Source: a virus
Lineage: Duplodnaviria; Heunggongvirae; Uroviricota; Caudoviricetes
Virus record (IMG/VR): IMGVR_UViG_3300025162_001855
Strand: one strand, 5' to 3'
DNA: 64,000 nucleotides
In this document: positions 1-64,000 of the stretch, one piece after another
Layout: each line of letters starts with the position of its first letter
Position numbering within the stretch: position 1 is the first letter of the stretch
The notes under the pieces: generated by a model
Told to the model about the DNA's origin: nothing
Seen by the model: the letters and a program-made list of their open reading frames with translations, nothing else
The model's database searches: none
Translations under genes and position numbers: made by a program

Positions 1-164
1 TCTGTCAACCGTAATACTATGTTAAATTGATCGGACGGGATTTCTTCCTCGTCGATGCCCATAAGCATCATCAACTCACCGCTCGAAATCGACTCAACTC
101 CCTGCATCTTAAGTTGATACAGCACCGATAAAATTTGGTCGTTTGTTTCGTCTCGGTCGGTCAT
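1..164 (-). CDS. hypothetical protein, truncated by window edge (MTDRDETNDQILSVLYQLKMQGVES...)
   Basis: ATG at 164 overlaps the TGA of the upstream gene (ATGA); open to base 1. Confidence 0.55.
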   Translation of the reverse strand, partial: MTDRDETNDQILSVLYQLKMQGVESISSGELMMLMGIDEEEIPSDQFNIVLRLT

Positions 165-493
165 GTAAGTTCATCTCCTGTGAAAGAACGCTCGGATAAG
201 CGGCAGCGGATAATAAAATGGGATGCACGATCCTTCTTGGCGCTTGAATAATATTTACCAAAGCGATCCAACTTAAACCACCTAAGTCGAACGGGGAAGA
301 TCTTAGCAATCTCCTTGGCATTGCGATGGTTTTCCGGTGTATATTTAATCGGCTTGGTATTCCAAATCTGTGTTGGATCACTCCAAATTTTCTCCTCAGC
401 CTCATTGCGCAAGCATTGGTTCAACCACTCTTGCTGTTCGGGTGTGAGTAGTAGGAAACGAGATGATGGATCGGAGATGGATACTTCAATCAT
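161..493 (-). CDS. hypothetical protein, tandem family member 1
   Basis: ORF coupled by ATGA overlap; RFxLLTxxQxxWL motif. Confidence 0.7.
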   Translation of the reverse strand: MIEVSISDPSSRFLLLTPEQQEWLNQCLRNEAEEKIWSDPTQIWNTKPIKYTPENHRNAKEIAKIFPVRLRWFKLDRFGKYYSSAKKDRASHFIIRCRLSERSFTGDELT

Positions 494-822
494 AGTTTAA
501 AGGATTTTAAAATCTCTTTCAAAACCATCTCATCGATTTCTTTCTGAATCTCTTCGGACATTATAGCTGTTACCTCGGCCTCGAGATCAATTTCGTCGCT
601 GCGCCGGAACGAAAACGCCGGTTTTTCGTAATTATGTTTTACGAGCACATCAAAATATCTATTGATGCGGTCAAATATTTCTAGATTTTCGGCTGTACTC
701 GAAATCCACAATACACGATCGTATCTAGATATATGCATATCCAGCCAATGGTTCTGCTCAGTGGTGAGCAGTGTAAAGCGGACCATCTTGTTATCGACAG
801 AATACCGGTTTTCTTCGTTCAT
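490..822 (-). CDS. hypothetical protein, tandem family member 2
   Basis: ATGA-coupled ORF; RFTLLTTEQNHWL. Confidence 0.7.
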   Translation of the reverse strand: MNEENRYSVDNKMVRFTLLTTEQNHWLDMHISRYDRVLWISSTAENLEIFDRINRYFDVLVKHNYEKPAFSFRRSDEIDLEAEVTAIMSEEIQKEIDEMVLKEILKSFKL

Positions 823-1082
823 GGCCAGAACTTAAACAGTTTGCCATCGGGGGACAATATCCACGCAAATTGCAATGAGAGTTTCTTGGCAATAGCTTGA
901 GCCATTTTTCTATTGTACCTAGTGTTCTTAACCCACTCACTCTTAATGCGAAAAAAATCACCGGCTCCCACCGGAGGCCAATTCCTATTAAGCCACCCAA
1001 CTTCTCGTGCTGTGAACAAACTAAACCGTAAGAACGGATCCTCCATAATACCACGTAAATTCGATTCGCGTTCGATAATCAT
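819..1082 (-). CDS. hypothetical protein, tandem family member 3
   Basis: coupled ORF; RFSLFTAREVGWLN. Confidence 0.7.
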   Translation of the reverse strand: MIIERESNLRGIMEDPFLRFSLFTAREVGWLNRNWPPVGAGDFFRIKSEWVKNTRYNRKMAQAIAKKLSLQFAWILSPDGKLFKFWP

Positions 1083-1372
1083 ATGTAAAACCTAAACTCT
1101 CCATTGATATGGTCTGCTGCGGTTGCAGGCGCGATATCAAGCCTCTTGGCAATACGTTCCAACATTTGGTAGTTATAGCGCGATGCTTTGATTGGTAAAC
1201 TGGCACTAGTCTGAGTTATCAACCAATCGCCCAAGGGCCAATACTTGTTCAACCAATGATTCTGAATTGGAGTCAAAGCACCGAATCGTAGAAACGAATC
1301 GTTAATTCGTTCTCTCCTTTTTGCCGCTATACCCACTGGAATCGTCTCGATGTCTATGTGATACTTGGCCAC
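1079..1372 (-). CDS. hypothetical protein, tandem family member 4
   Basis: RFGALTPIQNHWLN. Confidence 0.7.
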   Translation of the reverse strand: MAKYHIDIETIPVGIAAKRRERINDSFLRFGALTPIQNHWLNKYWPLGDWLITQTSASLPIKASRYNYQMLERIAKRLDIAPATAADHINGEFRFYI

Positions 1373-1866
1373 TTCACCACCCGTACCTTAACGCCGGCTT
1401 CTTCGAGCATTTTACCCGAATATGTCAATTGATAATGTGTCCCAACACCTTTACCACCAAATGGAATGTTCGGTCCGATGATCTCCTTGATGCCAGTTTG
1501 AATCATTGCCCGTGTGCAATCGGCGCACATTGCTTCTGGTTCAAAATTGAGATACATCTTGCTACCGGCTAGTTTGGTACCATTGCGTGCTGCATTGTAG
1601 ATGGCATTTCTTTCGGCGTGTTCGGTCCATGAATATTTCTCCGGGCGATCCCACCGTGTAAATCGAATGTCTCCCAATGCTTCCTTATGGGTGTATTGGT
1701 GCCACTCAAACTCATCTTCGATGATACCGCGTGGGAACCCGTTGTATCCCATCGACAGGACAACGTTATCATCACTGACAATAACGCATCCCACCTTGGT
1801 ACTTGGATCCTTGCTCTTCTCGGCAATTAGCATTGCCTGTCGAATAAACAATTCGTCCCATTTCAC
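1354..1866 (-). CDS. dCMP deaminase
   Basis: SKDPSTKVGCVIV, GYNG, HAERNAI and CADC zinc-binding motifs. Confidence 0.93.
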   Translation of the reverse strand: MKWDELFIRQAMLIAEKSKDPSTKVGCVIVSDDNVVLSMGYNGFPRGIIEDEFEWHQYTHKEALGDIRFTRWDRPEKYSWTEHAERNAIYNAARNGTKLAGSKMYLNFEPEAMCADCTRAMIQTGIKEIIGPNIPFGGKGVGTHYQLTYSGKMLEEAGVKVRVVKWPSIT

Positions 1867-2489
1867 TTGTGTCCGCCTTTATAGAAGATGTGCCTTCCAA
1901 TCCTTGCCACAATATTGTCATCGTTCCAATTGGGTTCAACGTATGTGGCATGGAAATATAGTGCTTCCTTTGCTTCCGGTGATCGAGTACCAAGCAACAG
2001 CACATTGGCTGCGGCCTTGCGTGCCTCTTCATACATCGCCGGCATTACCTTGGGGACCCGATCCATGCAAGTCCAACTGAATTGACACCCGGTCTCAGTA
2101 TGCTGATAAACAACTCCACAAACCGACTTGGGGAATGCTGGATTCCTCATCCGATTTACGGTTACTGTTGCCACAGCCACCTTACCTTCATACGGCTCGG
2201 TTCCGGCTTCGTAGTACACATTATCGGTGAGGCATTTTAGCTCGGCCTGTGTCCTCTCGTTCTTGACAGCCATCTTGGATGCTGCTTGAAGTCGAAGAGC
2301 TAGGTCGTCCATTTGTGCTTGTGTGCTTGACCGATATTCATCATATTCACTGCTAATGCTGTGAAGTTGTCTTTCACTCTGAAGGACTGCTCTGCCGGGC
2401 ACATAGATACAGAAGAATGAGAATAATACAATTCCCAATACTTTAAGCATCAACTGCTTCTGGCTCTCTCTATCGCAATCTGTAGTCAT
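1863..2489 (-). CDS. SleB/CwlJ-like cell wall hydrolase with N-terminal membrane anchor
   Basis: CLTDNVYYEA...VAVATVTVNR...CQFSW...IGRHIFY; AGGAGG RBS. Confidence 0.9.
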   Translation of the reverse strand: MTTDCDRESQKQLMLKVLGIVLFSFFCIYVPGRAVLQSERQLHSISSEYDEYRSSTQAQMDDLALRLQAASKMAVKNERTQAELKCLTDNVYYEAGTEPYEGKVAVATVTVNRMRNPAFPKSVCGVVYQHTETGCQFSWTCMDRVPKVMPAMYEEARKAAANVLLLGTRSPEAKEALYFHATYVEPNWNDDNIVARIGRHIFYKGGHK

Positions 2490-2621
2490 CGTTAGTTACC
2501 TCCTAAGGCTGTCAGATTGTTCGAAGACAAAAAAGGGCGATGTGCTTCATCAGTACAATCGCCCTGCTTGTCTATACTGTATTTAGTAACACAGGACGTC
2601 GAATTCCAACATTGCTATAGA

Positions 2622-2650
2622 ATTATAGCAGTGTTACAGGTACTTTGCAA
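2622..2650 (-). promoter_or_regulatory. sigma70-like promoter TTGCAA-17-TATAAT upstream of the wall hydrolase; a CTAAATA late-type motif also lies at about 2580-2586
   Basis: motifs read directly. Confidence 0.65.
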
Positions 2651-2661
2651 GCGGTTTTTGA

Positions 2662-3453
2662 TTAAGCTAGTTTAAAATTGGACAATTCGCCCAATTGATC
2701 AAACAAATCCGTGGTGACCATCGGCATAGAATTGGTTGATAGTGTTCTTGTGACGACATCTGTAACAGTTGGAACCACAGTAACGTTCAATCCAAATGCG
2801 TCGCTGATCATCTTCACCAACTCACCTTTGGTAACTGTGTTCGGAGAGAAGATGTGCTGCACCCCTTCCCAATATGCACCCGATTCAATTACTCGTTCAA
2901 TTACCTTGCACAGTTCGAGGCAGGTGACACCATTCCAATCGTGATACACGTACCCCTGTACTTCCTTACCGGCTTGGGACTTAACCCATTCGATTAAGGA
3001 TAGCTTGTTTTCGTACTCTTCACCAATAATCGAAGTACGGATAATGGTCAACTTTGGATGTTCACCAAGTGACTTTGTCTTTCCATATTCGTCAGTGCAA
3101 TCGTGTAGCGACGTTTCTGTGTAATCGCCATCGCGTCCACTGAACACGCAATCGGTAGTGATATGGATAATTTCGGCACCAAGCTCTTCTTTGAGCTTAC
3201 CGAGCATCTGTGGGAATACTGTGTTGACTGCAACGAGGTCCAAAACTTTTGGATTGCGTTGCTTAATAAGTCCGGCGGCATTGATGATAAGATCGGGCTT
3301 GTGCTTTTTGACAAACCGCTTCAATGCCACTTCCGTAAGTTCCAACAAATCGAGTTCCTTCCGTGTTACCGGAATAACTGTATGCCGATCTTGGAAGTCC
3401 GTTACCAAATAACGCCCAAGCATTCCATTTGCACCAAAAATCATGATTTTCAT
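2662..3453 (-). CDS. RmlD-like NDP-4-keto-6-deoxyhexose reductase (extended SDR)
   Basis: start MKIMIFGANGMLG; INAAG, HITTDCVFSG, YGKTK; ATGA overlap with upstream gene. Confidence 0.88.
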   Translation of the reverse strand: MKIMIFGANGMLGRYLVTDFQDRHTVIPVTRKELDLLELTEVALKRFVKKHKPDLIINAAGLIKQRNPKVLDLVAVNTVFPQMLGKLKEELGAEIIHITTDCVFSGRDGDYTETSLHDCTDEYGKTKSLGEHPKLTIIRTSIIGEEYENKLSLIEWVKSQAGKEVQGYVYHDWNGVTCLELCKVIERVIESGAYWEGVQHIFSPNTVTKGELVKMISDAFGLNVTVVPTVTDVVTRTLSTNSMPMVTTDLFDQLGELSNFKLA

Positions 3454-4385
3454 TTGTAATCTCTCTTTTCCAAGTAACAGTGTAACTGTTCTTTTGAAAT
3501 AACGCAATCCTTAGATGAATATTCTCCGGATGGGAAATCTTCCACTTGCGTTGGTTGGTTCAAAGGATGGATCATGTAAATGTCATCGCCATCCCTAAAT
3601 GTTGTGCGCCGCACTTCTTCAGCCGAAATCATAATCTCGTGAATCTTCTCGCCCGAACGTGGCGCAGCAATAGTGTACTTCAAACCGTACAAGTCTCGGT
3701 ACAATTCGAACATATCTTCAATCCGGAAACTTAAGGCCATTGGCACCGTATTAACGCCGGTGTACCTCAACGACTTTTCGATGAGGTCCATGGCATCGGT
3801 TATGCTCAACATGAAACGGGTCATCTCGGTACCATACAATGTCAGCGTCGCATCATTCTCAATGGACTTCCAAATCAGTGGAATGATGCTGCCTGTACTA
3901 CCCATCACATTTCCGTAGATCGCAGTAGTCAGCCGCACGTTCGATTTAGATGCATTAGCGATAAACGCCTCTCCGGCAACAAACTTCATGGCGCCATAAA
4001 TGGTTGTTGCTGCGCGACTTTTATCACTGGAGATAAAGCAGGCCGATTCAAATTCATTCTCTTCGGCTACTCGGCGGCTGTTAAATGCCCCCTCGACAAT
4101 TACCTTGTTCGCTTCTTCGTAGTTGTCGTAACATGCTTCGATTTGTTTGAGAGATGCCGCAAATATTCCAATATCGTGTGAACGGCTGGATCGCTGCATA
4201 AGATCAAGATTACGAACATCTCCAACAATGAAATTGACATTTGGGTACGCCTTCTTTAGATAGTAGTGCTTTGCTTCGTCACGCGAATACACAGTGATTT
4301 CGTTGGTACTGTGCAATCGCTTAATAAGATTGGAGCCCAAATAGCCGGCTCCACCTGTAATAAAAATTCTCTTACCATTCACCAT
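3450..4385 (-). CDS. UDP-GlcNAc 4,6-dehydratase family (FnlA/PseB/CapD-like)
   Basis: ITGGAGYLG, SRDEAK, GDVR, ISSDK, YGAMK, YGNVMGSTGSIIP, MTRF, GEKIHE; GGAGG RBS before 4385. Confidence 0.9.
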   Translation of the reverse strand: MVNGKRIFITGGAGYLGSNLIKRLHSTNEITVYSRDEAKHYYLKKAYPNVNFIVGDVRNLDLMQRSSRSHDIGIFAASLKQIEACYDNYEEANKVIVEGAFNSRRVAEENEFESACFISSDKSRAATTIYGAMKFVAGEAFIANASKSNVRLTTAIYGNVMGSTGSIIPLIWKSIENDATLTLYGTEMTRFMLSITDAMDLIEKSLRYTGVNTVPMALSFRIEDMFELYRDLYGLKYTIAAPRSGEKIHEIMISAEEVRRTTFRDGDDIYMIHPLNQPTQVEDFPSGEYSSKDCVISKEQLHCYLEKRDYK

Positions 4386-5124
4386 AATCACCCTCCGAAC
4401 TCCCCCAACCGCCACAGATCCATGATGTTTGGATGAAGGGCCTGTGCTTAACAATCAAGTGAAACATTAGTGCTTCGTAATCTATGAATGCGACCTTGTC
4501 CCCGCCCTCAAAGTAGAACGGTGGGAATTGTTGTAGGCCGGCGTAGAAATGGTCGTAAAGGTCGTGTCCCACTGCATACGTTTGGGTTGGTGTCCACCAC
4601 ATTTGATTGTTGACAGCCATTTCTTTTGGATACCCCCAAGCGTCATTCCAGGGGAAAATTCGTAGTTGCTTGAACAAGTAGTTAGCTCGGTTCTGTTCAT
4701 TGAAATAGTCGAGGGAGAAGTCGACATAGAAATAACGACCGGATAGCTTGACCATGTAATCAAATTGCTTCACCTTATCCAAATAATTCTTTAGAAACAC
4801 AATCATCGAGCTTGCTTCGCATAACCCCTTAGTTGGATTTGTGCGGCACATTTCTGCTACACCCGGAGCCAACTCCTCGCACGAAATGTATTCGACGTTT
4901 GCTTTGTATGCTAGGTCCTTTTTGTACATCTCATGATTCTTGCTGATGTCAAACAGGTAAATCTGTGAACCCGGAGCAACTGCATTGATACTGTTGATCG
5001 AATACTGTGTTTGGCGGAAGCGTTCTTCTTGACTAAAGGCAGTACGCCGCACCGGACGACTAGTGAGCAATGGGGCATTGTTTTCAATGCCAATTGCCGA
5101 TGTTACAATGAAACACTTCTTCAT
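4372..5124 (-). CDS. putative glycosyltransferase-like protein, paralog A
   Basis: MKKCFIVTSAI..ERFRQT..KGLCE..KLSGRY; lies within the sugar cluster. Confidence 0.5.
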   Translation of the reverse strand: MKKCFIVTSAIGIENNAPLLTSRPVRRTAFSQEERFRQTQYSINSINAVAPGSQIYLFDISKNHEMYKKDLAYKANVEYISCEELAPGVAEMCRTNPTKGLCEASSMIVFLKNYLDKVKQFDYMVKLSGRYFYVDFSLDYFNEQNRANYLFKQLRIFPWNDAWGYPKEMAVNNQMWWTPTQTYAVGHDLYDHFYAGLQQFPPFYFEGGDKVAFIDYEALMFHLIVKHRPFIQTSWICGGWGSSEGDYGEW

Positions 5125-5870
5125 ACTTCGATGTGCTCGCCGGTGCTTGCTCCGAGACCGGCGCAGCGCCAATCAACTGTTACTAACTTATGCCCACGAA
5201 CAACATACAGATAAAAAAGTGGTTCGTAATCTATGGTTTTGTACAGTGCATAGGAATTTTCGTAACGTGTTGGCATTGCCTTCATGTCCTCACAGAATTT
5301 GACAAGGGCATAGCGTCCAATTGCGTATGTTACAGTGGGTGCCCAACGGTATTTGCCGTTATCATTGAGTTCGGCCGGCGCGCCCCAACTGTCACTCCAG
5401 TCCCACTCCCAAAAACGTTTGACTAGAAACTTGTCGAGATTTTCCTCGGTCAATACACTTGCATCAAATTTGGTGAACTCATATCGACCGGACATTTTGA
5501 CAATGTAGTCATATTCTCTTAGACGATCTGCGTACTTGGTGAGGAATGCTGCCATCAGCTTTGATTCACAATAGCCTTTGGATTCGTGCGTCTGGCAAAT
5601 CGTTTTCGTTTCCTCGTCCAATTTGACTACTTCAACATTTCTGAAAAATGTCAATTCGATGGGGGTTGACCGACCAACATCAACCACAAACATAGTGGCA
5701 TCGGGTTGGAATTTTGCAATGTTCAAAATAGTGTGCATTGTTTGCTCAAATCTTTCATTGGGCGTAAAGACGGAACGCATCATAGCATTGGTGCCATGTA
5801 GCGTATTGTCCTTTAATGCCATATCTCCGTCGATGTCAATCGCCGAGGTGATTACAAAACAAATTTTCAT
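5121..5870 (-). CDS. putative glycosyltransferase-like protein, paralog B
   Basis: MKICFVITSAI..ERFEQT..KGYCE..KMSGRY; colinear with 4372-5124. Confidence 0.5.
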   Translation of the reverse strand: MKICFVITSAIDIDGDMALKDNTLHGTNAMMRSVFTPNERFEQTMHTILNIAKFQPDATMFVVDVGRSTPIELTFFRNVEVVKLDEETKTICQTHESKGYCESKLMAAFLTKYADRLREYDYIVKMSGRYEFTKFDASVLTEENLDKFLVKRFWEWDWSDSWGAPAELNDNGKYRWAPTVTYAIGRYALVKFCEDMKAMPTRYENSYALYKTIDYEPLFYLYVVRGHKLVTVDWRCAGLGASTGEHIEV

Positions 5871-6052
5871 TTCTTAATATTGGGGGCTTTGACGATTCCA
5901 AATAAAACAATTGCAGCCAGCCATGTCCAAAAATTATATGGGATGGACAATGCTGGGAAAAGGGTATTCAACGACCAAACAATAAACAGCGGGCTGAGTA
6001 AAACAGTAAGAATGATGCCGAATACAATGCCGGCAAATGCAAAATTTTTCAT
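5867..6052 (-). CDS. small two-TM membrane protein
   Basis: hydrophobic ORF with GGAG RBS. Confidence 0.7.
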   Translation of the reverse strand: MKNFAFAGIVFGIILTVLLSPLFIVWSLNTLFPALSIPYNFWTWLAAIVLFGIVKAPNIKK

Positions 6053-6067
6053 AGAATCTCCTGTCAG

Positions 6068-6217
6068 CTATTTACTGCTGGGAGAGGGGTGGTACCAAAT
6101 AGTACCACCCCGTTTATTCAGGCGAAGAGTTCGAGTGCCGGCAACTAGGAATGCCTCAACTTCCTCAGGATTAGTTGGGCCGTGTGTGATATCGTCTTTG
6201 GTGATCTTTACCGTCAT
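6068..6217 (-). CDS. 49-aa ORF not in track (MTVKITKDDITHGPTNPEEVEAFLVAG...), probably leaderless
   Basis: ATG 6 nt after a TTGACC-17-TATACT promoter (6224-6252). Confidence 0.45.
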   Translation of the reverse strand: MTVKITKDDITHGPTNPEEVEAFLVAGTRTLRLNKRGGTIWYHPSPSSK

Positions 6218-6334
6218 AAAGACAGTATAGAGAAGGTACGCGGAACGGTCAAGCTCCGCGTACCCATTTCCTCAAGCGAAGATTTCCAATGCGGTTTCTC
6301 AGTCATTAAGATAAATAAGCACAGAGGAGAAATT

Positions 6335-7054
6335 ATGAAAATCTTACCATATGTATACCAACTTACACATACTGAAACTAACGAATTTTACATAGGAGTT
6401 AGATGGGGTAACAAAGTTCCGGCGTCAGATGATCTGGGCAAGAAATATTTTTCTTCGTCAGTTGAAACCAAGCCTCGCTTTTCAGAATTCATCCCCTTGA
6501 TAATTGCTGAATTTTTTGACAAAGAGGACGCTATAGAGTTTGAACAACAATTGATTACCGAACACTGGGGTAACCCTCTATTGTTAAATAAAGCTATTCA
6601 AGTATCAAAAACATTCAGGTGTTCCGGGCATTCGGAAGAGACTAAACAGAAAATGTCAAATTCAAAAAAAGGGAAGCCCCCAAATAATAAAGGAACAAAA
6701 TTGTCGGCTGAAAGGGTAGAACAGATAAGGAAAAGGGCTAGTGAATATCGGCACACCGATGAATCTATTGAAAAGATTCGCCAAAAAGCATTAGGTAACA
6801 AACGAGGAGTTGGCAACAAGAGTAGGACTGGTCAACAACAATCAGTAGATGAGCGATTGAAAAAGAGTGAGTCACTTAAAGGAGAAAAAAATCCAAATTT
6901 TGGAAAATCACTCTCAGAGTGGCAAAAAGAAATAATTAGGGCGGCTATGTTAAACCGCCCTAAGTTAAAATGTCCGCATTATTCTAAAGAACTGGATCCG
7001 GCGAACTATAAACGCTATCACGGTGATAAATGCAAATCACGCATAGATAGTTAA
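6335..7054 (+). CDS. free-standing GIY-YIG (Seg-like) homing endonuclease with NUMOD3 repeats
   Basis: PYVY...FYIGVR, YFSSS, HSEETKQKMS/HTDESIEKIR repeats; TAAATA and GAGGAG upstream of ATG 6335; inverted relative to neighbours. Confidence 0.85.
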   Translation: MKILPYVYQLTHTETNEFYIGVRWGNKVPASDDLGKKYFSSSVETKPRFSEFIPLIIAEFFDKEDAIEFEQQLITEHWGNPLLLNKAIQVSKTFRCSGHSEETKQKMSNSKKGKPPNNKGTKLSAERVEQIRKRASEYRHTDESIEKIRQKALGNKRGVGNKSRTGQQQSVDERLKKSESLKGEKNPNFGKSLSEWQKEIIRAAMLNRPKLKCPHYSKELDPANYKRYHGDKCKSRIDS

Positions 7055-7897
7055 GTGCGTACCGCACTCAACACAGAACTTGGCTGTTGCCTTATTCTGT
7101 CTGTTGCAGGACTTGCAACGTGGCTTCGACTTTACAGTCACCGGCGCTGTCACCGGCTTGTTCTCGGAATTTGCCCCAAGCAACTTGAGCACAATCGAAT
7201 GCTTCTCGTTTTCCATTGGGAACGAAGATGCTGTACCAAATGATTGTGTACTTTGGCTTCCTGGAACAGTGATGCCGGCGTCGTTTACGGATGCAGTCGA
7301 CGTAAAGGTGGTTTCGGTTGCAATGTTATTGGATACCGAACAACTAGTGTAGGAAACACTTTGTGAACTACCACCGGCTTCACTAACATTGCCCAAATTG
7401 TTCAACATCATTGATCGTACAATCCGATCACCATGCTTATGATTGAATCCGGTGTTCAATGGAGAATCAATCCAAGGATCCTTATCCCATGGGTGCTTCA
7501 GAGGATACTTGTCCATTGTATTTGGAATATAAGGTGGTGGTGCAATGTAGCGTTCGAATTGGTATTCGATACGAACAATGCCATCCTCAAGTTTGATACC
7601 ACGGTGCGCTTCCACTGCCCCACTGCGCTCAATGAATTTGAACTTGTTACCTTGTGTCAACGATCCGTTCTTTAGACTGCGTTCAAGGTCAATCTCTTGC
7701 CCTGGATAGAGAACAAATCCCTGCGGGGTGTGATTTTCACCATCGATATAAACGTTGAACAACATTCTAACGGAATTGAGGTTCTTGATGAGTAACGAGT
7801 ACTCTGCGCCAAAGGGCAGGTAGACGGTATCTTTGAACTCTCTTAGGATTTTGCCATTGGCCTTAACGCTGGCCACACATTTCGAATTAAACATCAT
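7037..7897 (-). CDS. hypothetical protein with C-terminal double zinc ribbon
   Basis: CKSC...FCVECG at C-terminus; AAGGAG RBS. Confidence 0.75.
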   Translation of the reverse strand: MMFNSKCVASVKANGKILREFKDTVYLPFGAEYSLLIKNLNSVRMLFNVYIDGENHTPQGFVLYPGQEIDLERSLKNGSLTQGNKFKFIERSGAVEAHRGIKLEDGIVRIEYQFERYIAPPPYIPNTMDKYPLKHPWDKDPWIDSPLNTGFNHKHGDRIVRSMMLNNLGNVSEAGGSSQSVSYTSCSVSNNIATETTFTSTASVNDAGITVPGSQSTQSFGTASSFPMENEKHSIVLKLLGANSENKPVTAPVTVKSKPRCKSCNRQNKATAKFCVECGTHLTIYA

Positions 7898-7974
7898 AGT
7901 ATCTCCTTCATACGGTACACAGAGTAAGTACCCAGGTTAAACTCTGTTGGTGTAGGACCTTCCTACAATACTAT

Positions 7975-8184
7975 TTAGCGGCGACGATTCAATGTGCTAA
8001 TAATATTGGCAAGATCGGTGTTCGAACGCCGAAGTGATCGTTCTGTGGCTACGAGTTTGGCTTCGAGTATAGCCATCTTCTCCAATATCATTGCGTACTT
8101 TGCTTCCAACACTACTATCTTTTTCTGTTCTTCCGTGACAGATTTTGTAATCGGTTTTGTGTCGTGTGAGTACATGTTCGTCAT
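7975..8184 (-). CDS. small coiled-coil protein
   Basis: heptad pattern; TAAATA 6 nt upstream of ATG. Confidence 0.65.
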   Translation of the reverse strand: MTNMYSHDTKPITKSVTEEQKKIVVLEAKYAMILEKMAILEAKLVATERSLRRSNTDLANIISTLNRRR

Positions 8185-8185
8185 A

Positions 8186-8413
8186 TCATTTATTTAGCAC
8201 AGTAATCGTTTCTAAAATAATATTGGGGAATTTGAGATGCAGCAAAATCTCATCCCGCTCATCTCGAGTGGTGATCATGATTCGGGGGATTGCATTGGAG
8301 TGGGAATAGTAGTCAAAGTCCGTAGTAACATCGACATTCAATCCACTGCCCGCTAGCCACTCTAGCGCGTCACTGCGAGGCCGATCAATAACCACCCACT
8401 TCTTCACAATCAT
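8186..8413 (-). CDS. hypothetical protein
   Basis: ORF coupled to upstream gene. Confidence 0.6.
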   Translation of the reverse strand: MIVKKWVVIDRPRSDALEWLAGSGLNVDVTTDFDYYSHSNAIPRIMITTRDERDEILLHLKFPNIILETITVLNK

Positions 8414-8733
8414 TGCTTGAATCTCAGTGTATTAAATGCCAACAAAATGTCGCGCTTGTCCTCGTTAACAGGATGGACTGCAACCGCAGTAATTCCAACA
8501 TCGAGATCGGGCTCACCAAAGCACTCATACGCATAAGAAAATTCATCAAGTATACGCATAACGGCCCATAGCCCGTCGCGATCGCGAACACCAATGCAAA
8601 CAAAAATGGTTTCATTGGCCTTAGCTTTCCGGCCCAATGTTGAACCAATCTTGTAGGCCACGTGGGCCGTTTGGACAAGTTGCTGCTCGGGTGTGAGATC
8701 TTGTCTTGTGAAAAAGTAAACGTATCGTTTCAT
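8410..8733 (-). CDS. Pth2-superfamily (peptidyl-tRNA hydrolase II-like) protein
   Basis: YFFTRQDL..QQLVQTAHV, FGEPD, ITAVAVHP match the PTH2 fold pattern; GGAG RBS; promoter TTGACG-17-TATGCT at 8753-8781. Confidence 0.7.
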   Translation of the reverse strand: MKRYVYFFTRQDLTPEQQLVQTAHVAYKIGSTLGRKAKANETIFVCIGVRDRDGLWAVMRILDEFSYAYECFGEPDLDVGITAVAVHPVNEDKRDILLAFNTLRFKQ

Positions 8734-8760
8734 TATGGTCTCCGAAAAATATAGCATACA

Positions 8761-8792
8761 CAAAAAGAAAGGGGCCGTCAAGCCCCTTTCTT
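8761..8792 (-). terminator. intrinsic terminator after tmRNA (overlaps the next promoter)
   Basis: AAGAAAGGGG/CCCCTTTCTT 10-bp stem followed by a U tract on the minus strand. Confidence 0.85.
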
Positions 8793-8794
8793 GG

Positions 8795-9088
8795 TTGCTT
8801 AGGTTACAGAGTGTTTCCTACTCCGGCTCAGCTAGTTTTTAGGCTGCTAGAGCGTATGCACTATCGTTTGCATTTACGTTTTTACGCCGATTACGTCGGT
8901 CGTCTCTCGAGTGGTCAGTCATCCTATTCTCTGTCAATCGATCCCTTTCACCCCCATAGATACCGGAACGTTAACCCTATGGCGTTTAGGTTAACTACTG
9001 TCTGCCAACCAGCCGGTATTTTAAATTGGTGGAAGTGGCGGCATACGATAGCCGCGTCTTGTCCAGTTTTACGAATCCCTCATACCAC
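8795..9088 (-). ncRNA. ssrA: circularly permuted (two-piece) tmRNA
   Basis: acceptor piece ...GAC-GCGGC-TATCGTAT-GCCGC-CACTTCC-A-CCA ends at 9027; 71-nt intervening segment; coding piece starts GGGGGTG at 8955 (G3.U70); pk1 CCGA/TCGG + CGT/ACG; tag GCA AAC GAT AGT GCA TAC GCT CTA GCA GCC TAA = ANDSAYALAA* at 8871-8839. Confidence 0.93.
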
Positions 9089-9846
9089 TATAACTTTTGT
9101 GGCATACTCGTTTTGAGTCTACCACGAATAAACCCGTTATCCAAATGTTCTGCCAATTGCGATATTTGAATTACATGCTCGTCTATACCATTATTTATCC
9201 AACAGGTGCTTACTCGATGTCCAAGTTTACCACGAACCCAACCATCTGGTATTGGTTCATCTTTACCTATTCTTCTCACCTCTTTGGTAAGAGTATTAGA
9301 TATCCAGTATTTTCCAAATTGACTATTGCCTTCTCCTGTTGCTTTTTCACTTATCTTTTTCTTGTGTTCTTCCCTTTCTTTGGGGGTAGCATGTTTCCAA
9401 CCATTTCTTGGATTGGTTTTATTTGAGGTTTGAACCTTGTTCAACCAATTCCGATAATGTTCGGTGTGGTTTGCTTTTTGATTGGCCATAAATTCTATCA
9501 ACTTCCTACGTGCAATTTTTCCACCAACTCGGGCAGCTTCTTTATGTTGTTCAGAACCATTCCAATGATTCCATCCACCGACTCCACCAGTCCGTATATT
9601 ATATGTGTCGGTTCTCTTGCAGAATTCTTCATTAACTATATTGAGTTCTTCAACCCACATGTCCTGTTCATTGTCAAATATATGCAATATTTCTTTGATG
9701 AAATGTTCGATTCCGTATTTCTTTTTGGCTCGATTTAACGCATGTCCAGAGCCCATGTAACCGTCGTTGATGTCCCAAGTTACATGAGCACCAACATAAA
9801 TCTTACCGTTTACGGTATTAGTAATTTTATAGATTAGGTACAGCAC
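9088..9846 (-). CDS. free-standing GIY-YIG (Seg-like) homing endonuclease
   Basis: LIYKITNTVNGKIYVGAH...YMGSG; probable GTG start at 9846, 5 nt after TAAATA. Confidence 0.88.
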   Translation of the reverse strand: MLYLIYKITNTVNGKIYVGAHVTWDINDGYMGSGHALNRAKKKYGIEHFIKEILHIFDNEQDMWVEELNIVNEEFCKRTDTYNIRTGGVGGWNHWNGSEQHKEAARVGGKIARRKLIEFMANQKANHTEHYRNWLNKVQTSNKTNPRNGWKHATPKEREEHKKKISEKATGEGNSQFGKYWISNTLTKEVRRIGKDEPIPDGWVRGKLGHRVSTCWINNGIDEHVIQISQLAEHLDNGFIRGRLKTSMPQKL

Positions 9847-9886
9847 AGTTGTATTTATGCCGGACGATAGTTCGATACTTATTTTA

Positions 9887-9965
9887 AATGTTGGATCGGT
9901 TGCATGGCCCTGATTACCCAACCACCCCTATGTCGTTAGGTGACTTACGATTGGTGTCCAACATT
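9887..9965 (-). ncRNA. unidentified structured element, putative small RNA
   Basis: 9-bp terminal stem AATGTTGGA/TCCAACATT with internal hairpins, starts immediately after CTAAATA; only a 16-codon ORF inside. Confidence 0.5.
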
Positions 9966-9966
9966 A

Positions 9967-10617
9967 TTATTTAGTTCTACTACGGAACTCTTCAAACAAA
10001 GGATATATTGTTTTCCTTTTAAGTTCCATAATGTCAAAAGAGTGCTTGAGTCCCAACTGCACATCTTTGTTTTCCGAAAGAACAAATACATACCGTATCT
10101 TCGATTTGTCACCGATAAACTGTTGGAGTTGATCCGAATCTATAACCGGAGACAATTTATATTCTTTTGTGAAAGTATCATATACTGATATTGTGCCGCC
10201 ACGATCGACCATTCCGGACCATAATCGTATTGCATCGTCGGACATTATACCATCACTGGAAAATACCAAGTTTAAATTTGATACGTCCTGTTTGATTGCG
10301 ACATACAAATCTGAAGCATACGGCGATATGTTCTTGCCGAGCAGCGGATTTTTTGATGTCAGCACCACTTTACAAAAGTTACCCATACGTTCAGTATCAA
10401 CTATGATGGATACTTTTTGTGCAGACTTATCTCCAACCCAATATGTTACCTGATCCCCCATTTCAATCTTGAACATTTTGCTATTCAATAGAATGGCTTT
10501 TCTGTCTACAAGATTTTCTTTTAGGAGTTTGTGTTGGGCATCAAAAGCATTCTCGCTCGGCAACATCCAGGGTGTCTCTGTCAAGAATGCTCGAAAAAAT
10601 ACCTCATAATTGTCCAT
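9967..10617 (-). CDS. hypothetical protein, possible GNAT-like domain
   Basis: SDGIMSDDAIRLW resembles the SDHSQTAAGARVW motif of 42347-43555; TAAATA 4 nt upstream. Confidence 0.65.
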   Translation of the reverse strand: MDNYEVFFRAFLTETPWMLPSENAFDAQHKLLKENLVDRKAILLNSKMFKIEMGDQVTYWVGDKSAQKVSIIVDTERMGNFCKVVLTSKNPLLGKNISPYASDLYVAIKQDVSNLNLVFSSDGIMSDDAIRLWSGMVDRGGTISVYDTFTKEYKLSPVIDSDQLQQFIGDKSKIRYVFVLSENKDVQLGLKHSFDIMELKRKTIYPLFEEFRSRTK

Positions 10618-10632
10618 GCAGTATTTAGCACA

Positions 10633-10818
10633 TCACTTGGTCTGTGCTAGACAAACAAAGTGAAGATCCTTGGCGGTATTGTCAACGAGCGGTTTGGACT
10701 TGTTGCCCGCTGCCACGCATTCCTGCTCCGAATGAAAACCCGGAATTGCTGTGACCGTAACACTGTCACCCTTCGCAAAGGTACCGGCATAAATGTATAG
10801 AACTAGAATCCAACTCAT
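10633..10818 (-). CDS. small exported/membrane protein with a Cys pair
   Basis: MSWILVLY...ECVAAG...VCL; AAGGAG RBS. Confidence 0.65.
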   Translation of the reverse strand: MSWILVLYIYAGTFAKGDSVTVTAIPGFHSEQECVAAGNKSKPLVDNTAKDLHFVCLAQTK

Positions 10819-10819
10819 A

Positions 10820-11137
10820 TCAATCTCCTTCCTTGTTATGTAAACCCAACTCTCGATTATTTTTCTCGAACCAACGAACAAAATCTAAGTACGGTTTGTG
10901 ATCCACAAACATGTCATAATCGTAAATTGTTCTATCTGATGCCGGGACGTCGCGCTTGTCGCGTTTAATTTGAAACTCTATCCATGTCTTGCATGAACAG
11001 TCCATATAGAAATTATCGGTTTGGCTAAATTCCAATACATCTAGATTGCAGTCTTTGTCTTTAGATTGAAAAGAATTTACCACCTTTTGGCATTTTGGAC
11101 AGGTGGCAGTGGCCTTCACCCAATCAAACATTCCCAT
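10820..11137 (-). CDS. hypothetical Cys-rich protein
   Basis: CPKC, FQSKDKDC, CSC. Confidence 0.65.
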   Translation of the reverse strand: MGMFDWVKATATCPKCQKVVNSFQSKDKDCNLDVLEFSQTDNFYMDCSCKTWIEFQIKRDKRDVPASDRTIYDYDMFVDHKPYLDFVRWFEKNNRELGLHNKEGD

Positions 11138-11438
11138 ACATACCCACCGTCTTTAGTGGTTGCCAATTGTGTCCAAGCAACCAATAAATCCAATCATCGC
11201 CGGCGGGAACAGGTGCCTCTGGACTATCTAAGCGATTCTTCAACCACCGGGTACCATATGGTCCACCAACCTCCAGGATGCGCTCGGCTGCATATAGAAT
11301 CTTGTATGGTATACTCACCCAACCATCCAAACTTCCAGCTGTGGGCGTAACATGCATCATAAGATGCGGGCTGCTCTGCTTGGTGCGCTCTAAACAGCCC
11401 GGAGCAATTTCAATATAGACAACGTGCTTTTTCATCAT
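11124..11438 (-). CDS. hypothetical protein
   Basis: coupled ORF. Confidence 0.6.
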   Translation of the reverse strand: MMKKHVVYIEIAPGCLERTKQSSPHLMMHVTPTAGSLDGWVSIPYKILYAAERILEVGGPYGTRWLKNRLDSPEAPVPAGDDWIYWLLGHNWQPLKTVGMYGNV

Positions 11439-11833
11439 CCTCGCCGCATCCGAGCAATGTCAATCGCCACTTCTTTATTGTCGGCAAAGATCGGCACCAT
11501 GTTGGATTTGTGCATCGTTGCAATACCTATCAATTGCCGTTCACCCGAATACTTACGCTCCGGTGGCTTGCTGCATACCCCCAAACCCGGTGTATGGCTA
11601 GTGATTTCTTGCTTCAAATGATCCTGGTAACGCGGGTGCATTTCTTTTGGCTTCAAATCGGGGCTTTTGTGGCACTTCTGTTCCGGTGGACGAATGTTGT
11701 ATTCGCGCAGCATGGCCTCACGTTCAGCAACGGCCTTCTCCGAGCGCCGCTTGGCTTCAGCTGATGCCCACTTCTTCTTACCTTTCTTCTTACCGGTTGT
11801 GGTAAGAGAAGGGTGTGCTAAATGCATGGTCAC
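11435..11833 (-). CDS. basic hypothetical phage protein
   Basis: GIATMHKSNMVP...RMRR. Confidence 0.7.
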   Translation of the reverse strand: MTMHLAHPSLTTTGKKKGKKKWASAEAKRRSEKAVAEREAMLREYNIRPPEQKCHKSPDLKPKEMHPRYQDHLKQEITSHTPGLGVCSKPPERKYSGERQLIGIATMHKSNMVPIFADNKEVAIDIARMRRG

Positions 11834-12123
11834 TTGGGTAACTTCTTTGTTGCTTCTTTTAATATGTCATGGTAGGTATACAGTGCGTCACGCTCAAAGG
11901 CATTGAGCTGTTCCCCGCTCATAAAGAGGGCTGTATTATACGCATCCCTTGCTTCCTTGAGCGCAGGTTCAATAAACCGATTATGTCGTTCAAGAGCCTC
12001 AACCATACTGTTTACTTCAAGGTGTACAAAGTACGCCTGCAACTTTGCGCTAACCACCCGACCGGCATTTAGGGCGTCATTGGATGGAAGTGGTCCCGGT
12101 CCCATATTATCGGATTGACCCAT
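11830..12123 (-). CDS. hypothetical protein
   Basis: in-line ORF; start adjusted to MGQSD. Confidence 0.55.
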   Translation of the reverse strand: MGQSDNMGPGPLPSNDALNAGRVVSAKLQAYFVHLEVNSMVEALERHNRFIEPALKEARDAYNTALFMSGEQLNAFERDALYTYHDILKEATKKLPK

Positions 12124-12475
12124 CCGTGTATCCCACCAAGGCCAATGCCATAAGATATTTCTCGTAAGCATCCTGGACGAATGCATACTCCTCACGTATT
12201 TTGGACTCTTTAACCACCGCAGCAGATTCCCTGTCAATACACTTAACCACAACTTTCAGTGTATGTGCAGTGCTATATAATGCATAGCCTTGTAGTCTAC
12301 GTTGGCGTGCAAGGGAATTTACTGCGGTTGCTGTCTGTGGCGGACATTGGGGTATGTCCATTTCATACCGCATTCGATCGGCACGAGGATCTTGCTTTAG
12401 ATCTATTCCAATATTGCTAAGGACGGCGATCTCATAATCGTTTAGATAGATGTCGTCATCGTCGATGATGTTCAA
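12107..12475 (-). CDS. hypothetical protein
   Basis: coupled ORF. Confidence 0.6.
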   Translation of the reverse strand: MNIIDDDDIYLNDYEIAVLSNIGIDLKQDPRADRMRYEMDIPQCPPQTATAVNSLARQRRLQGYALYSTAHTLKVVVKCIDRESAAVVKESKIREEYAFVQDAYEKYLMALALVGYTDGSIR

Positions 12476-12816
12476 ACGATCACATCCTTTTCCTTCCTGC
12501 GGTCGGAGTACAACTTTGTGCCGCGTTCGCGCACAAGGTCAGCCATGGCCTGCGGATGATCGTTAAACTGCTCTACCATCGATTCCTTGGTAATCGACTC
12601 ATCGGTCTCGAGGTAGTAGATCTCGTAATGGCGTTGGACGTTGAACTTTGCCCGTGTTTCCATATAGAAAATGTGATGGGCGATGGCTTTGGTTGCCCGC
12701 ATACTGCCACCAATGGCTTCGAACAGGATCTGATCCTTTTCGGCAGTGATGTCAATGCACGCCTCCAGGCCATTGCAGTCCCACGAAAGAAGAAACTTGT
12801 TAGTCTGCTCGGACAT
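12472..12816 (-). CDS. hypothetical protein
   Basis: RBS; promoter TTGCAA-18-TATAAT at 12857-12886. Confidence 0.7.
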   Translation of the reverse strand: MSEQTNKFLLSWDCNGLEACIDITAEKDQILFEAIGGSMRATKAIAHHIFYMETRAKFNVQRHYEIYYLETDESITKESMVEQFNDHPQAMADLVRERGTKLYSDRRKEKDVIV

Positions 12817-12970
12817 GTTCTTTCACCTTTACACGAATGCTGTTGTTCACCAGTGCATTATACAACGCCGGATAGTGAGTTTGCAACTCGCCAAGAAGAT
12901 GCGTTGGCCCATATTCGTCCAACGCATCGTTTAATGCTGCAAGCGCCGAGTGAAGGCTTGCCTCATTCAT

Positions 12971-13234
12971 TTACCGTGCCATCCACTTTCCAATCTTGTA
13001 TGCCGCAGCGCCGGAAATGGCAACCTTGGCTGCATACTTGCCAACTGACATAGCAGTGCTCTCGCGACCTTCTCGGGCCAGGCGCTTGTCTTCTTCCTTG
13101 GCGGCCTTTGCTTCCTGCTTACAATATGCTTTGTATTCGGGATCATTATCTCGGGAAATTTCTTTCATCTTCCAGCAATCATCGCTGTAGTCGATTTCCC
13201 ACCAGGGTTTCCATTCGATACGTCTTCCCCACAT
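12971..13234 (-). CDS. hypothetical protein
   Basis: AGGAG RBS, GTG start. Confidence 0.6.
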   Translation of the reverse strand: MWGRRIEWKPWWEIDYSDDCWKMKEISRDNDPEYKAYCKQEAKAAKEEDKRLAREGRESTAMSVGKYAAKVAISGAAAYKIGKWMAR

Positions 13235-13302
13235 AACACTCTCCTTAAAACAAAAATGGGTGTTTTCGGCCGCGCCCGGATTACACCCAACCTGGGTTCA
13301 GA

Positions 13303-13632
13303 TTAGGCCTGAACTTCGGCCTTGGCCTTGGGGGCCTTGGTCTTGCTGGCCTTCGGCGTCACGGGAACCGAAACCTCGGTCTCCGAACGATTCAGGACGT
13401 GCTTCAGCGCAACACCCGCACCAGCCGGAATGTTCTCCAGCGTAGCAAGCAGATGGTTAACCGCAGCGACCTTGGTCATCGCATGTGGGAGTTCCACAAA
13501 CGTAACCTCAGTCATGCCAGTACGCTCCAAGAGCGCAATACGCGCCTTTGAAGTAGTGTTGGCAAAGCGAGCCTTGTACTGACCATTGGCCAGCTTGCTG
13601 TATCCAGCAATCTTAAAAGTCTTAGTCGTCAT
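13303..13632 (-). CDS. basic hypothetical protein with Lys/Ala-rich tail
   Basis: GAGGA RBS; TTGACA-17-CATTAT promoter upstream; biased codon use. Confidence 0.75.
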   Translation of the reverse strand: MTTKTFKIAGYSKLANGQYKARFANTTSKARIALLERTGMTEVTFVELPHAMTKVAAVNHLLATLENIPAGAGVALKHVLNRSETEVSVPVTPKASKTKAPKAKAEVQA

Positions 13633-13716
13633 ATCATATCCTCACAATTTACAAAAGTACCAAAGGGGTACCACCATATAATGCAGTCGGTTGTTCTTAT
13701 TGTCAACCTAAATGCA

Positions 13717-13878
13717 TTACAACCAACGCTGACGGTCTTCGACCGCAACGCAGATCTCTACCAGCTCATCCCGTTCGTACAGGTGAGCATTTTGGACACC
13801 AAACTCAACTTGCGCCACGCGGGCCAAGTTGGCCTCTTCGAGAAGAGCATTCCGAAGTCGCTCAAGTTCCATGTCCAT
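13717..13878 (-). CDS. small hypothetical protein (MDMELERL...)
   Basis: GAGGA RBS; TTGACA-17-TATAAT at 13903-13931. Confidence 0.65.
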   Translation of the reverse strand: MDMELERLRNALLEEANLARVAQVEFGVQNAHLYERDELVEICVAVEDRQRWL

Positions 13879-13927
13879 AGATTCCTCACTGTTCATTTTA
13901 AAATTATAGCAAAGGACTAAACCGATG

Positions 13928-14137
13928 TCAACTCTTTTTACCGGAAAGTTTATCAAAAATCTGTTGCGAAAGAGCAAGGGCCTCATCGTCCGACAAGTAC
14001 CAGTCGGTAAGCGGATTCCAATACTTGCCCTCCTTGGGATCATAGTACGCAACCTGCCCGTTGGGATAATGGAAGGGACCCTCGAGTCCCTTACGGGGAC
14101 CAAATTCCTGTCGGTTCATCACAACCACGTATCCCAT
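13928..14137 (-). CDS. small hypothetical protein
   Basis: LEGPFHYPNGQVAYYDPKEGKYW. Confidence 0.7.
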   Translation of the reverse strand: MGYVVVMNRQEFGPRKGLEGPFHYPNGQVAYYDPKEGKYWNPLTDWYLSDDEALALSQQIFDKLSGKKS

Positions 14138-14397
14138 TACAGTTTCTCCTCGAGCTCATCGTACACAAAATTGTGTCGAAGGTCAATCGATTTTGTAACC
14201 AGTTCCGGCGAAATAATGTACTGCTTCGTAACAGCTTCGCCATTCTTACCATGGAACACGTCGTAAACGTTGGTCCGACTCTTCATGCGGATGCCAACGA
14301 TAAGCCCACGAATATTTGAAGGATTCTTAAGAATAACCTTCTGTCCATTTGTTAAATGGTATTCTGTGTAACGTGTTTCTTTACTGTCCATACTCAT
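14137..14397 (-). CDS. hypothetical protein
   Basis: TTGACT-17-TATACT at 14398-14426; second ATG (14391) is 6 nt downstream. Confidence 0.65.
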   Translation of the reverse strand: MSMDSKETRYTEYHLTNGQKVILKNPSNIRGLIVGIRMKSRTNVYDVFHGKNGEAVTKQYIISPELVTKSIDLRHNFVYDELEEKL

Positions 14398-14446
14398 AGT
14401 ATAGCAAAAGGGTACCCAAAAGTCAAATATTAAATATCGTTAAGAA

Positions 14447-14578
14447 TCATTGGGTTACAAGCGAATGCGATTCAATTATCCAAAAAATGGTGTAAAATAG
14501 AACGGATAGCAGTGCAATGCCCGAAAAGGCCATTACCATTCCTGCTTTAAGCGCCCAATGCGTTTTATTTTTACCCAC
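14447..14578 (-). CDS. 43-aa single-TM peptide (not in track)
   Basis: CTAAATA, GGAG RBS, GTG start, hydrophobic core. Confidence 0.5.
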   Translation of the reverse strand: MGKNKTHWALKAGMVMAFSGIALLSVLFYTIFWIIESHSLVTQ

Positions 14579-14621
14579 AGGTATCTCCGTTCTGTAAGTA
14601 TTTAGCCAAGCCTCAAATTAA

Positions 14622-14732
14622 CTACTGTTTGGCCCGGATCAAAATATAGGTGAACAGTGCAGCCACAAGAAATACCCCAGCGGTATATAGTGCGGCATAC
14701 AGATTTTCTCGAAAATGCTTATTGTGCAGCAT
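14622..14732 (-). CDS. 36-aa single-TM peptide (not in track)
   Basis: MLHNKHFRENLYAALYTAGVFLVAALFTYILIRAKQ. Confidence 0.45.
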   Translation of the reverse strand: MLHNKHFRENLYAALYTAGVFLVAALFTYILIRAKQ

Positions 14733-14958
14733 GGTACGGATCTTTCAAGATTGCGCGGATTTGCTTGAGAGCCGCACCAGCTGAAAAATAGTCATCTTCC
14801 CATTTTCCAATTATATGATTTGCCTGCTCGATTCGATCGAGAAGATCATCATATAGTTCGGCTGGAACCACTTCCACGCCCGGGGCCAATGGCCCACGGG
14901 GGATGTTTGGATCCTCTGCACTCCAACGATCAATCTTATTGGCCCAACGATCATCCAT
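14719..14958 (-). CDS. hypothetical protein
   Basis: in-line ORF. Confidence 0.6.
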   Translation of the reverse strand: MDDRWANKIDRWSAEDPNIPRGPLAPGVEVVPAELYDDLLDRIEQANHIIGKWEDDYFSAGAALKQIRAILKDPYHAAQ

Positions 14959-14961
14959 ACA

Positions 14962-15087
14962 TTAGCCCCCGGTTCTAGTCATCCACCAGACTGCAAAGCA
15001 AACCACCGATACTAACGGGTTGCCGATCAGGAGAAACCCAACACCACCGGCTAACAGCACCACATTGACGTCTATGGTAGTTTTCAT
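14962..15087 (-). CDS. 41-aa membrane peptide (not in track)
   Basis: hydrophobic ORF filling the gap. Confidence 0.45.
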   Translation of the reverse strand: MKTTIDVNVVLLAGGVGFLLIGNPLVSVVCFAVWWMTRTGG

Positions 15088-15088
15088 G

Positions 15089-15310
15089 TTAAATCTGGCT
15101 ACGATTAAGTCCAACGGTCTTGAGCTTTTCGTCGGCCTTGGCCAACTGAGCCTTGGCGTAATCGAGCTTGCCTTCGGCAGTAGTTACAGCAACCTCATCC
15201 GGGGTCGTTGCACGCTTTGCACGACGGAGATTCCGCTTGGCCAATTCCAGGTTGCGCTGGGCGCAAATGTAATCAACACCTTGACTCAACATACGGGTCG
15301 TCTTCGCCAT
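15089..15310 (-). CDS. small coiled-coil protein
   Basis: AGGAG RBS; TTGACA-17-TATAAT at 15341-15369. Confidence 0.7.
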   Translation of the reverse strand: MAKTTRMLSQGVDYICAQRNLELAKRNLRRAKRATTPDEVAVTTAEGKLDYAKAQLAKADEKLKTVGLNRSQI

Positions 15311-15330
15311 TCTGCTCTCCTAAAATTAGT

Positions 15331-15762
15331 TCACTGTTCTATTATACGGTATTCTTGGGCTGCTGTCAACAATTTTTTTGGATCCAATTTTAGGTACTCG
15401 ATTAGCAGTTTTAGGTAGATTTCTACAAATTTGACGTCGTGCTCATCATAGCCCATTGAATGGATTAGCTCGTGTATCAACACCAAAAAGTTACGTTGGT
15501 TTCGAGACAATTGGATATAATCGCCCTGCGAGTAGCTGAACCATGCACCACCGTGCTTTGTTCCTTTTCCGGCAACAATTTTGGGTTCAGGTTTGCCCTT
15601 ACCGTACTTCTTCCAAATTTTGGAGGCCAATGCCCGCAACGTGGACATCGACAATACTTTGGATGCTGCTGTACCCCAAAAGTAATCGGCTTCGAATTTA
15701 TACAAGCGACGGGTATCAACTCCCCGGGCGTGACTGGTTTTTGTTACTTCGTCGATCTTCAT
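15331..15762 (-). CDS. zincin-like metallopeptidase domain protein
   Basis: LIHELIHSMGYDEH (HExxH..H); N-term MKIDEV; TAAATA 4 nt upstream. Confidence 0.7.
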   Translation of the reverse strand: MKIDEVTKTSHARGVDTRRLYKFEADYFWGTAASKVLSMSTLRALASKIWKKYGKGKPEPKIVAGKGTKHGGAWFSYSQGDYIQLSRNQRNFLVLIHELIHSMGYDEHDVKFVEIYLKLLIEYLKLDPKKLLTAAQEYRIIEQ

Positions 15763-15831
15763 ACTGTATTTATGGTTGAACGAAAAAGGTGGAAGGCTAT
15801 TAGAAACTAACAGCCTTCGTTCACCGAACCA

Positions 15832-15906
15832 CTACTTGACTTTGTCAAATGCTTCGGCGCCCATTATGGCCAATGCCAGGGCCAAGTTTGCTACGATTAG
15901 AAACAT
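15832..15906 (-). CDS. 24-aa hydrophobic peptide (not in track)
   Basis: GGAGGA RBS; MFLIVANLALALAIMGAEAFDKVK. Confidence 0.4.
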   Translation of the reverse strand: MFLIVANLALALAIMGAEAFDKVK

Positions 15907-16001
15907 GGTATATCCTCCTTTATTTATTCTGTTATTGTACGCGAGTATTTATGGCAGTGCAACATGAAATTCAATAAAATCGTATCAGCATAAATACTAT
16001 C

Positions 16002-16544
16002 ATGCGACGAACCGATTTTGAACCACGAAAACCAACAATTTACTTGGACATGGATGGTGTCCAATGTGATTTCTTTTCGGCATGGGCAAGATTACATGGC
16101 AAGTCCAGGTATAAGGATATCGGCAGTGACATTGCACGCGAACAAAGTCTAAAGGATTTGGCTGCGCTGGGGCCGGATGCCATTCATAAGTTCTTTGCTA
16201 CTTTACCACCAATTGCCGAAGGATTGGATTTGGTAAATTGGTTTCGATACCGGAAGATACCGTACATTATTTTGAGCTCACCATTACGCTATCACAGCGA
16301 AGCAAGCATCGAGGGCAAAAAGGAATGGTTACAAAAATACACACCTTGGGCATTAAGCTCGGCTATCTTTTTAAGCGAGAAGGCAAACCTCGCCACAAAA
16401 GATGGACAACCAAATGTGTTAATCGATGATTACAAGAAGAACATTAACAGTTGGAATAAGGCCAATGGATTGGCAATCTTATTCCGGACGGACCGAGTTG
16501 ATGAGATCAAACAACAACTCGCCGAAATATACAAAAAGGGTTGA
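16002..16544 (+). CDS. HAD-family 5'(3')-deoxyribonucleotidase (NT5C-like)
   Basis: IYLDMDGV, ILSSP, GKKEW, LIDDY. Confidence 0.88.
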   Translation: MRRTDFEPRKPTIYLDMDGVQCDFFSAWARLHGKSRYKDIGSDIAREQSLKDLAALGPDAIHKFFATLPPIAEGLDLVNWFRYRKIPYIILSSPLRYHSEASIEGKKEWLQKYTPWALSSAIFLSEKANLATKDGQPNVLIDDYKKNINSWNKANGLAILFRTDRVDEIKQQLAEIYKKG

Positions 16545-16579
16545 TGGTTAGTAATTTATAAACAACAAGGAGGAAGTTT

Positions 16580-16873
16580 ATGATGAAGTCATTTATTTTT
16601 GCGATAATGCTAACACTGTCTAGTGTGGCAATGGCCGATACGATTACATTGGGTCCAGTTAGCTGTGGTACCTTAAAGCAATGTTATACTATCCCAAACG
16701 ACGCAGCACTCGATATCAATTTGTTTGCTGGTACAGGTGCGGGGTCGGGGTCAACATTGCAATACCCACTGGCAGCTCACAGATGGTTCGATCGTCCGAT
16801 AACTGAAGTTAGTCTTTATACTAAGCCGTCTGGTCCCACGCTAATAGTCATGCGACCTGCGGTCTTAGTATAA
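16580..16873 (+). CDS. signal-peptide-bearing protein, possibly truncated or frameshifted
   Basis: strong RBS and signal peptide; 3' end overlaps a convergent gene. Confidence 0.45.
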   Translation: MMKSFIFAIMLTLSSVAMADTITLGPVSCGTLKQCYTIPNDAALDINLFAGTGAGSGSTLQYPLAAHRWFDRPITEVSLYTKPSGPTLIVMRPAVLV

Positions 16874-17019
16874 AGGCCACTTGCCTCATCCCAATTCAGC
16901 ACCAAAACCTCGTCGAACATCTTAACCCAAATCTTCCCTTTGCGTTTGTCAATGTCGACTAACGTGGCGGGCTTGGCCTGCATACCACACTTAACAGTGA
17001 CGCGCTGACCTTTGATCAT
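16816..17019 (-). CDS. small hypothetical protein
   Basis: coupled ORF. Confidence 0.6.
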   Translation of the reverse strand: MIKGQRVTVKCGMQAKPATLVDIDKRKGKIWVKMFDEVLVLNWDEASGLYTKTAGRMTISVGPDGLV

Positions 17020-17555
17020 TTCCGACCCTTTGCCTTGACACCAAGTTGTTTGAAGATTTGTTGCACGGAAACTGCCTGTGCATAAGCATCGGCTAATGCA
17101 TTGTGGAGTGCAGCGTTTGACGTCTTAGCCGAATCATCGCCCATATCCATTACGGTGCGCGAATCTCGAATTTGCCAATACTGCCAGGGAACCGGGCGGC
17201 CCATTGATTGGTACAAGTTTTCTAGAATGCCAATGTCGAACATCACACCCTGTGCCCAAATCTTGCTGCTACCCGAAAGGTACTTGTTGAGCTGCGTTAC
17301 AACATCTTCTAGTGGGATGCGGTTTGCATCCGACAATGCTTCTTCGCGAACATCTTCGGCTTGCTTCGACCACCAATCAAGTGTGCTTTCACTAATGTTG
17401 CGTCCAAGTGCAACCTGTTCATCAACGTTCACCTTAACATAGAACGGCGCACTCGGTTCGAGTAAGTTGAATGGATCAAACTTCACCGCACCAATGGTTA
17501 AAATTACTGCGTCATTGCCTGTGGCAAGCGTTTCCATATCGATCATTACATCCAT
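17016..17555 (-). CDS. DEDDh 3'-5' exonuclease (Rv2179c/RNase AS-like)
   Basis: VMIDMETLA, IGAVKF, RDSRT, HNALADA. Confidence 0.88.
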   Translation of the reverse strand: MDVMIDMETLATGNDAVILTIGAVKFDPFNLLEPSAPFYVKVNVDEQVALGRNISESTLDWWSKQAEDVREEALSDANRIPLEDVVTQLNKYLSGSSKIWAQGVMFDIGILENLYQSMGRPVPWQYWQIRDSRTVMDMGDDSAKTSNAALHNALADAYAQAVSVQQIFKQLGVKAKGRK

Positions 17556-17556
17556 C

Positions 17557-18264
17557 TTACTCTCCTAGAATTTCCAAACATTTCTTGCGGAACAGTTCTT
17601 GCTGTCCCGGAATTCGAATCTCAAAATTGTGGTAAAACAATAGACTCTCTTCATCACCATATGTTGTACCACCACCATATACAGGGTGGCCATCCGCCAG
17701 TGGCCAATGTGGCGCATCTGTTGTAACGGGCTTACGATCAAACGACACTGGCATGAATAAATCTACCATACTATCGGTTGTTGCTTCTGCTGCCCAAGTA
17801 TACTCTTCGGCAACATCCGAGCGATGTGTTTCCAACGCACTCGGTGCACCAATGTACTTAAACGACTCTCGGCTTATAGCCAAAGAACTTGGTGCCGCAA
17901 ACATGTGTTGGCCGTTATCCAAATGGTTGGAGCGTTGAGCGTTGCCCACAACTCCTCCCCGATCTACTGCCGCTAGATTTAGATAGTAGTCAATTGCACG
18001 CTCGTGCAATGGTACACAATCAATATCTAAAAACAAAACAGTGTCGATATCAAACTCTTGCTTTATAGGCTTGTTGGCATGTGTCTTAACAGGCACTCCA
18101 TTCAAGCACCAAAAGTAGTCGATGGCCGCACCATGCATCATGTCCACCATAATCACATAGTGTGGTATGTTGCTTCGGTTGAACTTTTGCACAACCGCTT
18201 GCTGTAATTTGATCGTATAAGGATCAATGTTTGCCATCACGAACGAAAAAATTGCACGGCTCAA
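17557..18264 (-). CDS. putative GT-A fold glycosyltransferase-like protein
   Basis: LFLDIDCVP (DxD after a hydrophobic strand). Confidence 0.5.
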   Translation of the reverse strand: MSRAIFSFVMANIDPYTIKLQQAVVQKFNRSNIPHYVIMVDMMHGAAIDYFWCLNGVPVKTHANKPIKQEFDIDTVLFLDIDCVPLHERAIDYYLNLAAVDRGGVVGNAQRSNHLDNGQHMFAAPSSLAISRESFKYIGAPSALETHRSDVAEEYTWAAEATTDSMVDLFMPVSFDRKPVTTDAPHWPLADGHPVYGGGTTYGDEESLLFYHNFEIRIPGQQELFRKKCLEILGE

Positions 18265-18265
18265 G

Positions 18266-19069
18266 TTAGGTCCACAGGCTTCGGCGTAGCTTGATGAGAC
18301 GAGTCATCATCTCAGTATCTTCGTCGTTGTATTGATCTTCGAGCTTGCGAATATCGGCAAGCATCTTCTTGACTTTCTTCTTCCCGGCCGCGGTCTTCTC
18401 TTCGGTCCACATACTTTCCTTCGAATCACAGTGTGCCGACCATCCGGTTACATCAAAGACATCCGGGCGATTTGGATACACGTTCTTCCACCAGTTGTAG
18501 AGTTCAATAGTTTCCTTGGCTGCAATGGCTTGTGGGGTTAGCTTGCCGTAGAGCTTGTGTCCCTTTTCAATACCACTGTTCTCATCGTATACGAGTTTGG
18601 ATGACCAGTCGAAATAGGCTAGACCAGAATCAGGACTGCGCCAGGCGCGGTACCACTTGCGCCACCACGGGCGTTCAAATTTCTTTGCTGCTTCTTTGTC
18701 CCAGACAACGTTCATCCATGCACATTCGATTTCAACAAACTCCACAAGCTCGTTGAACATACCGTGCATTAATCGAGTTTCAAATTCGTGCCATTGTCCC
18801 GGTTCGAGGCCGGTCTTCATAAAATGGGTCTTGGATACGAACCGGTTGTTGCAATAGTAACGAACCTTATTAAACTGATCGGGAAGCCACCCGACAATAT
18901 CTTGTAGCTTGCCCAGGCCGTCGTCGGCAAGCCAAAAACGGAATGGGTGCTTTTTCTTGGCATCCTTCTTCCAGATATCCCAGCCTTCCATTGTTTCGGC
19001 TTCGGGTTTACTTGTTCCGCGCAGCCAATCTGCGAAAGAACTACACGACCAATAATTTACATGTTGCAT
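18266..19069 (-). CDS. Trp-rich hypothetical protein
   Basis: long ORF with AGGAG RBS. Confidence 0.75.
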   Translation of the reverse strand: MQHVNYWSCSSFADWLRGTSKPEAETMEGWDIWKKDAKKKHPFRFWLADDGLGKLQDIVGWLPDQFNKVRYYCNNRFVSKTHFMKTGLEPGQWHEFETRLMHGMFNELVEFVEIECAWMNVVWDKEAAKKFERPWWRKWYRAWRSPDSGLAYFDWSSKLVYDENSGIEKGHKLYGKLTPQAIAAKETIELYNWWKNVYPNRPDVFDVTGWSAHCDSKESMWTEEKTAAGKKKVKKMLADIRKLEDQYNDEDTEMMTRLIKLRRSLWT

Positions 19070-19092
19070 AAATCTCCTTTAACGCCCGAGGA

Positions 19093-19413
19093 TCAGGCGG
19101 GTTTAACTTTCACTTCTAGTGGATGACCATTCTGCCGAGAAATATAAGTGCATTCGAGCGCCTTTTGCTCGGCAAGTTCGAAATGTAGAGTAGCAGCCAC
19201 ACCCGATCCTCGTTCGTGGACTTCCATCATGATCTCAAACGCACGTTCGGGTACATGCCCAAATTGTGCTTGCAATAATTGGATTACAAAATCCATTGGA
19301 GTAAAGTTGTCGTTCATGAAAACAACATTGAACTTTTTTGGCTCCTCGGCCTTGAGCGTATTCTTAGTTGTGCTCTTGGTCGTGGACTTTGATTTTACTG
19401 CAACGTCTGACAT
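19093..19413 (-). CDS. clpS: ClpS N-degron adaptor
   Basis: VVFMNDNFTPMDFV, EVHERGSG, HPL. Confidence 0.92.
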   Translation of the reverse strand: MSDVAVKSKSTTKSTTKNTLKAEEPKKFNVVFMNDNFTPMDFVIQLLQAQFGHVPERAFEIMMEVHERGSGVAATLHFELAEQKALECTYISRQNGHPLEVKVKPA

Positions 19414-19426
19414 GATGGGTCCTTAC

Positions 19427-19843
19427 TTAGCCGCGGGTAATAGCAATGCGGCGGGGCTTTAACTCTTCCGGTACCTTGCGTTCCAAGTTTACAGTGAGAA
19501 GCCCATTATCACAAGTAGCCGATGCCACTTCGTAATGTTGCTCCAATTGCCAACTTAGTCGGAAGCTGCGAGTAGCAATACCCTTGTGGATATATTCCTT
19601 TGATTCATCGGCCACTGTTTCAGCTGAAATAGTAAGCTGGTTGTTTTCGACAACCACATTGATGTCATCGGGACTAAATCCAGCAACGGCCAATGTAATC
19701 TTACGCCCATCGTTCTCGAGCTTTTCGATATCGTATGGGGGATACTTTGGTTGGTTTGCTGCCCTGTCAATCACGTCAAACAATTCGTCAAAACCGACTG
19801 TGAGGCGTGAAAATGGATCATAGAGTCGTACTGCTGTATTCAT
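19427..19843 (-). CDS. hsp20: small heat shock protein Hsp20 (IbpA-like)
   Basis: VGFDELF, YPPYDI, LAVAGF, YIHKGIATRSF, NGLLTV. Confidence 0.95.
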   Translation of the reverse strand: MNTAVRLYDPFSRLTVGFDELFDVIDRAANQPKYPPYDIEKLENDGRKITLAVAGFSPDDINVVVENNQLTISAETVADESKEYIHKGIATRSFRLSWQLEQHYEVASATCDNGLLTVNLERKVPEELKPRRIAITRG

Positions 19844-19926
19844 AAATTTCTCCTTTAATAAGCGAGTAGTTTGGAACCCCGAATTGGGCGTTCCGTGTAG
19901 CACTGGGACCTTCCCAGCACTACACA
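19844..19926 (-). promoter_or_regulatory. ROSE-like RNA thermometer in the hsp20 5' UTR
   Basis: three hairpins; the last is CUCGCU-UAUUAA-AGGAG, pairing the SD with a bulged G; TTGACA-17-TATAAA / TATAAATA promoter at 19927-19957. Confidence 0.7.
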
Positions 19927-19943
19927 TATTTATACACTATACT

Positions 19944-20204
19944 TTACTTCTTGTCAACTTTCTTTGGTATCTTTTTTGGAACAGACAATTTTGGATTGTT
20001 CTCTCTTTTGGTTTTGGCAATGGCTCGTTGCTTAGCCAATCTTGCCTTTACACTTGGTTTCACATATTCGCGTTTGGCGTCGAGCGTGTCCAATTTTCCA
20101 TCGTTCTCGACCTTCTTCTTAAACTTGCGCAGCATCTTCTCAAAATTGTCGCCTTCAATATCTACACGAAGGCCACTAATAATTGACTGGTGTCTAACTC
20201 TCAT
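19944..20204 (-). CDS. rpsU: ribosomal protein bS21 homolog
   Basis: VDIEGDNFEKMLRKFKKKV...REYVKPSVKAR. Confidence 0.85.
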   Translation of the reverse strand: MRVRHQSIISGLRVDIEGDNFEKMLRKFKKKVENDGKLDTLDAKREYVKPSVKARLAKQRAIAKTKRENNPKLSVPKKIPKKVDKK

Positions 20205-21450
20205 TTCTACTTCCTTTCTTTTTGATTCTTCTAAACTTAACAGATGGTTGTGTACCATCTTTCTCCACATACTCTTTAGTTATCGTAACCGAGCTCACCC
20301 CTTGCATATTTTTTTGGCTCAAGTGGAATTGCAACGGGTTCAATTTCTTGTCCAGAATACTTCTAAGACTGCGTGCGCCCGTCCCCATTTTTATAGCCGA
20401 TTCAGCAATGGCTTCCAATGCGAGATTTTCAAACTTGAGTTTGATTGGTAGGAAGAGCTCTTGGTATTGTTTGGTCAGACTGTCTTTTGGTTCTGTTAGA
20501 ATCTGGACCAGTTGATCCTTGGTGAGTGCTTCGGTGGTTGTAAGGATTGGCAAGCGCCCAATCAATTCTGGAATGATGCCATATTTGACCAAATCTCGAT
20601 CTGTGACATCCTTCAAGTTTGCCTTCTTCTTGCTTACATCAGCAGAGAATCCAATCCCCGATGTACCGGATGCCCGAGATTCGAGTATCTTGTCCAATCC
20701 AACAAATGCACCACTGCATACAAATAGGATATGCGTAGTATCCATTTCAATAGTTTCAACCATTCCCAATTTTTTGTTTGGTTCGGTGGGGACGGACATA
20801 ACGTGTCCTTCGATCATCTTGAGTAGTGCTTGTTGTACACCCTCACCGCTAATGTCGCGGGATACTATTGCACTGTCTCCCATGCGAGCAATCTTGTCAA
20901 TCTCGTCGATAAACACAATGCCATGTTCGGCAAGATCAATATCACCCTTGGCCGATTGTATCAGCTTACTCAATAGTGATTCAACATCATCGCCAACATA
21001 GCCGGCTTGTGTAATTGTAGTTGCATCTCCGACCACAATAGGCACATTTAGCAACTCGGCGATGGCCTTGACCATTAGTGTCTTGCCACTGCCAGTTGGT
21101 CCAAGTACGAGCACATTGCTCTTTTGAATCTGAACGTTGGCCTTTGATTGTTTATTATTGAGTCGCTTGTAATGATTATGTACAGCCACACTCAGAGCAA
21201 TCTTTGCATGATCCTGGCCGATAACAATATTGTCAAGGTGTTCCTTGATTTCTCTCGGCGATGGAACCTTAGCTTTTGCTTTCTTTATCTTGGGTCTCGG
21301 CGTGTCCTTGGCCAATAGGTCCTTGATTGATTCAAAGCAAATATCGCATATAGCAACCTCGGTCCCAACAATTAACTTATGTACTTCGTTTTGATTGCGC
21401 TGGCAGAAGCTGCAATGTTTGACTGTACTTTCTTTGTATTGCATGTTCAA
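20194..21450 (-). CDS. clpX: ClpX AAA+ unfoldase
   Basis: CSFC..CDIC zinc domain, GPTGSGKT, TQAGYVGDDVE, FIDEIDKI, GEGVQQALLK, IGF loop. Confidence 0.96.
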   Translation of the reverse strand: MNMQYKESTVKHCSFCQRNQNEVHKLIVGTEVAICDICFESIKDLLAKDTPRPKIKKAKAKVPSPREIKEHLDNIVIGQDHAKIALSVAVHNHYKRLNNKQSKANVQIQKSNVLVLGPTGSGKTLMVKAIAELLNVPIVVGDATTITQAGYVGDDVESLLSKLIQSAKGDIDLAEHGIVFIDEIDKIARMGDSAIVSRDISGEGVQQALLKMIEGHVMSVPTEPNKKLGMVETIEMDTTHILFVCSGAFVGLDKILESRASGTSGIGFSADVSKKKANLKDVTDRDLVKYGIIPELIGRLPILTTTEALTKDQLVQILTEPKDSLTKQYQELFLPIKLKFENLALEAIAESAIKMGTGARSLRSILDKKLNPLQFHLSQKNMQGVSSVTITKEYVEKDGTQPSVKFRRIKKKGSRNES

Positions 21451-21805
21451 TTATCCCAGTTAGTTCTGTCTCGTCGATCTGCCTTAGAGAGATTTCGTAC
21501 AAGGTATTTACTGTGGCTGCGTCATACTCTAAATAATAACAATGTGGAAGTGCGACTATGAAACCCGTGAGCCATGTATGCATATCGGGGCGTTCATAGA
21601 TAACAAGATCCGACGACATAATTGCCGCTAGAGTATAATGCGTATCTTTATCAGCTAATCTTAGATCGTACAGAGCAACATTGATACCGGTATCAAGTTC
21701 CGACACAAACGATGTAATCTTCGATTGTGTTTCGGGTTTGGCATTTAACATCGCCAACCGAAATCCTGTGTACGATATATTAGGATTTGTCAACAGACTG
21801 ATCAT
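21377..21805 (-). CDS. hypothetical protein
   Basis: in-line ORF overlapping the clpX start. Confidence 0.55.
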   Translation of the reverse strand: MISLLTNPNISYTGFRLAMLNAKPETQSKITSFVSELDTGINVALYDLRLADKDTHYTLAAIMSSDLVIYERPDMHTWLTGFIVALPHCYYLEYDAATVNTLYEISLRQIDETELTGIIEHAIQRKYSQTLQLLPAQSKRST

Positions 21806-23030
21806 GTTCTAGGTATTCCTGTATTGCGTCACACTCTATCCATGTCAGGCTTTCTACTGTAATCTCATCTCTCTTGAGCTTCTCAACCAATTCCTTGATT
21901 CTCGGTAACGGTATGTTAGTTTGGCCTTTGAGTGCAGCCTCGCTCATCACTTTACCATCGATTCTCTTGTAGCCCGGAGCTACTCTATTCACACGTTTAG
22001 CAATGTCAGCTACCCATTCCGTTTTATCGGGTTGCTGTTCAACAACTGGTTCGGCAGGAATCTTACGCCAATCTTTTGTGGATTCGTCCCATGCCAAACT
22101 ATCGGGTATATGCCGTGGTGGTATTACTGGCATCTCAACCATATCGGCCGGATACACTGGTTCGGGTGTGGCGACCTCAACTAAGTCTTGCTTGTCAAAC
22201 CCATATTGCCGAACAGCGGCTGCTTCCTTCTCTAGATTCTCCTCGGGAGTGGGGTCTATCCTTTTGAGCTTGTCCTCTCGGGCCCATGTCATTGTTTGCT
22301 GTGCAGCCAATATTAAGACAAGCGCCAATGGATCAAACACCAACACCAAAATTATGATAACCCAACGGACTGCTCTCTCCAATAGATTGCTATCGGGGTT
22401 ATCGCCGTACAGCAGAGCAGCCACATATTTGATGGGCCCAACATCTGCTTCGATCTTGCGAGATTCTGCTGCTAACGGGGCGCGTTCGTCTTGGAACGAC
22501 ACTATCTTTTTCTGAGATTCTGTAATCTCGTCTTGAAGAGCCTTTCTCTCCTTCGCTTGGCTACGACGTATCTGTATGGCCTTAGCAGCACCATTTGCGT
22601 CATCTGTACGACCAAGCATTTGATCCACTTGTGCATCCAACTGTGCAACCGCTTTTTTGTCGGCTTCGATGTTACCGCGTTCGGTTGCGATACGCTCGTC
22701 AATAATTTGAACTTGGGCCGCAGCGTCACCAGCTGGTGCAGTTTGGGACAAATGTGCCTTGGCTAAAAAGCCGTAAATACCCATTGATGTGATTAGCATC
22801 AATACCAATACTGCGGGAATCAAATACAATTTAAATTGGAGACTGGCGCGTTTCCAATATTTGTGTATCCAAAGAATTGCGCTAATCTTGCCTAATTCCA
22901 ATGCTGCACCCATAATAATGATGGGCACTGCGGCACCAGCAAAGATTGCGGTTAAACCGGAGATTGAGTAAAATACCCCAACTGCGGAGATAGCTAACGC
23001 TACCAATAATAGTAGTATTCCAAATAACAT
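21780..23030 (-). CDS. multi-TM membrane protein with coiled coil
   Basis: several TM segments at the N-terminus, long coiled coil, further TM; TAAATA upstream. Confidence 0.8.
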   Translation of the reverse strand: MLFGILLLLVALAISAVGVFYSISGLTAIFAGAAVPIIIMGAALELGKISAILWIHKYWKRASLQFKLYLIPAVLVLMLITSMGIYGFLAKAHLSQTAPAGDAAAQVQIIDERIATERGNIEADKKAVAQLDAQVDQMLGRTDDANGAAKAIQIRRSQAKERKALQDEITESQKKIVSFQDERAPLAAESRKIEADVGPIKYVAALLYGDNPDSNLLERAVRWVIIILVLVFDPLALVLILAAQQTMTWAREDKLKRIDPTPEENLEKEAAAVRQYGFDKQDLVEVATPEPVYPADMVEMPVIPPRHIPDSLAWDESTKDWRKIPAEPVVEQQPDKTEWVADIAKRVNRVAPGYKRIDGKVMSEAALKGQTNIPLPRIKELVEKLKRDEITVESLTWIECDAIQEYLEHDQSVDKS

Positions 23031-23062
23031 AATTTTACCTTGTCACGTATTTATCGAACGTT

Positions 23063-23848
23063 TTAGGTTTGAGATTGCTTTTTAATGTGTCGTCTTGAAT
23101 GGGCAGCATGCCTTTTAATTCGATAGCATAGGAGGTTGTCCGTTCCAAATTCGCTTTCATAACTCTCGTAGATGCCAATGTACTTCAAAACCTTTTTAAT
23201 AAAGTTCTGCCGCACACCCTCATCCTTCATTGAAAAGTAATCCTTAAATTCGCTGCAATGGCTATCTGTAGTCTTGAACTTTTTAGCACGATTCCTGGCA
23301 CCATCGACGCCAAACCGTGCAACTAGACTTTGTGCCGAGTTCAATGCATAGCTATCGATTTCATCTGGATTCTTGTAATAGTCGCCGCTCCAATTAGTTA
23401 GATGATAATTTCTTGTGCGACTTTGCTTGGCATGGTTTAGTTCATGTACCACAGTTTTAATTAGCAGGTTCACAAAGCGTTCTTTAACGCCCAATCTCGA
23501 ATAATGTGGTTTACGCCAAAACCAAATATGCACACGAATAGGTTTCTTTCTCTTTCGGTCGGCAATCGAATCGTACCACCCCCCAAAGGCAAAGAAGGTA
23601 TTCTCCTTACCCTTGTCGGGCTTCTTTCTTGGGTATACATGTACCACCATAGACTTCTTCAATGGTTCAAGTTGAAAATCAAACCATTCGCGGAAGGTTA
23701 TGTTCTTGTAGTGCTTGGATGCGAACTGTGACCAGAAATAATTTTCGACTTCAATAAACCAATACTTTTTGGAAAGGTTGATTCTGAAATCGTCTGTTAT
23801 TCGAACTGTTAATGTTGGGCGGCGTTTGGGTTGCTTTTTTGCTACCAT
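23063..23848 (-). CDS. zincin-like (HExxH) protein
   Basis: VVHELNHAKQ...YYKNPDEIDSYA. Confidence 0.65.
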   Translation of the reverse strand: MVAKKQPKRRPTLTVRITDDFRINLSKKYWFIEVENYFWSQFASKHYKNITFREWFDFQLEPLKKSMVVHVYPRKKPDKGKENTFFAFGGWYDSIADRKRKKPIRVHIWFWRKPHYSRLGVKERFVNLLIKTVVHELNHAKQSRTRNYHLTNWSGDYYKNPDEIDSYALNSAQSLVARFGVDGARNRAKKFKTTDSHCSEFKDYFSMKDEGVRQNFIKKVLKYIGIYESYESEFGTDNLLCYRIKRHAAHSRRHIKKQSQT

Positions 23849-23860
23849 TCGCTGCGCCTC

Positions 23861-24184
23861 TTATCTCGTTACCAATCCCGCCGGGGCCGTAACAATGTTA
23901 CTGGTCAATGTTGTGTAATGTGCTGCCATATCCGAATCGGGTGTGGCAAAAGCAACAATACTCGATGTCTTGATTTCTACTGGTTTGTCCTTATCGGCAA
24001 ATACCATCCACTTGTTCATCACCGGATGACCACCTTGGCCAATTCCAAGAGTGCATGGACGATATAGACTAATATGGATTTCATTTATATCCGAAACTGT
24101 TGCGATGATTTCTTCACCCGAAGTTAGTTTCACTACCGTAATCTCATCCTTTTGAGGATGCGCTGAATTTTTATTAATGAGCAT
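23861..24184 (-). CDS. small phage protein, possible Sm/LSm-like fold
   Basis: VVKLTSGEEIIA motif. Confidence 0.6.
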   Translation of the reverse strand: MLINKNSAHPQKDEITVVKLTSGEEIIATVSDINEIHISLYRPCTLGIGQGGHPVMNKWMVFADKDKPVEIKTSSIVAFATPDSDMAAHYTTLTSNIVTAPAGLVTR

Positions 24185-24369
24185 TATTTTCTCCGCTTGC
24201 TCTTTAATTTAGCCGACTTGTTTGGCTTGCCCGTAAAAAAGCCAACATCCGAAGTTGCTGCATCAACTGCCCGTGTTTGGATCGGTCCAATACCGCCGGA
24301 TACCGAAGCAATGCCACCGGCACTAGAACTGCCGCTACTTGCTGTTTCCAAAAGTTCTTTAATTTTCAT
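24184..24369 (-). CDS. small putative virion protein
   Basis: MKIKELLE N-terminus, Ser/Gly-rich. Confidence 0.65.
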   Translation of the reverse strand: MKIKELLETASSGSSSAGGIASVSGGIGPIQTRAVDAATSDVGFFTGKPNKSAKLKSKRRK

Positions 24370-24869
24370 TAGAATACCGTTTGTGTCATTTTAAGAGTTG
24401 CCGAAGAACCCCCAGTAAGGGCATATGATATAGTTACGATTTGCGATATGTTATTCAGTGCTGCCGAAAAGGCAAGACCACAATCACTGCCGGTGAAATT
24501 GAAATCTTCGAACATGTTGACCCCAGTTGACGATGCTGCCAATCGGAGTTGGCCACAGCGTGTATCTGTATCTCGGGTAAGGCTGTATCGTATTTCCTGA
24601 TAATGTGTTACTGCTACAGCAAATGAAAAATCAACAAGGGGACCACTCAATCCACCGGTCAATATGTACGTGTGAAGATCGAGGAGGTCCGAATGTTGGG
24701 TAAGCACCTCTGTGTTACCAACCTCGGGAGCGCCCTCGGACAAATCTCCATTGCCGATATAGAGCTTCTGGGAATCGATTGCCCAACCAAGTTCGGCGCT
24801 CGATAGCTGTGGAAGATCTGCTTTATTACCGCGGCGTACTTGAAGCCGTGTGATGTTCGTTACTGACAA
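24369..24869 (-). CDS. putative virion protein with an Mtd/hyaluronidase-type N-terminal fibre motif
   Basis: RLQVRRG..LPQLSSAELGWAIDSQKLYIGNG; TAAATA and GGAGG upstream. Confidence 0.7.
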   Translation of the reverse strand: MSVTNITRLQVRRGNKADLPQLSSAELGWAIDSQKLYIGNGDLSEGAPEVGNTEVLTQHSDLLDLHTYILTGGLSGPLVDFSFAVAVTHYQEIRYSLTRDTDTRCGQLRLAASSTGVNMFEDFNFTGSDCGLAFSAALNNISQIVTISYALTGGSSATLKMTQTVF

Positions 24870-24915
24870 TGTTTGTGCCTCCTGACGTAGTATTTAGCGT
24901 CGGGGCACGTTTCCG

Positions 24916-25590
24916 CTAGTGGTGCTCTTTGTAGTATTTGTCCACTTTTTTCCACCATTCGGATGTCCAATGGTCAAATTCCTTACCCTTAATCTCGAAA
25001 ATCTGTAGTTTTAGCTCGGGTGTACACACCAATACCACACCCTGATTAATATCGGTACCGTACATTTCGTTATGGGCCACTGCATACGCACATAATTGGC
25101 AAAAGTATCCCTCGATCCATTCTCTCTTTTTGGGCTTGTTACTTTGCTTGAAGTCAATGATTGCCGAATCCTTGTCCCATATGCCGACCAAATCCGTTGT
25201 TCCGGCATACAGTTCGGGATAGTAAAGACTGAGTTCTGTACCCCATGCTTCCTTAAGATTTGGCTTTAACGCACCCTCGATAATGATGCGCGACATTTTA
25301 AATGCTTGCTGATGAACTAGATTTGTACCGGGTTCTTTCTCCTCATTAAGGAGCCAACGCTCAATATATTTGTGCATTGTAGTACCGCGTCCCCCGGCCT
25401 CTTTGGTAATGCGTGTGGCTTCTTGGTCGCCGACTCGCTTACGCCATTCAACCAATGCTTTCTTATCGGCAGTCTTGTCCAAAATTGTAGTTACACTTGG
25501 AAGAGCAACCTTATCCGGAGTGTGGTAATAGCGCGTTCCATTAATCGTGACTTTTTCCAAGAGCTTGTATTCATACGGCTTCGTAATCAT
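24916..25590 (-). CDS. PD-(D/E)XK exonuclease (lambda-exo/Cas4-like)
   Basis: LPSVTTIL, RGTTMH, YAGTTD, IIDFKQS, QLCAYA; TTGACA-17-TATTAT promoter. Confidence 0.88.
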   Translation of the reverse strand: MITKPYEYKLLEKVTINGTRYYHTPDKVALPSVTTILDKTADKKALVEWRKRVGDQEATRITKEAGGRGTTMHKYIERWLLNEEKEPGTNLVHQQAFKMSRIIIEGALKPNLKEAWGTELSLYYPELYAGTTDLVGIWDKDSAIIDFKQSNKPKKREWIEGYFCQLCAYAVAHNEMYGTDINQGVVLVCTPELKLQIFEIKGKEFDHWTSEWWKKVDKYYKEHH

Positions 25591-25667
25591 TAATCATCCT
25601 TTTCAGAAAACATATAATAGCATAGGTTGAAACGAATGTCAACCTTTAAATTATCAACAGTTGATAG

Positions 25668-26261
25668 TTACCAGGTAGCGTACCAGAGAAAAGTATTACC
25701 GGTGAGTGCATTTGTGACTCGCTTAATACCATATCCGAGCTGATTGAAATTATCCAACACAGCCTGCATACCGGCTGCACGAGTTTCGTCAGTTACCAAT
25801 CCCTGCCAAACTCTATAATACATCTGTGCTTCAGTGTATGTGGCTGCTACCATAAATGGATCGGCAAGTTGAAATGTGCCGGGTGTGGTTGGGTAGATAA
25901 GTGTGATGCTTGTAGTAGTGGTTGCATATGCTGCGAGGCCAGTAACGTTGAATCCTGTCGATGCCGAACCCTCGACATGATACGTGCCGTGTACATCGGG
26001 GGCAATCAATTGTGGTAATGGTAGTGGAAACGTAACCAAAAACGGTCCGGAGCCGGCAACTGTTGGTGAACCACTAATTTCCCAAGTGGGTTCTGTTTGT
26101 GAGGTCCCGGTCATTGTTGTTTCGCCACCAATGCCCGCATTAACATATGCACCGGCTTGGACTGATGCTAGTACCGCTGTTTCAATTGCTTGAATCTCGC
26201 TTAATACTACGGAAGTGTCGCCGGCTTGACTACGGGCTTGTGATGCAGTTGGGAAACTCAT
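25668..26261 (-). CDS. putative virion structural protein
   Basis: Thr/Gly/Ala-rich, in structural block. Confidence 0.6.
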   Translation of the reverse strand: MSFPTASQARSQAGDTSVVLSEIQAIETAVLASVQAGAYVNAGIGGETTMTGTSQTEPTWEISGSPTVAGSGPFLVTFPLPLPQLIAPDVHGTYHVEGSASTGFNVTGLAAYATTTTSITLIYPTTPGTFQLADPFMVAATYTEAQMYYRVWQGLVTDETRAAGMQAVLDNFNQLGYGIKRVTNALTGNTFLWYATW

Positions 26262-26746
26262 AGCCCTCTCCTCTTGGCTGCACGGTCGGCCATCTTCTGT
26301 ACGGTATCAATTCTCTTTACTTGTTCTTTATCTTCGTCGCTGTCAACGGCATCAACGTCAGTGCTATCCATCGGTGGTGCCGATATGTCGGTTGGCGATA
26401 CTGGTGCACCGGAAGTATCCGGTGGGGTATCTAAGCCCAAGTCTCCAAGATCGCCCAAGTCGGACATGTCGTCACTTGGTGCCGGGGCTTCGGATGCGTG
26501 TGCCGAATCGACTACGATTCCGGTATCATCTAAATCCGATATCTCGGAGGCCAATGTTGGGTCATTGTTCATTGCTGCTTCAATATCGGCCTTGGATATT
26601 GTGCCACGGAAATTAACAAGGTGGGCTAGTTGGTCGTAAGAGATATGATATGGTTTACCAATCGTCTTACTGCGCACTAGCATCACATCAATGGCGTTCT
26701 TAAGTTTGGCCACCATTGGATCTTGGATCAGCTCGTCTAGTCGCAT
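26258..26746 (-). CDS. acidic putative head-internal protein
   Basis: MRLDEL N-terminus; Asp/Pro-rich linker. Confidence 0.65.
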   Translation of the reverse strand: MRLDELIQDPMVAKLKNAIDVMLVRSKTIGKPYHISYDQLAHLVNFRGTISKADIEAAMNNDPTLASEISDLDDTGIVVDSAHASEAPAPSDDMSDLGDLGDLGLDTPPDTSGAPVSPTDISAPPMDSTDVDAVDSDEDKEQVKRIDTVQKMADRAAKRRGL

Positions 26747-26747
26747 T

Positions 26748-27431
26748 TTATTTCTTCGACTTTGCTAGCTTTTCTTTCTTTCTGGCAATGACACACTTTG
26801 GGCAAGCATGACCATCTTTGATAAGGTTCCACTTACCATGCTTTTCACAATTACGATCTGCTTTCCTGGAGAGCTTTTCTGAATCGGTCTCTTCCTTAAC
26901 CTTCTTCTTGGATGACTTCTTGGCTTCGGTTACTCGATTGGCTTTCTTGGTTGCTGCAATCTTGCGCTCCAACGATTCCATCATGGCCTTCATTCGGTTA
27001 ATGCGGGATTCGCGCTTACCACGACCAAGTGGCTCATCACCGCCGGCGGCTGTATCGGCTGCTGGTGCTTCTTCATCACCCAAATCCGGAATGTTATCAC
27101 CAACCGGTACGCCCATATTATCTGGGGTCGACATTGGCATTGCTGCATCACCGGCAATAGCAAGTGCTGCCTGGTCAACTTGCGTCTGTGCTTGGTTGAC
27201 TGCTTGGATGGCAGCATCGAGTGCGGGATCAACTGTGCTGACGAAATGATCAGCAGTTTCATTGTCCATTGCTCCGCGAATGCTTTCCTTTAGGGCCGGG
27301 AGGTCTTCAACCTTGAGCTTGGTTAAATCCTGCACCATTGTGAGCAGTTGATCAACAAGATCGCGTGCTGCAAGGGCGAGTTGGGCTTTTTCTAGCTCGC
27401 CTTCTAGTAATGTTTTAATTGACTTGGCCAT
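26748..27431 (-). CDS. putative prohead core/scaffold-like protein
   Basis: helical N-terminus, acidic linker, basic tail; TAAATA and RBS upstream. Confidence 0.55.
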   Translation of the reverse strand: MAKSIKTLLEGELEKAQLALAARDLVDQLLTMVQDLTKLKVEDLPALKESIRGAMDNETADHFVSTVDPALDAAIQAVNQAQTQVDQAALAIAGDAAMPMSTPDNMGVPVGDNIPDLGDEEAPAADTAAGGDEPLGRGKRESRINRMKAMMESLERKIAATKKANRVTEAKKSSKKKVKEETDSEKLSRKADRNCEKHGKWNLIKDGHACPKCVIARKKEKLAKSKK

Positions 27432-27463
27432 TGACGGTAATCCTCAAATATAATGTATTTAGC

Positions 27464-27646
27464 TCAATTTGGCTTTTTGTCGTCGACTGGCGCCTTTGGC
27501 GGTGGCAACGGTATTGGCTTTAATTCAAGTGGCGGGCGCATCAAAATCTCCGGCTCTTCGGGTAATGTTGCCTGCGGGATAAGCAATGGTTTTGGCTGAC
27601 AGCCAGTTAATCCAAGTAGTAAAATTAATGCGATTATGTATTTCAT
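27464..27646 (-). CDS. o-spanin (Rz1-like lipoprotein)
   Basis: lipobox LTG-C, Pro-rich mature part, follows the i-spanin. Confidence 0.75.
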   Translation of the reverse strand: MKYIIALILLLGLTGCQPKPLLIPQATLPEEPEILMRPPLELKPIPLPPPKAPVDDKKPN

Positions 27647-28188
27647 TTTTTGGATCCTGCAATAGCTGCATTGAGCTTGATAATTGTTGCCTTTAATTGT
27701 ACCAGGTAACTTTGCATAGATTCAATCTGAGCAATGTTTGCACGGCAACTCGAGTTATTATCGACTATAGTTACCAATCCCGTATTATCCATTACACCCG
27801 ATGAGGTGGGATCAGCAGCCAATGTTTGATCGGCATCTTTACCCAAAGCACTGGAATTGTAGAGATATACCCAACCATTCGATAATTCGTGCTGTGCCGG
27901 GACAACCTGCGTGGCTTGTTGCACATATACTGTTCGGTGTTTTTCAACAGTTACGATCTTATCAACATATTGGGTTACTACCCGTTCTTTTATGTTGGTT
28001 TTTTCCTTGTCCAGCGCAATTTGTAAATCGTCGGCTTTAGACTTAAATTGGGCAACCTGTAACTTCCCCTCGGCAGTACCGTTATGATACCCCCAATAAT
28101 ACAATCCACCAATAATAGCTGCTGTCAGCAGCGCCACTGCCACCCATTTAGCCCAGGGTGGTACTATAACACCTGTTAATAATCCCAT
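27643..28188 (-). CDS. i-spanin (Rz-like)
   Basis: N-terminal TM, coiled coil, C-terminal Cys (CRANIAQ). Confidence 0.72.
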   Translation of the reverse strand: MGLLTGVIVPPWAKWVAVALLTAAIIGGLYYWGYHNGTAEGKLQVAQFKSKADDLQIALDKEKTNIKERVVTQYVDKIVTVEKHRTVYVQQATQVVPAQHELSNGWVYLYNSSALGKDADQTLAADPTSSGVMDNTGLVTIVDNNSSCRANIAQIESMQSYLVQLKATIIKLNAAIAGSKK

Positions 28189-28189
28189 A

Positions 28190-28582
28190 TTAAAACAATG
28201 CGAAAACAGCCTTCGATAACTGACGCATTGCCTCCTTGTAACGATCTTCGGCTTGTTGCCTCTTTGCCCCGAGAGATTCATTTAGCCGTGAGGCCTGTGC
28301 AACAGATTGCATATGATTATGTGCCAATCCAACTGCATGATCTAAGGTTAATATCTTATCCGCCATCCAAGGAGAATCGTTTGTTAAGCATTTGGCATAA
28401 CCCATAGCACCCATTCTGGTACTAAGCCAAATAGATACATTGGGTCCGATTATTTCCCAAGTATTATCGCCAGCTGATTCGATCTTGAATGGACCCACTT
28501 TGATGTATCTGGCTGTATCTTCTAGATAATCAACCAAATCCAATTTATCCATAATCAGCTTAACGGCGGCAACTTTACTCAT
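28190..28582 (-). CDS. hypothetical protein
   Basis: coupled ORF. Confidence 0.65.
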   Translation of the reverse strand: MSKVAAVKLIMDKLDLVDYLEDTARYIKVGPFKIESAGDNTWEIIGPNVSIWLSTRMGAMGYAKCLTNDSPWMADKILTLDHAVGLAHNHMQSVAQASRLNESLGAKRQQAEDRYKEAMRQLSKAVFALF

Positions 28583-28740
28583 TGGACCAAACCTTTTTGT
28601 TGTAGGCGGCGAAGGATAACTTCTTTTTCTCTCTCGTTTAATTTATCCTTCGAGACACCATCTTTCAACTTTTTCAATAGGTGCTTTTCTTCGTTGGACA
28701 GGAAAAGGGTAATACCGTCAGTAACCTCAAATAGTTTCAT
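28579..28740 (-). CDS. 53-aa protein not in track (MKLFEVTDGITLFLSNEE...)
   Basis: ATGA-coupled on both sides. Confidence 0.65.
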   Translation of the reverse strand: MKLFEVTDGITLFLSNEEKHLLKKLKDGVSKDKLNEREKEVILRRLQQKGLVQ

Positions 28741-29099
28741 AGCAGTCCTAATTTGGATATGGCCGGGCCAAGTTTGGTGATAATCATAGTGAGCAGGCCC
28801 AAAAGCCCAACCACAACGGTTGCGGTACTAGTAATAACGGCAGTTTTTAACGCCCTGTTTTCTTTGGAAGTCTCTTCGCGCATCTCTCTAATTTCGCGAA
28901 GATGTTCTTCACGCATTAACTTGAGCTCAGAAGCTATTTCGGAATCCTTGCGATCAACTTTGGTTGCCAAGGTATCGATTTTTTCATCAACTGCTTCTAG
29001 CCTATCATTCATTCGACGAGACCGCTCGTGCGCCATCTCAACATGAGCTTCTAAGTTTTCGCGCTCGATATCCGCTGTAAAAGCGCGATCTTGTGCCAT
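28737..29099 (-). CDS. coiled-coil protein with C-terminal TM (holin/antiholin-like candidate)
   Basis: topology and proximity to spanins; AGGAG RBS. Confidence 0.45.
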   Translation of the reverse strand: MAQDRAFTADIERENLEAHVEMAHERSRRMNDRLEAVDEKIDTLATKVDRKDSEIASELKLMREEHLREIREMREETSKENRALKTAVITSTATVVVGLLGLLTMIITKLGPAISKLGLL

Positions 29100-29135
29100 A
29101 GTTGCTCCTTAAACAAGTGTGTCATCCTATGTTAT

Positions 29136-29420
29136 TTATACGATTGGTTCCAGTTTTAGGAGCAATGACGCATCAGTTGGTTCACTATTGTGGAAGATCA
29201 CTAATGATGCAAGATCGTGTTTCAAAAATTCTAAATCATCCCCCCAATATTCTGGACGTTCGAGAAGTAATACAACCTCCCAATTTGCATCAACTGCTGT
29301 TATGGATTTAACTTCAATTTGACTTCGAAGTCCGGCAGCTATTAATAGGAGATTTAGATTCTTTCTTCCGTGTGGGGTCGATGGATCTAAGGTAAATGTG
29401 GTTGTTATTTTTACGAGCAT
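29136..29420 (-). CDS. hypothetical protein
   Basis: in-line ORF. Confidence 0.55.
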   Translation of the reverse strand: MLVKITTTFTLDPSTPHGRKNLNLLLIAAGLRSQIEVKSITAVDANWEVVLLLERPEYWGDDLEFLKHDLASLVIFHNSEPTDASLLLKLEPIV

Positions 29421-29450
29421 ACACTATCTATGACTGTACGTTGGTCACCC

Positions 29451-29480
29451 AAAAAGAAAGGGCCTTTCGACCCTTTCTTT
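29451..29480 (-). terminator. intrinsic terminator
   Basis: AAAGAAAGGG/CCCTTTCTTT stem with U tract. Confidence 0.75.
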
Positions 29481-29504
29481 AGTTCTTCAACATCAAGTCG
29501 CTTA

Positions 29505-29906
29505 TTAGGCGAGCTGGAATGTCTTGGCTGTGACAGTCGCAAGCGACAAGTCAACTGGTGTGTTCGAACCAGTGTAACCCAATGCACGAATTGCTGTTTG
29601 CAATGCGCTTGTGTCAAGTGCTCCGGATCCGCCGAGGCTTTCTACTGCAAAGCTCTGACCGGTTACCGAACCAGCAAATCCACCAACGTTGAACAATGGA
29701 CCAATGTACGAAAGTGTTACAGTCTGCTCAATTGTCTTGAGGACTGATTGCTGTGCGTCATATGGGCCGTCTGCCAATGTTAGGTCCTGGGTACCGGTTG
29801 TACCGGCGTAACCAACTGTGAAAAACTGTAGTGATGCACCCTGAAGGTTTGTGCTAGTAACGGTTGTTACTGGATGTACCTTTGGTGTGCCTGGTGCTGT
29901 TGCCAT
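29505..29906 (-). CDS. putative virion (head decoration-type) protein
   Basis: Thr/Gly/Ala-rich; TAAATA, leader hairpin, AGGAG RBS, own terminator. Confidence 0.6.
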   Translation of the reverse strand: MATAPGTPKVHPVTTVTSTNLQGASLQFFTVGYAGTTGTQDLTLADGPYDAQQSVLKTIEQTVTLSYIGPLFNVGGFAGSVTGQSFAVESLGGSGALDTSALQTAIRALGYTGSNTPVDLSLATVTAKTFQLA

Positions 29907-29985
29907 AATCTTAATCTCCTAGTATAATGCGACCCGGATCTCTCCGAGTTCGTAATTGTATTTAGTCCGGACGTCAAAATATGGG

Positions 29986-30624
29986 TTATTTTGCCATCCT
30001 TTTGCCCAATTCGTAGCTTGCCCAAGCTAGCGCACCAACTTTAAGTGCCCAACCCAGGAAACCACGTGTGGCCCCGCTCTTGCCCTTGGTTTTTGCTACA
30101 TCTAGCATATCACCGCTGGCTCCAAATGGCGCGTAATATCGTGCCATATCTCCCATTAACTGTTCGCGTTGTGATGGTGACAATGCTTCATAGTCACCAA
30201 TGCGACGACGTAATCCGGTAAGCAACGAATCACTAATGTCAAAACTACGTTGAGCATCCATTGTAAACTTAGCATAGTCACCGGCTTGACCGCGCCCATT
30301 GCTAATATCTCTTAGGAGCTTCTGTAGTAAGGTGACGTTTATTGTGCCTCTACTAATCTTTAATTTGCTGCGATAATTTGACGAGTTTAGTGCGGTTGCA
30401 GAATTGTACAAATCTGTTCCAAACATACGCCAGCTGTCAAAAGACCCACTGGATAATGTTTTGGCTGCGTAATCCCTTGCTGTTGATTCATGCTGGAACA
30501 TTAATGCAGCGCCAAGCTCGAGGAAAAGTAAACGCATAACTTCGGCGGGAGTAACTTTATATAGTTGACCCTCACGGCTTAGTGCCCGTCCTTCATCTAG
30601 CTGTTGTAGAAACTCTAATTCCAT
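29986..30624 (-). CDS. putative virion protein
   Basis: start MELEFLQQLDE, 4 nt after CTAAATA. Confidence 0.65.
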   Translation of the reverse strand: MELEFLQQLDEGRALSREGQLYKVTPAEVMRLLFLELGAALMFQHESTARDYAAKTLSSGSFDSWRMFGTDLYNSATALNSSNYRSKLKISRGTINVTLLQKLLRDISNGRGQAGDYAKFTMDAQRSFDISDSLLTGLRRRIGDYEALSPSQREQLMGDMARYYAPFGASGDMLDVAKTKGKSGATRGFLGWALKVGALAWASYELGKRMAK

Positions 30625-30631
30625 ATTGTAT

Positions 30632-31063
30632 TTAGCGCATATACCGTAGGATTGTCGAAACTGAATTTTTGTCTCCAAGCAATCTAGCTAAGCCGGGGTG
30701 TAATGGTTTGGGCCATTGTCCCCAATCAACCCACATATGAGCCTCGGATTCATACAAATCGAGCATCGGGGTAAATTCGTGATTGATTATAGCCAGAAAA
30801 TTATGGTAAACAAAACTATTGTGATCATCCCTGTATACGAGCAACGGTGTTAGTTTATCGATTCCGCTAAATCCTGTTTCTTCAAGGACTTCTCGATACA
30901 CGGTTTGCTTTGGCGTTTCATCTGGATCCATATTACCGCCCCAGGTACTCCATGTTCCCGGATAGCGCATAAATTCACTGCGCTTGCACAAACAAATTCT
31001 ATTGGTAATTGTCGAAAGAATGATACACCCGGCGGCCCGATAAGTTATCTCACTCGTTTTCAT
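30632..31063 (-). CDS. Nudix hydrolase
   Basis: WGGNMDPDETPKQTVYREVLEETG Nudix box. Confidence 0.9.
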   Translation of the reverse strand: MKTSEITYRAAGCIILSTITNRICLCKRSEFMRYPGTWSTWGGNMDPDETPKQTVYREVLEETGFSGIDKLTPLLVYRDDHNSFVYHNFLAIINHEFTPMLDLYESEAHMWVDWGQWPKPLHPGLARLLGDKNSVSTILRYMR

Positions 31064-31325
31064 TGGTCCTCAACTGTTCAATTGCGGCTGCAACAGTGTC
31101 GAGTGTGTTCTTTAACTGACGAATGTTATACGCCGCGGCCTTGTACGCATCATCGGTCTGAGCTTCTAAATCTCGGGCCAACTGCAATGCTTCTTTACGG
31201 GCCTTAAGTTTGAGCATCTTAAGGCTGTAAGATCCTGCCCCACCAAGAACCCGAACAGTTGAATTGTCCGGATTAGTGGGGTCAGTCTTTAGTATAACAT
31301 TCTCTTCGAATATTGTCGATCTCAT
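31050..31325 (-). CDS. hypothetical protein
   Basis: coupled ORF. Confidence 0.65.
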   Translation of the reverse strand: MRSTIFEENVILKTDPTNPDNSTVRVLGGAGSYSLKMLKLKARKEALQLARDLEAQTDDAYKAAAYNIRQLKNTLDTVAAAIEQLRTNENE

Positions 31326-31903
31326 TGTGGTTTCTTTTGTCCCGATAGAACTTTGAGTGATTCAACGTCCAATTTGACATTCTTACCTTCGTACAACTGT
31401 GCTTCTACTTTCGAATACACATACTCACCATCATCACTAAGTTCGTTAAGTTCTTCGTCTGTTAATGGTGTGCCATCAGTGAAGAGGGCATGGGAAATAT
31501 ATGCATCGCAAAAATCGGGATAATCTTTCATATCAACCCCATCAACTTCAACAGATGAGTCGTCAACTTGCTTGCCGTTAATAGTTGGTCCAGACTTCAC
31601 TGGTACCCCGGTGTTTGCTTCGGTGTCGTTATCAAAATGATCGTCCCAATTTTCAGTTTCATCAACCATTGCATCGCCGACACCCGGATGGCCCTGTGCC
31701 TTCAATTGGCGGTCGGCTGTTGCCTGTGAGATAAGTCCTTTCTTGAGATTGTGCAAGATTGACTTAATAGCGTGCTCACCCGATGCCTTCTTATCCCGGT
31801 TAACCGAGAGGCGCGAGTAGTGTGGATCATCAGATGGTGTATCTAGATGTGATCCGTAATGCTCGTCAAGTACTTCTTCGAGTAATCCTTGTTTCTTTGC
31901 CAT
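31322..31903 (-). CDS. acidic modular hypothetical protein
   Basis: AGGA RBS; VDGVDMKDYPDFCDAYI module. Confidence 0.7.
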   Translation of the reverse strand: MAKKQGLLEEVLDEHYGSHLDTPSDDPHYSRLSVNRDKKASGEHAIKSILHNLKKGLISQATADRQLKAQGHPGVGDAMVDETENWDDHFDNDTEANTGVPVKSGPTINGKQVDDSSVEVDGVDMKDYPDFCDAYISHALFTDGTPLTDEELNELSDDGEYVYSKVEAQLYEGKNVKLDVESLKVLSGQKKPQ

Positions 31904-31958
31904 GTTCTAATCCTTTAATTAAACTGCGGGGTGATTAGCCCCGCAGTGTACGCTCTTA

Positions 31959-33044
31959 TTAAGCGGTTTCGAGTAACGCTTCGCCGGGTTGCAATGGATA
32001 TGTTGTCTGTACATACCACTTGTACTTGTCGTCTGCCGTGTAGGTGTAGACAAAGTTTGTGGTCAACTTTCTTGCATATTCCGTGGCACCTGTCCCCGAT
32101 GGAGCAAACAATACTGATGGTAGAGCTGCTGCCGGAGCATATGTACCTGGCGTTAGTATTGTAGCACCTGTGATCGAGCCTGCTACGATTATTGGATTAC
32201 CTGTTGCTGGCGAACCACCACCAAAGGTAACGTATGCACCCAAGTAGTCCTGACCGTTTGCGCTCATTACCACACTACCAACTCCATAGCTAGTGATGTT
32301 CAATGTTGCGCCCGTGCCAGTTGCCGACGTGGTTGCTGTTGCTGCTGGGTTTGCTGGTGTAACTGTCATTGCACCTGCTGTTAGAATGGTGACACCATTT
32401 ACACCCCATGTGAATGTAAACGTCGGTGTACCTGTTCCGGGGCCGCTGTGACTGCTTGGTGAGACTGGGTTAGCTGGAATTGCTGTGAAGCGAATGCCTG
32501 CATTGCTAATCGACTGCACACCGGTAACTGCACCTGCTGCTGCTGTAACTACGATGACTGTATCGGTACCACCGGCATTTGTAATAGTAACAGTGTCACC
32601 AGTTGTCCAACCTGCTGTACCCGCACCCGATGCCAATACTGCTGTACGAGCCTTAACGCTTGTGACGCTAAACACTGTGCTGGTGCCAGTTGCACCGGAT
32701 AATGTTAATTGATCATTGATGTCATAGCTACCACCTGTTCCACTTGTGCCGATGCTTGTTACAGCATTGGCTGTGAAGCGTGCTGCACCAGTTGCGCCCG
32801 AACCCGATTGTCCTGAACCATAAGGAAATACCTTAAGGGTCATTTCACCATCGTTAGCAGGTGTAGCACCAACAAGCAAGCAAACTGCCGGGTGTGTTCC
32901 ATCAGTTACCAAAAACTTACGTTCGCCGCGTGCGCGAACAATGTACCCGGTGTAATTTACACCACCTGTACGGTATGTAACTTGAATCTGCTGTCCAGCA
33001 GTTACCAAGTCACCAAAGAATTTCTTTTTAATCGGTCTTCCCAT
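31959..33044 (-). CDS. virion protein, MGRP family, long form with Gly/Thr/Ala-rich insert
   Basis: N- and C-termini colinear with 33060-33425. Confidence 0.75.
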   Translation of the reverse strand: MGRPIKKKFFGDLVTAGQQIQVTYRTGGVNYTGYIVRARGERKFLVTDGTHPAVCLLVGATPANDGEMTLKVFPYGSGQSGSGATGAARFTANAVTSIGTSGTGGSYDINDQLTLSGATGTSTVFSVTSVKARTAVLASGAGTAGWTTGDTVTITNAGGTDTVIVVTAAAGAVTGVQSISNAGIRFTAIPANPVSPSSHSGPGTGTPTFTFTWGVNGVTILTAGAMTVTPANPAATATTSATGTGATLNITSYGVGSVVMSANGQDYLGAYVTFGGGSPATGNPIIVAGSITGATILTPGTYAPAAALPSVLFAPSGTGATEYARKLTTNFVYTYTADDKYKWYVQTTYPLQPGEALLETA

Positions 33045-33059
33045 GTTCGTAATCTCCTA

Positions 33060-33425
33060 TTATGCTGTTTCGATGTTAGCTTCGCTATTCAACGTTGTTG
33101 AGGCGCCAGTAACGTACCACTTGTACTTGTTATCCGATGTCCAAGTGTAGACGTAGTTCATTGTGATCTTTCTTGCCCACTCTGTACCACCAGCATGTGG
33201 AGAAACCTTAAGAGTCATTTCACCGTCATTTGACGGCGAGGTGTTTACTAAACGGCAGACTGCTGTAACAGCACTGGATTGATCGTGTACTAAGAACTTG
33301 CGTGTGCCGCGTGCTCGCACGATATAACCGGTATATGATACACCACCTGTATTGAATGTTACTTTGATTGTTTGTCCCGGGCCAGTGAGGGCGCCAAAGA
33401 ACGAATCCTTGATTGGTCTTCCCAT
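33060..33425 (-). CDS. virion protein, MGRP family, short form
   Basis: TAAATA, structured leader and AGGAG RBS. Confidence 0.75.
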   Translation of the reverse strand: MGRPIKDSFFGALTGPGQTIKVTFNTGGVSYTGYIVRARGTRKFLVHDQSSAVTAVCRLVNTSPSNDGEMTLKVSPHAGGTEWARKITMNYVYTWTSDNKYKWYVTGASTTLNSEANIETA

Positions 33426-33620
33426 TTGTTTATCTCCTGTGTTAATCGTTCTAAGATCTACGCAGCGGGTTACTGCATAAGTCGTAATTTACGATAATGT
33501 ATTTAGCTTTTCCTGTCGAATTCTTGGGGTTATTTTGCTTCTAGACTAAGTAATATACCGTTGCGCTGCCGTGACAGTTAAGTAAAAGAAAAGACACGAT
33601 AACCAGGAGATTTCAAGTCC

Positions 33621-34805
33621 ATGTCAACTACCCTACCTTCATTATACCAAGATTTCATTCATATTAGCAGATACGCCCGTTTTAACGATGCTTTAGGGCG
33701 TCGAGAAACGTGGGAAGAGACGGTGGACAGATACATTACGTTTTTCCAGAATAAAGTTCAAAATGGTAAGAAGGTACCGTGGGAAGAGTTAAGAACCGCT
33801 ATATTGAATTTGGAAGTCATGCCATCAATGCGATGCTTAATGACAGCTGGACCTGCACTAGAGAAGGACCAAGTAGCCGGATACAATTGCTCGTATATCG
33901 CCGTTGACAATTCAAAGTCGTTTGACGAGATCATGTACATCTTGATGTGTTTTCATCCCGATACACTTGTCAAAACCCGAAATGGTCCGGTTGCTATATC
34001 ATCTATGCAGATTGGAGACGAAGTGTTATCGTATAACGAAGTAACAAAAAACTTTGTCTGGCGTCCTATTACTAATGTAGTAGAAACACCATCCGCCCAT
34101 TTAGAAAAAGTGAAAATAACATTAGAAAATGGTCAAGAGATTTTGTGTACATCAAATCATAAATGGTTGACTGAAAATCGTGGTTGGATAGAGGCCGGCA
34201 ATCTTACCGTCGACGATGATCTAATAGCTCCGAAATTTGTAGTATACAAGAGCACTAACACAAATAATCAAAAAAGTTATGTTGGTTATACGTCCAAGAC
34301 CGTAAGGGGTAGGTTTATCCAACACCTCGCCGAAGCACGGAGCAACAGTGGTAAGTATTCCTCCCATTTTCATCGTGCTATTAGAAAACACGGAGAAGTC
34401 TGTTGGAATAACGAAATACTTGACTACGCATATACTAGAGAAGAAGCAAAACAAAAGGAAAAGGATTGGATTGTTTTATTAGACAGTAAAGAAAACGGAT
34501 ATAATTCTTCAAATGGCGGGGACGGTGGGGGCAATACTTGGTCCGAAGAAGCAAAACAAAAAGCTCGGGAAAATTCTTATGAGCGAACCGAAGAACATCG
34601 GACAAAACAAGCAGAAGTAATTAAGAAGGCTCATATAAAAATACACGAGACTAGAAAAACTGAAAAATACCGAGAAGCACAGCGTTTGCGAAATCTAGGA
34701 TCAAATAATCCTAGATATGGATGTACTGCTACCGAAGAAGAACGCAGAATCAAAAGTGAACAGGCTAAGGCAAGAACCAGATCGGCAACAGGGAGATTTG
34801 TATGA
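33621..34805 (+). CDS. nrdJ: class II ribonucleotide reductase part 1 (109 aa) fused to split-intein N half and a GIY-YIG endonuclease
   Basis: RYAR..RRETWEETVDR, MPSMR, YNCSY; ILM|CFHPDT junction at 33948. Confidence 0.9.
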   Translation: MSTTLPSLYQDFIHISRYARFNDALGRRETWEETVDRYITFFQNKVQNGKKVPWEELRTAILNLEVMPSMRCLMTAGPALEKDQVAGYNCSYIAVDNSKSFDEIMYILMCFHPDTLVKTRNGPVAISSMQIGDEVLSYNEVTKNFVWRPITNVVETPSAHLEKVKITLENGQEILCTSNHKWLTENRGWIEAGNLTVDDDLIAPKFVVYKSTNTNNQKSYVGYTSKTVRGRFIQHLAEARSNSGKYSSHFHRAIRKHGEVCWNNEILDYAYTREEAKQKEKDWIVLLDSKENGYNSSNGGDGGGNTWSEEAKQKARENSYERTEEHRTKQAEVIKKAHIKIHETRKTEKYREAQRLRNLGSNNPRYGCTATEEERRIKSEQAKARTRSATGRFV

Positions 34806-34909
34806 AAATTACCAAATTAGAAAAAATTCAAGATAATCAAAATTATTTTGATATTACAGTACAGGATACACATAACTTTGTGCTTGAAAATGGGTCAGTT
34901 GTCCATAAT
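33948..34909 (+). mobile_element. split intein 1: IntN (33948 to about 34230) plus fused GIY-YIG/NUMOD3; IntC 36 aa (34802-34909)
   Basis: Cys1 CFHPDT, block B CTSNHKWL, VVYK..YVGYT..RF.QH; IntC MKITK...VHN|C. Confidence 0.9.
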
Positions 34910-36277
34910 TGTGGAACAGGTGTTGGATTCTCTGTTGAATCACGTTATACTAACAAACTACAAGAAGTACCCGACGAGCTGCATGATACCGATACAACAA
35001 TTGTATTCAAGGATAGCAAGATTGGTTGGGCAACCGGATACCGTGAATTTGTATCGTTGCTGTATTCCGGTAAGATTGCGAAGTGGGACGTTTCAAAACT
35101 ACGCCCAGCTGGCGCACGCTTAAAGACATTTGGTGGTCGAGCATCCGGACCAGAACCGATGGTCGATCTTTTGAAGTTTACCCTTAACATTTTTAACAAA
35201 GCCCGTGGACGCAAATTGTCCACATTGGAGTGTCATGACATCGTGTGTAAAATTGCTGATATTGTTGTGTGTGGCGGAGTTCGTCGCTCTGCTCTTATCT
35301 CTCTTAGTGATCTTAATGATGACTATATCCGACATTCCAAGTCAGGAGAATGGTGGACGGGAAACGGTCAACGAGCACTCGCGAATAATAGCGCAGTATA
35401 TGAACAGCGACCGGATATGGCAACATTCATGAATGAATGGGTTGCGCTCTATATGTCGCGATCCGGTGAACGTGGTATCTTCTCTCGCGCAGCATCACAA
35501 GCCGCTGCTGCCAAATATGGACGTCGAGATCCAAAGATGGATTATGGTACCAACCCATGTTCCGAAATTATTCTTCGTCCGTACCAATTCTGTAATCTAT
35601 CGGAAGTTGTTGTTCGTGCAGAGGACAATTTGGAGAGCTTGCAGCGTAAGGTAAGGCTTGCAACCATTCTCGGAACACTACAATCAACACTGTCCGATTT
35701 CCGTTATATCAACAAGCGTTGGAAGAACAATACCGAAGAAGAACGGTTGCTTGGTGTTTCCCTTACCGGTATTATGGATCACAAGATTCTTAATGGATCG
35801 GTATTTGATGACCAAAAGGATGTGTTGGGTAATTGGTTGTCGTCTATGCGCGAAACTGCCGTTAGCACCAATAAAGAATTTGCCAAAGTATTGGGAGTTG
35901 AAGAATCGGCTGCTATTACTTGCGTCAAACCTTCGGGGTGTATGGACAAAGATACAGTCATCAAAACTTCAAAGGGTAACATGACGCTAGAAGAAGTATT
36001 CGAATATTTCGCATACGATTTAACACAATATAACCAAGGAACTTTCCTCACAGCAGGGCATTCGGCAAAGAACTTTGAAGAATTGTTTGTATACGACGAA
36101 AATAATCAATTACAACCTATTACAAAATTGTATGTTAATGGCATGTCAGAGGTTTATGAAATTGAAGATGAAACTGGAAATACCTGGCGGTTCACTGGCG
36201 AACACAAAGTAAAGACACACCGTGGATGGGTGCGGGTCGACGAATTATCAATGGATGACACCATTGTTACATACTAA
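34802..36277 (+). CDS. nrdJ: class II RNR part 2: IntC1 - catalytic core - IntN2
   Basis: VHN|CGTGVGFSVE, RRSALISL, NPCSEI, TCVKPSG|CMDKDT. Confidence 0.92.
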   Translation: MKITKLEKIQDNQNYFDITVQDTHNFVLENGSVVHNCGTGVGFSVESRYTNKLQEVPDELHDTDTTIVFKDSKIGWATGYREFVSLLYSGKIAKWDVSKLRPAGARLKTFGGRASGPEPMVDLLKFTLNIFNKARGRKLSTLECHDIVCKIADIVVCGGVRRSALISLSDLNDDYIRHSKSGEWWTGNGQRALANNSAVYEQRPDMATFMNEWVALYMSRSGERGIFSRAASQAAAAKYGRRDPKMDYGTNPCSEIILRPYQFCNLSEVVVRAEDNLESLQRKVRLATILGTLQSTLSDFRYINKRWKNNTEEERLLGVSLTGIMDHKILNGSVFDDQKDVLGNWLSSMRETAVSTNKEFAKVLGVEESAAITCVKPSGCMDKDTVIKTSKGNMTLEEVFEYFAYDLTQYNQGTFLTAGHSAKNFEELFVYDENNQLQPITKLYVNGMSEVYEIEDETGNTWRFTGEHKVKTHRGWVRVDELSMDDTIVTY

Positions 36278-37162
36278 AACGCACAGTCCCACTTGGTTTG
36301 ACATAAATACAATTATGTCCAAACCTAAACAAAAATATAGAAAAGATTGCCATAAAATCTGGAGAGATGCTTATGGCGATGTTCCGGAAGGCTATGAATT
36401 ACATCATATTGTTCCCCGCCATGCTGGCGGACAAGACGTATTGGAAAACTTAGAAATAGTTACTTCGGCAGAACATAAAGAACGGCATCTAAAATTATAC
36501 GAAAAAAATGGTGATTTTAGAGACTTATGTGCCTATCATATGATAGGATATAACTTCACTGAGGCCCATAGGATATCATCAAGCGAAGGCGGGAAGGCAG
36601 GAGGAAAGAAAGTATACGAAGAAGGCATAGGTATATTTCGCTCAAAAGAAGAGCGACGAGTCTGGGCTTCTGCTGCCGGGAAAATTGGAGGGGTAACGCA
36701 ACGAGATAATAAACTCGGCATACACGGACTAACTAAAGAACAGAACCGTATCAATAGTAGTAAGGGTGGTAAGAAAGGCGGATTCACTAATCCAGAAATT
36801 CAGAGAAAGCTCGGTAAACGCGGTGGTCCAAAAAACAAAGGGTTTGTTTGGCTAACCAATGGAGTTGATACTATAAAGTATTCTCCTAAACAGCAACAAC
36901 TAAAATCTGTTGAACAATTTTTACTAGAGAATAAAGAATATAGAATAGGACGGGCACAGCACAAACCAGTTACCTGCCCATACTGTCAAAAAACCGGACA
37001 ACCCGGAGCAATGGCGTTACATCATTTTGAAAATTGTAAAAAGAGGAAAACTTAATGAGAATCAAAAAAATTACGAAACTAGCACAACCACTACTAACAG
37101 TAGATATCGAAGTTGCCGACACACATTCATATCAATTAGCTAATGGTTGGGTGGTCCACAAT
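35939..37162 (+). mobile_element. split intein 2: IntN 112 aa (35939-36274), free-standing HNH gene, IntC 36 aa (37055-37162)
   Basis: Cys1 CMDKDT, FTGEHKV; IntC MRIKK...VHN|T. Confidence 0.9.
36315..37055 (+). CDS. HNH homing endonuclease with GGK repeats and C-terminal zinc finger
   Basis: HHIVP..GG.D..ENL....EH...H; CPYC; ATG 5 nt after TAAATA. Confidence 0.85.
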   Translation: MSKPKQKYRKDCHKIWRDAYGDVPEGYELHHIVPRHAGGQDVLENLEIVTSAEHKERHLKLYEKNGDFRDLCAYHMIGYNFTEAHRISSSEGGKAGGKKVYEEGIGIFRSKEERRVWASAAGKIGGVTQRDNKLGIHGLTKEQNRINSSKGGKKGGFTNPEIQRKLGKRGGPKNKGFVWLTNGVDTIKYSPKQQQLKSVEQFLLENKEYRIGRAQHKPVTCPYCQKTGQPGAMALHHFENCKKRKT

Positions 37163-37711
37163 ACCGTTAGCCAGCTAGTTGACTCGGCTTCGGGTATTCA
37201 TCCTCGTTATGCCCAATATTATATTCGCCGTGTTCGTGCGGACAAGAAGGATCCATTGGCCAACTTTATGATCTCGCACGGTTACAAAGCCGAAGAAGAT
37301 TTCTATGCCAAATCCAATTGGGTATTCTCGTTTCCAGTAAAGGCACCCGAAGGTGCTGTTGTTACCAAAGATGTAACGGCTATCAAGCAACTTGAACTAT
37401 GGCAGACTTACCAAAATTCCTGGTGCGAGCATAAGCCATCCATTACAGTGTTCGTTGGTGATGATGAATGGATGGATGTAGGAGCTTGGGTGTTCAAAAA
37501 TATGAGCACACTATCGGGCGTATCATTCCTCCCACGCGATAACGGAACATACCGCCAAGCGCCATACGAAGAGATTACCAAAGAGAAGTTTGAAGAACTA
37601 TCAGCAGAACTCAAAGCCGATATTGATTGGACTAAGTTTATGGAAGAAACAGATATGACCAAGGGCTCGCAAGAACTAGCATGTTCGGCGGCCGGTGGTT
37701 GCGAAATCTAA
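37055..37711 (+). CDS. nrdJ: class II RNR part 3: IntC2 - C-terminal domain
   Basis: VHN|TVSQLVDSASGIHPR, EHKPSIT, YRQAPYEEI, C-terminal CSAAGGCEI. Confidence 0.92.
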   Translation: MRIKKITKLAQPLLTVDIEVADTHSYQLANGWVVHNTVSQLVDSASGIHPRYAQYYIRRVRADKKDPLANFMISHGYKAEEDFYAKSNWVFSFPVKAPEGAVVTKDVTAIKQLELWQTYQNSWCEHKPSITVFVGDDEWMDVGAWVFKNMSTLSGVSFLPRDNGTYRQAPYEEITKEKFEELSAELKADIDWTKFMEETDMTKGSQELACSAAGGCEI

Positions 37712-37768
37712 ATAGATGTGCTATAATTAACAAAGAGTTTAACTTCGATATAAATAGAGGAGAGAAGA

Positions 37769-38353
37769 ATGAGTTATAAATGGACCATAGACAAAGAATT
37801 TAGTTGGGAAGGCGGACACAGGGTCTGGGCTCAAAAACTAAACCATCCCCACCTAAGTATCAGTACAGAGTGCGCCTGTCGCCACCTCCATGGTCATTCC
37901 TATACTATCAAGGTGTTTCTGGGTGCAGACACATTGGACCAATCACAAATGGTCACGGACTTCAAGAATCTAAACTTCATGAAGGAGTTTGTGGATAACG
38001 TACTTGATCACAAGTTTATGATCGATATCAACGATCCGAACTTTTCTCTTATCACGGGTATTCCTGACGATTTGGGTCAAAATACCCAAGCACTACAATC
38101 CATTATTACCCGTAAAGGCAACTTTCAAAATCTAGGAGCCTTGCAGCCATCTCTTATGGGCGTAAAGTCTCCGGCTAAAGAAAATGTGCAACTGCACCGT
38201 AATAGTTTTGTGTTGGTGGACTTTGTTCCAACATCCGAAAACATTTGCAAGTATCTAAAGCAATATGCCCAAGAGTTTATTGGAGATGTTGCTACGGTTA
38301 CTGCGCTAGAGCTTTGGGAGACTCGCAAAAGCCACTGCCGTTACGTTGGCTAG
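37769..38353 (+). CDS. queD: 6-carboxy-5,6,7,8-tetrahydropterin synthase
   Basis: GHR, CRHLHGHSY, LDH, PTSEN, LWET. Confidence 0.88.
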   Translation: MSYKWTIDKEFSWEGGHRVWAQKLNHPHLSISTECACRHLHGHSYTIKVFLGADTLDQSQMVTDFKNLNFMKEFVDNVLDHKFMIDINDPNFSLITGIPDDLGQNTQALQSIITRKGNFQNLGALQPSLMGVKSPAKENVQLHRNSFVLVDFVPTSENICKYLKQYAQEFIGDVATVTALELWETRKSHCRYVG

Positions 38354-38401
38354 GTGTTGCTGATGGGATACAAGCCCGTCTATTCTGTAAATATTTACAG
38401 A

Positions 38402-38542
38402 ATGAACCGACTTACACGAATCATACGTTACGCCTTTATTAAACGACAACGAGCCAAACGCGGAAGTTACGCGGTGCTAGAACGTGCCGTGGATCGCGCA
38501 ATCCGTGCAATGGAAGAAGAGGTTAAGGTAAAACAGCCTTAG
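38402..38542 (+). CDS. 46-aa basic peptide
   Basis: ATG within a palindrome carrying TAAATA; overlaps the convergent endolysin end. Confidence 0.35.
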   Translation: MNRLTRIIRYAFIKRQRAKRGSYAVLERAVDRAIRAMEEEVKVKQP

Positions 38543-39137
38543 CCTGATTGTACAACTTGGTTCGATTATCGAGCCCGTTAGTACCACCGTTGATAATCTT
38601 TGTCATGTGGACAATGTCGTCGGCGTCGGCTGCGGCATTAATGTTGTGCAAAGTCCAATACCAACCTGCGGACCGTGTGGCATCCAATGGTGTCTCGAGC
38701 AACGTTGGATTGGTAACTAAATCCAATTGCAACGATGTGCCGCAAAGAGTATAATTGGTCTTTCCGGTAATTTGAATTATTCCACGACCCCTAAATTTCC
38801 AACCTTCTCCCGATGCCTCGTCACCGTTGCCCATTCTGTTGGCGTACATGTGATTGGCAATCTTTTGTGGCTGGCGGGAATATTGATCGGCTACTTCCAC
38901 AGATGGGAAGTATTTTGGATAGAGCGTATGCAATGCATCCGACGAGTAGTTTAGGTTTTCAACCACTGCACTAAAATTTCCACTTTCGTGGCAGCATTGA
39001 GCTAGAAAGCCGGCAATGCGATTCTTAGTGTTGATGCTGTTGGCATCCATTGTTGAATTTAGCGCATCGAGATACAATGCAAGATTTGCTTGCTTCGCCT
39101 GTGGAAACATTTGTTCTAGTTGTGTTATTGTTATCAT
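38523..39137 (-). CDS. GH19 family endolysin
   Basis: FLAQCCHESG, ENLNYS, FRGRGIIQITGKTNY, TKIINGGTNGL. Confidence 0.92.
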   Translation of the reverse strand: MITITQLEQMFPQAKQANLALYLDALNSTMDANSINTKNRIAGFLAQCCHESGNFSAVVENLNYSSDALHTLYPKYFPSVEVADQYSRQPQKIANHMYANRMGNGDEASGEGWKFRGRGIIQITGKTNYTLCGTSLQLDLVTNPTLLETPLDATRSAGWYWTLHNINAAADADDIVHMTKIINGGTNGLDNRTKLYNQAKAVLP

Positions 39138-39847
39138 TGTGGTAGACTTAGGTCCTGTGTAGTTTTATTCTTGATGAACTTTGATAGCTTGGCAAGGAAT
39201 CCTTGATTACGAAGAATCTTGAATGCTAAATTTTCAGCACCATACATGCCGGCTTCGGCAATGCCGGACTTACGCATCTTAATAATCTTCTGACGAAGCG
39301 AATCCGCTCCATCAATGTCATCATGGGAAACAACTGTATCAATTGATCCCATTAAATCTCTAGTTTTTGCAGCAACCGCATGGTTATCGATTGTTGGTTT
39401 TTCTTTTACTGGCTCGGTAAGCCACACATTGTCGATGATCGAAAACGTACCATTGCTAACTGGCGGATGCTTAGATGATTCGGCATATAGCTCAACACTA
39501 TATCCGTGGATGGTTATTGGGTAGTGATCATTCCATATTGCCTTCTTGGCTTGAAATAGTTGCTCAACTAGCTTGTCATCAAAGCCCAAGTCGTCGTGGT
39601 CATAAACCACATGGACATCAAAGTCGCTGTATGGTGTGTAGTTATAGCTGGCCATTGATCCAGTAAGTTGAATGTCCATTAGTGGGAAATCTTCAATTTC
39701 CAAAGATTCAATAAACTTTTCGGCTATTTGCAATAAGTGGTATCGAACCTCATGATCCAGTTCAGTGCCATTCCACACTTCGGGGTTGAGTGTATCGTGG
39801 AATTGAATGTTCTTGTCTATGAATCTGGAGACGTTCATTTCTTCCAA
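39134..39847 (-). CDS. Pol-beta-superfamily nucleotidyltransferase
   Basis: LTGSMASYNYTPYSDFDVHV, VELY. Confidence 0.75.
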   Translation of the reverse strand: MEEMNVSRFIDKNIQFHDTLNPEVWNGTELDHEVRYHLLQIAEKFIESLEIEDFPLMDIQLTGSMASYNYTPYSDFDVHVVYDHDDLGFDDKLVEQLFQAKKAIWNDHYPITIHGYSVELYAESSKHPPVSNGTFSIIDNVWLTEPVKEKPTIDNHAVAAKTRDLMGSIDTVVSHDDIDGADSLRQKIIKMRKSGIAEAGMYGAENLAFKILRNQGFLAKLSKFIKNKTTQDLSLPQ

Positions 39848-40170
39848 AAGTTGCTAATAGAAGCAACCATGTCCTTAAGGGCTTGGTCAGTGTCATCATC
39901 CTCTTTGTCATCTTCGGCTTTTTGGTTAACAGTTTTAAGTGGTTCATCGCCAACAGGATTTTCTTTGGTCAAGTCTGGACGGCTGAACCAAAGTTTGAAC
40001 CATTGCTCCGTACCGGGCTTGATGTTTTTCTCGCGTTGAATCTTGCCTTTCTCGTTTCCGGTAATGCTTAGGTTACTTCCGGTCCATTTGCTCCAGTCAA
40101 CATTCTTACCACCTTGTATAAAGTGGTCCAGGCCGGCAAGTTTACGAATGTCATCTAGTTCGTCGGACAT
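39835..40170 (-). CDS. putative head-internal protein
   Basis: IRKLAGL motif; KPGTEQWFKLWF. Confidence 0.65.
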   Translation of the reverse strand: MSDELDDIRKLAGLDHFIQGGKNVDWSKWTGSNLSITGNEKGKIQREKNIKPGTEQWFKLWFSRPDLTKENPVGDEPLKTVNQKAEDDKEDDDTDQALKDMVASISNFWKK

Positions 40171-41933
40171 TACTTCTTTTCCTGCTTAGGTGTATCAAAA
40201 TAGAATTCCGGCGATGCTCGGGCTTGCCCATTGTTCCAGTTCACTCCGTTAACAAACGAAAAGACACTGTTTGGCTTGAGGATTTCCTTTTCAAATTGTG
40301 TCGCAGCAAATACTCTAAAACTTCTCGAATATCTGTTAAAGAATAGGAAGTGGTCCTTACCGCTTTCCTCTCCATCTTGTCTGTACATATATGCTGCCAA
40401 GTAACCCACATACTTCATGAAGTCACCGCGATAGCTAGTGTCAATGTGTCCATCCGAATCAATCATTGATTCAACCTTTGACAATACCATTGGGCGTGAT
40501 ATTTCATCTACTGCCCACTTGTATGGAACCGACAGCATGTCGGTTAATAGTTTTGCTCGGTCTTTCTTACTGAGTTTCTTACCGAGACGATCAAATTCTT
40601 TATTGTAGTCCGCAAGACCCTTTTGTGTTAGCTTGAAGCGAGGAACCTTCGTACCCGGGTAGAAAAACTCTCGGAAGCCGTAACCTTCCAATATGTTCTT
40701 AACCATTGGCCATGCTACCTTGCCAGTTACCAATGCCGATGCACCCATTACAGATCCACTGCGTCCTGTTCCCGATGGTCCCGATGACTTGACTTCGTAT
40801 TTCTTACCATTGATCATTAAGTCGCCCTTACTCAACTTGATTGTAAAGTCACCGAGCAGAATAAATGCTAGCTCACCCTTACCAACTTCGGAACTAGTGT
40901 CGGGCTGTACTTCGATAAAATCCGAAATGACTTTTTCAAACACTGGTTGTTGCGCACTATCAACGAAATCATCAATTTTACCTTTGCCACTGGAAATAAG
41001 AGACTTCATGTCGATAATCGATTTTTCTTTGTTGGCTGCAATTTTAAGAAATGCAATTGCATCTTCGGTATCGATTTTTCTTCTTCGGAAAATACCCACA
41101 TACGTATCGACTAACTTGTCCGATGGAATTGGTGTAAACTTATGCAGCATTTCTTTAACGGATGCAGTCAGTGCATCACCTTCGGCCACAGCCGCTTTCT
41201 TACCGGCAACAACACCGGCAACGTGAGCTTCTTTTGTAGCGTCAATTAAAATCTGTTCAATGCGGCTTCTTATGGCGGCATATTCCGGCGACGATGCTGG
41301 CAATGCTTGCGTAATGTCCTGGATAAGTTTTTGGGTTATGGCGTCAACGGAATCAACGTCGGTCTCCGGCGATTCAGTAAGTTCGGGTGTCATTGGTTCC
41401 TCGTGTTTCTTGAGTAAAGCATCAACCCATCGCGACAGCGCCTGAAGTTTCAGTTTAATTGGTCCGGCTTTACTTGGATCATCGTGTACTTCTTGCTGAA
41501 TTATTTCCAGCTTATTAACAATTTCGTTGCCAACAGACTCTTTGATGATTGGGCGCTCGTCAAAGTAGTGTGGGAATGCCTTATCAAAATGGCGCATAAT
41601 AACGCCGGCTTTAACGTGGGCATCGTTCTCTTCGGGACTTCCAGTCTTACCACTCTTTGGCCCAAGCTCTTGTTCAAGCCATTGTTTAAAGTGTGCTAGT
41701 TCATGGGCCAATGTGCGCAGCACATCGAGTGGGTGTCTATTCTTGACACCAAGGTATATAGTTGCTTTCTTATTGTCAAATTTACCAAACGTTGGTTGTT
41801 TGGGGTCGGAAACCCTCATCTCAAGTTCAATTGATGGTAGCTTGGTCAATCCCAACTCTTTCATTGCCAGGGGTAAAAAGTCGGCAAACGCCTTCATTAA
41901 ATTCGGTTCTTCGGTGACTTCGATTATTCGCAT
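40170..41933 (-). CDS. modular protein: zincin (HExxH) plus C-terminal PD-(D/E)XK-like domain
   Basis: RTLAHELAHFKQ; GKGE...KGDL....YEVKS; MRIIEV N-terminus. Confidence 0.7.
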   Translation of the reverse strand: MRIIEVTEEPNLMKAFADFLPLAMKELGLTKLPSIELEMRVSDPKQPTFGKFDNKKATIYLGVKNRHPLDVLRTLAHELAHFKQWLEQELGPKSGKTGSPEENDAHVKAGVIMRHFDKAFPHYFDERPIIKESVGNEIVNKLEIIQQEVHDDPSKAGPIKLKLQALSRWVDALLKKHEEPMTPELTESPETDVDSVDAITQKLIQDITQALPASSPEYAAIRSRIEQILIDATKEAHVAGVVAGKKAAVAEGDALTASVKEMLHKFTPIPSDKLVDTYVGIFRRRKIDTEDAIAFLKIAANKEKSIIDMKSLISSGKGKIDDFVDSAQQPVFEKVISDFIEVQPDTSSEVGKGELAFILLGDFTIKLSKGDLMINGKKYEVKSSGPSGTGRSGSVMGASALVTGKVAWPMVKNILEGYGFREFFYPGTKVPRFKLTQKGLADYNKEFDRLGKKLSKKDRAKLLTDMLSVPYKWAVDEISRPMVLSKVESMIDSDGHIDTSYRGDFMKYVGYLAAYMYRQDGEESGKDHFLFFNRYSRSFRVFAATQFEKEILKPNSVFSFVNGVNWNNGQARASPEFYFDTPKQEKK

Positions 41934-41936
41934 CAG

Positions 41937-42350
41937 TTATTTAGCTCCAGATGTCCAAGCAAACTGTCTCGCATCACCCTTGCTTGCCTTGAATCCCAGA
42001 GAGATATAAAACTTCTTGAGCTTACTCAACGGTGTCTTACTCTTGTCCCATGCAAATAGCTCTAGATTTATGCCGGCTTGCTTTGCTTCGTTTTGCAACT
42101 GTATCATGCCACGCTTGCCAACACCCTTTCCCTGTGGAAATGCATGGACAAATTTAATCTCGACCCAATCGGGACCTTTGAAACTAGTTGTAAGCTCAAA
42201 CAATGCAACCGATTGTCCTTCATCGTATACCATTCCAAATTCTTTGTTGTTCATTGGATTGGATGGATATTTGGCGTACATTGCATCGACAAACTTCTTT
42301 GCCGGTGTATTGTTATCGGAGAGCTTCAGTGCTACTTCACTGATTTTCAT
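41937..42350 (-). CDS. GNAT acetyltransferase
   Basis: AFPQGKGVG acetyl-CoA motif, LKKFYISLGF; MKISEV. Confidence 0.75.
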   Translation of the reverse strand: MKISEVALKLSDNNTPAKKFVDAMYAKYPSNPMNNKEFGMVYDEGQSVALFELTTSFKGPDWVEIKFVHAFPQGKGVGKRGMIQLQNEAKQAGINLELFAWDKSKTPLSKLKKFYISLGFKASKGDARQFAWTSGAK

Positions 42351-43555
42351 TTCTTTGGTTTTGCCTTGAGTCTTGAACGAGCGTATGCGATATATTGGGT
42401 ATCATCCCCATTAACTAAATCATGCTTTGATATCTTTGCCGGAATGTTGGATATTGTTGCCGGTTCATCCCAGCTACTTCGAGGAGGTTCAACAACTTGA
42501 TGGTTTTGTTTTTTCGCTGCCTTAATCTGGTCTCTGGAGTATAACGATCTCATGGTTTGCGTGATTAGATCTGGATCGTGGGCCAATCTATCCCATACCC
42601 TAGCACCTGCTGCCGTTTGTGAGTGATCCGAAATCAAAACAAGGCCCAGTTTCATAATCAAATTCTTGTAGAATTCCGATGCCCAAACACGGTTACGTTT
42701 CATGCTGTCTAGACTTGAGATTTCAAAGGAAGCCAATTTACCTTTGAATGTTCGCATATGGCCACATACCTCAATGCACGACTGGCCATTGATGCTGCCG
42801 GCAAATTTGTGATCGCGCACGCTGTAATATACGTCAACAGTATCTCTTAGGTGACTCTTAAAGGAGAATATCTTTTTAAAATCTTCATCTTCAAGATCTT
42901 GGGCATCTGGCCAATAGATGCCTTTACTCACACTAGAAACTCGTTCTACTTCGTTAATTTTCATTTCTTTGATCCTCAATAAAGGAGGGTAGCCATCTTT
43001 GGTAACCGAGTTACCAAACTTCTTGGCTTCGATGCTAGTCTGATCATAACCAACATCTTTTGTTTTATTTGTCTTGGTGATGCGGCCAACACCTTCGCCA
43101 ACTGGCTTGGTAACACGCCGTAACACAAACTCGGGGAAAATATGGAATTTTGGAAAGTCGTTACATTCAGCTGGATTGACCCGCCTGTATCCAAACTTTG
43201 AAGCAAACCGGTCTATCAACTTACCGTATAAACTCTTCCTACTCTCTTCCGACGCACTGAATATAAGGAACTTTGGATGACCGACTTCCTTTAGATACAT
43301 TTCGACGGACAATAACACTGTACCGAATATGGCAATTGCATCGCCTTGTTTTGTTACCTTTGTTTTTCCATTTCTATCAAATTCTATGTTGACCGTCCTA
43401 TCGCTAGCAGTACCGATGGGATAAAAGCCAATAGCAAGTTCATGATCATCTTTTGTTCTGGCGTGAATATATGATATCTGGGATATAGAACCGCCATGTA
43501 TTTGCCAACTAAGATAGTACGCTTTCTCGGGCTGGAATAATTCGTCGAGTCTCAT
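42347..43555 (-). CDS. multi-module protein with C-terminal GNAT-like module and probable internal start at 42964
   Basis: MRLDEL; internal AGGA-8-ATG MKINEV; LISDHSQTAAGARVW. Confidence 0.7.
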   Translation of the reverse strand: MRLDELFQPEKAYYLSWQIHGGSISQISYIHARTKDDHELAIGFYPIGTASDRTVNIEFDRNGKTKVTKQGDAIAIFGTVLLSVEMYLKEVGHPKFLIFSASEESRKSLYGKLIDRFASKFGYRRVNPAECNDFPKFHIFPEFVLRRVTKPVGEGVGRITKTNKTKDVGYDQTSIEAKKFGNSVTKDGYPPLLRIKEMKINEVERVSSVSKGIYWPDAQDLEDEDFKKIFSFKSHLRDTVDVYYSVRDHKFAGSINGQSCIEVCGHMRTFKGKLASFEISSLDSMKRNRVWASEFYKNLIMKLGLVLISDHSQTAAGARVWDRLAHDPDLITQTMRSLYSRDQIKAAKKQNHQVVEPPRSSWDEPATISNIPAKISKHDLVNGDDTQYIAYARSRLKAKPKK

Positions 43556-44427
43556 ACCTTGCCTTCGCTAAACGAATGCACACGACGCTCGACCTTAGAT
43601 ACCCATTCTTTACTTGGGCGGCCCGAACCATGATAGTATTGCAGCACCTTGCTTGGATCTTTGCGACTTACTAAGCACCACTTGCCATTGCGGTGGGCCA
43701 ATGTTTCTTCGAGATTAACTTCCTTGAGATGCTCGTCACCAATCTTGTGACCCTCTTTCTCCATCTCCTCTTTCCAATCCTTGATCATTTCTTCTTTTTC
43801 TGGATTGCCGTTTAGCTTGTCAAGAATGCTTTCAACACTCAACACATCGTCGGCTTTAGCATTTGGTCCCAGCAATGTCTTGGCCACATAGTCTTGTTCC
43901 TGACCACCGGTTAATGGATTGCCGGTTGTGCGCGAACTTAGGCCATTGAGCCAACTCCACTTGAGACCATGATGCTTGGCAACTGCGCTCAATAGCTTGT
44001 GCTTGTCGGCATCCTTAAAGGCGCTTGGCACTGCTGCCATGCTCCACTTTGAGAATCCGAGATTTGGAAGAAACATGAAATCTGTTTGCACGTAGCCGTT
44101 CTTACCGTCACCCTTGATTGGGGTACGAAAATGAACGCTGGATCCTGATTTCTTAATAAGTGCAGATTTGTCGTGCTTAACAGCCCATGCTGTAAGTTTG
44201 GTGGCTAGTTCTTCTTTATTGCTGGTGGCTACATCAATCCCAAGATCCAAATCGCCGCTGGATTCTTTGCGACCAGTAGTCCCAAGCATATTATCCAAAA
44301 GTGGTAATCCGGTTAGCTTTTCAAGCCATGCAACAGTGGGTGCAACATCGGCTTTATTGATTCTTTGGGTTACATCGGGACCCTTCCAAACATTTCCACC
44401 TTCGATTAGAAATTCTGTTGCTCGCAT
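43552..44427 (-). CDS. Pol-beta-like nucleotidyltransferase plus small C-terminal module
   Basis: LGTTG...SGDLDLGID...VQTDFM; MRATEF. Confidence 0.72.
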   Translation of the reverse strand: MRATEFLIEGGNVWKGPDVTQRINKADVAPTVAWLEKLTGLPLLDNMLGTTGRKESSGDLDLGIDVATSNKEELATKLTAWAVKHDKSALIKKSGSSVHFRTPIKGDGKNGYVQTDFMFLPNLGFSKWSMAAVPSAFKDADKHKLLSAVAKHHGLKWSWLNGLSSRTTGNPLTGGQEQDYVAKTLLGPNAKADDVLSVESILDKLNGNPEKEEMIKDWKEEMEKEGHKIGDEHLKEVNLEETLAHRNGKWCLVSRKDPSKVLQYYHGSGRPSKEWVSKVERRVHSFSEGKV

Positions 44428-44449
44428 AGATACACCCTTCAATTTTAAC

Positions 44450-44463
44450 TATTTAGCTAAATA
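44450..44463. promoter_or_regulatory. back-to-back late-type promoters (palindrome TATTTAGCTAAATA)
   Basis: sits between divergent genes, TAAATA on both strands. Confidence 0.65.
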
Positions 44464-44483
44464 TTTCTATAAGAGGGTTTGAT

Positions 44484-45797
44484 ATGCGCTTCATAGAATT
44501 TGGACTACTGCTCGAGGATGAAGTCCCAGCAGAAGAAACTACATTTGCTTATTCCGATACGGCCGAGATTAGTGCTGCTGCAATGCCGCTTTTACAGGCC
44601 AAAGTCGATAAGATTAACAAAAAAGCCGCAAAACTTGGTGCCCCAACTGTAACTCTTACAAAGGAAGAGGAATTTTACAAAGAGGTGCCATCTGAGCCGG
44701 GTGAGAAATCTGCTGTCAAAGAACTCTATTACAGAGTTAAGATTGCAGGTGCTGCCCCAAAAGTTGAGGGTTACAAATTCCTCGCCACAATTGAACACAC
44801 TGCCGGGGGTAACATTATCCGTACTGCCCCGGGATACGAAGAAAATGCTAACATCAAGAAGTTTTATACTGCCCGTCCGGATTATTGCGATCATTGCCAT
44901 AAAATTCGCCAACGAATAGATACGTTTATTGTTGCCGACGAGAAGGGCAACTTGCGCCAAATTGGGCGTAACTGCTTATCGGACTTCTTGGGTGGACTCG
45001 ACCCAAAAGCCATGCTCTATTACTTCAGCTTGCGTAACTTGGTACAAGAGGCTGTCAAGGATGCCGAATCCGAGGGCGAAGGATCTATACGAGGTCATAA
45101 GAGAGACAGAACCGTTGAACGTGATGTATTGCTCCGGACTGCGGCTGCAATGATTCGTGTGTTTGGTTACAGGAAGCGCATGGATCCAGTAGACGATTTT
45201 AGTTATCGTCCAAGCACCGGCCAGGCACTATGGTGGGTATTCTTTGGTAACCACGACCCCAAGACTATGGATGACGAAGATAAGCAATGGCTCGAGCTTG
45301 CCAAGAACGGCATCACTGCTGTGGATGACAAGGCAGTAAAGAATGCACTCGATTGGTTCAATGCATTACCCCCAGCCGAGAAGGACAACAATACCTTCTT
45401 GCATAACTTGGACGTTATTCTTAAGGCGCCACAAGTATCAACACGCAACATTGGATATGCCGTTGCTGTATTCCCGTGCTACTATCGCGCACTCCACGCC
45501 GGTGAACAAAAGAAAGAGCAGGCCAAGAAATCCAATGAATGGATTGGTAATGATGGTGACAAGTTTACCAATCTCAAAGTTACCATCATTGATACCAAGC
45601 TACTCAATACAAACTTTGGTACCACGCAACTTGTCCGCATGGAGGATGAGAAGGGTAATGCTATCACGTGGTTCAACAGTGGTGCCAAGGCCGGCTTTGA
45701 TAAGGGTGATCAGTTAACCATCAAGGGCACAATCAAAAAGCAAGATGAGTTTAAGGGTCGCAAGCAAACATTAGTAACGCGGGTTAAGAAATTATAG
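44484..45797 (+). CDS. large hypothetical protein with Cys motif and probable C-terminal OB fold
   Basis: CDHC...IGRNCL; C-terminal beta-rich segment GDQLTIKGTIK...TLVTR; MRFIEF. Confidence 0.75.
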   Translation: MRFIEFGLLLEDEVPAEETTFAYSDTAEISAAAMPLLQAKVDKINKKAAKLGAPTVTLTKEEEFYKEVPSEPGEKSAVKELYYRVKIAGAAPKVEGYKFLATIEHTAGGNIIRTAPGYEENANIKKFYTARPDYCDHCHKIRQRIDTFIVADEKGNLRQIGRNCLSDFLGGLDPKAMLYYFSLRNLVQEAVKDAESEGEGSIRGHKRDRTVERDVLLRTAAAMIRVFGYRKRMDPVDDFSYRPSTGQALWWVFFGNHDPKTMDDEDKQWLELAKNGITAVDDKAVKNALDWFNALPPAEKDNNTFLHNLDVILKAPQVSTRNIGYAVAVFPCYYRALHAGEQKKEQAKKSNEWIGNDGDKFTNLKVTIIDTKLLNTNFGTTQLVRMEDEKGNAITWFNSGAKAGFDKGDQLTIKGTIKKQDEFKGRKQTLVTRVKKL

Positions 45798-46125
45798 CCG
45801 ATGCCGGAATGCTACCTTTGTGTAGTAAGTATCCTTCTGATTGTCCTGTGTAACGTAGATTATTTGGATCTAGTTTTGTTGCATCCACCGTAATGTAGTC
45901 GGATCCAAAGTATCCTTCTTTTGGAGCAAGCCACACATAGCCATCTGGGCTTGGCTCAGCAAATAATTGTTCGAGTTCTTTTTCCGATGGTCTTAGCTGA
46001 TATCCTTTGATACCGGATGGATCTACTGATCGACCTCGGAGATTGTGATACAATAATGCGGGTGCTTCGGTGGTTGCGCGGCCCTTACGGCCAATTGGAA
46101 TATTGATAAATTCTTGGGCTCGCAT
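45784..46125 (-). CDS. putative ADP-ribosyltransferase-fold protein
   Basis: LYH, YVWLA, EGYLL.KGSIP..AI; MRAQEF. Confidence 0.45.
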   Translation of the reverse strand: MRAQEFINIPIGRKGRATTEAPALLYHNLRGRSVDPSGIKGYQLRPSEKELEQLFAEPSPDGYVWLAPKEGYFGSDYITVDATKLDPNNLRYTGQSEGYLLHKGSIPASAIIS

Positions 46126-46598
46126 TAGTACATTACCTCAAAAAATGGTCCAGTGAGTACGCGGGTTGATTTTTCAACAACCAATTGCTCATTCATACGC
46201 TTTAGCATTTCGGGAGTGATATCGCGGCGCTTGAGTCCATCGCGCATAAACAAATGCATTTCAAATGGTTTATCACCTTCGGCTGCTAGTACCGAAGTAA
46301 CACGATTGCGTCCTTCGTGTCCAGCAATCATAGCAGGCTTTGAGAGGTCGCCTTCCTCCCATTCGGACGGAATTCTGATGTCAAGGAACGGAGCGCCAAT
46401 TGTTCCACCCTTCTTAATATGAGCTACAATTTCCGGCTTTGGGTCATTGCCCAACGGTGCTGCTAAACGCAAGAAGGTACTTGGCTTCATAAGAACAGGA
46501 AAGCCCATTGAATGTCTGCTACCAGTTGCAACATCACCATTGTATGGCACTGCCCCCCAACCTCGATCATTATCGATTACTACTTCGTTAATCTTCAT
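46125..46598 (-). CDS. ParB/Srx-like domain protein
   Basis: IGAPFL...IAGHEGRNR; MKINEV. Confidence 0.55.
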   Translation of the reverse strand: MKINEVVIDNDRGWGAVPYNGDVATGSRHSMGFPVLMKPSTFLRLAAPLGNDPKPEIVAHIKKGGTIGAPFLDIRIPSEWEEGDLSKPAMIAGHEGRNRVTSVLAAEGDKPFEMHLFMRDGLKRRDITPEMLKRMNEQLVVEKSTRVLTGPFFEVMY

Positions 46599-46599
46599 A

Positions 46600-47430
46600 T
46601 TATAAATCGTCCTGGTCGTCATTAAAATAAATTGGTACTTCACCAACTAACTGTAAGAAACTAGTGTCTAGCCAACCCGTCGATTCGCAATCCCAACCAT
46701 ACATAAATCCGTTGTCATGCGACCCATATCCAATGTTACGGTGGCGTACAGCATCAAAATGTTTAACAACCTCGTCCCATGGGAACGTGGATTGCATTTG
46801 GAATCTTGTGCCATATCTAGCAACGTCTGGATCCGACCAATCGAAATCTTTTACACGCTCGAGCTTTTGAAATGCTGCCATAACTTGCTCGGCATCATGG
46901 TCGGAATCAATTTCCAATACCAATGCTCCGGGCTTGACCTTGTACAAATATCCAACCGGACTCATCCAACCCTTCTGATTGTAGTAAGTCCACTTGACCC
47001 AATCGGAGCTATATCCCTTGTTTGTTTTGTATGCGGTGCTGGTCCAAAGATCAGCATTTGGTTTGTTGCGGCCCGGTGGCGCAACTGCCTTACCGGGCTT
47101 CAGTAAAGGAGCACCCTCTTCCAATGGATTATCTTCCCATTTCTGGTATGGCTCCTTAAGGTTACCATCGTCATCCCATGCATACCTGTTTGCCAAATTC
47201 TTTTTAGCTTTATCGTATTTGGTAAGGACACCGGGATGTGGGCGGGGCATAAACAACTGATATGTTCCGGCCAATTGTTCGCCGGCACGTTTGGCCCATT
47301 CCTTAAGATAGTTTAATGATTCCCAACCCGGGTTATATGGCACCGGTTCGGGTTTTGGCTTGGCCCTGGACTTACGTGGCTTTTTAGCCTTGGGCGCAGC
47401 CCCATCTTCAATGAGTTCGTGCGCCCGCAT
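46600..47430 (-). CDS. hypothetical protein, possible ART-like fold
   Basis: LWTS..SDWVKW..YGWDCES; MRAHEL. Confidence 0.6.
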   Translation of the reverse strand: MRAHELIEDGAAPKAKKPRKSRAKPKPEPVPYNPGWESLNYLKEWAKRAGEQLAGTYQLFMPRPHPGVLTKYDKAKKNLANRYAWDDDGNLKEPYQKWEDNPLEEGAPLLKPGKAVAPPGRNKPNADLWTSTAYKTNKGYSSDWVKWTYYNQKGWMSPVGYLYKVKPGALVLEIDSDHDAEQVMAAFQKLERVKDFDWSDPDVARYGTRFQMQSTFPWDEVVKHFDAVRHRNIGYGSHDNGFMYGWDCESTGWLDTSFLQLVGEVPIYFNDDQDDL

Positions 47431-47432
47431 TA

Positions 47433-49079
47433 TTATTCTTCATCGCCACCAACAAGTTTACCCTTGAATGGGTGCTTCTTTGGTTCATTGGTAATAACTG
47501 GGCTAATATTCTTGGCCTTAACCTTTGGTCCAAGCTGTCCGGCGCGTTCCTGGTCATCGTCGAGACCTTCGGCCTTAATACCGAGGCTCTTCATGATTTC
47601 CGGATCGATTGCACGGCCGCCACCAAGTGCGTTGTGTGCATCATATCCGCGCTTAATATCTCTCTCGGGCTTGGTTGATGTACCTTTACTATCTTTAGCA
47701 TGGTAATCATAATACGAAGTTTCGTCAACTGCCTTCCACGGATTTGGTTCGTCGATGCCGTTAACTTCGTTATAAGCATCCCACATGTCAATCAAGTATT
47801 GATCGTAACTCTTGTAGCCGGCTGTTTTTGCAGCACGATCAAGGTACTTAGTAGCACCACCGTTTGTGTCGATGCCGTACTTGCGCAACTTAGGAAGAAT
47901 ATAATCCATTGGATCAACGTCTGGAACTGCCTTTCCAACTGCATCTTCAACTTCATGCCAAAGAGAAGAATAATCAACAGTTGATTTTGTCTTCTTGTTT
48001 GCGGCTTTTGCTGCTGCACGAGCTGCTAATTCAGCTTCACGTTCTTTTTGTTTGCGCTCTTTGTTGGCCTTTGCAATGTACTTAGGATTAATCTCGCCGC
48101 CGAATGCTTCCCAAATCTTGGATTTATCGTGTGGCAATCCAACAGCCTTCAATGCCTTGGCTTCGGCATATTCCGGCTTGATGTTGTAATACAAATCCTT
48201 GGACTTGAGGTGTTTCATAACCTCTGGATTGTCGGCGTACTTTTCAAGTAATGCTTTCCATGCAGCAACATACGCATCGTGTTCGCGTTGTTGGCCGGCT
48301 GCGCCCCAACCCTCATTAATTCCTGTGCCTTTGCAGGCGGTGCATTTAATTTTCTTGGCACCTTTCTTGTTATCGGCATGCTTCTTGCCATCTGGTGTCT
48401 TGTACAGAACCTTGCGTCCACAGCAGGTTTTGCAGTTTGTATCCTTTAACTTCCCATGTGGACCATTCATGTGGTCAACATCATGGGAGAAATCTTCAGT
48501 AACCAATCGTGCCCAGTTCATCATTGGATGATGACCTTGTTTCTTTGCTGCGGCCATCGCTTTGCTTTTTGCTTCTTCTTCCGACGATGCGCCAACAACA
48601 AGTTCTATTGCTTGATGTGGTCCCACATCCATGCATACTGTCCACTTAGTGGCCTTTCCTTTATCTTCGGCAACTTCTTGTTCTAGTTCATCTTCAATCA
48701 TACCGTCGCGCAACTTGACCGACTTTGGTCCGGTTGGCGAAAACAGTGTTATAAAGCCCGTAGTGCTAATCTGACTGCGTTGCTTAATTTCACCAATCTC
48801 GCTTGCTTTGATAGGGCGGGCCGCACCTCTTGGTAGTAACTTCTTACCACTCTGTAATTTCTTGGACAATAGATCCTTAAGAATCGCGTCGGCATTATCC
48901 AACACAACCTTCCTTGCCTCTTCGGCATTGGATGCAAGTACCCGATATTCGCGACCACTGTAGTCGGGATACTTACCGTTGTAATAGTTGTTTTTGATAA
49001 CAACGTCCCATACCGCCAATCCTTGAATCTTAGAGAATATGGCTTTGTTATCTTCTGTTAATACGTCTGTGATCTTCAT
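47433..49079 (-). CDS. large multi-module putative head-internal protein
   Basis: MKITDVLTE; short modules including a CxxC..CxxCxGxG zinc finger. Confidence 0.7.
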   Translation of the reverse strand: MKITDVLTEDNKAIFSKIQGLAVWDVVIKNNYYNGKYPDYSGREYRVLASNAEEARKVVLDNADAILKDLLSKKLQSGKKLLPRGAARPIKASEIGEIKQRSQISTTGFITLFSPTGPKSVKLRDGMIEDELEQEVAEDKGKATKWTVCMDVGPHQAIELVVGASSEEEAKSKAMAAAKKQGHHPMMNWARLVTEDFSHDVDHMNGPHGKLKDTNCKTCCGRKVLYKTPDGKKHADNKKGAKKIKCTACKGTGINEGWGAAGQQREHDAYVAAWKALLEKYADNPEVMKHLKSKDLYYNIKPEYAEAKALKAVGLPHDKSKIWEAFGGEINPKYIAKANKERKQKEREAELAARAAAKAANKKTKSTVDYSSLWHEVEDAVGKAVPDVDPMDYILPKLRKYGIDTNGGATKYLDRAAKTAGYKSYDQYLIDMWDAYNEVNGIDEPNPWKAVDETSYYDYHAKDSKGTSTKPERDIKRGYDAHNALGGGRAIDPEIMKSLGIKAEGLDDDQERAGQLGPKVKAKNISPVITNEPKKHPFKGKLVGGDEE

Positions 49080-49086
49080 TGACTGT

Positions 49087-49347
49087 TTATTCCTTGTCAG
49101 TGCATGGATTTTCTGCGCGGTGCAAACTGTTCTTGAACTTGTTCGCTTCCTGTAACTTAATTGCGTTGAGTAGCTTGCGCTCCAAATCATGGGCCACAGC
49201 TGGTTCATAATTCTCTTTGATGAGAGTAATCAAATGTATTGCGCTATTGATAACATGATCCGCGCGACTGGCGATAATGTCCTTACGGCTCTTAGTTGGT
49301 ACTAAGCCATTAATCTCTTCAAGAATACTACGAGTTTTATACTTCAT
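49087..49347 (-). CDS. small helical phage protein
   Basis: MKYKTRSILEE... Confidence 0.65.
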   Translation of the reverse strand: MKYKTRSILEEINGLVPTKSRKDIIASRADHVINSAIHLITLIKENYEPAVAHDLERKLLNAIKLQEANKFKNSLHRAENPCTDKE

Positions 49348-49355
49348 GATAGTTA

Positions 49356-49910
49356 TCAACCCCTTCTCGGTTGTGCAGTCGAAAGAAGTTCTTTTGCAAA
49401 CTTTGCTTTGTCGTCTGGTGATAATTGATTTGCTTGGGCCAATAATTGGTCCAGGGAAGGCTGCGTATTAACCGGAGCCTTTTGGGGTGCTACGGGCTTG
49501 GGTGCTGCCGGAGCTTGTGGTGTGGGTGGCGAGTTACGAATGGCTGATAATTGCTGTGTATATCGATACATTGCATTTGTTAACGCCGGGCTGTTTATTG
49601 GATACTGTGTCCGTAATGTATTATCTACTGCGGCCGCTGCGGTTCTACCTTTTTGATTTCCGAAGCCCCAGCCGGGAAAATGCTCACCAGCGTCGATTAA
49701 ATCCTGAAATGATATTGATTTCTTTCCGGCTTTCCCGGCAAATTGATTGGCTTCGGACGCCAATGCTCGAGCACGGGCCACGGACTCTTGCTGCCCTTTG
49801 GCTACATTATTTCCCAATTTTGCAGATACTGCGGTTGCTGCTCGGCCGAGTATTCCGGTTGGATTGAGTTCATTCAAAACCGGGTCGTTCGAAAATTCAT
49901 CTAAACGCAT
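49356..49910 (-). CDS. putative virion protein
   Basis: MRLDEF; TAAATA and GGAG upstream. Confidence 0.65.
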   Translation of the reverse strand: MRLDEFSNDPVLNELNPTGILGRAATAVSAKLGNNVAKGQQESVARARALASEANQFAGKAGKKSISFQDLIDAGEHFPGWGFGNQKGRTAAAAVDNTLRTQYPINSPALTNAMYRYTQQLSAIRNSPPTPQAPAAPKPVAPQKAPVNTQPSLDQLLAQANQLSPDDKAKFAKELLSTAQPRRG

Positions 49911-49963
49911 TTATGTCTGCTCCAATTATACTTTATTTAGCAGGAATGCGTTTTGATTTTGTC

Positions 49964-51379
49964 TTAATTATTACTCATGTTCTTGAGCATTTCCTTGAGG
50001 CGTGAGCTGCTAGTTTTAGCTGCTAATGCAGTATCATCGGGGGATTCAATAATCCCCGTGCTTGGATTTGGAACCACTGTACTGCGAGTTTTTAAGTTGG
50101 ATAATATTGATCCGCTACTTGGTTGCGAGTTACCCGAATTTGCCGAATTTCTGATGCGCAAAGTATCAATATCAAATTCAAGCTCTACTTTTCTACCCAC
50201 TCCCGAGCTACTTCTGGTCTTCATAAACTGAACTTGATACAACCCGCGTTCACGCATTGCCCTGCTGGTAAAAATACCAATTACGTTGTCGGCTGTGTTA
50301 ATCTTAGACAACCCGCCCGCAATGTGAGAATGGTCAAATTCAACTTCCTCAACTGCACTTCTATTCAACTGGCTACCAGTTATGGCCACACAATTGAACT
50401 CCTTTGCTAGATTACGCATTTCTTCGGATACATACTTGTCCTTCACGAACAAGTTTGCCGGATCAACCTTCTTGCTGTTGGCACTGCACAAGTCGAGATA
50501 GTCGATAATAACAAAGTCCGGCTTGATATTCTTACGGGTAATGTACTCTTTGATGTATGCTCTAAAGTCATTGCAACTACTGCCCGATGGCATATACTTA
50601 ATTTGCAATGCCCCGGATTGCTTGCCCGTTATACGCACCTTGAGCTCAACGTCATCAATCTTCTTGAAGATTTCCCTTGATGGAATATCTGTAATCATAC
50701 TGTCGAGTCGCATGGCGCACAGAGATTCACTAAGTTCAAGTGTAAAGTAGATTCCACTCAATCCCGCTAGTGCCCAATTGAGTCCGAGATTCTGCATGAG
50801 AAGACTCTTACCCGATCCGGAGCCTCCGGCCCAAATTGTAAGCTCACCCCTGTTCAAGCCACCGTACAATGCATGATCAATATCCGACCACCCGGTACTC
50901 ACTTGGCCGTTACCATCGCGCAATGCTAGTAATCGCTTACGTGGATCTTCAAAGTAATCAGTACCAATATCCTTGGTCAAACCAATTTGCACTGCTGCCT
51001 TGATCTTGTTTTCAACCTCGCCATAATGACCGGTTTCAAGCAAGTCGGCGCTGGCAATAATTGCTCGCTCCAATGCCTTGTGTCTACTAAACTGTTCAAA
51101 CTCATCAAGCAACCATTCTGTGTGCCCGTCTGTTAGTCCTTCGATTCTTTCAAAGCTAACTCCGGTTTGTGCTTTAATCTGTTCTATTGTCGGAAGTACC
51201 TTGTATTCCTCAACGTGCTTGTAGATAAAATCTGCCGATGGTCTTAAACTGCGATCAAAGTTTTCCGAATCAAAAATCGATACCACACGCACAAATGTTT
51301 CGGCATCATGCAATAGCATTTGCAAATACAACTTCTGTACTTCGGCATCGTAATTCCTAATCGGTTCTTTCTCTTTCAT
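49964..51379 (-). CDS. replicative DNA helicase (T4 gp41/DnaB-like)
   Basis: AGGSGSGKS, FTLELSE, IIDYLD, TGSQLNR, KTRSS. Confidence 0.92.
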   Translation of the reverse strand: MKEKEPIRNYDAEVQKLYLQMLLHDAETFVRVVSIFDSENFDRSLRPSADFIYKHVEEYKVLPTIEQIKAQTGVSFERIEGLTDGHTEWLLDEFEQFSRHKALERAIIASADLLETGHYGEVENKIKAAVQIGLTKDIGTDYFEDPRKRLLALRDGNGQVSTGWSDIDHALYGGLNRGELTIWAGGSGSGKSLLMQNLGLNWALAGLSGIYFTLELSESLCAMRLDSMITDIPSREIFKKIDDVELKVRITGKQSGALQIKYMPSGSSCNDFRAYIKEYITRKNIKPDFVIIDYLDLCSANSKKVDPANLFVKDKYVSEEMRNLAKEFNCVAITGSQLNRSAVEEVEFDHSHIAGGLSKINTADNVIGIFTSRAMRERGLYQVQFMKTRSSSGVGRKVELEFDIDTLRIRNSANSGNSQPSSGSILSNLKTRSTVVPNPSTGIIESPDDTALAAKTSSSRLKEMLKNMSNN

Positions 51380-52367
51380 ACCTTTCCTTTAATCTTGCTC
51401 GCAATTGCTTTATTTGAATTTGTGCCAATGTCTTGTTGGATGTGGCATTATGCATAATACTTACCAAGGTTGCCGTGCGACCATAACGTATTACGGCATC
51501 ATTGATGTCCTTGCAGTCTCCCCAGTTTGGTAGCGATATGCCCCATCCAAACTCCAGAACATGTTCTGCTAATATCAGTCCCGCCTTGTCCCTGTCGGGT
51601 ACAAAGATAATTCGCTTATGCGTTCTATCAATAAACTCTCGCTGGGCCTGCGACACGCCACTACCAAGCACAGATGCTGCATCAATACTGTCGGCATCAA
51701 GTACCCCCTCGCACACCAATAAGATCGATTGATCTGGATTTTGATCACTGAGCCCATACACGTAACCCGGTGTCATGTTGCTTAGATATTTTGTTGTCTT
51801 AATCTTGTCGATTGATCTTGCGGTCCAACCAACTGTTTCTCCGAGCCACTCAAAGGGCACAATGAAGCGACGGGGCATGTCCGGTGACCAAAAGTAGTTC
51901 TCTATGTTTAAATGTCTAGACGAAATATAATCGCACACATCAAGCAAATCTGTGTTGGTTGCATATAATGCCAACGCATCCGCTACCAACGTAGCATCTT
52001 TTGGTAATTCTTGTGGGGCAAATGTTGGCAGTATGTTTTTTGGTGTTGTGTGTAGCATTGGCAAGTCTTCTTTGAGACGCAATGCTTCAAGCCCGAGTTG
52101 CCCAACTTGATCGTCGCTGGCACCAAGCAAATGCAGTAGTTTTTTAACCTTGGGTCCAATTAACGAACCCGGTGCCCAACCTGTTTTGAACTGACAATTA
52201 AAGCAATGCCAAACCCATCCATCTTCGGCTGTTGTGCGTAGCCCACCACGACCACGCTTATCCGCGCAACAAACGGCATTGCCACTGGTCCACCCGGAAG
52301 GATTCTTTTTTACCTTCCGCCCTCTTTGCCAGAGTTCAAAAACAGTGTCGGTTACAGCATTGACCAT
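51357..52367 (-). CDS. DNA primase (T4 gp61-like)
   Basis: CC...HCFNC zinc finger, TOPRIM CEGVLDA, DRDKAG, KDINDA. Confidence 0.88.
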   Translation of the reverse strand: MVNAVTDTVFELWQRGRKVKKNPSGWTSGNAVCCADKRGRGGLRTTAEDGWVWHCFNCQFKTGWAPGSLIGPKVKKLLHLLGASDDQVGQLGLEALRLKEDLPMLHTTPKNILPTFAPQELPKDATLVADALALYATNTDLLDVCDYISSRHLNIENYFWSPDMPRRFIVPFEWLGETVGWTARSIDKIKTTKYLSNMTPGYVYGLSDQNPDQSILLVCEGVLDADSIDAASVLGSGVSQAQREFIDRTHKRIIFVPDRDKAGLILAEHVLEFGWGISLPNWGDCKDINDAVIRYGRTATLVSIMHNATSNKTLAQIQIKQLRARLKERYERERTD

Positions 52368-52406
52368 ACTGTATTTTATACTCGCCGGGTGGTTGTAATC
52401 AAGTTA

Positions 52407-53111
52407 TTAGAACAGTCTGTAATACAGTGTGCCAGGAATTCCAACATTAATAATTGATGGCGTAAATCTAAATCGAACACGCTCATACAATCCATAAAAG
52501 TTAGCGTATGCATTTGTGGTCGATGCGGTCAACAGGAAATCGTTCACAACCACCCATGTATCTGGTGATGGTGAATTGGATGCTTCGATGGATATCAACC
52601 CATCAACAGCGGCACCTTTGAAAATCGCAACTGTGTGCAATGGACTTAACTGGCTTTCGGCTAGTACGTCTGTGGATACTACACCAGTAATAAATGTAGT
52701 GTCCGGTGGTACCGTATTTGAATCCAACGACCAGTCTGTGAGCACAGCCGAAGCCAATGCATCGTCGGCAAAAGTCCATTCTTCAATAATTAGTTGACCA
52801 TCAACCGAGCTGTTAAGTTCGAGATACAATGGGCGCTCGTATCCATTCTCATCGTCAACACTTATGGCCCAGTTGTATTCCCCAATGTCAAGGTCTGTAA
52901 TCTCATCTCGCGTAATATCCAAGCCCAAACGATTTGTTGTGCCCGGGCGGAATGTTAATGTCTTTGATATAACTGATACGCCATGTATATCAACAGCACG
53001 AAATCTAAATACATATGGACGCACTGGAACTGGTTGTTGATCAAAATCTTGAATAGATAGATCAAATGAGTTTGTTACACCCTTGTAAACTTTAAGAGGC
53101 TTATTCCACAT
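52407..53111 (-). CDS. virion protein with BppU-N/Ig-like domain plus extra C-terminal domain (copy 3)
   Basis: WNKPL.VYKG...TTNRL...ERPLYLE. Confidence 0.65.
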   Translation of the reverse strand: MWNKPLKVYKGVTNSFDLSIQDFDQQPVPVRPYVFRFRAVDIHGVSVISKTLTFRPGTTNRLGLDITRDEITDLDIGEYNWAISVDDENGYERPLYLELNSSVDGQLIIEEWTFADDALASAVLTDWSLDSNTVPPDTTFITGVVSTDVLAESQLSPLHTVAIFKGAAVDGLISIEASNSPSPDTWVVVNDFLLTASTTNAYANFYGLYERVRFRFTPSIINVGIPGTLYYRLF

Positions 53112-53446
53112 TATTGTACACCTATTTCCAGCGCGCCTTCAATAGCACCGTTATGTTCGAGGTACAGTGGACGCACCCGACCGTTCTCATTTATTACTAA
53201 TCCCCAATTGTAAAATCCCGGATCAATTGCTGCAATGTCGTCACCGTTAACATCAATTATCAATCTGTTGGTTGTGTTTGGTCTTAGAACAACGTCTTTG
53301 GTTAACAGCGGTGCTTCAAATCTATCAAAAATTCGAAACAAAAAAGAGTATTCGCGTATGTCAACGGGTTGTTGATCTCGATCTTGCACGACAACATCAA
53401 ACTCATTGTCCATCTCCTTGTACAGCATTAGTGGCTTATTCCACAT
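53111..53446 (-). CDS. virion protein with BppU-N/Ig-like domain (copy 2)
   Basis: same motifs as neighbours. Confidence 0.65.
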   Translation of the reverse strand: MWNKPLMLYKEMDNEFDVVVQDRDQQPVDIREYSFLFRIFDRFEAPLLTKDVVLRPNTTNRLIIDVNGDDIAAIDPGFYNWGLVINENGRVRPLYLEHNGAIEGALEIGVQ

Positions 53447-53875
53447 TTACGCGCCCATAAACCAGCTGAGTAATTCGAAGGTACTAACAGCATCGCCATT
53501 AACCTCGAGGTAAATTGGACGCTCTCTATTGTTTTCGTCAATAATTGATAAGCCCCAGGTGTACAAACCGATATTCATTGCCGCAGTATCTTCTTTAAGA
53601 ATATTCAACGCCAGTCGGTTTGTGGTTCCGGATCTAAACCCAACAATTTTGTTGATGAGTAAATTCTGGTCCTGATCCTTAACCTTGAACTTGAAGGTGT
53701 ATGTATTGACTACCACAGGTTGGAGGTCGAAGTCGTTCATAACAATGTCGATGTAGTTATCGGCACCCTTATAAACCTTCAACGGCTTGTTCCAAGTTAC
53801 TGTATTGCGGACAGTATTTGGGCGATTAAATCTAGCCTGTATTTCCGGATTGAATAAATAAGCTGTGAGTTGCAT
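53447..53875 (-). CDS. virion protein with BppU-N/Ig-like domain (copy 1)
   Basis: same motifs; TAAATA 5 nt upstream. Confidence 0.65.
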   Translation of the reverse strand: MQLTAYLFNPEIQARFNRPNTVRNTVTWNKPLKVYKGADNYIDIVMNDFDLQPVVVNTYTFKFKVKDQDQNLLINKIVGFRSGTTNRLALNILKEDTAAMNIGLYTWGLSIIDENNRERPIYLEVNGDAVSTFELLSWFMGA

Positions 53876-53890
53876 AGAGGTATTTATCGA

Positions 53891-54268
53891 GTGACAGCCC
53901 CAAAACTTCCGGAGTTATTAAAAAAATTCCCCTTCTTAGCCATAATCAGCTATTGTGGGGACGAATATGTAGGTATAATACAAAATTCCGATGGTCAGTT
54001 CATCAACTTTTATGATTTTCAAGCAATCAAAACAGATGATCTCAAAACACACTTTCTTAAGATGGGCGAACAATGGTGGTGGGGATCAAACCGCATCATT
54101 CCAATTAACCTATTTTTGAAAGATGATTTTTTGATGTTCAAACCTTGCTTGAGAACATTTAGTGCGAAGGACATTAAGATCATCGCGGGCCACATGGTAT
54201 CCTTACATTCGTTCTTTAGAAAGCGTATTAAACGACGCAGTATACAGTTGGTCAGACGAACTAGATAA
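53891..54268 (+). CDS. hypothetical phage protein
   Basis: FPFL..YVGIIQN..WWWGSNRIIPINLFL; GTG start assumed. Confidence 0.7.
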   Translation: MTAPKLPELLKKFPFLAIISYCGDEYVGIIQNSDGQFINFYDFQAIKTDDLKTHFLKMGEQWWWGSNRIIPINLFLKDDFLMFKPCLRTFSAKDIKIIAGHMVSLHSFFRKRIKRRSIQLVRRTR

Positions 54269-54830
54269 TCCCTTCGACGATCAAGTTCATATGAACAACC
54301 ACCAAGTGCGAATACGAAATGGCGTGACTATGCTTGAAGCCGTAAGAACCATCATCAGATTTGGACCAAACAGATAATGCAACTTCATCCCAACTTTTTC
54401 CGACCAAGTGCCTCTTTGCCGGCCGAATCAAAGCTAGAAACATTGCCATCTTGTCAATGCTATTCACTGGTTCGGGCATTGCTGAAAGTATGTCGTGGTG
54501 CCCGTTGATATGTATCACCATATCAACAAATTCCTTATCCTTTAACAGGTCCCACATGGGCTCTCTATTCATGAGCTCGATTAGATGTTCTTCGCTCTTT
54601 ACATTTTGGTAAACGTGTACATTCAAAAAGTCAAACTTGAAGAAGCCGACTTTCTCGGCGGTTTTATAATCTAGTACGGCGAGCTTGGTAAACGGATCCT
54701 TTGGCATCTTTTGCAAGTATGCCCCCGACGGATGCTTGGTATAATCCGAACCCTTTTTAATGCTCGCTGGGGTATACTCGATTAGCTCGAGTAGCTTATC
54801 CCTATTTCCAAAATCCATGTCGATATCCAT
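54261..54830 (-). CDS. miniature family-C (DnaE/Pol III alpha-like) polymerase, 189 aa
   Basis: MDIDMDF, HPSG, KFDFL, FLALIRP, YGFKHSHAISY; TAATG overlap fixes the start. Confidence 0.8.
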   Translation of the reverse strand: MDIDMDFGNRDKLLELIEYTPASIKKGSDYTKHPSGAYLQKMPKDPFTKLAVLDYKTAEKVGFFKFDFLNVHVYQNVKSEEHLIELMNREPMWDLLKDKEFVDMVIHINGHHDILSAMPEPVNSIDKMAMFLALIRPAKRHLVGKSWDEVALSVWSKSDDGSYGFKHSHAISYSHLVVVHMNLIVEGII

Positions 54831-55537
54831 TACGGTATCCCTGCTGCCTCGCACGCCATTTTAACGTACTTCAATTCAATGGGTTGATTCTTCATCTTGT
54901 TGGTCCACACATCGGGTTCGACAAACGGCATCACAAAAGCCATCTGTTCATCACTGAGTTCCGACAATGCTTGCACACCGGTAGTAGTTGCATACAACAT
55001 CCACGGACTAATTGCCCCGCGTGTTAAATCAAACGTTAGCCTGTTGGCACCGCAGTGGTACAGATATTGATCCAAGCCAAGTTTGAATTGGTCTCCCCAT
55101 TCTTGCATGGAATAAAAACTGCGCTCAACTGCTGTCTCTGCTGACTCATTATAAATCAGTTGGATTAAGTATTCCTTATAGATAGCATCATCGCACCAAC
55201 GATCCAACTTATCTGTCTTCTTCTTAACAATCCAGTCGGCGAACAAGTCGGGATTGATAGCCCCAATGTCTTTAGCATAGCGGGCAAACTTTATGAATGC
55301 AGCGTAGTATGGAGAATCGCAGAATTGCATCCAAGTCTTAACACCCGGTCCTTGGCTCAGCAGATAGAACTTTTTGTATGCTGCAAATGCGTACTTAGAT
55401 GCTGGTTCGTCGCGAGATTGATCGCGCATCTTGAGCCGACAGCTATGGTTCAGTAATGTTTTCTCGGAACGAAAACTCTTACCGCAGTAAGAACATTCAT
55501 TCTCTGTTGAAGTCGGACTTGAACTCGTTGTATTCAT
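54830..55537 (-). CDS. protein with N-terminal zinc finger
   Basis: CSYCGKSF.SEKTLLNH.C. Confidence 0.75.
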   Translation of the reverse strand: MNTTSSSPTSTENECSYCGKSFRSEKTLLNHSCRLKMRDQSRDEPASKYAFAAYKKFYLLSQGPGVKTWMQFCDSPYYAAFIKFARYAKDIGAINPDLFADWIVKKKTDKLDRWCDDAIYKEYLIQLIYNESAETAVERSFYSMQEWGDQFKLGLDQYLYHCGANRLTFDLTRGAISPWMLYATTTGVQALSELSDEQMAFVMPFVEPDVWTNKMKNQPIELKYVKMACEAAGIP

Positions 55538-55988
55538 TTGTTAACTTCTTGATATCCTCGGGAGTCAAGGTTTCCTTGAGCAATTGCAAATCACGCAATT
55601 TTGTTGTTGGATAAAGCACCCCCAACATATCAAGTACCTTATCGGCCTTGTCTTGTGTACGAGGAACCCATTCGTGATACATCACCTGACCACCACCAAT
55701 CTGACTAAACATCAACCAGAGCAACTTTGGATGCTTGGCCAGAACATAGAAGTTTTTGTTTACCGAACGATTGGTTTCCTCGATGTACCACTGTTGCCAC
55801 ATTGTATTGCTCTTGGGTGTACGGGAATTTCTGTTCAGCACACCCTCAACCAAACTAGCCCAACGGACTAGAATGTACATCGAAAACTTCTTCTTCTCTT
55901 CGGGTGTTAACCGATCGTAGAAAGTCTTGTCGCGCAGATCAACTGCACGCATCTCGTCCTTGATGTCCAGTGACGCTTTTCCTACCAA
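55497..55988 (-). CDS. putative clamp-loader small subunit (T4 gp62-like)
   Basis: FSMYILVRWAS..N..F..HPKLLW..EWV; size and replication-gene context; TTG start assumed. Confidence 0.5.
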   Translation of the reverse strand: MVGKASLDIKDEMRAVDLRDKTFYDRLTPEEKKKFSMYILVRWASLVEGVLNRNSRTPKSNTMWQQWYIEETNRSVNKNFYVLAKHPKLLWLMFSQIGGGQVMYHEWVPRTQDKADKVLDMLGVLYPTTKLRDLQLLKETLTPEDIKKLTNEYNEFKSDFNRE

Positions 55989-56482
55989 ATGTGATCTACC
56001 TTTACAATCTGTTGCGTGCGTCCAACCTCTCGGCTGAAATAAATGCACAGTGGGTTCAAGCCAGTTGTTACCGGTACTGCAAGTAATTGCCCAATCTTGA
56101 TCTTCGGAGCATACCATTTGACTTCGGGATAAATGTCCACAATGTCAATCTTCTCAAATTCCGGGCGGTATGTGCTCAGTGGATTGTTCATGAACGATTC
56201 AAAGCCACGCTCACTAATCGAAGTCAACGGAATGATCTCCAGGTCTCCAATTTCCGGATCCCCAACCATCACCTGCCAGTCAAGTGGCATCTTTACCTGA
56301 TGCTTACCAATCTGGATGACTGCTGCTGGGGCTGTGAAGCTTTCCACAAATACCAAAGGGATAAAGAAGTAATCCGGATTATCAGGATCACTGTTGTCGA
56401 GCACTGCAAAACGCAGATCATCGACCTCGGGTGGAAGCTTCATCATGTCCAAGCAGACATTATCCAACGTCAAAATTTGCAT
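55982..56482 (-). CDS. hypothetical protein
   Basis: beta-rich ORF; TTGAAG-17-TAAAAT promoter upstream. Confidence 0.7.
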   Translation of the reverse strand: MQILTLDNVCLDMMKLPPEVDDLRFAVLDNSDPDNPDYFFIPLVFVESFTAPAAVIQIGKHQVKMPLDWQVMVGDPEIGDLEIIPLTSISERGFESFMNNPLSTYRPEFEKIDIVDIYPEVKWYAPKIKIGQLLAVPVTTGLNPLCIYFSREVGRTQQIVKVDHIW

Positions 56483-56542
56483 ACGGGTTCTCTCTTACTG
56501 TATTTTATACGATCTAAACGGGGGCTTCAAATATTCACCTAA

Positions 56543-57253
56543 TTATTTTGATTTACAAAATTTTATGTGACGGACAGTCACTATCTTAATCAAACAATAC
56601 GGGCATTCATCGATTCTTTTCTGTGGGCCGGTTTTTCCTCTAGCTTGCTGTCGTTCTCGCATTTTTTGTTTCGTTTCTTCAGAGTGTGATTTGCCAGTCA
56701 TTCCGCTTTTATGACCAATCTTACTAGATGATATCTTTTCTTTGATCTCTTTAGCCAATTCTTCACCGTGCCGCTCTGCTAAACTTTTCCCCGAATACAA
56801 CTTTGATAAATTCTCTTTAAACTCATCAGATCGTTTATCAACGCCACGCTGACCTTTATTGTGAGGGATTTTCCCTTTTTGTGCATCGCTCATTTTTCGT
56901 TTCGCTTCGTCTGAATGTTTGTGTCCTGTGCGAGCCATTATTATACTGTCACGAATTTTAGCATATTCCCACGAAGTAACTCGTCGATCTTGAAGCGGTG
57001 ACATTTGAATAAACTTACCCAATGCATAGTGCATTAGCCGCTTGTCATTACCAGTAGTAAATTTTGTTAGTAGCATATGGCAAACCAAGTGTTCTCGAGC
57101 AGTCAAATAAACCAGGTTAGTTTTGTCATTTGATCCACCCATTGACTTTGGAATAATATGATGACGCTCACTACCAACAAACTTATTTCTGTTTGACGCA
57201 TTTATAACTATGTTGTGGTACCATTTATGGTACTTGTTTTCGATGATCGACAC
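56543..57253 (-). CDS. HNH homing endonuclease with NUMOD3 repeats
   Basis: ERHHIIPKSMGG.N...NLVYLTAREH..CH; HSDEAKRKMS, HSEETKQKM. Confidence 0.88.
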   Translation of the reverse strand: MSIIENKYHKWYHNIVINASNRNKFVGSERHHIIPKSMGGSNDKTNLVYLTAREHLVCHMLLTKFTTGNDKRLMHYALGKFIQMSPLQDRRVTSWEYAKIRDSIIMARTGHKHSDEAKRKMSDAQKGKIPHNKGQRGVDKRSDEFKENLSKLYSGKSLAERHGEELAKEIKEKISSSKIGHKSGMTGKSHSEETKQKMRERQQARGKTGPQKRIDECPYCLIKIVTVRHIKFCKSK

Positions 57254-58697
57254 TTACCTTCTCCACAGTATAGTTATATTTAGCTTCCTTGTAGAATTCC
57301 TTCCTTTTTGTTAGATGCCGCTTGCTGTACTTGCAGGACGAAGTAATATCCCAAATCTCCACACTATCCTTATCCTGTGCTTTCCTCAAACCACGCCCAA
57401 TACTTTGAATTGTTCGAATAAAGCTCTTGCCGGGTTCAATAAGAACTAGATTAAAGATACGCGGAATGTTGATACCAACTGACGCCACGCCATATGTTGC
57501 CACAATAACCTTATTTGTTGCTGTAGCAACATCACCATATTCATCGGCGCGTTTAGTGCTCTTAACGCCGCCGTTAATAAACACTGCGTCCGGAATACGT
57601 GCAATAAGTTCTTCTCCGGCGTCAATGCGATCCACTAAAACCAACGTATTTCCATTGGCCGAAATGTTAGTGATTAGCTTGCCAATATAATCCAACCTGT
57701 TTGCGTCGGAGAGCAAGTATTTGAGTTCGGCTTGGTAGTTGGGGAAGGTACGTTGGTCCTGCATCTGTACAATATTAACATTGCAATTGGCCAGCACACC
57801 TTGCTCCTGTAGATCCGATGCCTTGATCTTATTCACCACCGGACCAATACTAACTTGCATCCCGCGCCAATCCGACTCCTCCTTTGGAATCGTACCGGTC
57901 AAACCCCAACGAATTGGCACTTGCGCAAACGGCCCAGTGAGCATGGCTTTTAGAATTTCTGCCTTACCACCGTGGGCTTCGTCAACAACAAGGGCGTTTA
58001 CTCCCTCGACAAATGTATCCCATTCAATTGGTGCTGTTCCATCCTTTGATCGCTTGCCAAGGCTGTTTAGACTCTGCCATGTGCAAATTGTGTGCGTCTT
58101 AGTGTAGTCTTTTTGTGATCCAAAGAACACCCCAACGTCAAGCCCAATGAGATCGTAGTCCTTGAATGTTTGGGTCACAAGATCTCTGTTTGGAACGATT
58201 GTAATTGTGCGGCCGTACTTCTCGGCGCGTAGGCACAGCATTGCAGTTATTAGTGTCTTGCCGGCGCCGGTGCTGATCTCTTGAAGACAATGTGGTTCCG
58301 AAAGGAATGCGTTGAGTGCAGTGACTTGGTAATCACGGAATTCAATTGGTTCACCTTCGTTAACGTGTCCCTTGGGCCACACAAGGTGCGACAATGATTG
58401 CTCATTTACTTCTTCAAATTCAAACTGCCATGGATGGCGCTGATCGACAACTTCAATGTCGTAGTTTGCTGCATCGAGCATTGGAATGATCTCGTCAAGC
58501 AACTTGACATAGGTCCCACCACCCATGGTGACAAACTTTACAGTGCCGTCCCAACGTCCGAGTTTGTAAGCTGGCGTGTGGCGGGCGTAAGGCAAGAGAT
58601 AGGTAAACTTGCTCATGATTTTGCGTCGCATCATCACGTCTAAGTTTTCCAATTTACAGTTGACTTCGTCTTTGATTACTATTTTGATTGTAGGCAT
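57225..58697 (-). CDS. uvsW: SF2 helicase, UvsW-like
   Basis: FRDYQ, STGAGKT, VVDEAH, GLTGT, IQSIGRGLR; ATG 6 nt after TTGACA-18-TATAAT. Confidence 0.9.
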   Translation of the reverse strand: MPTIKIVIKDEVNCKLENLDVMMRRKIMSKFTYLLPYARHTPAYKLGRWDGTVKFVTMGGGTYVKLLDEIIPMLDAANYDIEVVDQRHPWQFEFEEVNEQSLSHLVWPKGHVNEGEPIEFRDYQVTALNAFLSEPHCLQEISTGAGKTLITAMLCLRAEKYGRTITIVPNRDLVTQTFKDYDLIGLDVGVFFGSQKDYTKTHTICTWQSLNSLGKRSKDGTAPIEWDTFVEGVNALVVDEAHGGKAEILKAMLTGPFAQVPIRWGLTGTIPKEESDWRGMQVSIGPVVNKIKASDLQEQGVLANCNVNIVQMQDQRTFPNYQAELKYLLSDANRLDYIGKLITNISANGNTLVLVDRIDAGEELIARIPDAVFINGGVKSTKRADEYGDVATATNKVIVATYGVASVGINIPRIFNLVLIEPGKSFIRTIQSIGRGLRKAQDKDSVEIWDITSSCKYSKRHLTKRKEFYKEAKYNYTVEKVSVDHRKQVP

Positions 58698-58734
58698 TTA
58701 GTTATTATATATGACTCGCTGGTATTATGTCAAG

Positions 58735-58944
58735 TTAAAAATCGTTTTGTTTTTCCTTCCGTTCGCTGTACAAACCACAACCGGCACAAGCACGGGCCTG
58801 AACGATGTGTTTGTATCCGGCAATTGATTTAATTTCGGGTATGGACCATTTGGTCCAACTGTGCATCCCGAACCGACACCAAAACCTCGACACCAAAAGT
58901 GGCTGCTCGGCTAGTGTCCGAAATACGTTATGGTCTTCATTCAC
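58735..58944 (-). CDS. small Cys/His protein
   Basis: CRFGMHSW..CAGC. Confidence 0.6.
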   Translation of the reverse strand: MNEDHNVFRTLAEQPLLVSRFWCRFGMHSWTKWSIPEIKSIAGYKHIVQARACAGCGLYSERKEKQNDF

Positions 58945-59309
58945 TTATGACCATCCTTCAGTGCATTGAAGTATTTCTGCTGGTCCTTAAGGAATGCAGC
59001 AAACGCCACACGAACAATAATACTAACAATGTGGAGCCCCATGAGAACGAAATAGGACAACAATACGGCACCCATTGTGGGTAAAAAGCTCTTTGAGTCA
59101 AGGAATGTCCCGCAAACAAATGCAGCCAGAATCATACCGAAGAAAAAGGTTAGCAACCAAAATATAACGAATATCGGAAGGGTGTCGGCTGCGTCATCGG
59201 TTACCATGCCCCGGTCCTTTGCTACAATAAATAGAATGAACTTCTTAATGAGCAGCCAGACCTGATACGGGCACCAACGCACAAAGTTCCACAATAGTCG
59301 CAACGTCAT
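58941..59309 (-). CDS. membrane protein
   Basis: two to three TM segments. Confidence 0.65.
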   Translation of the reverse strand: MTLRLLWNFVRWCPYQVWLLIKKFILFIVAKDRGMVTDDAADTLPIFVIFWLLTFFFGMILAAFVCGTFLDSKSFLPTMGAVLLSYFVLMGLHIVSIIVRVAFAAFLKDQQKYFNALKDGHK

Positions 59310-59310
59310 A

Positions 59311-59616
59311 TCAGCACCCCTTCATAATTGCCCACACTGCTGTGGTTTCGAGATCTTGTTCGAACTCCGGATAGATCTCGTCGAGATGATTCTTGTTCGC
59401 CGGGATATAACCCTTGTCGCGCTTCTTATCAATGATGCGCTTCATTTCCCAGCGTGTACCATTGAACACCTTCGACTGGAGTGTCTTGCCCCTACGACCC
59501 CAAACAGTGGCGTAGGTGATATGGGCTCCATACCGTTCTTCATCCTTGAGTAGCAGTGCGCACCAAACCTTGTCCGATGTGCCTTCCTTATACGTACCAA
59601 TGAATTCGTACTTCAC
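59311..59616 (-). CDS. WGR-domain protein
   Basis: SDKVW...VWGRRG..LQ. Confidence 0.65.
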   Translation of the reverse strand: MKYEFIGTYKEGTSDKVWCALLLKDEERYGAHITYATVWGRRGKTLQSKVFNGTRWEMKRIIDKKRDKGYIPANKNHLDEIYPEFEQDLETTAVWAIMKGC

Positions 59617-59618
59617 TT

Positions 59619-60008
59619 TCAGAACCTCTTAATGATGAGTGAATTATCGTCTCGCACAGTCCAACCGACCTTCTTCCAGAATTCCGGGGTCTGCGTATTT
59701 GCTTCAATCCTGTTCATGCCCATAGTATGCACTCGAAGGTAGATTTGGTCAAGTAGCAATCGGCTGATGCCCGTACCCCTATATTGCGGTGCAACAATAA
59801 CATCCTCCAAAAACGCACGGGCAACACGGTCCGTAATAATACGGGCAAATGCCACGGGTTTGTTACCATCCTTGCCCATAACAGCAATGTCGGTATTCAC
59901 CAAAAGAAGGCTCACTTGGTCGTATGTGCGGTTGGCTGTCCAGCCCGCATAACTGAAAATCTCCATCACCTCGTTGACTGTGAAGTCGGTATCGGTGAAC
60001 GTAATCAC
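59619..60008 (-). CDS. GNAT acetyltransferase
   Basis: LEDVIVAPQYRGTGIS, FWKKVGW. Confidence 0.85.
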   Translation of the reverse strand: MITFTDTDFTVNEVMEIFSYAGWTANRTYDQVSLLLVNTDIAVMGKDGNKPVAFARIITDRVARAFLEDVIVAPQYRGTGISRLLLDQIYLRVHTMGMNRIEANTQTPEFWKKVGWTVRDDNSLIIKRF

Positions 60009-60535
60009 TTGACACCAAACTTGCTTTTGATTGCAGCCGAAAGGACGAGTGCCGTTTGGCTGGTGTTATCAGGCATGCCATACGCATCACATACTGCGAC
60101 ACATTCGTTGACGATTAGTTCGGCGAAGTTTTTAATAAACTCGTTTGGAACGTACAGACGGTTAATGTCGTCGTCGGGATCGGGTCCATTGAATGTCTTG
60201 TGCAGTGCATCCATCATAAGGTTATGAACCAGCGGATTCATCGGAACATCTGGATCCTTGCCATTCCAGCCCCGAATCTGCTTTAGCTCAACGACGTCAA
60301 AGTCGTCTTTGAATTTGGCCATGTCGTCATCTGTCTTGAACAGAATGCTGGTCCAATCTCCATATTTGCCTTGGCGCAGAGTAGCGTTGTATCTCTCCTT
60401 GGCCCATGCTTTAAGTCCATTTGTTCCAACCCACTGTTCTGCTCGGGCAGCGGCACGTAACTTGTCCACCAATGAATCATTGGTGGCGCCACTTGGTCCG
60501 GTACGCTTAAATATGATTGACTTTGCCATTACCAT
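60005..60535 (-). CDS. two-domain hypothetical protein (C-terminal FAELIxxEC module)
   Basis: NFAELIVNECVAVC..KSKFGVK. Confidence 0.65.
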   Translation of the reverse strand: MVMAKSIIFKRTGPSGATNDSLVDKLRAAARAEQWVGTNGLKAWAKERYNATLRQGKYGDWTSILFKTDDDMAKFKDDFDVVELKQIRGWNGKDPDVPMNPLVHNLMMDALHKTFNGPDPDDDINRLYVPNEFIKNFAELIVNECVAVCDAYGMPDNTSQTALVLSAAIKSKFGVK

Positions 60536-60747
60536 TCTCCATCGGGGATTTCTTTAGTGCCACAATATAATGCGGCCTGGACTCCAATTTGTACACAAGT
60601 CTTAACAATAGCCTCGGGCCAATTGCAGTACCCCGAACGCAAACAATCGCGCTTACCTGTTTCCAAATCCTCACGATAAACGGTAATGTAAGGAACCAGG
60701 TCGTCATCATGAAACTCTTGATGGACATGTATCTTGTACTGGCTCAT
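60529..60747 (-). CDS. hypothetical protein
   Basis: coupled ORF. Confidence 0.6.
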   Translation of the reverse strand: MSQYKIHVHQEFHDDDLVPYITVYREDLETGKRDCLRSGYCNWPEAIVKTCVQIGVQAALYCGTKEIPDGEW

Positions 60748-60932
60748 CGCGGATCCATCCCACCATTGCCCCGACTGTCGGGGTGGAGGATTCGCTTAAC
60801 CAAATCCTGTTCCACCAGGCGGGCAAACTGCTCCAGTTGATCCAACCAAGCTTCGGCAAATTCCTTCCCGTCATTGCCCGAGATGAAATCGATGCCCGCC
60901 TGTTCGGCTAGTATTCTAATTCGTTCTTCCAT
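60744..60932 (-). CDS. small protein, ERIRxLAxxA family
   Basis: MEERIRILAEQAG..EQFARLV. Confidence 0.65.
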   Translation of the reverse strand: MEERIRILAEQAGIDFISGNDGKEFAEAWLDQLEQFARLVEQDLVKRILHPDSRGNGGMDPR

Positions 60933-61147
60933 TTCGTAAACTCCTGTACTCGTTCGCTATGCGGCACTCCACCTTTCACTTTACGCCCAGTTGGTGTCTC
61001 GCAATAATAGCCTGGATCGCTGTTGCACAATGGGCACTTGACCTGCCGATTTGTATCGCTAAATATCCACCCGGTAAGTGGGCCGCCGACAATGTGTCTT
61101 GATGTTGGATCGTCGATGGTCCAACCAATGTATTCGTGCTTGTTCAC
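60908..61147 (-). CDS. zinc-finger protein
   Basis: CPLC..PGYYC...PHSERV. Confidence 0.6.
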   Translation of the reverse strand: MNKHEYIGWTIDDPTSRHIVGGPLTGWIFSDTNRQVKCPLCNSDPGYYCETPTGRKVKGGVPHSERVQEFTKWKNELEY

Positions 61148-61539
61148 TTTAGTGGCTTCCATTCTCCAAGCAACTTGTCGAACACCGCAACCGGGCGGCC
61201 ACAGTCGATGAAAACAGGCGCCGGGCGATCCCGTGGCTTGCCCGGGGGATCACCATTGTAAATGTCCTCGATGCCGGGCAATGCAAACAGCTCATCCCAG
61301 TCATCGAGACCATGCACCAGGTTTTCTGCAACCTGCAGGGCACGACCACCATGCTTCTTCACCTTAGCAATCTCAATGATGGTTGCTGCTGCGTCCACTG
61401 CCGGCATAGCTCTAAGTTCGTTGACAAACGGCGTAATAGACATCACTTCATGTGGGCCTTTGTCATCAAACGAGTAGGTACCGAACAGCTTCAGAGCTTC
61501 GCCCAGTTCCTTGATAACACGTTCTTGAATTGTTGCCAT
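61144..61539 (-). CDS. hypothetical protein
   Basis: AAGGAG RBS. Confidence 0.7.
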   Translation of the reverse strand: MATIQERVIKELGEALKLFGTYSFDDKGPHEVMSITPFVNELRAMPAVDAAATIIEIAKVKKHGGRALQVAENLVHGLDDWDELFALPGIEDIYNGDPPGKPRDRPAPVFIDCGRPVAVFDKLLGEWKPLK

Positions 61540-61550
61540 ACGTTACTCCT

Positions 61551-61775
61551 TTACTTGATATCGAAATGCTTCTTGACTTGCTGCATGGCGAGGTCCACAC
61601 TCCAACTCGCCACACCTGTGAGTTTAGCGGCGTGCTCATTTGCAACCCGTTCACATTCCTGAATGATCAGTTCGGCAAACCGTTCTTCCCAGCCGCGCAT
61701 AACGGTGGTATTATCGGCTGTTGCACCACAGGCCAAATCTGCCCGTGCTGCTAGTTCTCTAATTCGTTCGTTCAC
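61551..61775 (-). CDS. small protein, ERIRxLAxxA family
   Basis: (M)NERIRELAARA..RFAELIIQEC..KKHFDIK; GGAGG RBS. Confidence 0.65.
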   Translation of the reverse strand: MNERIRELAARADLACGATADNTTVMRGWEERFAELIIQECERVANEHAAKLTGVASWSVDLAMQQVKKHFDIK

Positions 61776-62021
61776 TTTGCCTTCCTCCAATTCCAGTTTG
61801 AGGTCTTGATTGACCTGTAATACTGTCCGTAAGCCTTCCACAAAAATAGGCTCTTGTTCACTTCGCCCTATCTCCGAGCGAGCCCACCGTCCAATAGACC
61901 AGTCGGAAACCAAACACATAAATGGTCCGGTAGTAAATGTCCCGAGACGTCGTCAATGTGAACACTGTCTTGAACTGGAGCACAATGGACAACGGGGTCA
62001 AACAGTAGCGGTAGTTGAACA

Positions 62022-62291
62022 TTACTTGGTCATTCCTTTTGCAATGAGCACCTTTAGGATCCGTCGATGCAGTCTCGCATGATAACTACAGAAGCGATCA
62101 TAGCGGGTGGGAAGAGCGCGCCATGATTCGTCAACCGTCTTGCTCCACCATTCATTGGCACTCATCAAAGCATAAGCACCAGCAACCGACCGGGCCCTCA
62201 TAAGTATCCTGCTGGAGTATTTGGGGCCGAGTACCTTAGCAGCAACCCTCGGGCCGCCAGTGTAATATTCGATTTGAATAAGTTTGCCCAC
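62022..62291 (-). CDS. basic hypothetical protein, duplicate A
   Basis: MGK..IEYYT.G..VAAKV...KVL.A.GMTK. Confidence 0.7.
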   Translation of the reverse strand: MGKLIQIEYYTGGPRVAAKVLGPKYSSRILMRARSVAGAYALMSANEWWSKTVDESWRALPTRYDRFCSYHARLHRRILKVLIAKGMTK

Positions 62292-62302
62292 GTCGCTTCT
62301 CC

Positions 62303-62605
62303 TTACTTCGTCATGCCGCGGGCGGCAAGTACCTTCTTCATGCGACGTGCGAAGCGTGCTTCATGTTCGTGAAGCGAAACCTTCACCGTCCGATAATGGT
62401 ACTTGCGGTTGCCCTGTGCATCACGCCGGTTGCTGGCGATCATCCACGCTGCATCAACCACCGCCTGCTTCTTTACAAAGATTCGACTCGGGGGATACAT
62501 GTACGACGTACCGGTATACCAAGTCACCAATGGGTCAGTCTTGAACACCTTGGCAGCAACGGTGCTGCCATCGGTGTAATATTCAATTCGTACGTTCTTG
62601 CCCAC
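62303..62605 (-). CDS. basic hypothetical protein, duplicate B
   Basis: same motifs and near-identical RBS region. Confidence 0.7.
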   Translation of the reverse strand: MGKNVRIEYYTDGSTVAAKVFKTDPLVTWYTGTSYMYPPSRIFVKKQAVVDAAWMIASNRRDAQGNRKYHYRTVKVSLHEHEARFARRMKKVLAARGMTK

Positions 62606-62616
62606 GTCGTTTCTCC

Positions 62617-63672
62617 TTAGCCCTTCATGCAGGTAACAGCCGCGATCTGCTTCCAGCGCAGCGGGCTCACCTTCATCAGGTCCGCCAGCTTCAGCGCCAT
62701 GCGCAGCGAAACCTCGCGCATCTTGTCGGCGTTGTCGGTAACGAACTGCACAATCTCGTTCTTCTGCGCATCGTTGAAGTCATACTTGGTGGGGTCAAAC
62801 AGCCCACCGGCCTCGGCAATCTGCCGGATCCGGAGCAGCTTCTCCCGCGTCGTGTGAATCGTCAGGTCCAGGTAGTGGCAACGCGACATAAGCGCGTCCA
62901 GGTGGTCCTTAAGACGCTTGGAGCGCACGTTATCAAACTTGATGTTCGTAATAAAGATCACACTGCCCTTGAAGTCGAAGCTCGTCGGAATGTCCTCGCG
63001 GCGCAGCAACGAGCTGTCCGCGTTCCAGTGAATGCGGCGCCGACTGCTAGTGTCGAGTGCAGCCTTGAGAATGTTCAGGCTCAGGTCATCGAGCAACACA
63101 GTGTCGCAGTCGTCAAACACGAGAACGTCGTTCTCGCTCGAAAACTGGAAGAGCTTGTGGTACAGACCAATCGGGGTCATTGCACCCTTCACCACTTCAT
63201 GCTTCACGATGCGCTTGATCTTGTCAAACATCGAAGCCTGCTCCAGCGTCGTCTCAACGCCGTAGCTCTTGCCAACGCCCGGGGCGCCGCTAACGATCAT
63301 GCCGCGGATCGCACCATCCTTGGCCGCAAGCGTCATCTCGTTTAGAATCTCGAAGCGCTCACCCACGCGGCGCATAACTTCCTCGTCGGTCTCGTTAGTG
63401 TCCGACGGCGTCTCGTATGCATCGTTAATCGTCTCGGGCAGCGTATCAAGCACCGGAATGTCGCGGACACTAGCCGGGACATCACTGCTCGCAACGGACT
63501 CGATGTGCCGGATACTCGGCACCTTGACACGGATGGGGTTACCATCGGTGCCGGCAACTGTAACAAAGCCACCCTTGCGGCCGACCTTGAAGTCCCGAAT
63601 CAAACGGAACACTTCATTGTGGACTCGCGTACCACGATGACTGCCGTTCGTAATGCGGACAAAATTGCTCAT
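62617..63672 (-). CDS. AAA+ ATPase with N-terminal SH3-like region
   Basis: SGAPGVGKS Walker A, VLVFDDCD Walker B, IFITN, ALMSR. Confidence 0.85.
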   Translation of the reverse strand: MSNFVRITNGSHRGTRVHNEVFRLIRDFKVGRKGGFVTVAGTDGNPIRVKVPSIRHIESVASSDVPASVRDIPVLDTLPETINDAYETPSDTNETDEEVMRRVGERFEILNEMTLAAKDGAIRGMIVSGAPGVGKSYGVETTLEQASMFDKIKRIVKHEVVKGAMTPIGLYHKLFQFSSENDVLVFDDCDTVLLDDLSLNILKAALDTSSRRRIHWNADSSLLRREDIPTSFDFKGSVIFITNIKFDNVRSKRLKDHLDALMSRCHYLDLTIHTTREKLLRIRQIAEAGGLFDPTKYDFNDAQKNEIVQFVTDNADKMREVSLRMALKLADLMKVSPLRWKQIAAVTCMKG

Positions 63673-63707
63673 CTGTTTCAACTCCTAACCGTTTACCCTA
63701 TGTTCGT

Positions 63708-63736
63708 ATGATAAGGCATTTTGGATCCAAATGCAA
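63708..63736 (-). promoter_or_regulatory. sigma70-like promoter TTGCAT-17-TATCAT for the AAA gene
   Basis: motif read directly; spacer contains the palindrome TTGGATCCAA. Confidence 0.6.
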
Positions 63737-64000
63737 CAACTAAATCATCAACGATTTCAACGACTTACAAAGCCGCTAAGTTGTTGATTCTATTGGTTAT
63801 TTGCAGTTCTTGCAGGATTGTGAGCCTGCAATCCATATCCGAAACTTGTCCGGGAGGATTTGATTGGTCTTTTTGGCTGCATACACCCTCCACCGAAATG
63901 GTAGGAAGGTCTTCAAGATCCAAAGCGAGCAATACGCAACCAATCCATAAATGAAAATTTGTTCAATCATCGTCGTCTGTGAATCTTGATTTTTCGCCAC

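Follow-up and report, generated by a model that had tools for sequence, protein, structure and literature searches.

A circularly permuted tmRNA gene with an eight-nucleotide T-loop adjoins a SegB-like nuclease gene in freshwater phage DNA

Identification of the permuted tmRNA gene

We identified a circularly permuted (two-piece) tmRNA gene on the minus strand of a 64-kb stretch of viral DNA (the whole stretch analysed, hereafter the window), where it extends from position 9089 to about 8765. The gene scores 109.9 bits against the merged Rfam model of permuted tmRNA (RF04321, tmRNA_permuted, cut-off 47, E 1.5e-20), a model that originates in PMC11915505, and the match (window 9089-8839) covers the full model, positions 1-213. 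The permuted order can be read on one strand, as the T-arm, the acceptor 3' strand and the CCA come first, and the acceptor 5' strand and the tag frame follow downstream (Table 1). The Rfam score, the parts read directly and the phage gene setting bear out an earlier note on this DNA, which had proposed a phage-borne circularly permuted tmRNA and had suggested the Rfam permuted-tmRNA models as a check. The acceptor piece, the 71-nt spacer with its helices, the GGGGGTG start of the coding piece, the G3.U70 pair, the UAAAU-GCA context, the tag, the tag helix and the terminator that it described were each confirmed in place. The locus it gave (8795-9088) is right, although the gene is somewhat longer.

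The window tmRNA also matches the alphaproteobacterial type (RF01849, 63.6 bits, cut-off 50), where only positions 40-270 of the 355 in the model are aligned; a full-length match with the clade-specific 5' and 3' terminal structures is not seen. Two relatives (L001 and L002) align to RF01849 positions 1-355. A two-strand fold of both predicted mature pieces recovers the acceptor stem, the T-arm and the three P2 helices, and this dimer, with a canonical tRNA-like domain, is predicted at -40.3 kcal/mol versus -32.9 for the pieces folded apart. The P2 helices (AGUGGU/ACCACU, AUUC/GGAU and CUG..CAA/UUG.CAG) are found in the Rfam alignment as well as in the minimum-energy dimer.

The acceptor stem of 7 bp (GGGGGUG/CACUUCC) consists of G1-C72, G2-C71, G3.U70, G4.U69, G5-C68, U6-A67 and G7-C66, and both alanine identity determinants, G3.U70 and A73, are there. 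The G4.U69 pair occurs only in the window copy (CACUUCC), versus CACCUCC with C69, and hence G4-C69, in all of the approximately 30 relatives. Adjoining G3.U70, it could weaken charging. A closing helix of the same type as that of the window spacer is found in L012, L019 and many other relatives, with compensatory changes between members; in the relatives it ends in GUAUCU, followed by 2-5 nt and then G1.

The pk1 region is the part of the earlier description that stands only by half. Its 7-bp hairpin is present, whereas a convincing second stem was not found in the window tmRNA (the best candidate has 3 bp) and two of the four pairs modelled in the RF04321 alignment are non-standard. Every sequence feature of a two-piece tmRNA is present except pk1, of which the hairpin alone is seen.

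Two further open frames overlap or adjoin the gene. Opposite to it, on the plus strand, is a frame of 101 codons (window 8811-9116) that is almost certainly not a real gene and might lead gene callers astray. Directly after the terminator, the minus-strand ORF 8410-8781 was considered as Pth2-like and this reading was rejected: it has no Pfam match at E<=1 and no PDB sequence match at E<=10, and its best match is a weak PHROG 'hydrolase' (7.8e-5). As the Pth2-like reading is without sequence support, a tmRNA-Pth rescue cassette was not adopted.

Table 1. Features of the tmRNA gene and its surroundings (window positions, unless another record is named)
Feature	Position	Strand	Basis or remark
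Acceptor piece, 63 nt	9027-9089	minus	direct reading, Rfam alignment, two-strand fold
P2 3' strands	9089-9056	minus	within acceptor piece
T-arm, GCGGC / UAUCGUAU / GCCGC (stem 9055-9051/9042-9038)	9055-9038	minus	direct reading
T-loop, 8 nt, U-A-UCG-U-A-U; extra Watson-Crick pair A9049-U9045 inside U...A pair	9043-9050	minus	reading
Acceptor 3' strand, CACUUCC	9037-9031	minus	direct reading
Discriminator A73	9030	minus	direct reading
Encoded CCA	9029-9027	minus	direct reading
Intervening segment (spacer), 71 nt	8956-9026	minus	direct reading; ORF-free
Spacer closing helix, AUACCGG/CCGGUAU	9019-9013/8966-8960	minus	direct reading
Spacer inner hairpin, GUUAACC/GGUUAAC	8995-8989/8976-8970	minus	direct reading
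Coding piece	8765-8955	minus	direct reading, Rfam, terminator prediction, two-strand fold
Acceptor 5' strand, GGGGGUG	8955-8949	minus	direct reading
D-loop-like, AAAGGGAUCGA	8948-8938	minus	direct reading
P2 5' strands	8937-8910	minus	Rfam alignment, dimer fold
pk1-region hairpin, 7 bp	8903-8884	minus	two-strand fold and reading
Resume context UAAAU, then GCA	8871-8869 (GCA)	minus	direct reading
Tag frame, GCA AAC GAU AGU GCA UAC GCU CUA GCA GCC UAA (ANDSAYALAA and stop)	8839-8871	minus	reading and Rfam
Tag codons; stop UAA	8871-8842; 8841-8839	minus	direct reading
Tag helix, stop codon enclosed	8853-8847/8835-8826	minus	direct reading
3' hairpin, loop AGGAAAC	8825-8807	minus	direct reading
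Terminator, strong, 12 bp	8792-8765	minus	terminator prediction
SegB-like GIY-YIG homing endonuclease gene, 252 aa, GTG start at 9846	9088-9846	minus	PHROG, Pfam, homologues
Conserved block before nuclease start; ATAAATA (9858-9852) 5 nt ahead of start codon	9852-9885	minus	window, L188, L190
CTAAATA, nearest upstream copy to nuclease-tmRNA unit	9968-9974	minus	over-represented motif
BUCT-ZZ01 tmRNA	L198 1274-1674; ON615601.1 ~116.9-117.3 kb		partly beneath 'hypothetical protein' CDS

An eight-nucleotide T-loop that escapes ARAGORN

The T-arm has the 5-bp stem GCGGC/GCCGC, but its loop (UAUCGUAU) counts 8 nt and not the standard 7, and the Rfam alignment treats one T-loop U as an insertion. 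The loop is best read as a U-A pair and an N-N' pair that close a UCG turn, with one U bulged. A pattern scan of IMG/VR in which loop positions 2 and 6 were left free returned 18 loci, every one of them a tmRNA gene: 16 are new (9 standard, 7 permuted) and two are permuted relatives already in hand. Among the 18 distinct viral tmRNAs with 8-nt loops (window included), positions 2 and 6 are A-U in 11, C-G in six and U-A in one, and all 18 distinct sequences pass Rfam. These compensatory changes keep the 8-nt loop across the 18 tmRNAs and thus indicate selection on structure. We read the loop, from these sequences, as a variant within the permuted tmRNA family and not as a ground for exclusion. 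A 6-nt form (UUCGAU) also occurs, without the inner pair.

The same 8-nt loop is found in standard one-piece viral tmRNAs (L172, L173, L175, L176, L177, L179, L180, L183 and L187). Moreover, some T-arms are letter-identical across standard and permuted genes, with L172 equal to L186, and L177 equal to both L182 and the window. Such identity suggests exchange, or recent rearrangement, between the standard and permuted forms in phages.

ARAGORN (version 1.2.41, run on natural sequences only) reports no match in the window, as the earlier note had anticipated in calling the element possibly invisible to standard tRNA scans, and none in seven relatives. Detection of permuted genes varies with loop length: ARAGORN found 7 of 7 genes with 7-nt loops, 3 of 7 with 6-nt loops and 0 of 11 with 8-nt loops. 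Of seven standard genes whose loop has 8 nt, it found one. In a sample of 15 bacterial permuted tmRNAs, all from Pseudomonadota, the T-loop is 7 nt without exception, mostly GGCRGUA, and ARAGORN detects 12 of the 15; the 8-nt pattern was not found among 401 sampled Pseudomonadota genomes. The idea that non-canonical T-loop sequences are specific to phages was rejected, given that bacterial alpha-type genes have GGCRGUA, and only the lengths of 6 and 8 nt are unusual. The missed ARAGORN call is likely due to the length of the T-loop. Viral tmRNAs with 8-nt loops, and some with 6-nt loops, escape ARAGORN in both standard and permuted form, and phage tmRNA censuses based on this program (PMC9004378, PMC7162821) are probably undercounts.

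Relatives of the window tmRNA

The 18-nt 5' start of the gene recurs in permuted tmRNAs of viral and metagenomic contigs, which have spacers of 12-90 nt. The wider viral set of permuted tmRNAs shares an end-pairing spacer with compensatory changes, a short leader before G1, and a 3' hairpin loop with a GGAAACA-like motif. A scan of viral contigs for the spacer-plus-start pattern gave mostly chance matches, which were filtered. The exact 18-nt start was present in no tmRNA among one genome for each of 185,579 prokaryote species. Fourteen prokaryote matches to it were set aside as a host lead: they have no recognisable tmRNA 3' end and look like chance, and the one in E. coli (L041), examined in detail, is unlike tmRNA.

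A SegB-like nuclease gene at the 5' end

The gene immediately upstream encodes a nuclease matching PHROG 314 (2e-38) and Pfam SegE_GIY-YIG (5.6e-7), and its GTG start was placed via alignment to homologues. The genes overlap slightly: the nuclease stop codon (UAG, 9090-9088) extends into the beginning of the acceptor piece. The closest full-length homologues in IMG/VR are 44-59% identical (L188, L190/L191, L199, L200, L201, L202 and L203), and all seven distinct ones end 4-9 nt before a permuted tmRNA gene. The adjoining tmRNAs vary in acceptor stem, T-loop and tag. Two partial contigs (L189 and L192) contain the start of a similar nuclease-tmRNA arrangement. At 37-38% identity, homologues are located 220-250 nt upstream of a tmRNA, and dozens of remoter ones (32-45%, L204-L278) lie in phage tRNA clusters, typically with a tRNA 5-20 nt after the stop. 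These remoter homologues form a large SegB-like family tied to stable-RNA genes. The gene is sporadic, being missing beside most permuted tmRNAs of the family; its domain, its stable-RNA neighbour and this sporadic presence are those of a SegB-like free-standing GIY-YIG endonuclease.

In three of the nuclease-adjoining permuted tmRNAs (L200, L202 and L203) the full CCA is not encoded (ACCU or ACCG follows the acceptor strand), and CCA addition would be needed.

One homologous locus appears to preserve a trace of replacement. Directly upstream of the nuclease cassette, L188 carries a 34-nt relic (2917-2950) of the 5' extension of another tmRNA, closest to that of L174. The relic ends exactly at GGAC and has a local alignment score of 39, against 22.4 +/- 2.3 for shuffles, and downstream of the nuclease gene is a complete tmRNA of another type. 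This arrangement would fit a displaced resident tmRNA allele, and the nuclease and tmRNA together look like a mobile cassette. T4 SegB recognises the T stem-loop region of tRNA genes, and in mixed infections it drives the inheritance of its own gene and of the tRNA region around it to nearly 100% (PMC2330249). We tentatively suggest, with rather more doubt than confidence, that a dedicated SegB-like clade at the 5' ends of permuted tmRNAs moves nuclease-tmRNA cassettes among aquatic phages by gene conversion, displacing resident alleles. If true, such movement would account for the mismatch between phage tmRNA types and host lineages, and could drive odd, compensated T-arms such as the 8-nt loop, provided that these protect from cleavage. 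The fixed junction between this nuclease clade and permuted tmRNAs offers a testable route of lateral spread, one that competes with 'host transition' as an explanation of tmRNA phylogenies.

Transcription signals

No promoter was found directly upstream of the window tmRNA, and the T4-type late promoter TATAAATA is not enriched in the window. In most relatives that lack the nuclease gene, a motif of the TATAAATA type stands just ahead of the acceptor piece. The conserved block before the nuclease start has a counterpart in L185, where CTAAATA stands 5 nt before the nuclease ATG. CTAAATA occurs 20 times in the window versus 8.2 +/- 2.4 expected, mostly on the minus strand and just before ORFs (for example at 7972-7978, 8191-8197, 9968-9974, 10622-10628, 41938-41944 and 44450-44456), and is a candidate phage promoter word. 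From the conserved ATAAATA block and the over-represented CTAAATA upstream, we infer that the tmRNA derives from transcription across the nuclease gene.

Between the upstream CTAAATA (9974-9968) and the conserved block is a well-folded element of 79 nt (9887-9965, minus strand) that has no Rfam match at E<=10. One of its hairpins, ACCU-AACGACAUAGGG, is similar to the inner one of the tmRNA spacer (ACCUAAACGCCAUAGGG), with borderline statistics, and its similarity to the 5' extensions of the family is not significant. The element lies where L188 has its tmRNA relic and may, on borderline statistics, be left over from a displaced tmRNA copy.

Phage setting and host

The window encodes GIY-YIG homing endonucleases, a DnaB-type helicase, a primase, a helicase, an intein-bearing class II RNR, endolysins and several phage-only families. 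It is phage DNA, and its carrier is a freshwater jumbo phage. The DnaB shares 49% identity with its counterparts in jumbo phages PA5oct and Atu_ph07, and all sampled 31-mers of the locus are present in nine freshwater or lake runs from three studies (2016-2020). Blastn and megablast searches with the locus and with 20 kb returned no match among GenBank phages. Neither ARAGORN nor Rfam reports a tRNA gene in the 64 kb.

SmpB was not found among the 72 open frames of 120-230 aa in the window, nor in any of five related tmRNA-bearing viral records, two of which are at least 97% complete. The phage therefore probably relies on host SmpB. Genes for ClpX (with zinc finger), bS21, Hsp20 and ClpS are clustered at 19.1-21.5 kb, approximately 10 kb from the tmRNA. 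The window also contains a DexA/Rv2179c-like 3'-5' exonuclease gene (24916-25590, minus strand; PHROG 298, 6e-58), and a dozen related loci have a homologue of it no more than a few kb from the tmRNA (e.g., L001, L003, L016, L019, L060 and L062, as well as L094, L095, L160, L171 and L181). This proximity may reflect synteny or a role in RNA end-trimming.

The suggestion in the earlier note that the proteobacterial-style tag hints at the host proved weak. The cultured freshwater cyanophage BUCT-ZZ01, whose host is Synechococcus elongatus, encodes a permuted tmRNA that lacks annotation (RF04321, 111.9 bits; beta type, 94.5 bits) and bears the tag ANDETFSMALAA, and the tmRNA of phage Melnitz is likewise out of line with the lineage of its host (PMC9004378). 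The tag is uninformative on the host. A proteobacterial host is hinted at only weakly, through the affinity of the DnaB to those of Pseudomonas and Agrobacterium jumbo phages. In BUCT-ZZ01, and so in one cultured cyanophage at least, a permuted tmRNA goes unannotated beneath a 'hypothetical protein' call.

Proposed function and alternatives

The locus is probably a working permuted ssrA in a freshwater jumbo phage and part of a homing-endonuclease/tmRNA cassette. We infer tmRNA function from the DNA. One transcript, most likely through the nuclease gene from ATAAATA (9858-9852) or CTAAATA (9974-9968), would end at the terminator (8792-8765). RNase P would cut before G8955, the 3' end at A9027 would be trimmed back as far as the encoded CCA, and the 71-nt spacer would be thrown away. 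Pairing in the 7-bp acceptor stem and in three P2 helices would hold the 63-nt acceptor piece and the coding piece of approximately 160-190 nt together. Alanyl-tRNA synthetase would charge the molecule through G3.U70 and A73, and host SmpB would bring it to ribosomes stalled on broken mRNAs. Translation would resume at GCA 8871 and append ANDSAYALAA, and the C-terminal LAA would route the product to ClpXP, for which the phage could provide its own ClpX (20194-21450). The likely gain would be that ribosomes are freed and amino acids recycled while host and phage mRNAs are cut during infection. The SegB-like nuclease probably spreads itself and the tmRNA gene into related phages at co-infection.

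Several points weigh against a working ssrA: the G4.U69 pair, the 8-nt T-loop, pk1 seen as a hairpin, the core-only match to the alpha model and the missing promoter directly upstream. A decaying or repurposed copy, transcribed and poorly charged, would act at most as an SmpB-titrating decoy that damps host trans-translation. That G4.U69 is found in no relative speaks for such a copy, as do the 8-nt T-loop, the weak pk1 and 5' and 3' ends that are reduced relative to the alpha model, and there is a precedent in the decoy role proposed for the domain-only tmRNA of mycobacteriophage DS6A (as cited in PMC4131195). We nevertheless consider it unlikely, because the tag frame, the resume context, the stop codon and the tag helix are intact, compensatory changes preserve the 8-nt T-loop in the 18 distinct viral tmRNAs, the phage ClpX matches the LAA degron, and the sequence was stable over runs from 2016 to 2020.

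The tmRNA might instead be mainly the landing site and passenger of the homing endonuclease, kept by gene conversion and not by any benefit to the phage. This would account for the short junctions of 4-9 nt in all seven distinct close homologues despite their differing tmRNA types, and for the remains, in L188, of a displaced tmRNA 5' end ahead of the cassette. It seems improbable, however, given that most viral permuted tmRNAs of the family are intact without an adjoining nuclease and that the tags retain degron-like ends. Since ssrA is a frequent site of phage integration and phages often carry pieces of it (PMC9004378), the stretch might also be bacterial DNA, namely a host ssrA or a fragment of one that serves as a phage attachment site. 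We give this explanation hardly any credence: the gene is complete and not a 3' fragment, the 64-kb window holds phage-type and auxiliary genes only, and the exact 18-nt start is missing from the tmRNAs of the prokaryote species searched.

Comparison with known systems

The window tmRNA is a further case of a known class, as two-piece phage tmRNA has already been documented. The earlier note held that phage tmRNAs are mostly one-piece, which understates the published record of two-piece ones; a published census called 53 of 133 distinct phage tmRNA structures two-piece, 50 of these from aquatic phages, and described a two-piece tmRNA in the Methylophilales phage Melnitz (PMC9004378). Aquatic myophages (Melnitz, pelagimyophages such as Mosig, and some cyanophages; PMC9004378) likewise have a permuted ssrA with a complete tag and no smpB, and in both cases the tmRNA type need not match the host. 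The window differs from them in its 8-nt T-loop, in belonging to a jumbo phage with a DnaB-type replisome and in the homing endonuclease gene joined to the 5' end of the tmRNA, and Rfam reports no glutamine riboswitch in it.

One-piece phage tmRNAs (mycobacteriophage Bxz1 group and Bacillus phage G; PMC4131195) and those of huge phages, some of which also encode SmpB (PMC7162821), are phage-borne ribosome-rescue RNAs as well. Their genes have the standard order, and the smpB that accompanies some in huge phages was not found in the window.

The two-piece tmRNA of Caulobacter and other Alphaproteobacteria shares with the window the acceptor-spacer-coding order, the tRNA-like domain, P2, the resume context and an ANDxxxALAA-type tag. 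In contrast to this type, the window tmRNA matches only the core of the alpha model and has an 8-nt instead of a 7-nt T-loop and G4.U69 in place of G4-C69. Its 71-nt spacer is at the top of the sampled bacterial range (5-73 nt).

For the nuclease, the closest known system is T4 SegB. The T-arm motif of SegB (GGTTCRANTCC) is absent from the window tmRNA. Both nucleases belong to the SegE_GIY-YIG/PHROG 314 family and are encoded directly beside stable-RNA genes, SegB in a tRNA cluster, whereas the clade of the window (about 250 aa) is tied to permuted tmRNA, with a stop codon that lies 4-9 nt from the tmRNA 5' end or overlaps it.

Follow-up and report, generated by a model that had tools for sequence, protein, structure and literature searches.

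A phage class II ribonucleotide reductase gene broken at two sites by predicted split inteins and homing endonucleases

Introduction

How a monomeric class II ribonucleotide reductase could be made from a gene that is broken in two places, and how such an arrangement could have arisen, is the question raised by the nrdJ locus of a large uncultured phage of the Caudoviricetes (IMG/VR record IMGVR_UViG_3300025162_001855). The locus occupies positions 33,621 to 37,711 of the stretch of DNA analysed here, 64,000 nucleotides in length and referred to below as the window. Its features, all on the same strand, are as follows.

33621-34805, + strand: ORF1, 394 aa, comprising extein residues 1-109, IntN1 and a GIY-YIG domain
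33621-33947, + strand: NrdJ extein piece 1, aa 1-109 of ORF1, containing GYNCSY and ending in ILM
33948-34235, + strand: IntN1, aa 110-205 of ORF1, with Cys1 in CFHPDT and block B CTSNH (TxxH)
34236-34805, + strand: predicted GIY-YIG homing-endonuclease domain and basic DNA-binding tail, aa 206-394 of ORF1 plus stop
34802-36277, + strand: ORF2, 491 aa, comprising IntC1, piece 2 and IntN2
34802-34909, + strand: IntC1, aa 1-36 of ORF2, ending in VVHN
34910-35938, + strand: NrdJ extein piece 2, 343 aa from Cys+1 to Gly379, with the thiyl-radical loop NPCSEI and FCNLSE
35939-36277, + strand: IntN2, 112 aa plus stop, with Cys1 (Cys380) in CMDKDT and block B FTGEH
36315-37055, + strand: free-standing putative HNH homing-endonuclease gene, 246 aa, between IntN2 and IntC2
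37055-37711, + strand: ORF3, 218 aa, comprising IntC2 and piece 3
37055-37162, + strand: IntC2, aa 1-36 of ORF3, ending in VVHN
37163-37711, + strand: NrdJ extein piece 3, 182 aa plus stop, with Thr+1 in TVSQLVDS and ACSAAGGCEI

Organization of the locus

The first-pass annotation ended the ORF1 extein at ILM, before a Cys at 33948, and divided ORF2 into a 36-aa IntC1 (VHN), a core running from CGTG through NPCSEI to KPSG, and IntN2 from the next Cys, with ORF3 as a 36-aa IntC2 (VHN) followed by TVSQ. The translations of the three reading frames bear out each of these boundaries, with Cys110 of ORF1 encoded from 33948, VVHN at the end of both IntC segments, CGTGVGF after IntC1, KPSG at residues 376-379 of ORF2 and Cys380 at the start of IntN2. 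Removal of the inteins was also said to restore one frame of 634 aa, and this agrees with related IMG/VR loci, in about 75 of 80 of which the three exteins follow one another without a gap in a single frame. In one of them (L001) the exteins run contiguously through 5674-6000, 6001-7029 and 7030-7572, with 78-83% identity to the pieces of the window.

The ribosome-binding sites ascribed to the downstream pieces are likewise present, as Shine-Dalgarno-like GGGAGA/AGAGGA sequences 6-8 nt upstream of the starts of ORF2 and ORF3. An ATGA overlap indeed links the stop of ORF1 to the start of ORF2. The TAATG overlap exists too, but it joins the HNH gene to piece 3 rather than two reductase pieces, because the HNH gene, starting 37 nt past the IntN2 stop, fills the 777-nt gap between ORF2 and ORF3. 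No Shine-Dalgarno sequence was recognisable at the start of the HNH gene, and a scan for promoters and terminators gave a result no better than that for shuffled sequence. Among homologues the stop/start overlaps vary (1, 4, 14 and 17 nt) and independent MKI/MRI starts are kept.

A class II reductase in three pieces

Homology supports the assignment of the three-polypeptide gene to the monomeric, adenosylcobalamin-type class II reductases of the Lactobacillus leichmannii RTPR kind. Piece 2 matches RTPR (1L1L) with an E value of 5e-20 and piece 3 matches RTPR residues 551-712 with an E value of 4.7e-15, while a profile of 11 uninterrupted relatives covers residues 34-736 of 1L1L at an E value of 1.1e-63. 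In the alignment of that profile to 1L1L, the breaks map between M158 and K159 (site 1) and between G551 and T552 (site 2), both inside conserved core motifs, LM/CGTGVGF and KPSG/TVSQ (the slash marks the break), and the essential cysteines are distributed over all three pieces. YNC90 in the GYNCSY motif of piece 1 stands opposite NNC119 of RTPR and is the C119 equivalent, piece 2 holds the equivalents of N406/C408/E410 (NPCSEI) and of C419 (FCNLSE), and the terminal C-x5-C of piece 3 (ACSAAGGCEI) aligns with the C731/C736 region. Together the exteins amount to 109 + 343 + 182 = 634 aa, or 71.7 kDa. Full-length homology, the active-site Cys, Asn and Glu residues and the C-terminal Cys pair are thus those of an RTPR-type NrdJ, for which catalysis is predicted.

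Two predicted split inteins

Both pairs of flanking segments carry the residues of class 1 split inteins and are predicted to splice in trans: C110, T177-x-x-H180, VVHN and Cys+1 in intein 1, and C380, TGEH, VVHN and Thr+1 in intein 2. IntN1 matches the Intein_splicing (Pfam), PT-HINT and Hint models, and its best match in the PDB is 8UBS, the split intein of NrdJ-1 (E 2.5e-8). In 30 fused homologues of 41-57% identity, Cys110, Thr177 and His180 show little or no variation. IntC1 covers positions 122-155 of the Intein_splicing profile, and its block F (DITVQDTHNF) and block G (NGSVVHN) are kept in seven loci. IntN2 is kept in L053, L056, L087, L088, L089 and L090, and the IntC2 motifs DIEVADTHSY and NGWVVHN in six loci; moreover, contiguous inteins at the KPSG/T site of NrdJ proteins of 948-1187 aa align with the IntC2 segment. 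The intein and nuclease segments have dN/dS values of 0.05-0.26, which are rough because dS is saturated. With homology to RTPR, exact junctions and complete motifs, the view that a class II reductase is encoded in three genes with two candidate trans-splicing inteins is upheld.

The intein halves might instead be docking domains only, with the pieces associating non-covalently as in the split nrdA of phage Aeh1; a fragmented reductase that works and does not splice is indeed documented (Crona et al., PMC3045599). This explanation is nevertheless improbable. All splicing residues (Cys1, TxxH, the terminal HN and Cys+1 or Thr+1) occur in both pairs, invariant or conserved at 41-68% identity, and such conservation counts against docking alone, which would not need these residues; the position of the breaks within core motifs speaks against it as well.

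Two predicted homing endonucleases

The locus contains two predicted homing endonucleases that were absent from the earlier description, a GIY-YIG domain in ORF1 and the HNH protein encoded at 36315-37055. Their presence explains the architecture, namely a double 'fractured gene', and how it arose.

The GIY-YIG domain continues the reading frame of IntN1, with neither stop nor spacer between them. PF01541 covers aa 206-295 of ORF1 with 30.6 bits (cut-off 22.6), and the domain matches the catalytic domain of I-TevI (1LN0) at an E value of 1.5e-5. Y209, Y220, G222, R231, H235, E280 and N295 are invariant in the 30 fused homologues. The motif pair, the catalytic residues and the tail correspond to those of I-TevI-like GIY-YIG nucleases, so that DNA cleavage is predicted. 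The same fusion occurs in about 30 homologous clusters, with NUMOD3 in many of the homologues, and an unfused form of the site-1 nuclease was found in L087 and L092.

The 246-aa HNH protein, also called on independent contigs, is a putative nuclease with the motif ELHHIVP...NL...EHKERH and a PF01844 score barely above the cut-off (22.8 against 21.4 bits); its homologues in L087, L089 and L042 match HNH at E values of 5e-7 to 9e-5.

Distribution and integrity of the fractured gene

An identical ORF1 protein is found on at least 24 contigs (47 blocks), the largest of about 270-333 kb, and the order of the genes for the 394-, 491-, 246- and 218-aa proteins is identical across those 24 contigs. 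Since independent assemblies agree in this way, the locus is not an assembly artefact.

Both fractures occur in the window and in L087, L088 and L090/91, i.e., in three lineages besides that of the window; a doubly split assembly is rare, as had been claimed, but not unique. Site 1 alone is occupied in about 30 clusters (e.g., L082-L085) and site 2 alone in about 45 (e.g., L053, L056 and L089), the last of these, L089, being the sister of the window on the extein tree. On this tree the fractured alleles are dispersed among intein-free ones, and the doubly fractured state needs three changes for three such loci. Close relatives of the nrdJ of the window (P0043 and P0070) bear a break of the NrdJ-1 type at NPC/C.

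Decay of an nrdJ wrecked by selfish elements and released from selection would be another way to account for the fragments, and the intein-riddled reductase genes of Campylobacter phages have been suggested to be degenerating (PMC3653736). For the window such decay is more improbable still than mere docking of the pieces, given that the exteins are intact, sharing 82% identity with the nearest allele as a whole (88% for piece 2), with a dN/dS of about 0.05 and zero frameshifts or internal stops, that every catalytic cysteine is retained, and that four diverged lineages, and at least 24 contigs, have the layout in common. Sequencing or assembly errors (frameshifts, against which the first-pass annotation had already argued, or a chimeric assembly), in favour of which no evidence was found, have next to no probability, because what breaks the gene is not a frameshift but, at the two sites, an insert of 963 nt and one of 1224 nt in which intein halves and nucleases can be recognised, the same proteins and gene order recur on the 24 independently assembled contigs, and homologous cassettes occupy identical sites in other phages.

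Choice of partner

The two inteins are homologous to each other, with 27% identity between IntN1 and IntN2 and 47% between IntC1 and IntC2. The first-pass annotation saw the basis of their orthogonality in Cys+1 against Thr+1; this does not hold, the choice of partner being set by the interface between IntN and IntC and not by the +1 residue. The N-terminal segment of IntC2 has a charge of +4 and faces the acidic strand EVYEIEDE of IntN2, while that of IntC1 has a charge of +1.

In a model of all four chains (IntN1, IntN2, IntC1 and IntC2), a number outside the calibration of the tool, IntC2 contacts IntN2 only. This pairing scored 0.62, against 0.00 for the best of three controls, with a contact agreement between runs of at least 92% and a partner pLDDT of at least 77; of 78 solved complexes 51 attained this mark, as did 2 of 108 mismatched pairs, although a pass in this test cannot discriminate which member of a family binds and, since split-intein complexes have already been solved, may reflect likeness to them. 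When IntN2 was swapped out, the score dropped to 0.00 despite IntN1 still being in the model. Mutual orthogonality of the two pairs is plausible, and the model gives a hint of it. However, because the inteins are homologous, some cross-reaction may occur, giving cyclised piece 2 or ligation of piece 1 to piece 3.

Proposed mechanism

Invasion of nrdJ by two distinct mobile cassettes, each a split intein with a homing endonuclease, followed by splicing that joins the three chains, is very probably the right explanation of the locus. Splicing, nuclease activity, reductase activity, selectivity for the correct partner and co-transcription are predicted here from sequence.

A single transcript would give rise to four proteins: piece 1-IntN1-GIY-YIG (45 kDa); IntC1-piece 2-IntN2 (56 kDa), translationally coupled to ORF1 via the ATGA overlap; the HNH nuclease; and IntC2-piece 3 (25 kDa), coupled to the HNH gene via the TAATG overlap. 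IntN1 would pair with IntC1 and IntN2 with IntC2, and each rebuilt class 1 intein would then splice in trans, with Cys1, TxxH and the terminal HN as its splicing residues, together with Cys+1 in intein 1 or Thr+1 in intein 2. The expected product is a seamless NrdJ of 634 aa and 71.7 kDa, and only after splicing would all essential cysteines, i.e., the equivalents of C119 (piece 1), of C408/C419 (piece 2) and of the C-terminal pair (piece 3), share one chain. Two complexes would be left over as by-products: IntN2 with IntC2, and IntN1-GIY-YIG with IntC1, the latter effectively a bifunctional intein of two chains. The nucleases presumably cleave intein-free nrdJ genes of co-infecting phages, so that each cassette would spread separately.

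A further reading goes beyond this and is put forward tentatively, with somewhat less than an even chance of being correct: the locus would be a natural case of tandem trans-splicing, in which three chains are assembled into one enzyme by two split inteins that are homologous yet each selective for its own partner, and site 1 holds a working two-chain 'GIY-YIG intein'. If so, it would provide the first intein-borne GIY-YIG nuclease and a living intermediate in the capture of a free-standing endonuclease by a mini-intein, a step that the model of Dassa et al. (2009) postulates but that had not been observed, and two related split inteins would coexist in one pathway without scrambling its product. 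The loci include intein-free ones, ones broken at site 1 or at site 2 alone and ones broken at both, with the nuclease free-standing or fused; this natural series allows the combination of selfish endonucleases with inteins and the evolution of partner selectivity to be studied, and it bears on whether fusion to an intein half ties expression of the nuclease to the host gene. The two inteins, of which the second has Thr+1, are further candidates for fast split inteins in applications, but their value as tools is modest because large orthogonal sets exist, one of them a library with 15 members (Pinto et al. 2020, PMC7090010).

Comparison with known systems

Phage genes broken by one split intein were already known, as the first-pass annotation stated: NrdJ-1, NrdJ-2 and 24 other loci have been described, each 'fractured in two', with a spacer of 27-51 nt before the endonuclease gene (Dassa, London, Stoddard, Schueler-Furman, Pietrokovski 2009, PMC2677866). 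The locus of the window resembles these in the order on one strand of N-part-IntN, endonuclease and IntC-C-part within a gene for a phage DNA-metabolism enzyme, in the canonical split position with an IntN of about 100 aa and an IntC of 36 aa, in the involvement of GIY-YIG, and in nrdJ as the host gene. The fractured-gene layout, an N-part with IntN and an IntC with the C-part, in frame and on one strand, is found at both sites. Site 2 fits it with a free-standing nuclease, here of the HNH type, and a 37-nt spacer, whereas at site 1 the nuclease is fused to IntN1 and the spacer is lacking. Unlike the earlier loci, a single gene here has two fractures and three pieces of the host protein. Both insertion sites are new and distinct from that of NrdJ-1, lying at LM/CGTG and KPSG/T and not at NPC/S. 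Structures of the NrdJ-1 split intein are available (8UBS and 9OMB).

Several inteins in the conserved core motifs of one class II reductase gene have a parallel in Trichodesmium erythraeum, whose ribonucleotide reductase gene reportedly carries four (a finding attributed to Liu, Yang and Meng, J Biol Chem, 2003). In P0213 and P0236, contiguous LAGLIDADG inteins occupy the same KPSG/T site. However, the inteins of Trichodesmium and of P0213 and P0236 are contiguous and cis-splicing within one polypeptide, whereas both of those in the window are split, and three separate chains must therefore find one another.

Engineered tandem trans-splicing with orthogonal split inteins, to which the 15 of Pinto et al. 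also belong, is said to have been achieved by Shi and Muir in 2005. Such systems likewise combine at least three polypeptides in a defined order by means of at least two split inteins that must not cross-react; they are man-made, whereas the same logic in the window appears to be natural and to have come about via two separate invasions. The ligation of a protein from several pieces, which protein engineers set up on purpose, appears to occur in nature as well.

In Aeromonas phage Aeh1, the large subunit of a phage reductase is also broken by an HNH-type gene (nrdA-a / mobE / nrdA-b), and the pieces are co-expressed from one operon; they carry no intein and associate non-covalently (Crona et al. 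2010, PMC3045599), whereas each break in the window lies between the two halves of a complete split intein. Among natural genes described in the literature, none with two split inteins was found. The locus is a double version, within one nrdJ, of the 'fractured gene' of Dassa et al., rare but with counterparts in other phage lineages.

Anatomy of the Locus

The nrdJ gene of this phage is really fractured twice, a reading that is well supported, and the assembly of its NrdJ reductase from three chains by two split inteins is very probably what the locus accomplishes, being the best explanation of its layout. The interval 33621-37711 on the plus strand is occupied by four adjoining genes, in which the three extein parts (pieces 1 to 3) and the halves of the first (IntN1, IntC1) and second (IntN2, IntC2) intein are arranged as follows.

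Genes and gene parts of the nrdJ locus
33621-34805, plus strand: ORF1, 394 aa; 109-aa reductase N-terminus (piece 1) ending in ILM, then IntN1 and a GIY-YIG domain
Within ORF1, plus strand: IntN1, 96 aa, from Cys110 in CFHPDT; block B CTSNH
34802-36277, plus strand: ORF2, 491 aa; its ATG is shared with the ORF1 stop (ATGA overlap)
Start of ORF2, plus strand: IntC1, 36 aa, ending in VVHN
Within ORF2, plus strand: piece 2, 343 aa, the reductase core from Cys+1 through KPSG, with NPCSEI inside
End of ORF2, plus strand: IntN2, 112 aa, starting CMDKDT; block B FTGEH
36315-37055, plus strand: HNH endonuclease gene, 246 aa; PF01844 barely over the cut-off
37055-37711, plus strand: ORF3, 218 aa; IntC2 (36 aa, ending in VVHN), then the 182-aa reductase C-terminus (piece 3) from Thr+1 in TVSQ

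The GIY-YIG nuclease of ORF1 is joined to IntN1 without an intervening stop and carries a long basic tail, while the HNH gene begins 37 nt past ORF2 and its stop overlaps the start of ORF3 in TAATG. The Pfam domains Intein_splicing, PT-HINT and GIY-YIG are recognised in ORF1, and among solved structures its intein part best matches the NrdJ-1 split intein (8UBS, E 2.5e-8), its nuclease part the I-TevI catalytic domain (1LN0, E 1.5e-5). Re-reading of the four genes showed that the first-pass annotation, which had described a reductase gene in three parts, was correct in all its coordinates, motifs and length arithmetic, and that the two nucleases were absent from it. The predicted spliced NrdJ has 634 aa and 71.7 kDa.

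Intein halves used as tblastn queries against the window detected no inteins beyond these two, and a promoter and terminator scan of the locus returned counts indistinguishable from those of shuffled sequence. The window also encodes a DnaB-like helicase and a second DNA helicase. Moreover, two further elements on the minus strand enlarge the homing-type nuclease load of the phage: a GIY-YIG paralogue at 9334-9840, which shares 29% identity with the nuclease part of ORF1, and, at 57068-57175, a short stretch resembling HNH.

Division of the Reductase and Conservation of the Inteins

Pieces 2 and 3 match the L. leichmannii ribonucleoside-triphosphate reductase (RTPR, structure 1L1L), to which a profile of uninterrupted relatives aligns over residues 34-736 (E 1.1e-63). 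On this alignment, the first break (site 1) falls between RTPR M158 and K159, in LM/xGxGVGF, and the second (site 2) between G551 and T552, in KPSG/T. Piece 1 contributes the equivalent of C119 (GYNC90SY), piece 2 both the counterpart of C419 and the N406/C408/E410 loop, and piece 3 the C-terminal Cys pair. Since the essential cysteines are divided among all three chains, no piece would be active alone.

Non-covalent assembly, in which the three pieces would work together unligated, is improbable; neither intein pair lacks any class-1 element (Cys1, TxxH, the terminal His-Asn, the +1 nucleophile), and these elements are retained in the 6-7 homologous loci inspected per intein. Some 30 protein clusters, 42-60% identical, are built like ORF1 throughout, with the GIY-YIG domain fused in frame, and an alignment of 30 ORF1 homologues shows Cys110, Thr177 and His180 of IntN1, together with Y209, Y220, G222, R231, H235, E280 and N295 of the nuclease, to be invariant or nearly so. 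That nrdJ is a decaying gene has a slightly smaller chance still. Selection on the inteins and nucleases is also indicated by a pairwise dN/dS of 0.05-0.26 against the related loci L089 and L082 for IntN1, IntC1, IntC2, GIY-YIG and HNH, values that are only rough because dS is saturated.

Exactness of the Junctions

With the core extein as query, IMG/VR yielded 80 related loci, and in about 75 of these tblastn aligned the three pieces one directly after another in one reading frame, as in L001 (5674-6000, 6001-7029 and 7030-7572; 78-83% identity). Because the pieces are contiguous in relatives, taking out the proposed inteins gives back the native gene with residue precision. The +1 nucleophiles are also native: all of 11 uninterrupted relatives have Thr453, and Cys is the majority residue at position 110.

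An assembly or sequencing artefact can practically be dismissed. In the assembly collection, 47 blocks contain an identical ORF1 protein, and the 24 contigs examined, with sizes up to about 270-333 kb, all show genes of 394, 491, 246 and 218 aa in this order. The gene is interrupted by inserts of 963 nt and 1224 nt whose coding content can be recognised, and these are not sequencing frameshifts. Also rejected was the idea that programmed -1 frameshifting where ORF1 and ORF2 overlap might produce one contiguous intein: ...AGATTTGTATGA... contains no slippery heptamer, the overlaps of homologues vary (1, 4, 14 or 17 nt), and an independent Met-Lys/Arg-Ile start is kept in all those homologues.

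Partner Selectivity

The first-pass annotation had proposed that two inteins in one gene must be mutually orthogonal, by virtue of Cys+1 versus Thr+1. The demand itself holds functionally, as mis-pairing would lead to a cyclised piece 2 or to a piece 1-piece 3 product, but the +1 residue does not decide association. Both inteins are homologous to each other, with 27% identity between IntN1 and IntN2 and 47% between IntC1 and IntC2. They differ in charge pattern: in IntC2, the first 16 residues, which lie opposite the acidic strand EVYEIEDE of IntN2, have a charge of +4, and the same segment of IntC1 has +1. In a single four-chain model of IntN1, IntN2, IntC1 and IntC2 together, which lies outside the modelling calibration, IntN2 is the sole partner touched by IntC2. 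The IntC2-IntN2 pair scored 0.62 against 0.00 for the best of three controls, although split-intein complexes have already been solved, so that this pass may stem from likeness to them and cannot tell which family member binds. Among solved complexes, 51 of 78 attain that score mark, and among mismatched pairs, 2 of 108. Contact agreement between runs was at least 92% and partner pLDDT at least 77, and the score fell to 0.00 when IntN2 was replaced, despite IntN1 still being present. This model hints, short of proof, that IntC2 selects IntN2.

Distribution and Origin of the Fractures

Gene contexts of relatives, obtained via exact-protein look-ups, revealed loci with either fracture or both.

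Fractures in related phage loci
Site 1 only: L082-L085; fused IntN1-GIY-YIG, then a second gene of 555-580 aa
Site 2 only: L053, L056, L089; HNH gene present
Both sites: L087, L088, L090/L091

The layout of L090/L091, from two independent samples, is identical to that of the window. L087, an NCBI record (117.6-kb contig), has a free-standing NUMOD3 nuclease at site 1 and no fusion, and site 2 of L088 is occupied by a GIY-YIG nuclease that is probably SegE-like (L088:3297-4100; 24.9 bits, cut-off 25). Compared with the window gene at 36315-37055, the nuclease head in L088 has seemingly been swapped and the presumed DNA-binding module retained. Doubly flanked middle pieces rank top in a profile search, which also lists about 45 site-2-only clusters.

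In a maximum-likelihood tree of the concatenated exteins, intein-bearing alleles are dispersed among intein-free ones, the pattern expected of independently homing cassettes, and the three doubly fractured loci included in the tree require three changes. The sister of the window is L089 (site 2 only), in a small clade that also holds the intein-free L001, L003 and L005. Most likely, we infer, the site-2 cassette came first in this lineage and the site-1 cassette was gained later.

A profile scan of IMG/VR with the site-1 fusion found a related intein in two loci only, both two residues downstream. In these (L092:2726-4320 and L093:2813-4520), an IntN1/IntC1 homologue, 42-50% identical, sits at LMNG/TGVGF with Thr+1, and position 110 is Asn rather than Cys; the insertion site apparently shifts with the nucleophile that is available. 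The GIY-YIG gene of L092 is unfused. Homologues of the window HNH gene (53-55% identical) lie free-standing directly downstream of uninterrupted nrdJ at L042:7590-8204 and L075:5794-6369, an arrangement that fits a free-standing nuclease targeting nrdJ before lodging inside an intein. About 5 kb upstream of the site-2-fractured nrdJ of L056, on the opposite strand, weak IntN-like and IntC-like matches surround an HNH-like stretch (L056:633-1613), which may be another fractured gene.

Two related proteins of 432-434 aa, P0043 and P0070, are close nrdJ relatives cut at GTNPC/C by a NrdJ-1-type split intein, with about 79-84% identity to the window in piece 1; P0043 occurs on 44 contigs, the largest of 208 kb. 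Thus, this nrdJ clade is fractured at no fewer than three points in different phages. Some members carry contiguous LAGLIDADG inteins at site 2. The nrdJ gene of L045 is cut at GYN/CSY, directly before the RTPR C119-equivalent Cys, by a contiguous insert (L045:1442-2380) that is some 313 aa long and contains a LAGLIDADG-like motif; the ends of this insert, starting PVSGDT and finishing VTGN, are unusual for an intein.

Comparison with Known Systems

Megablast of the locus against GenBank phages gave no match, and protein searches with IntN1-GIY-YIG and IntN2 found no GenBank phage record with these inteins in nrdJ; the nearest isolates are Roseobacter phages, whose piece 2 is 64% identical. 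In engineered systems, the joining of proteins by several inteins is well established (PMC7090010). A natural gene with two split inteins was not found in the literature searched, which does not exclude a published one.

The arrangement of the locus is that of the fractured gene, an enzyme gene cut by a split intein together with an endonuclease gene, described by Dassa et al. 2009 in 26 metagenomic loci with one split intein apiece (PMC2677866). In those loci, a free-standing GIY-YIG or Vsr-like nuclease follows after a 27-51-nt spacer, and NrdJ-1 and NrdJ-2 are inserted at NPC/S; GIY-YIG nucleases within inteins were stated as not known, and an HNH nuclease at such sites was only predicted (PMC2677866). 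In contrast, the nrdJ gene of the window carries two fractures, both at new insertion points, with the GIY-YIG nuclease fused in frame to IntN at the first site and an HNH nuclease at the second.
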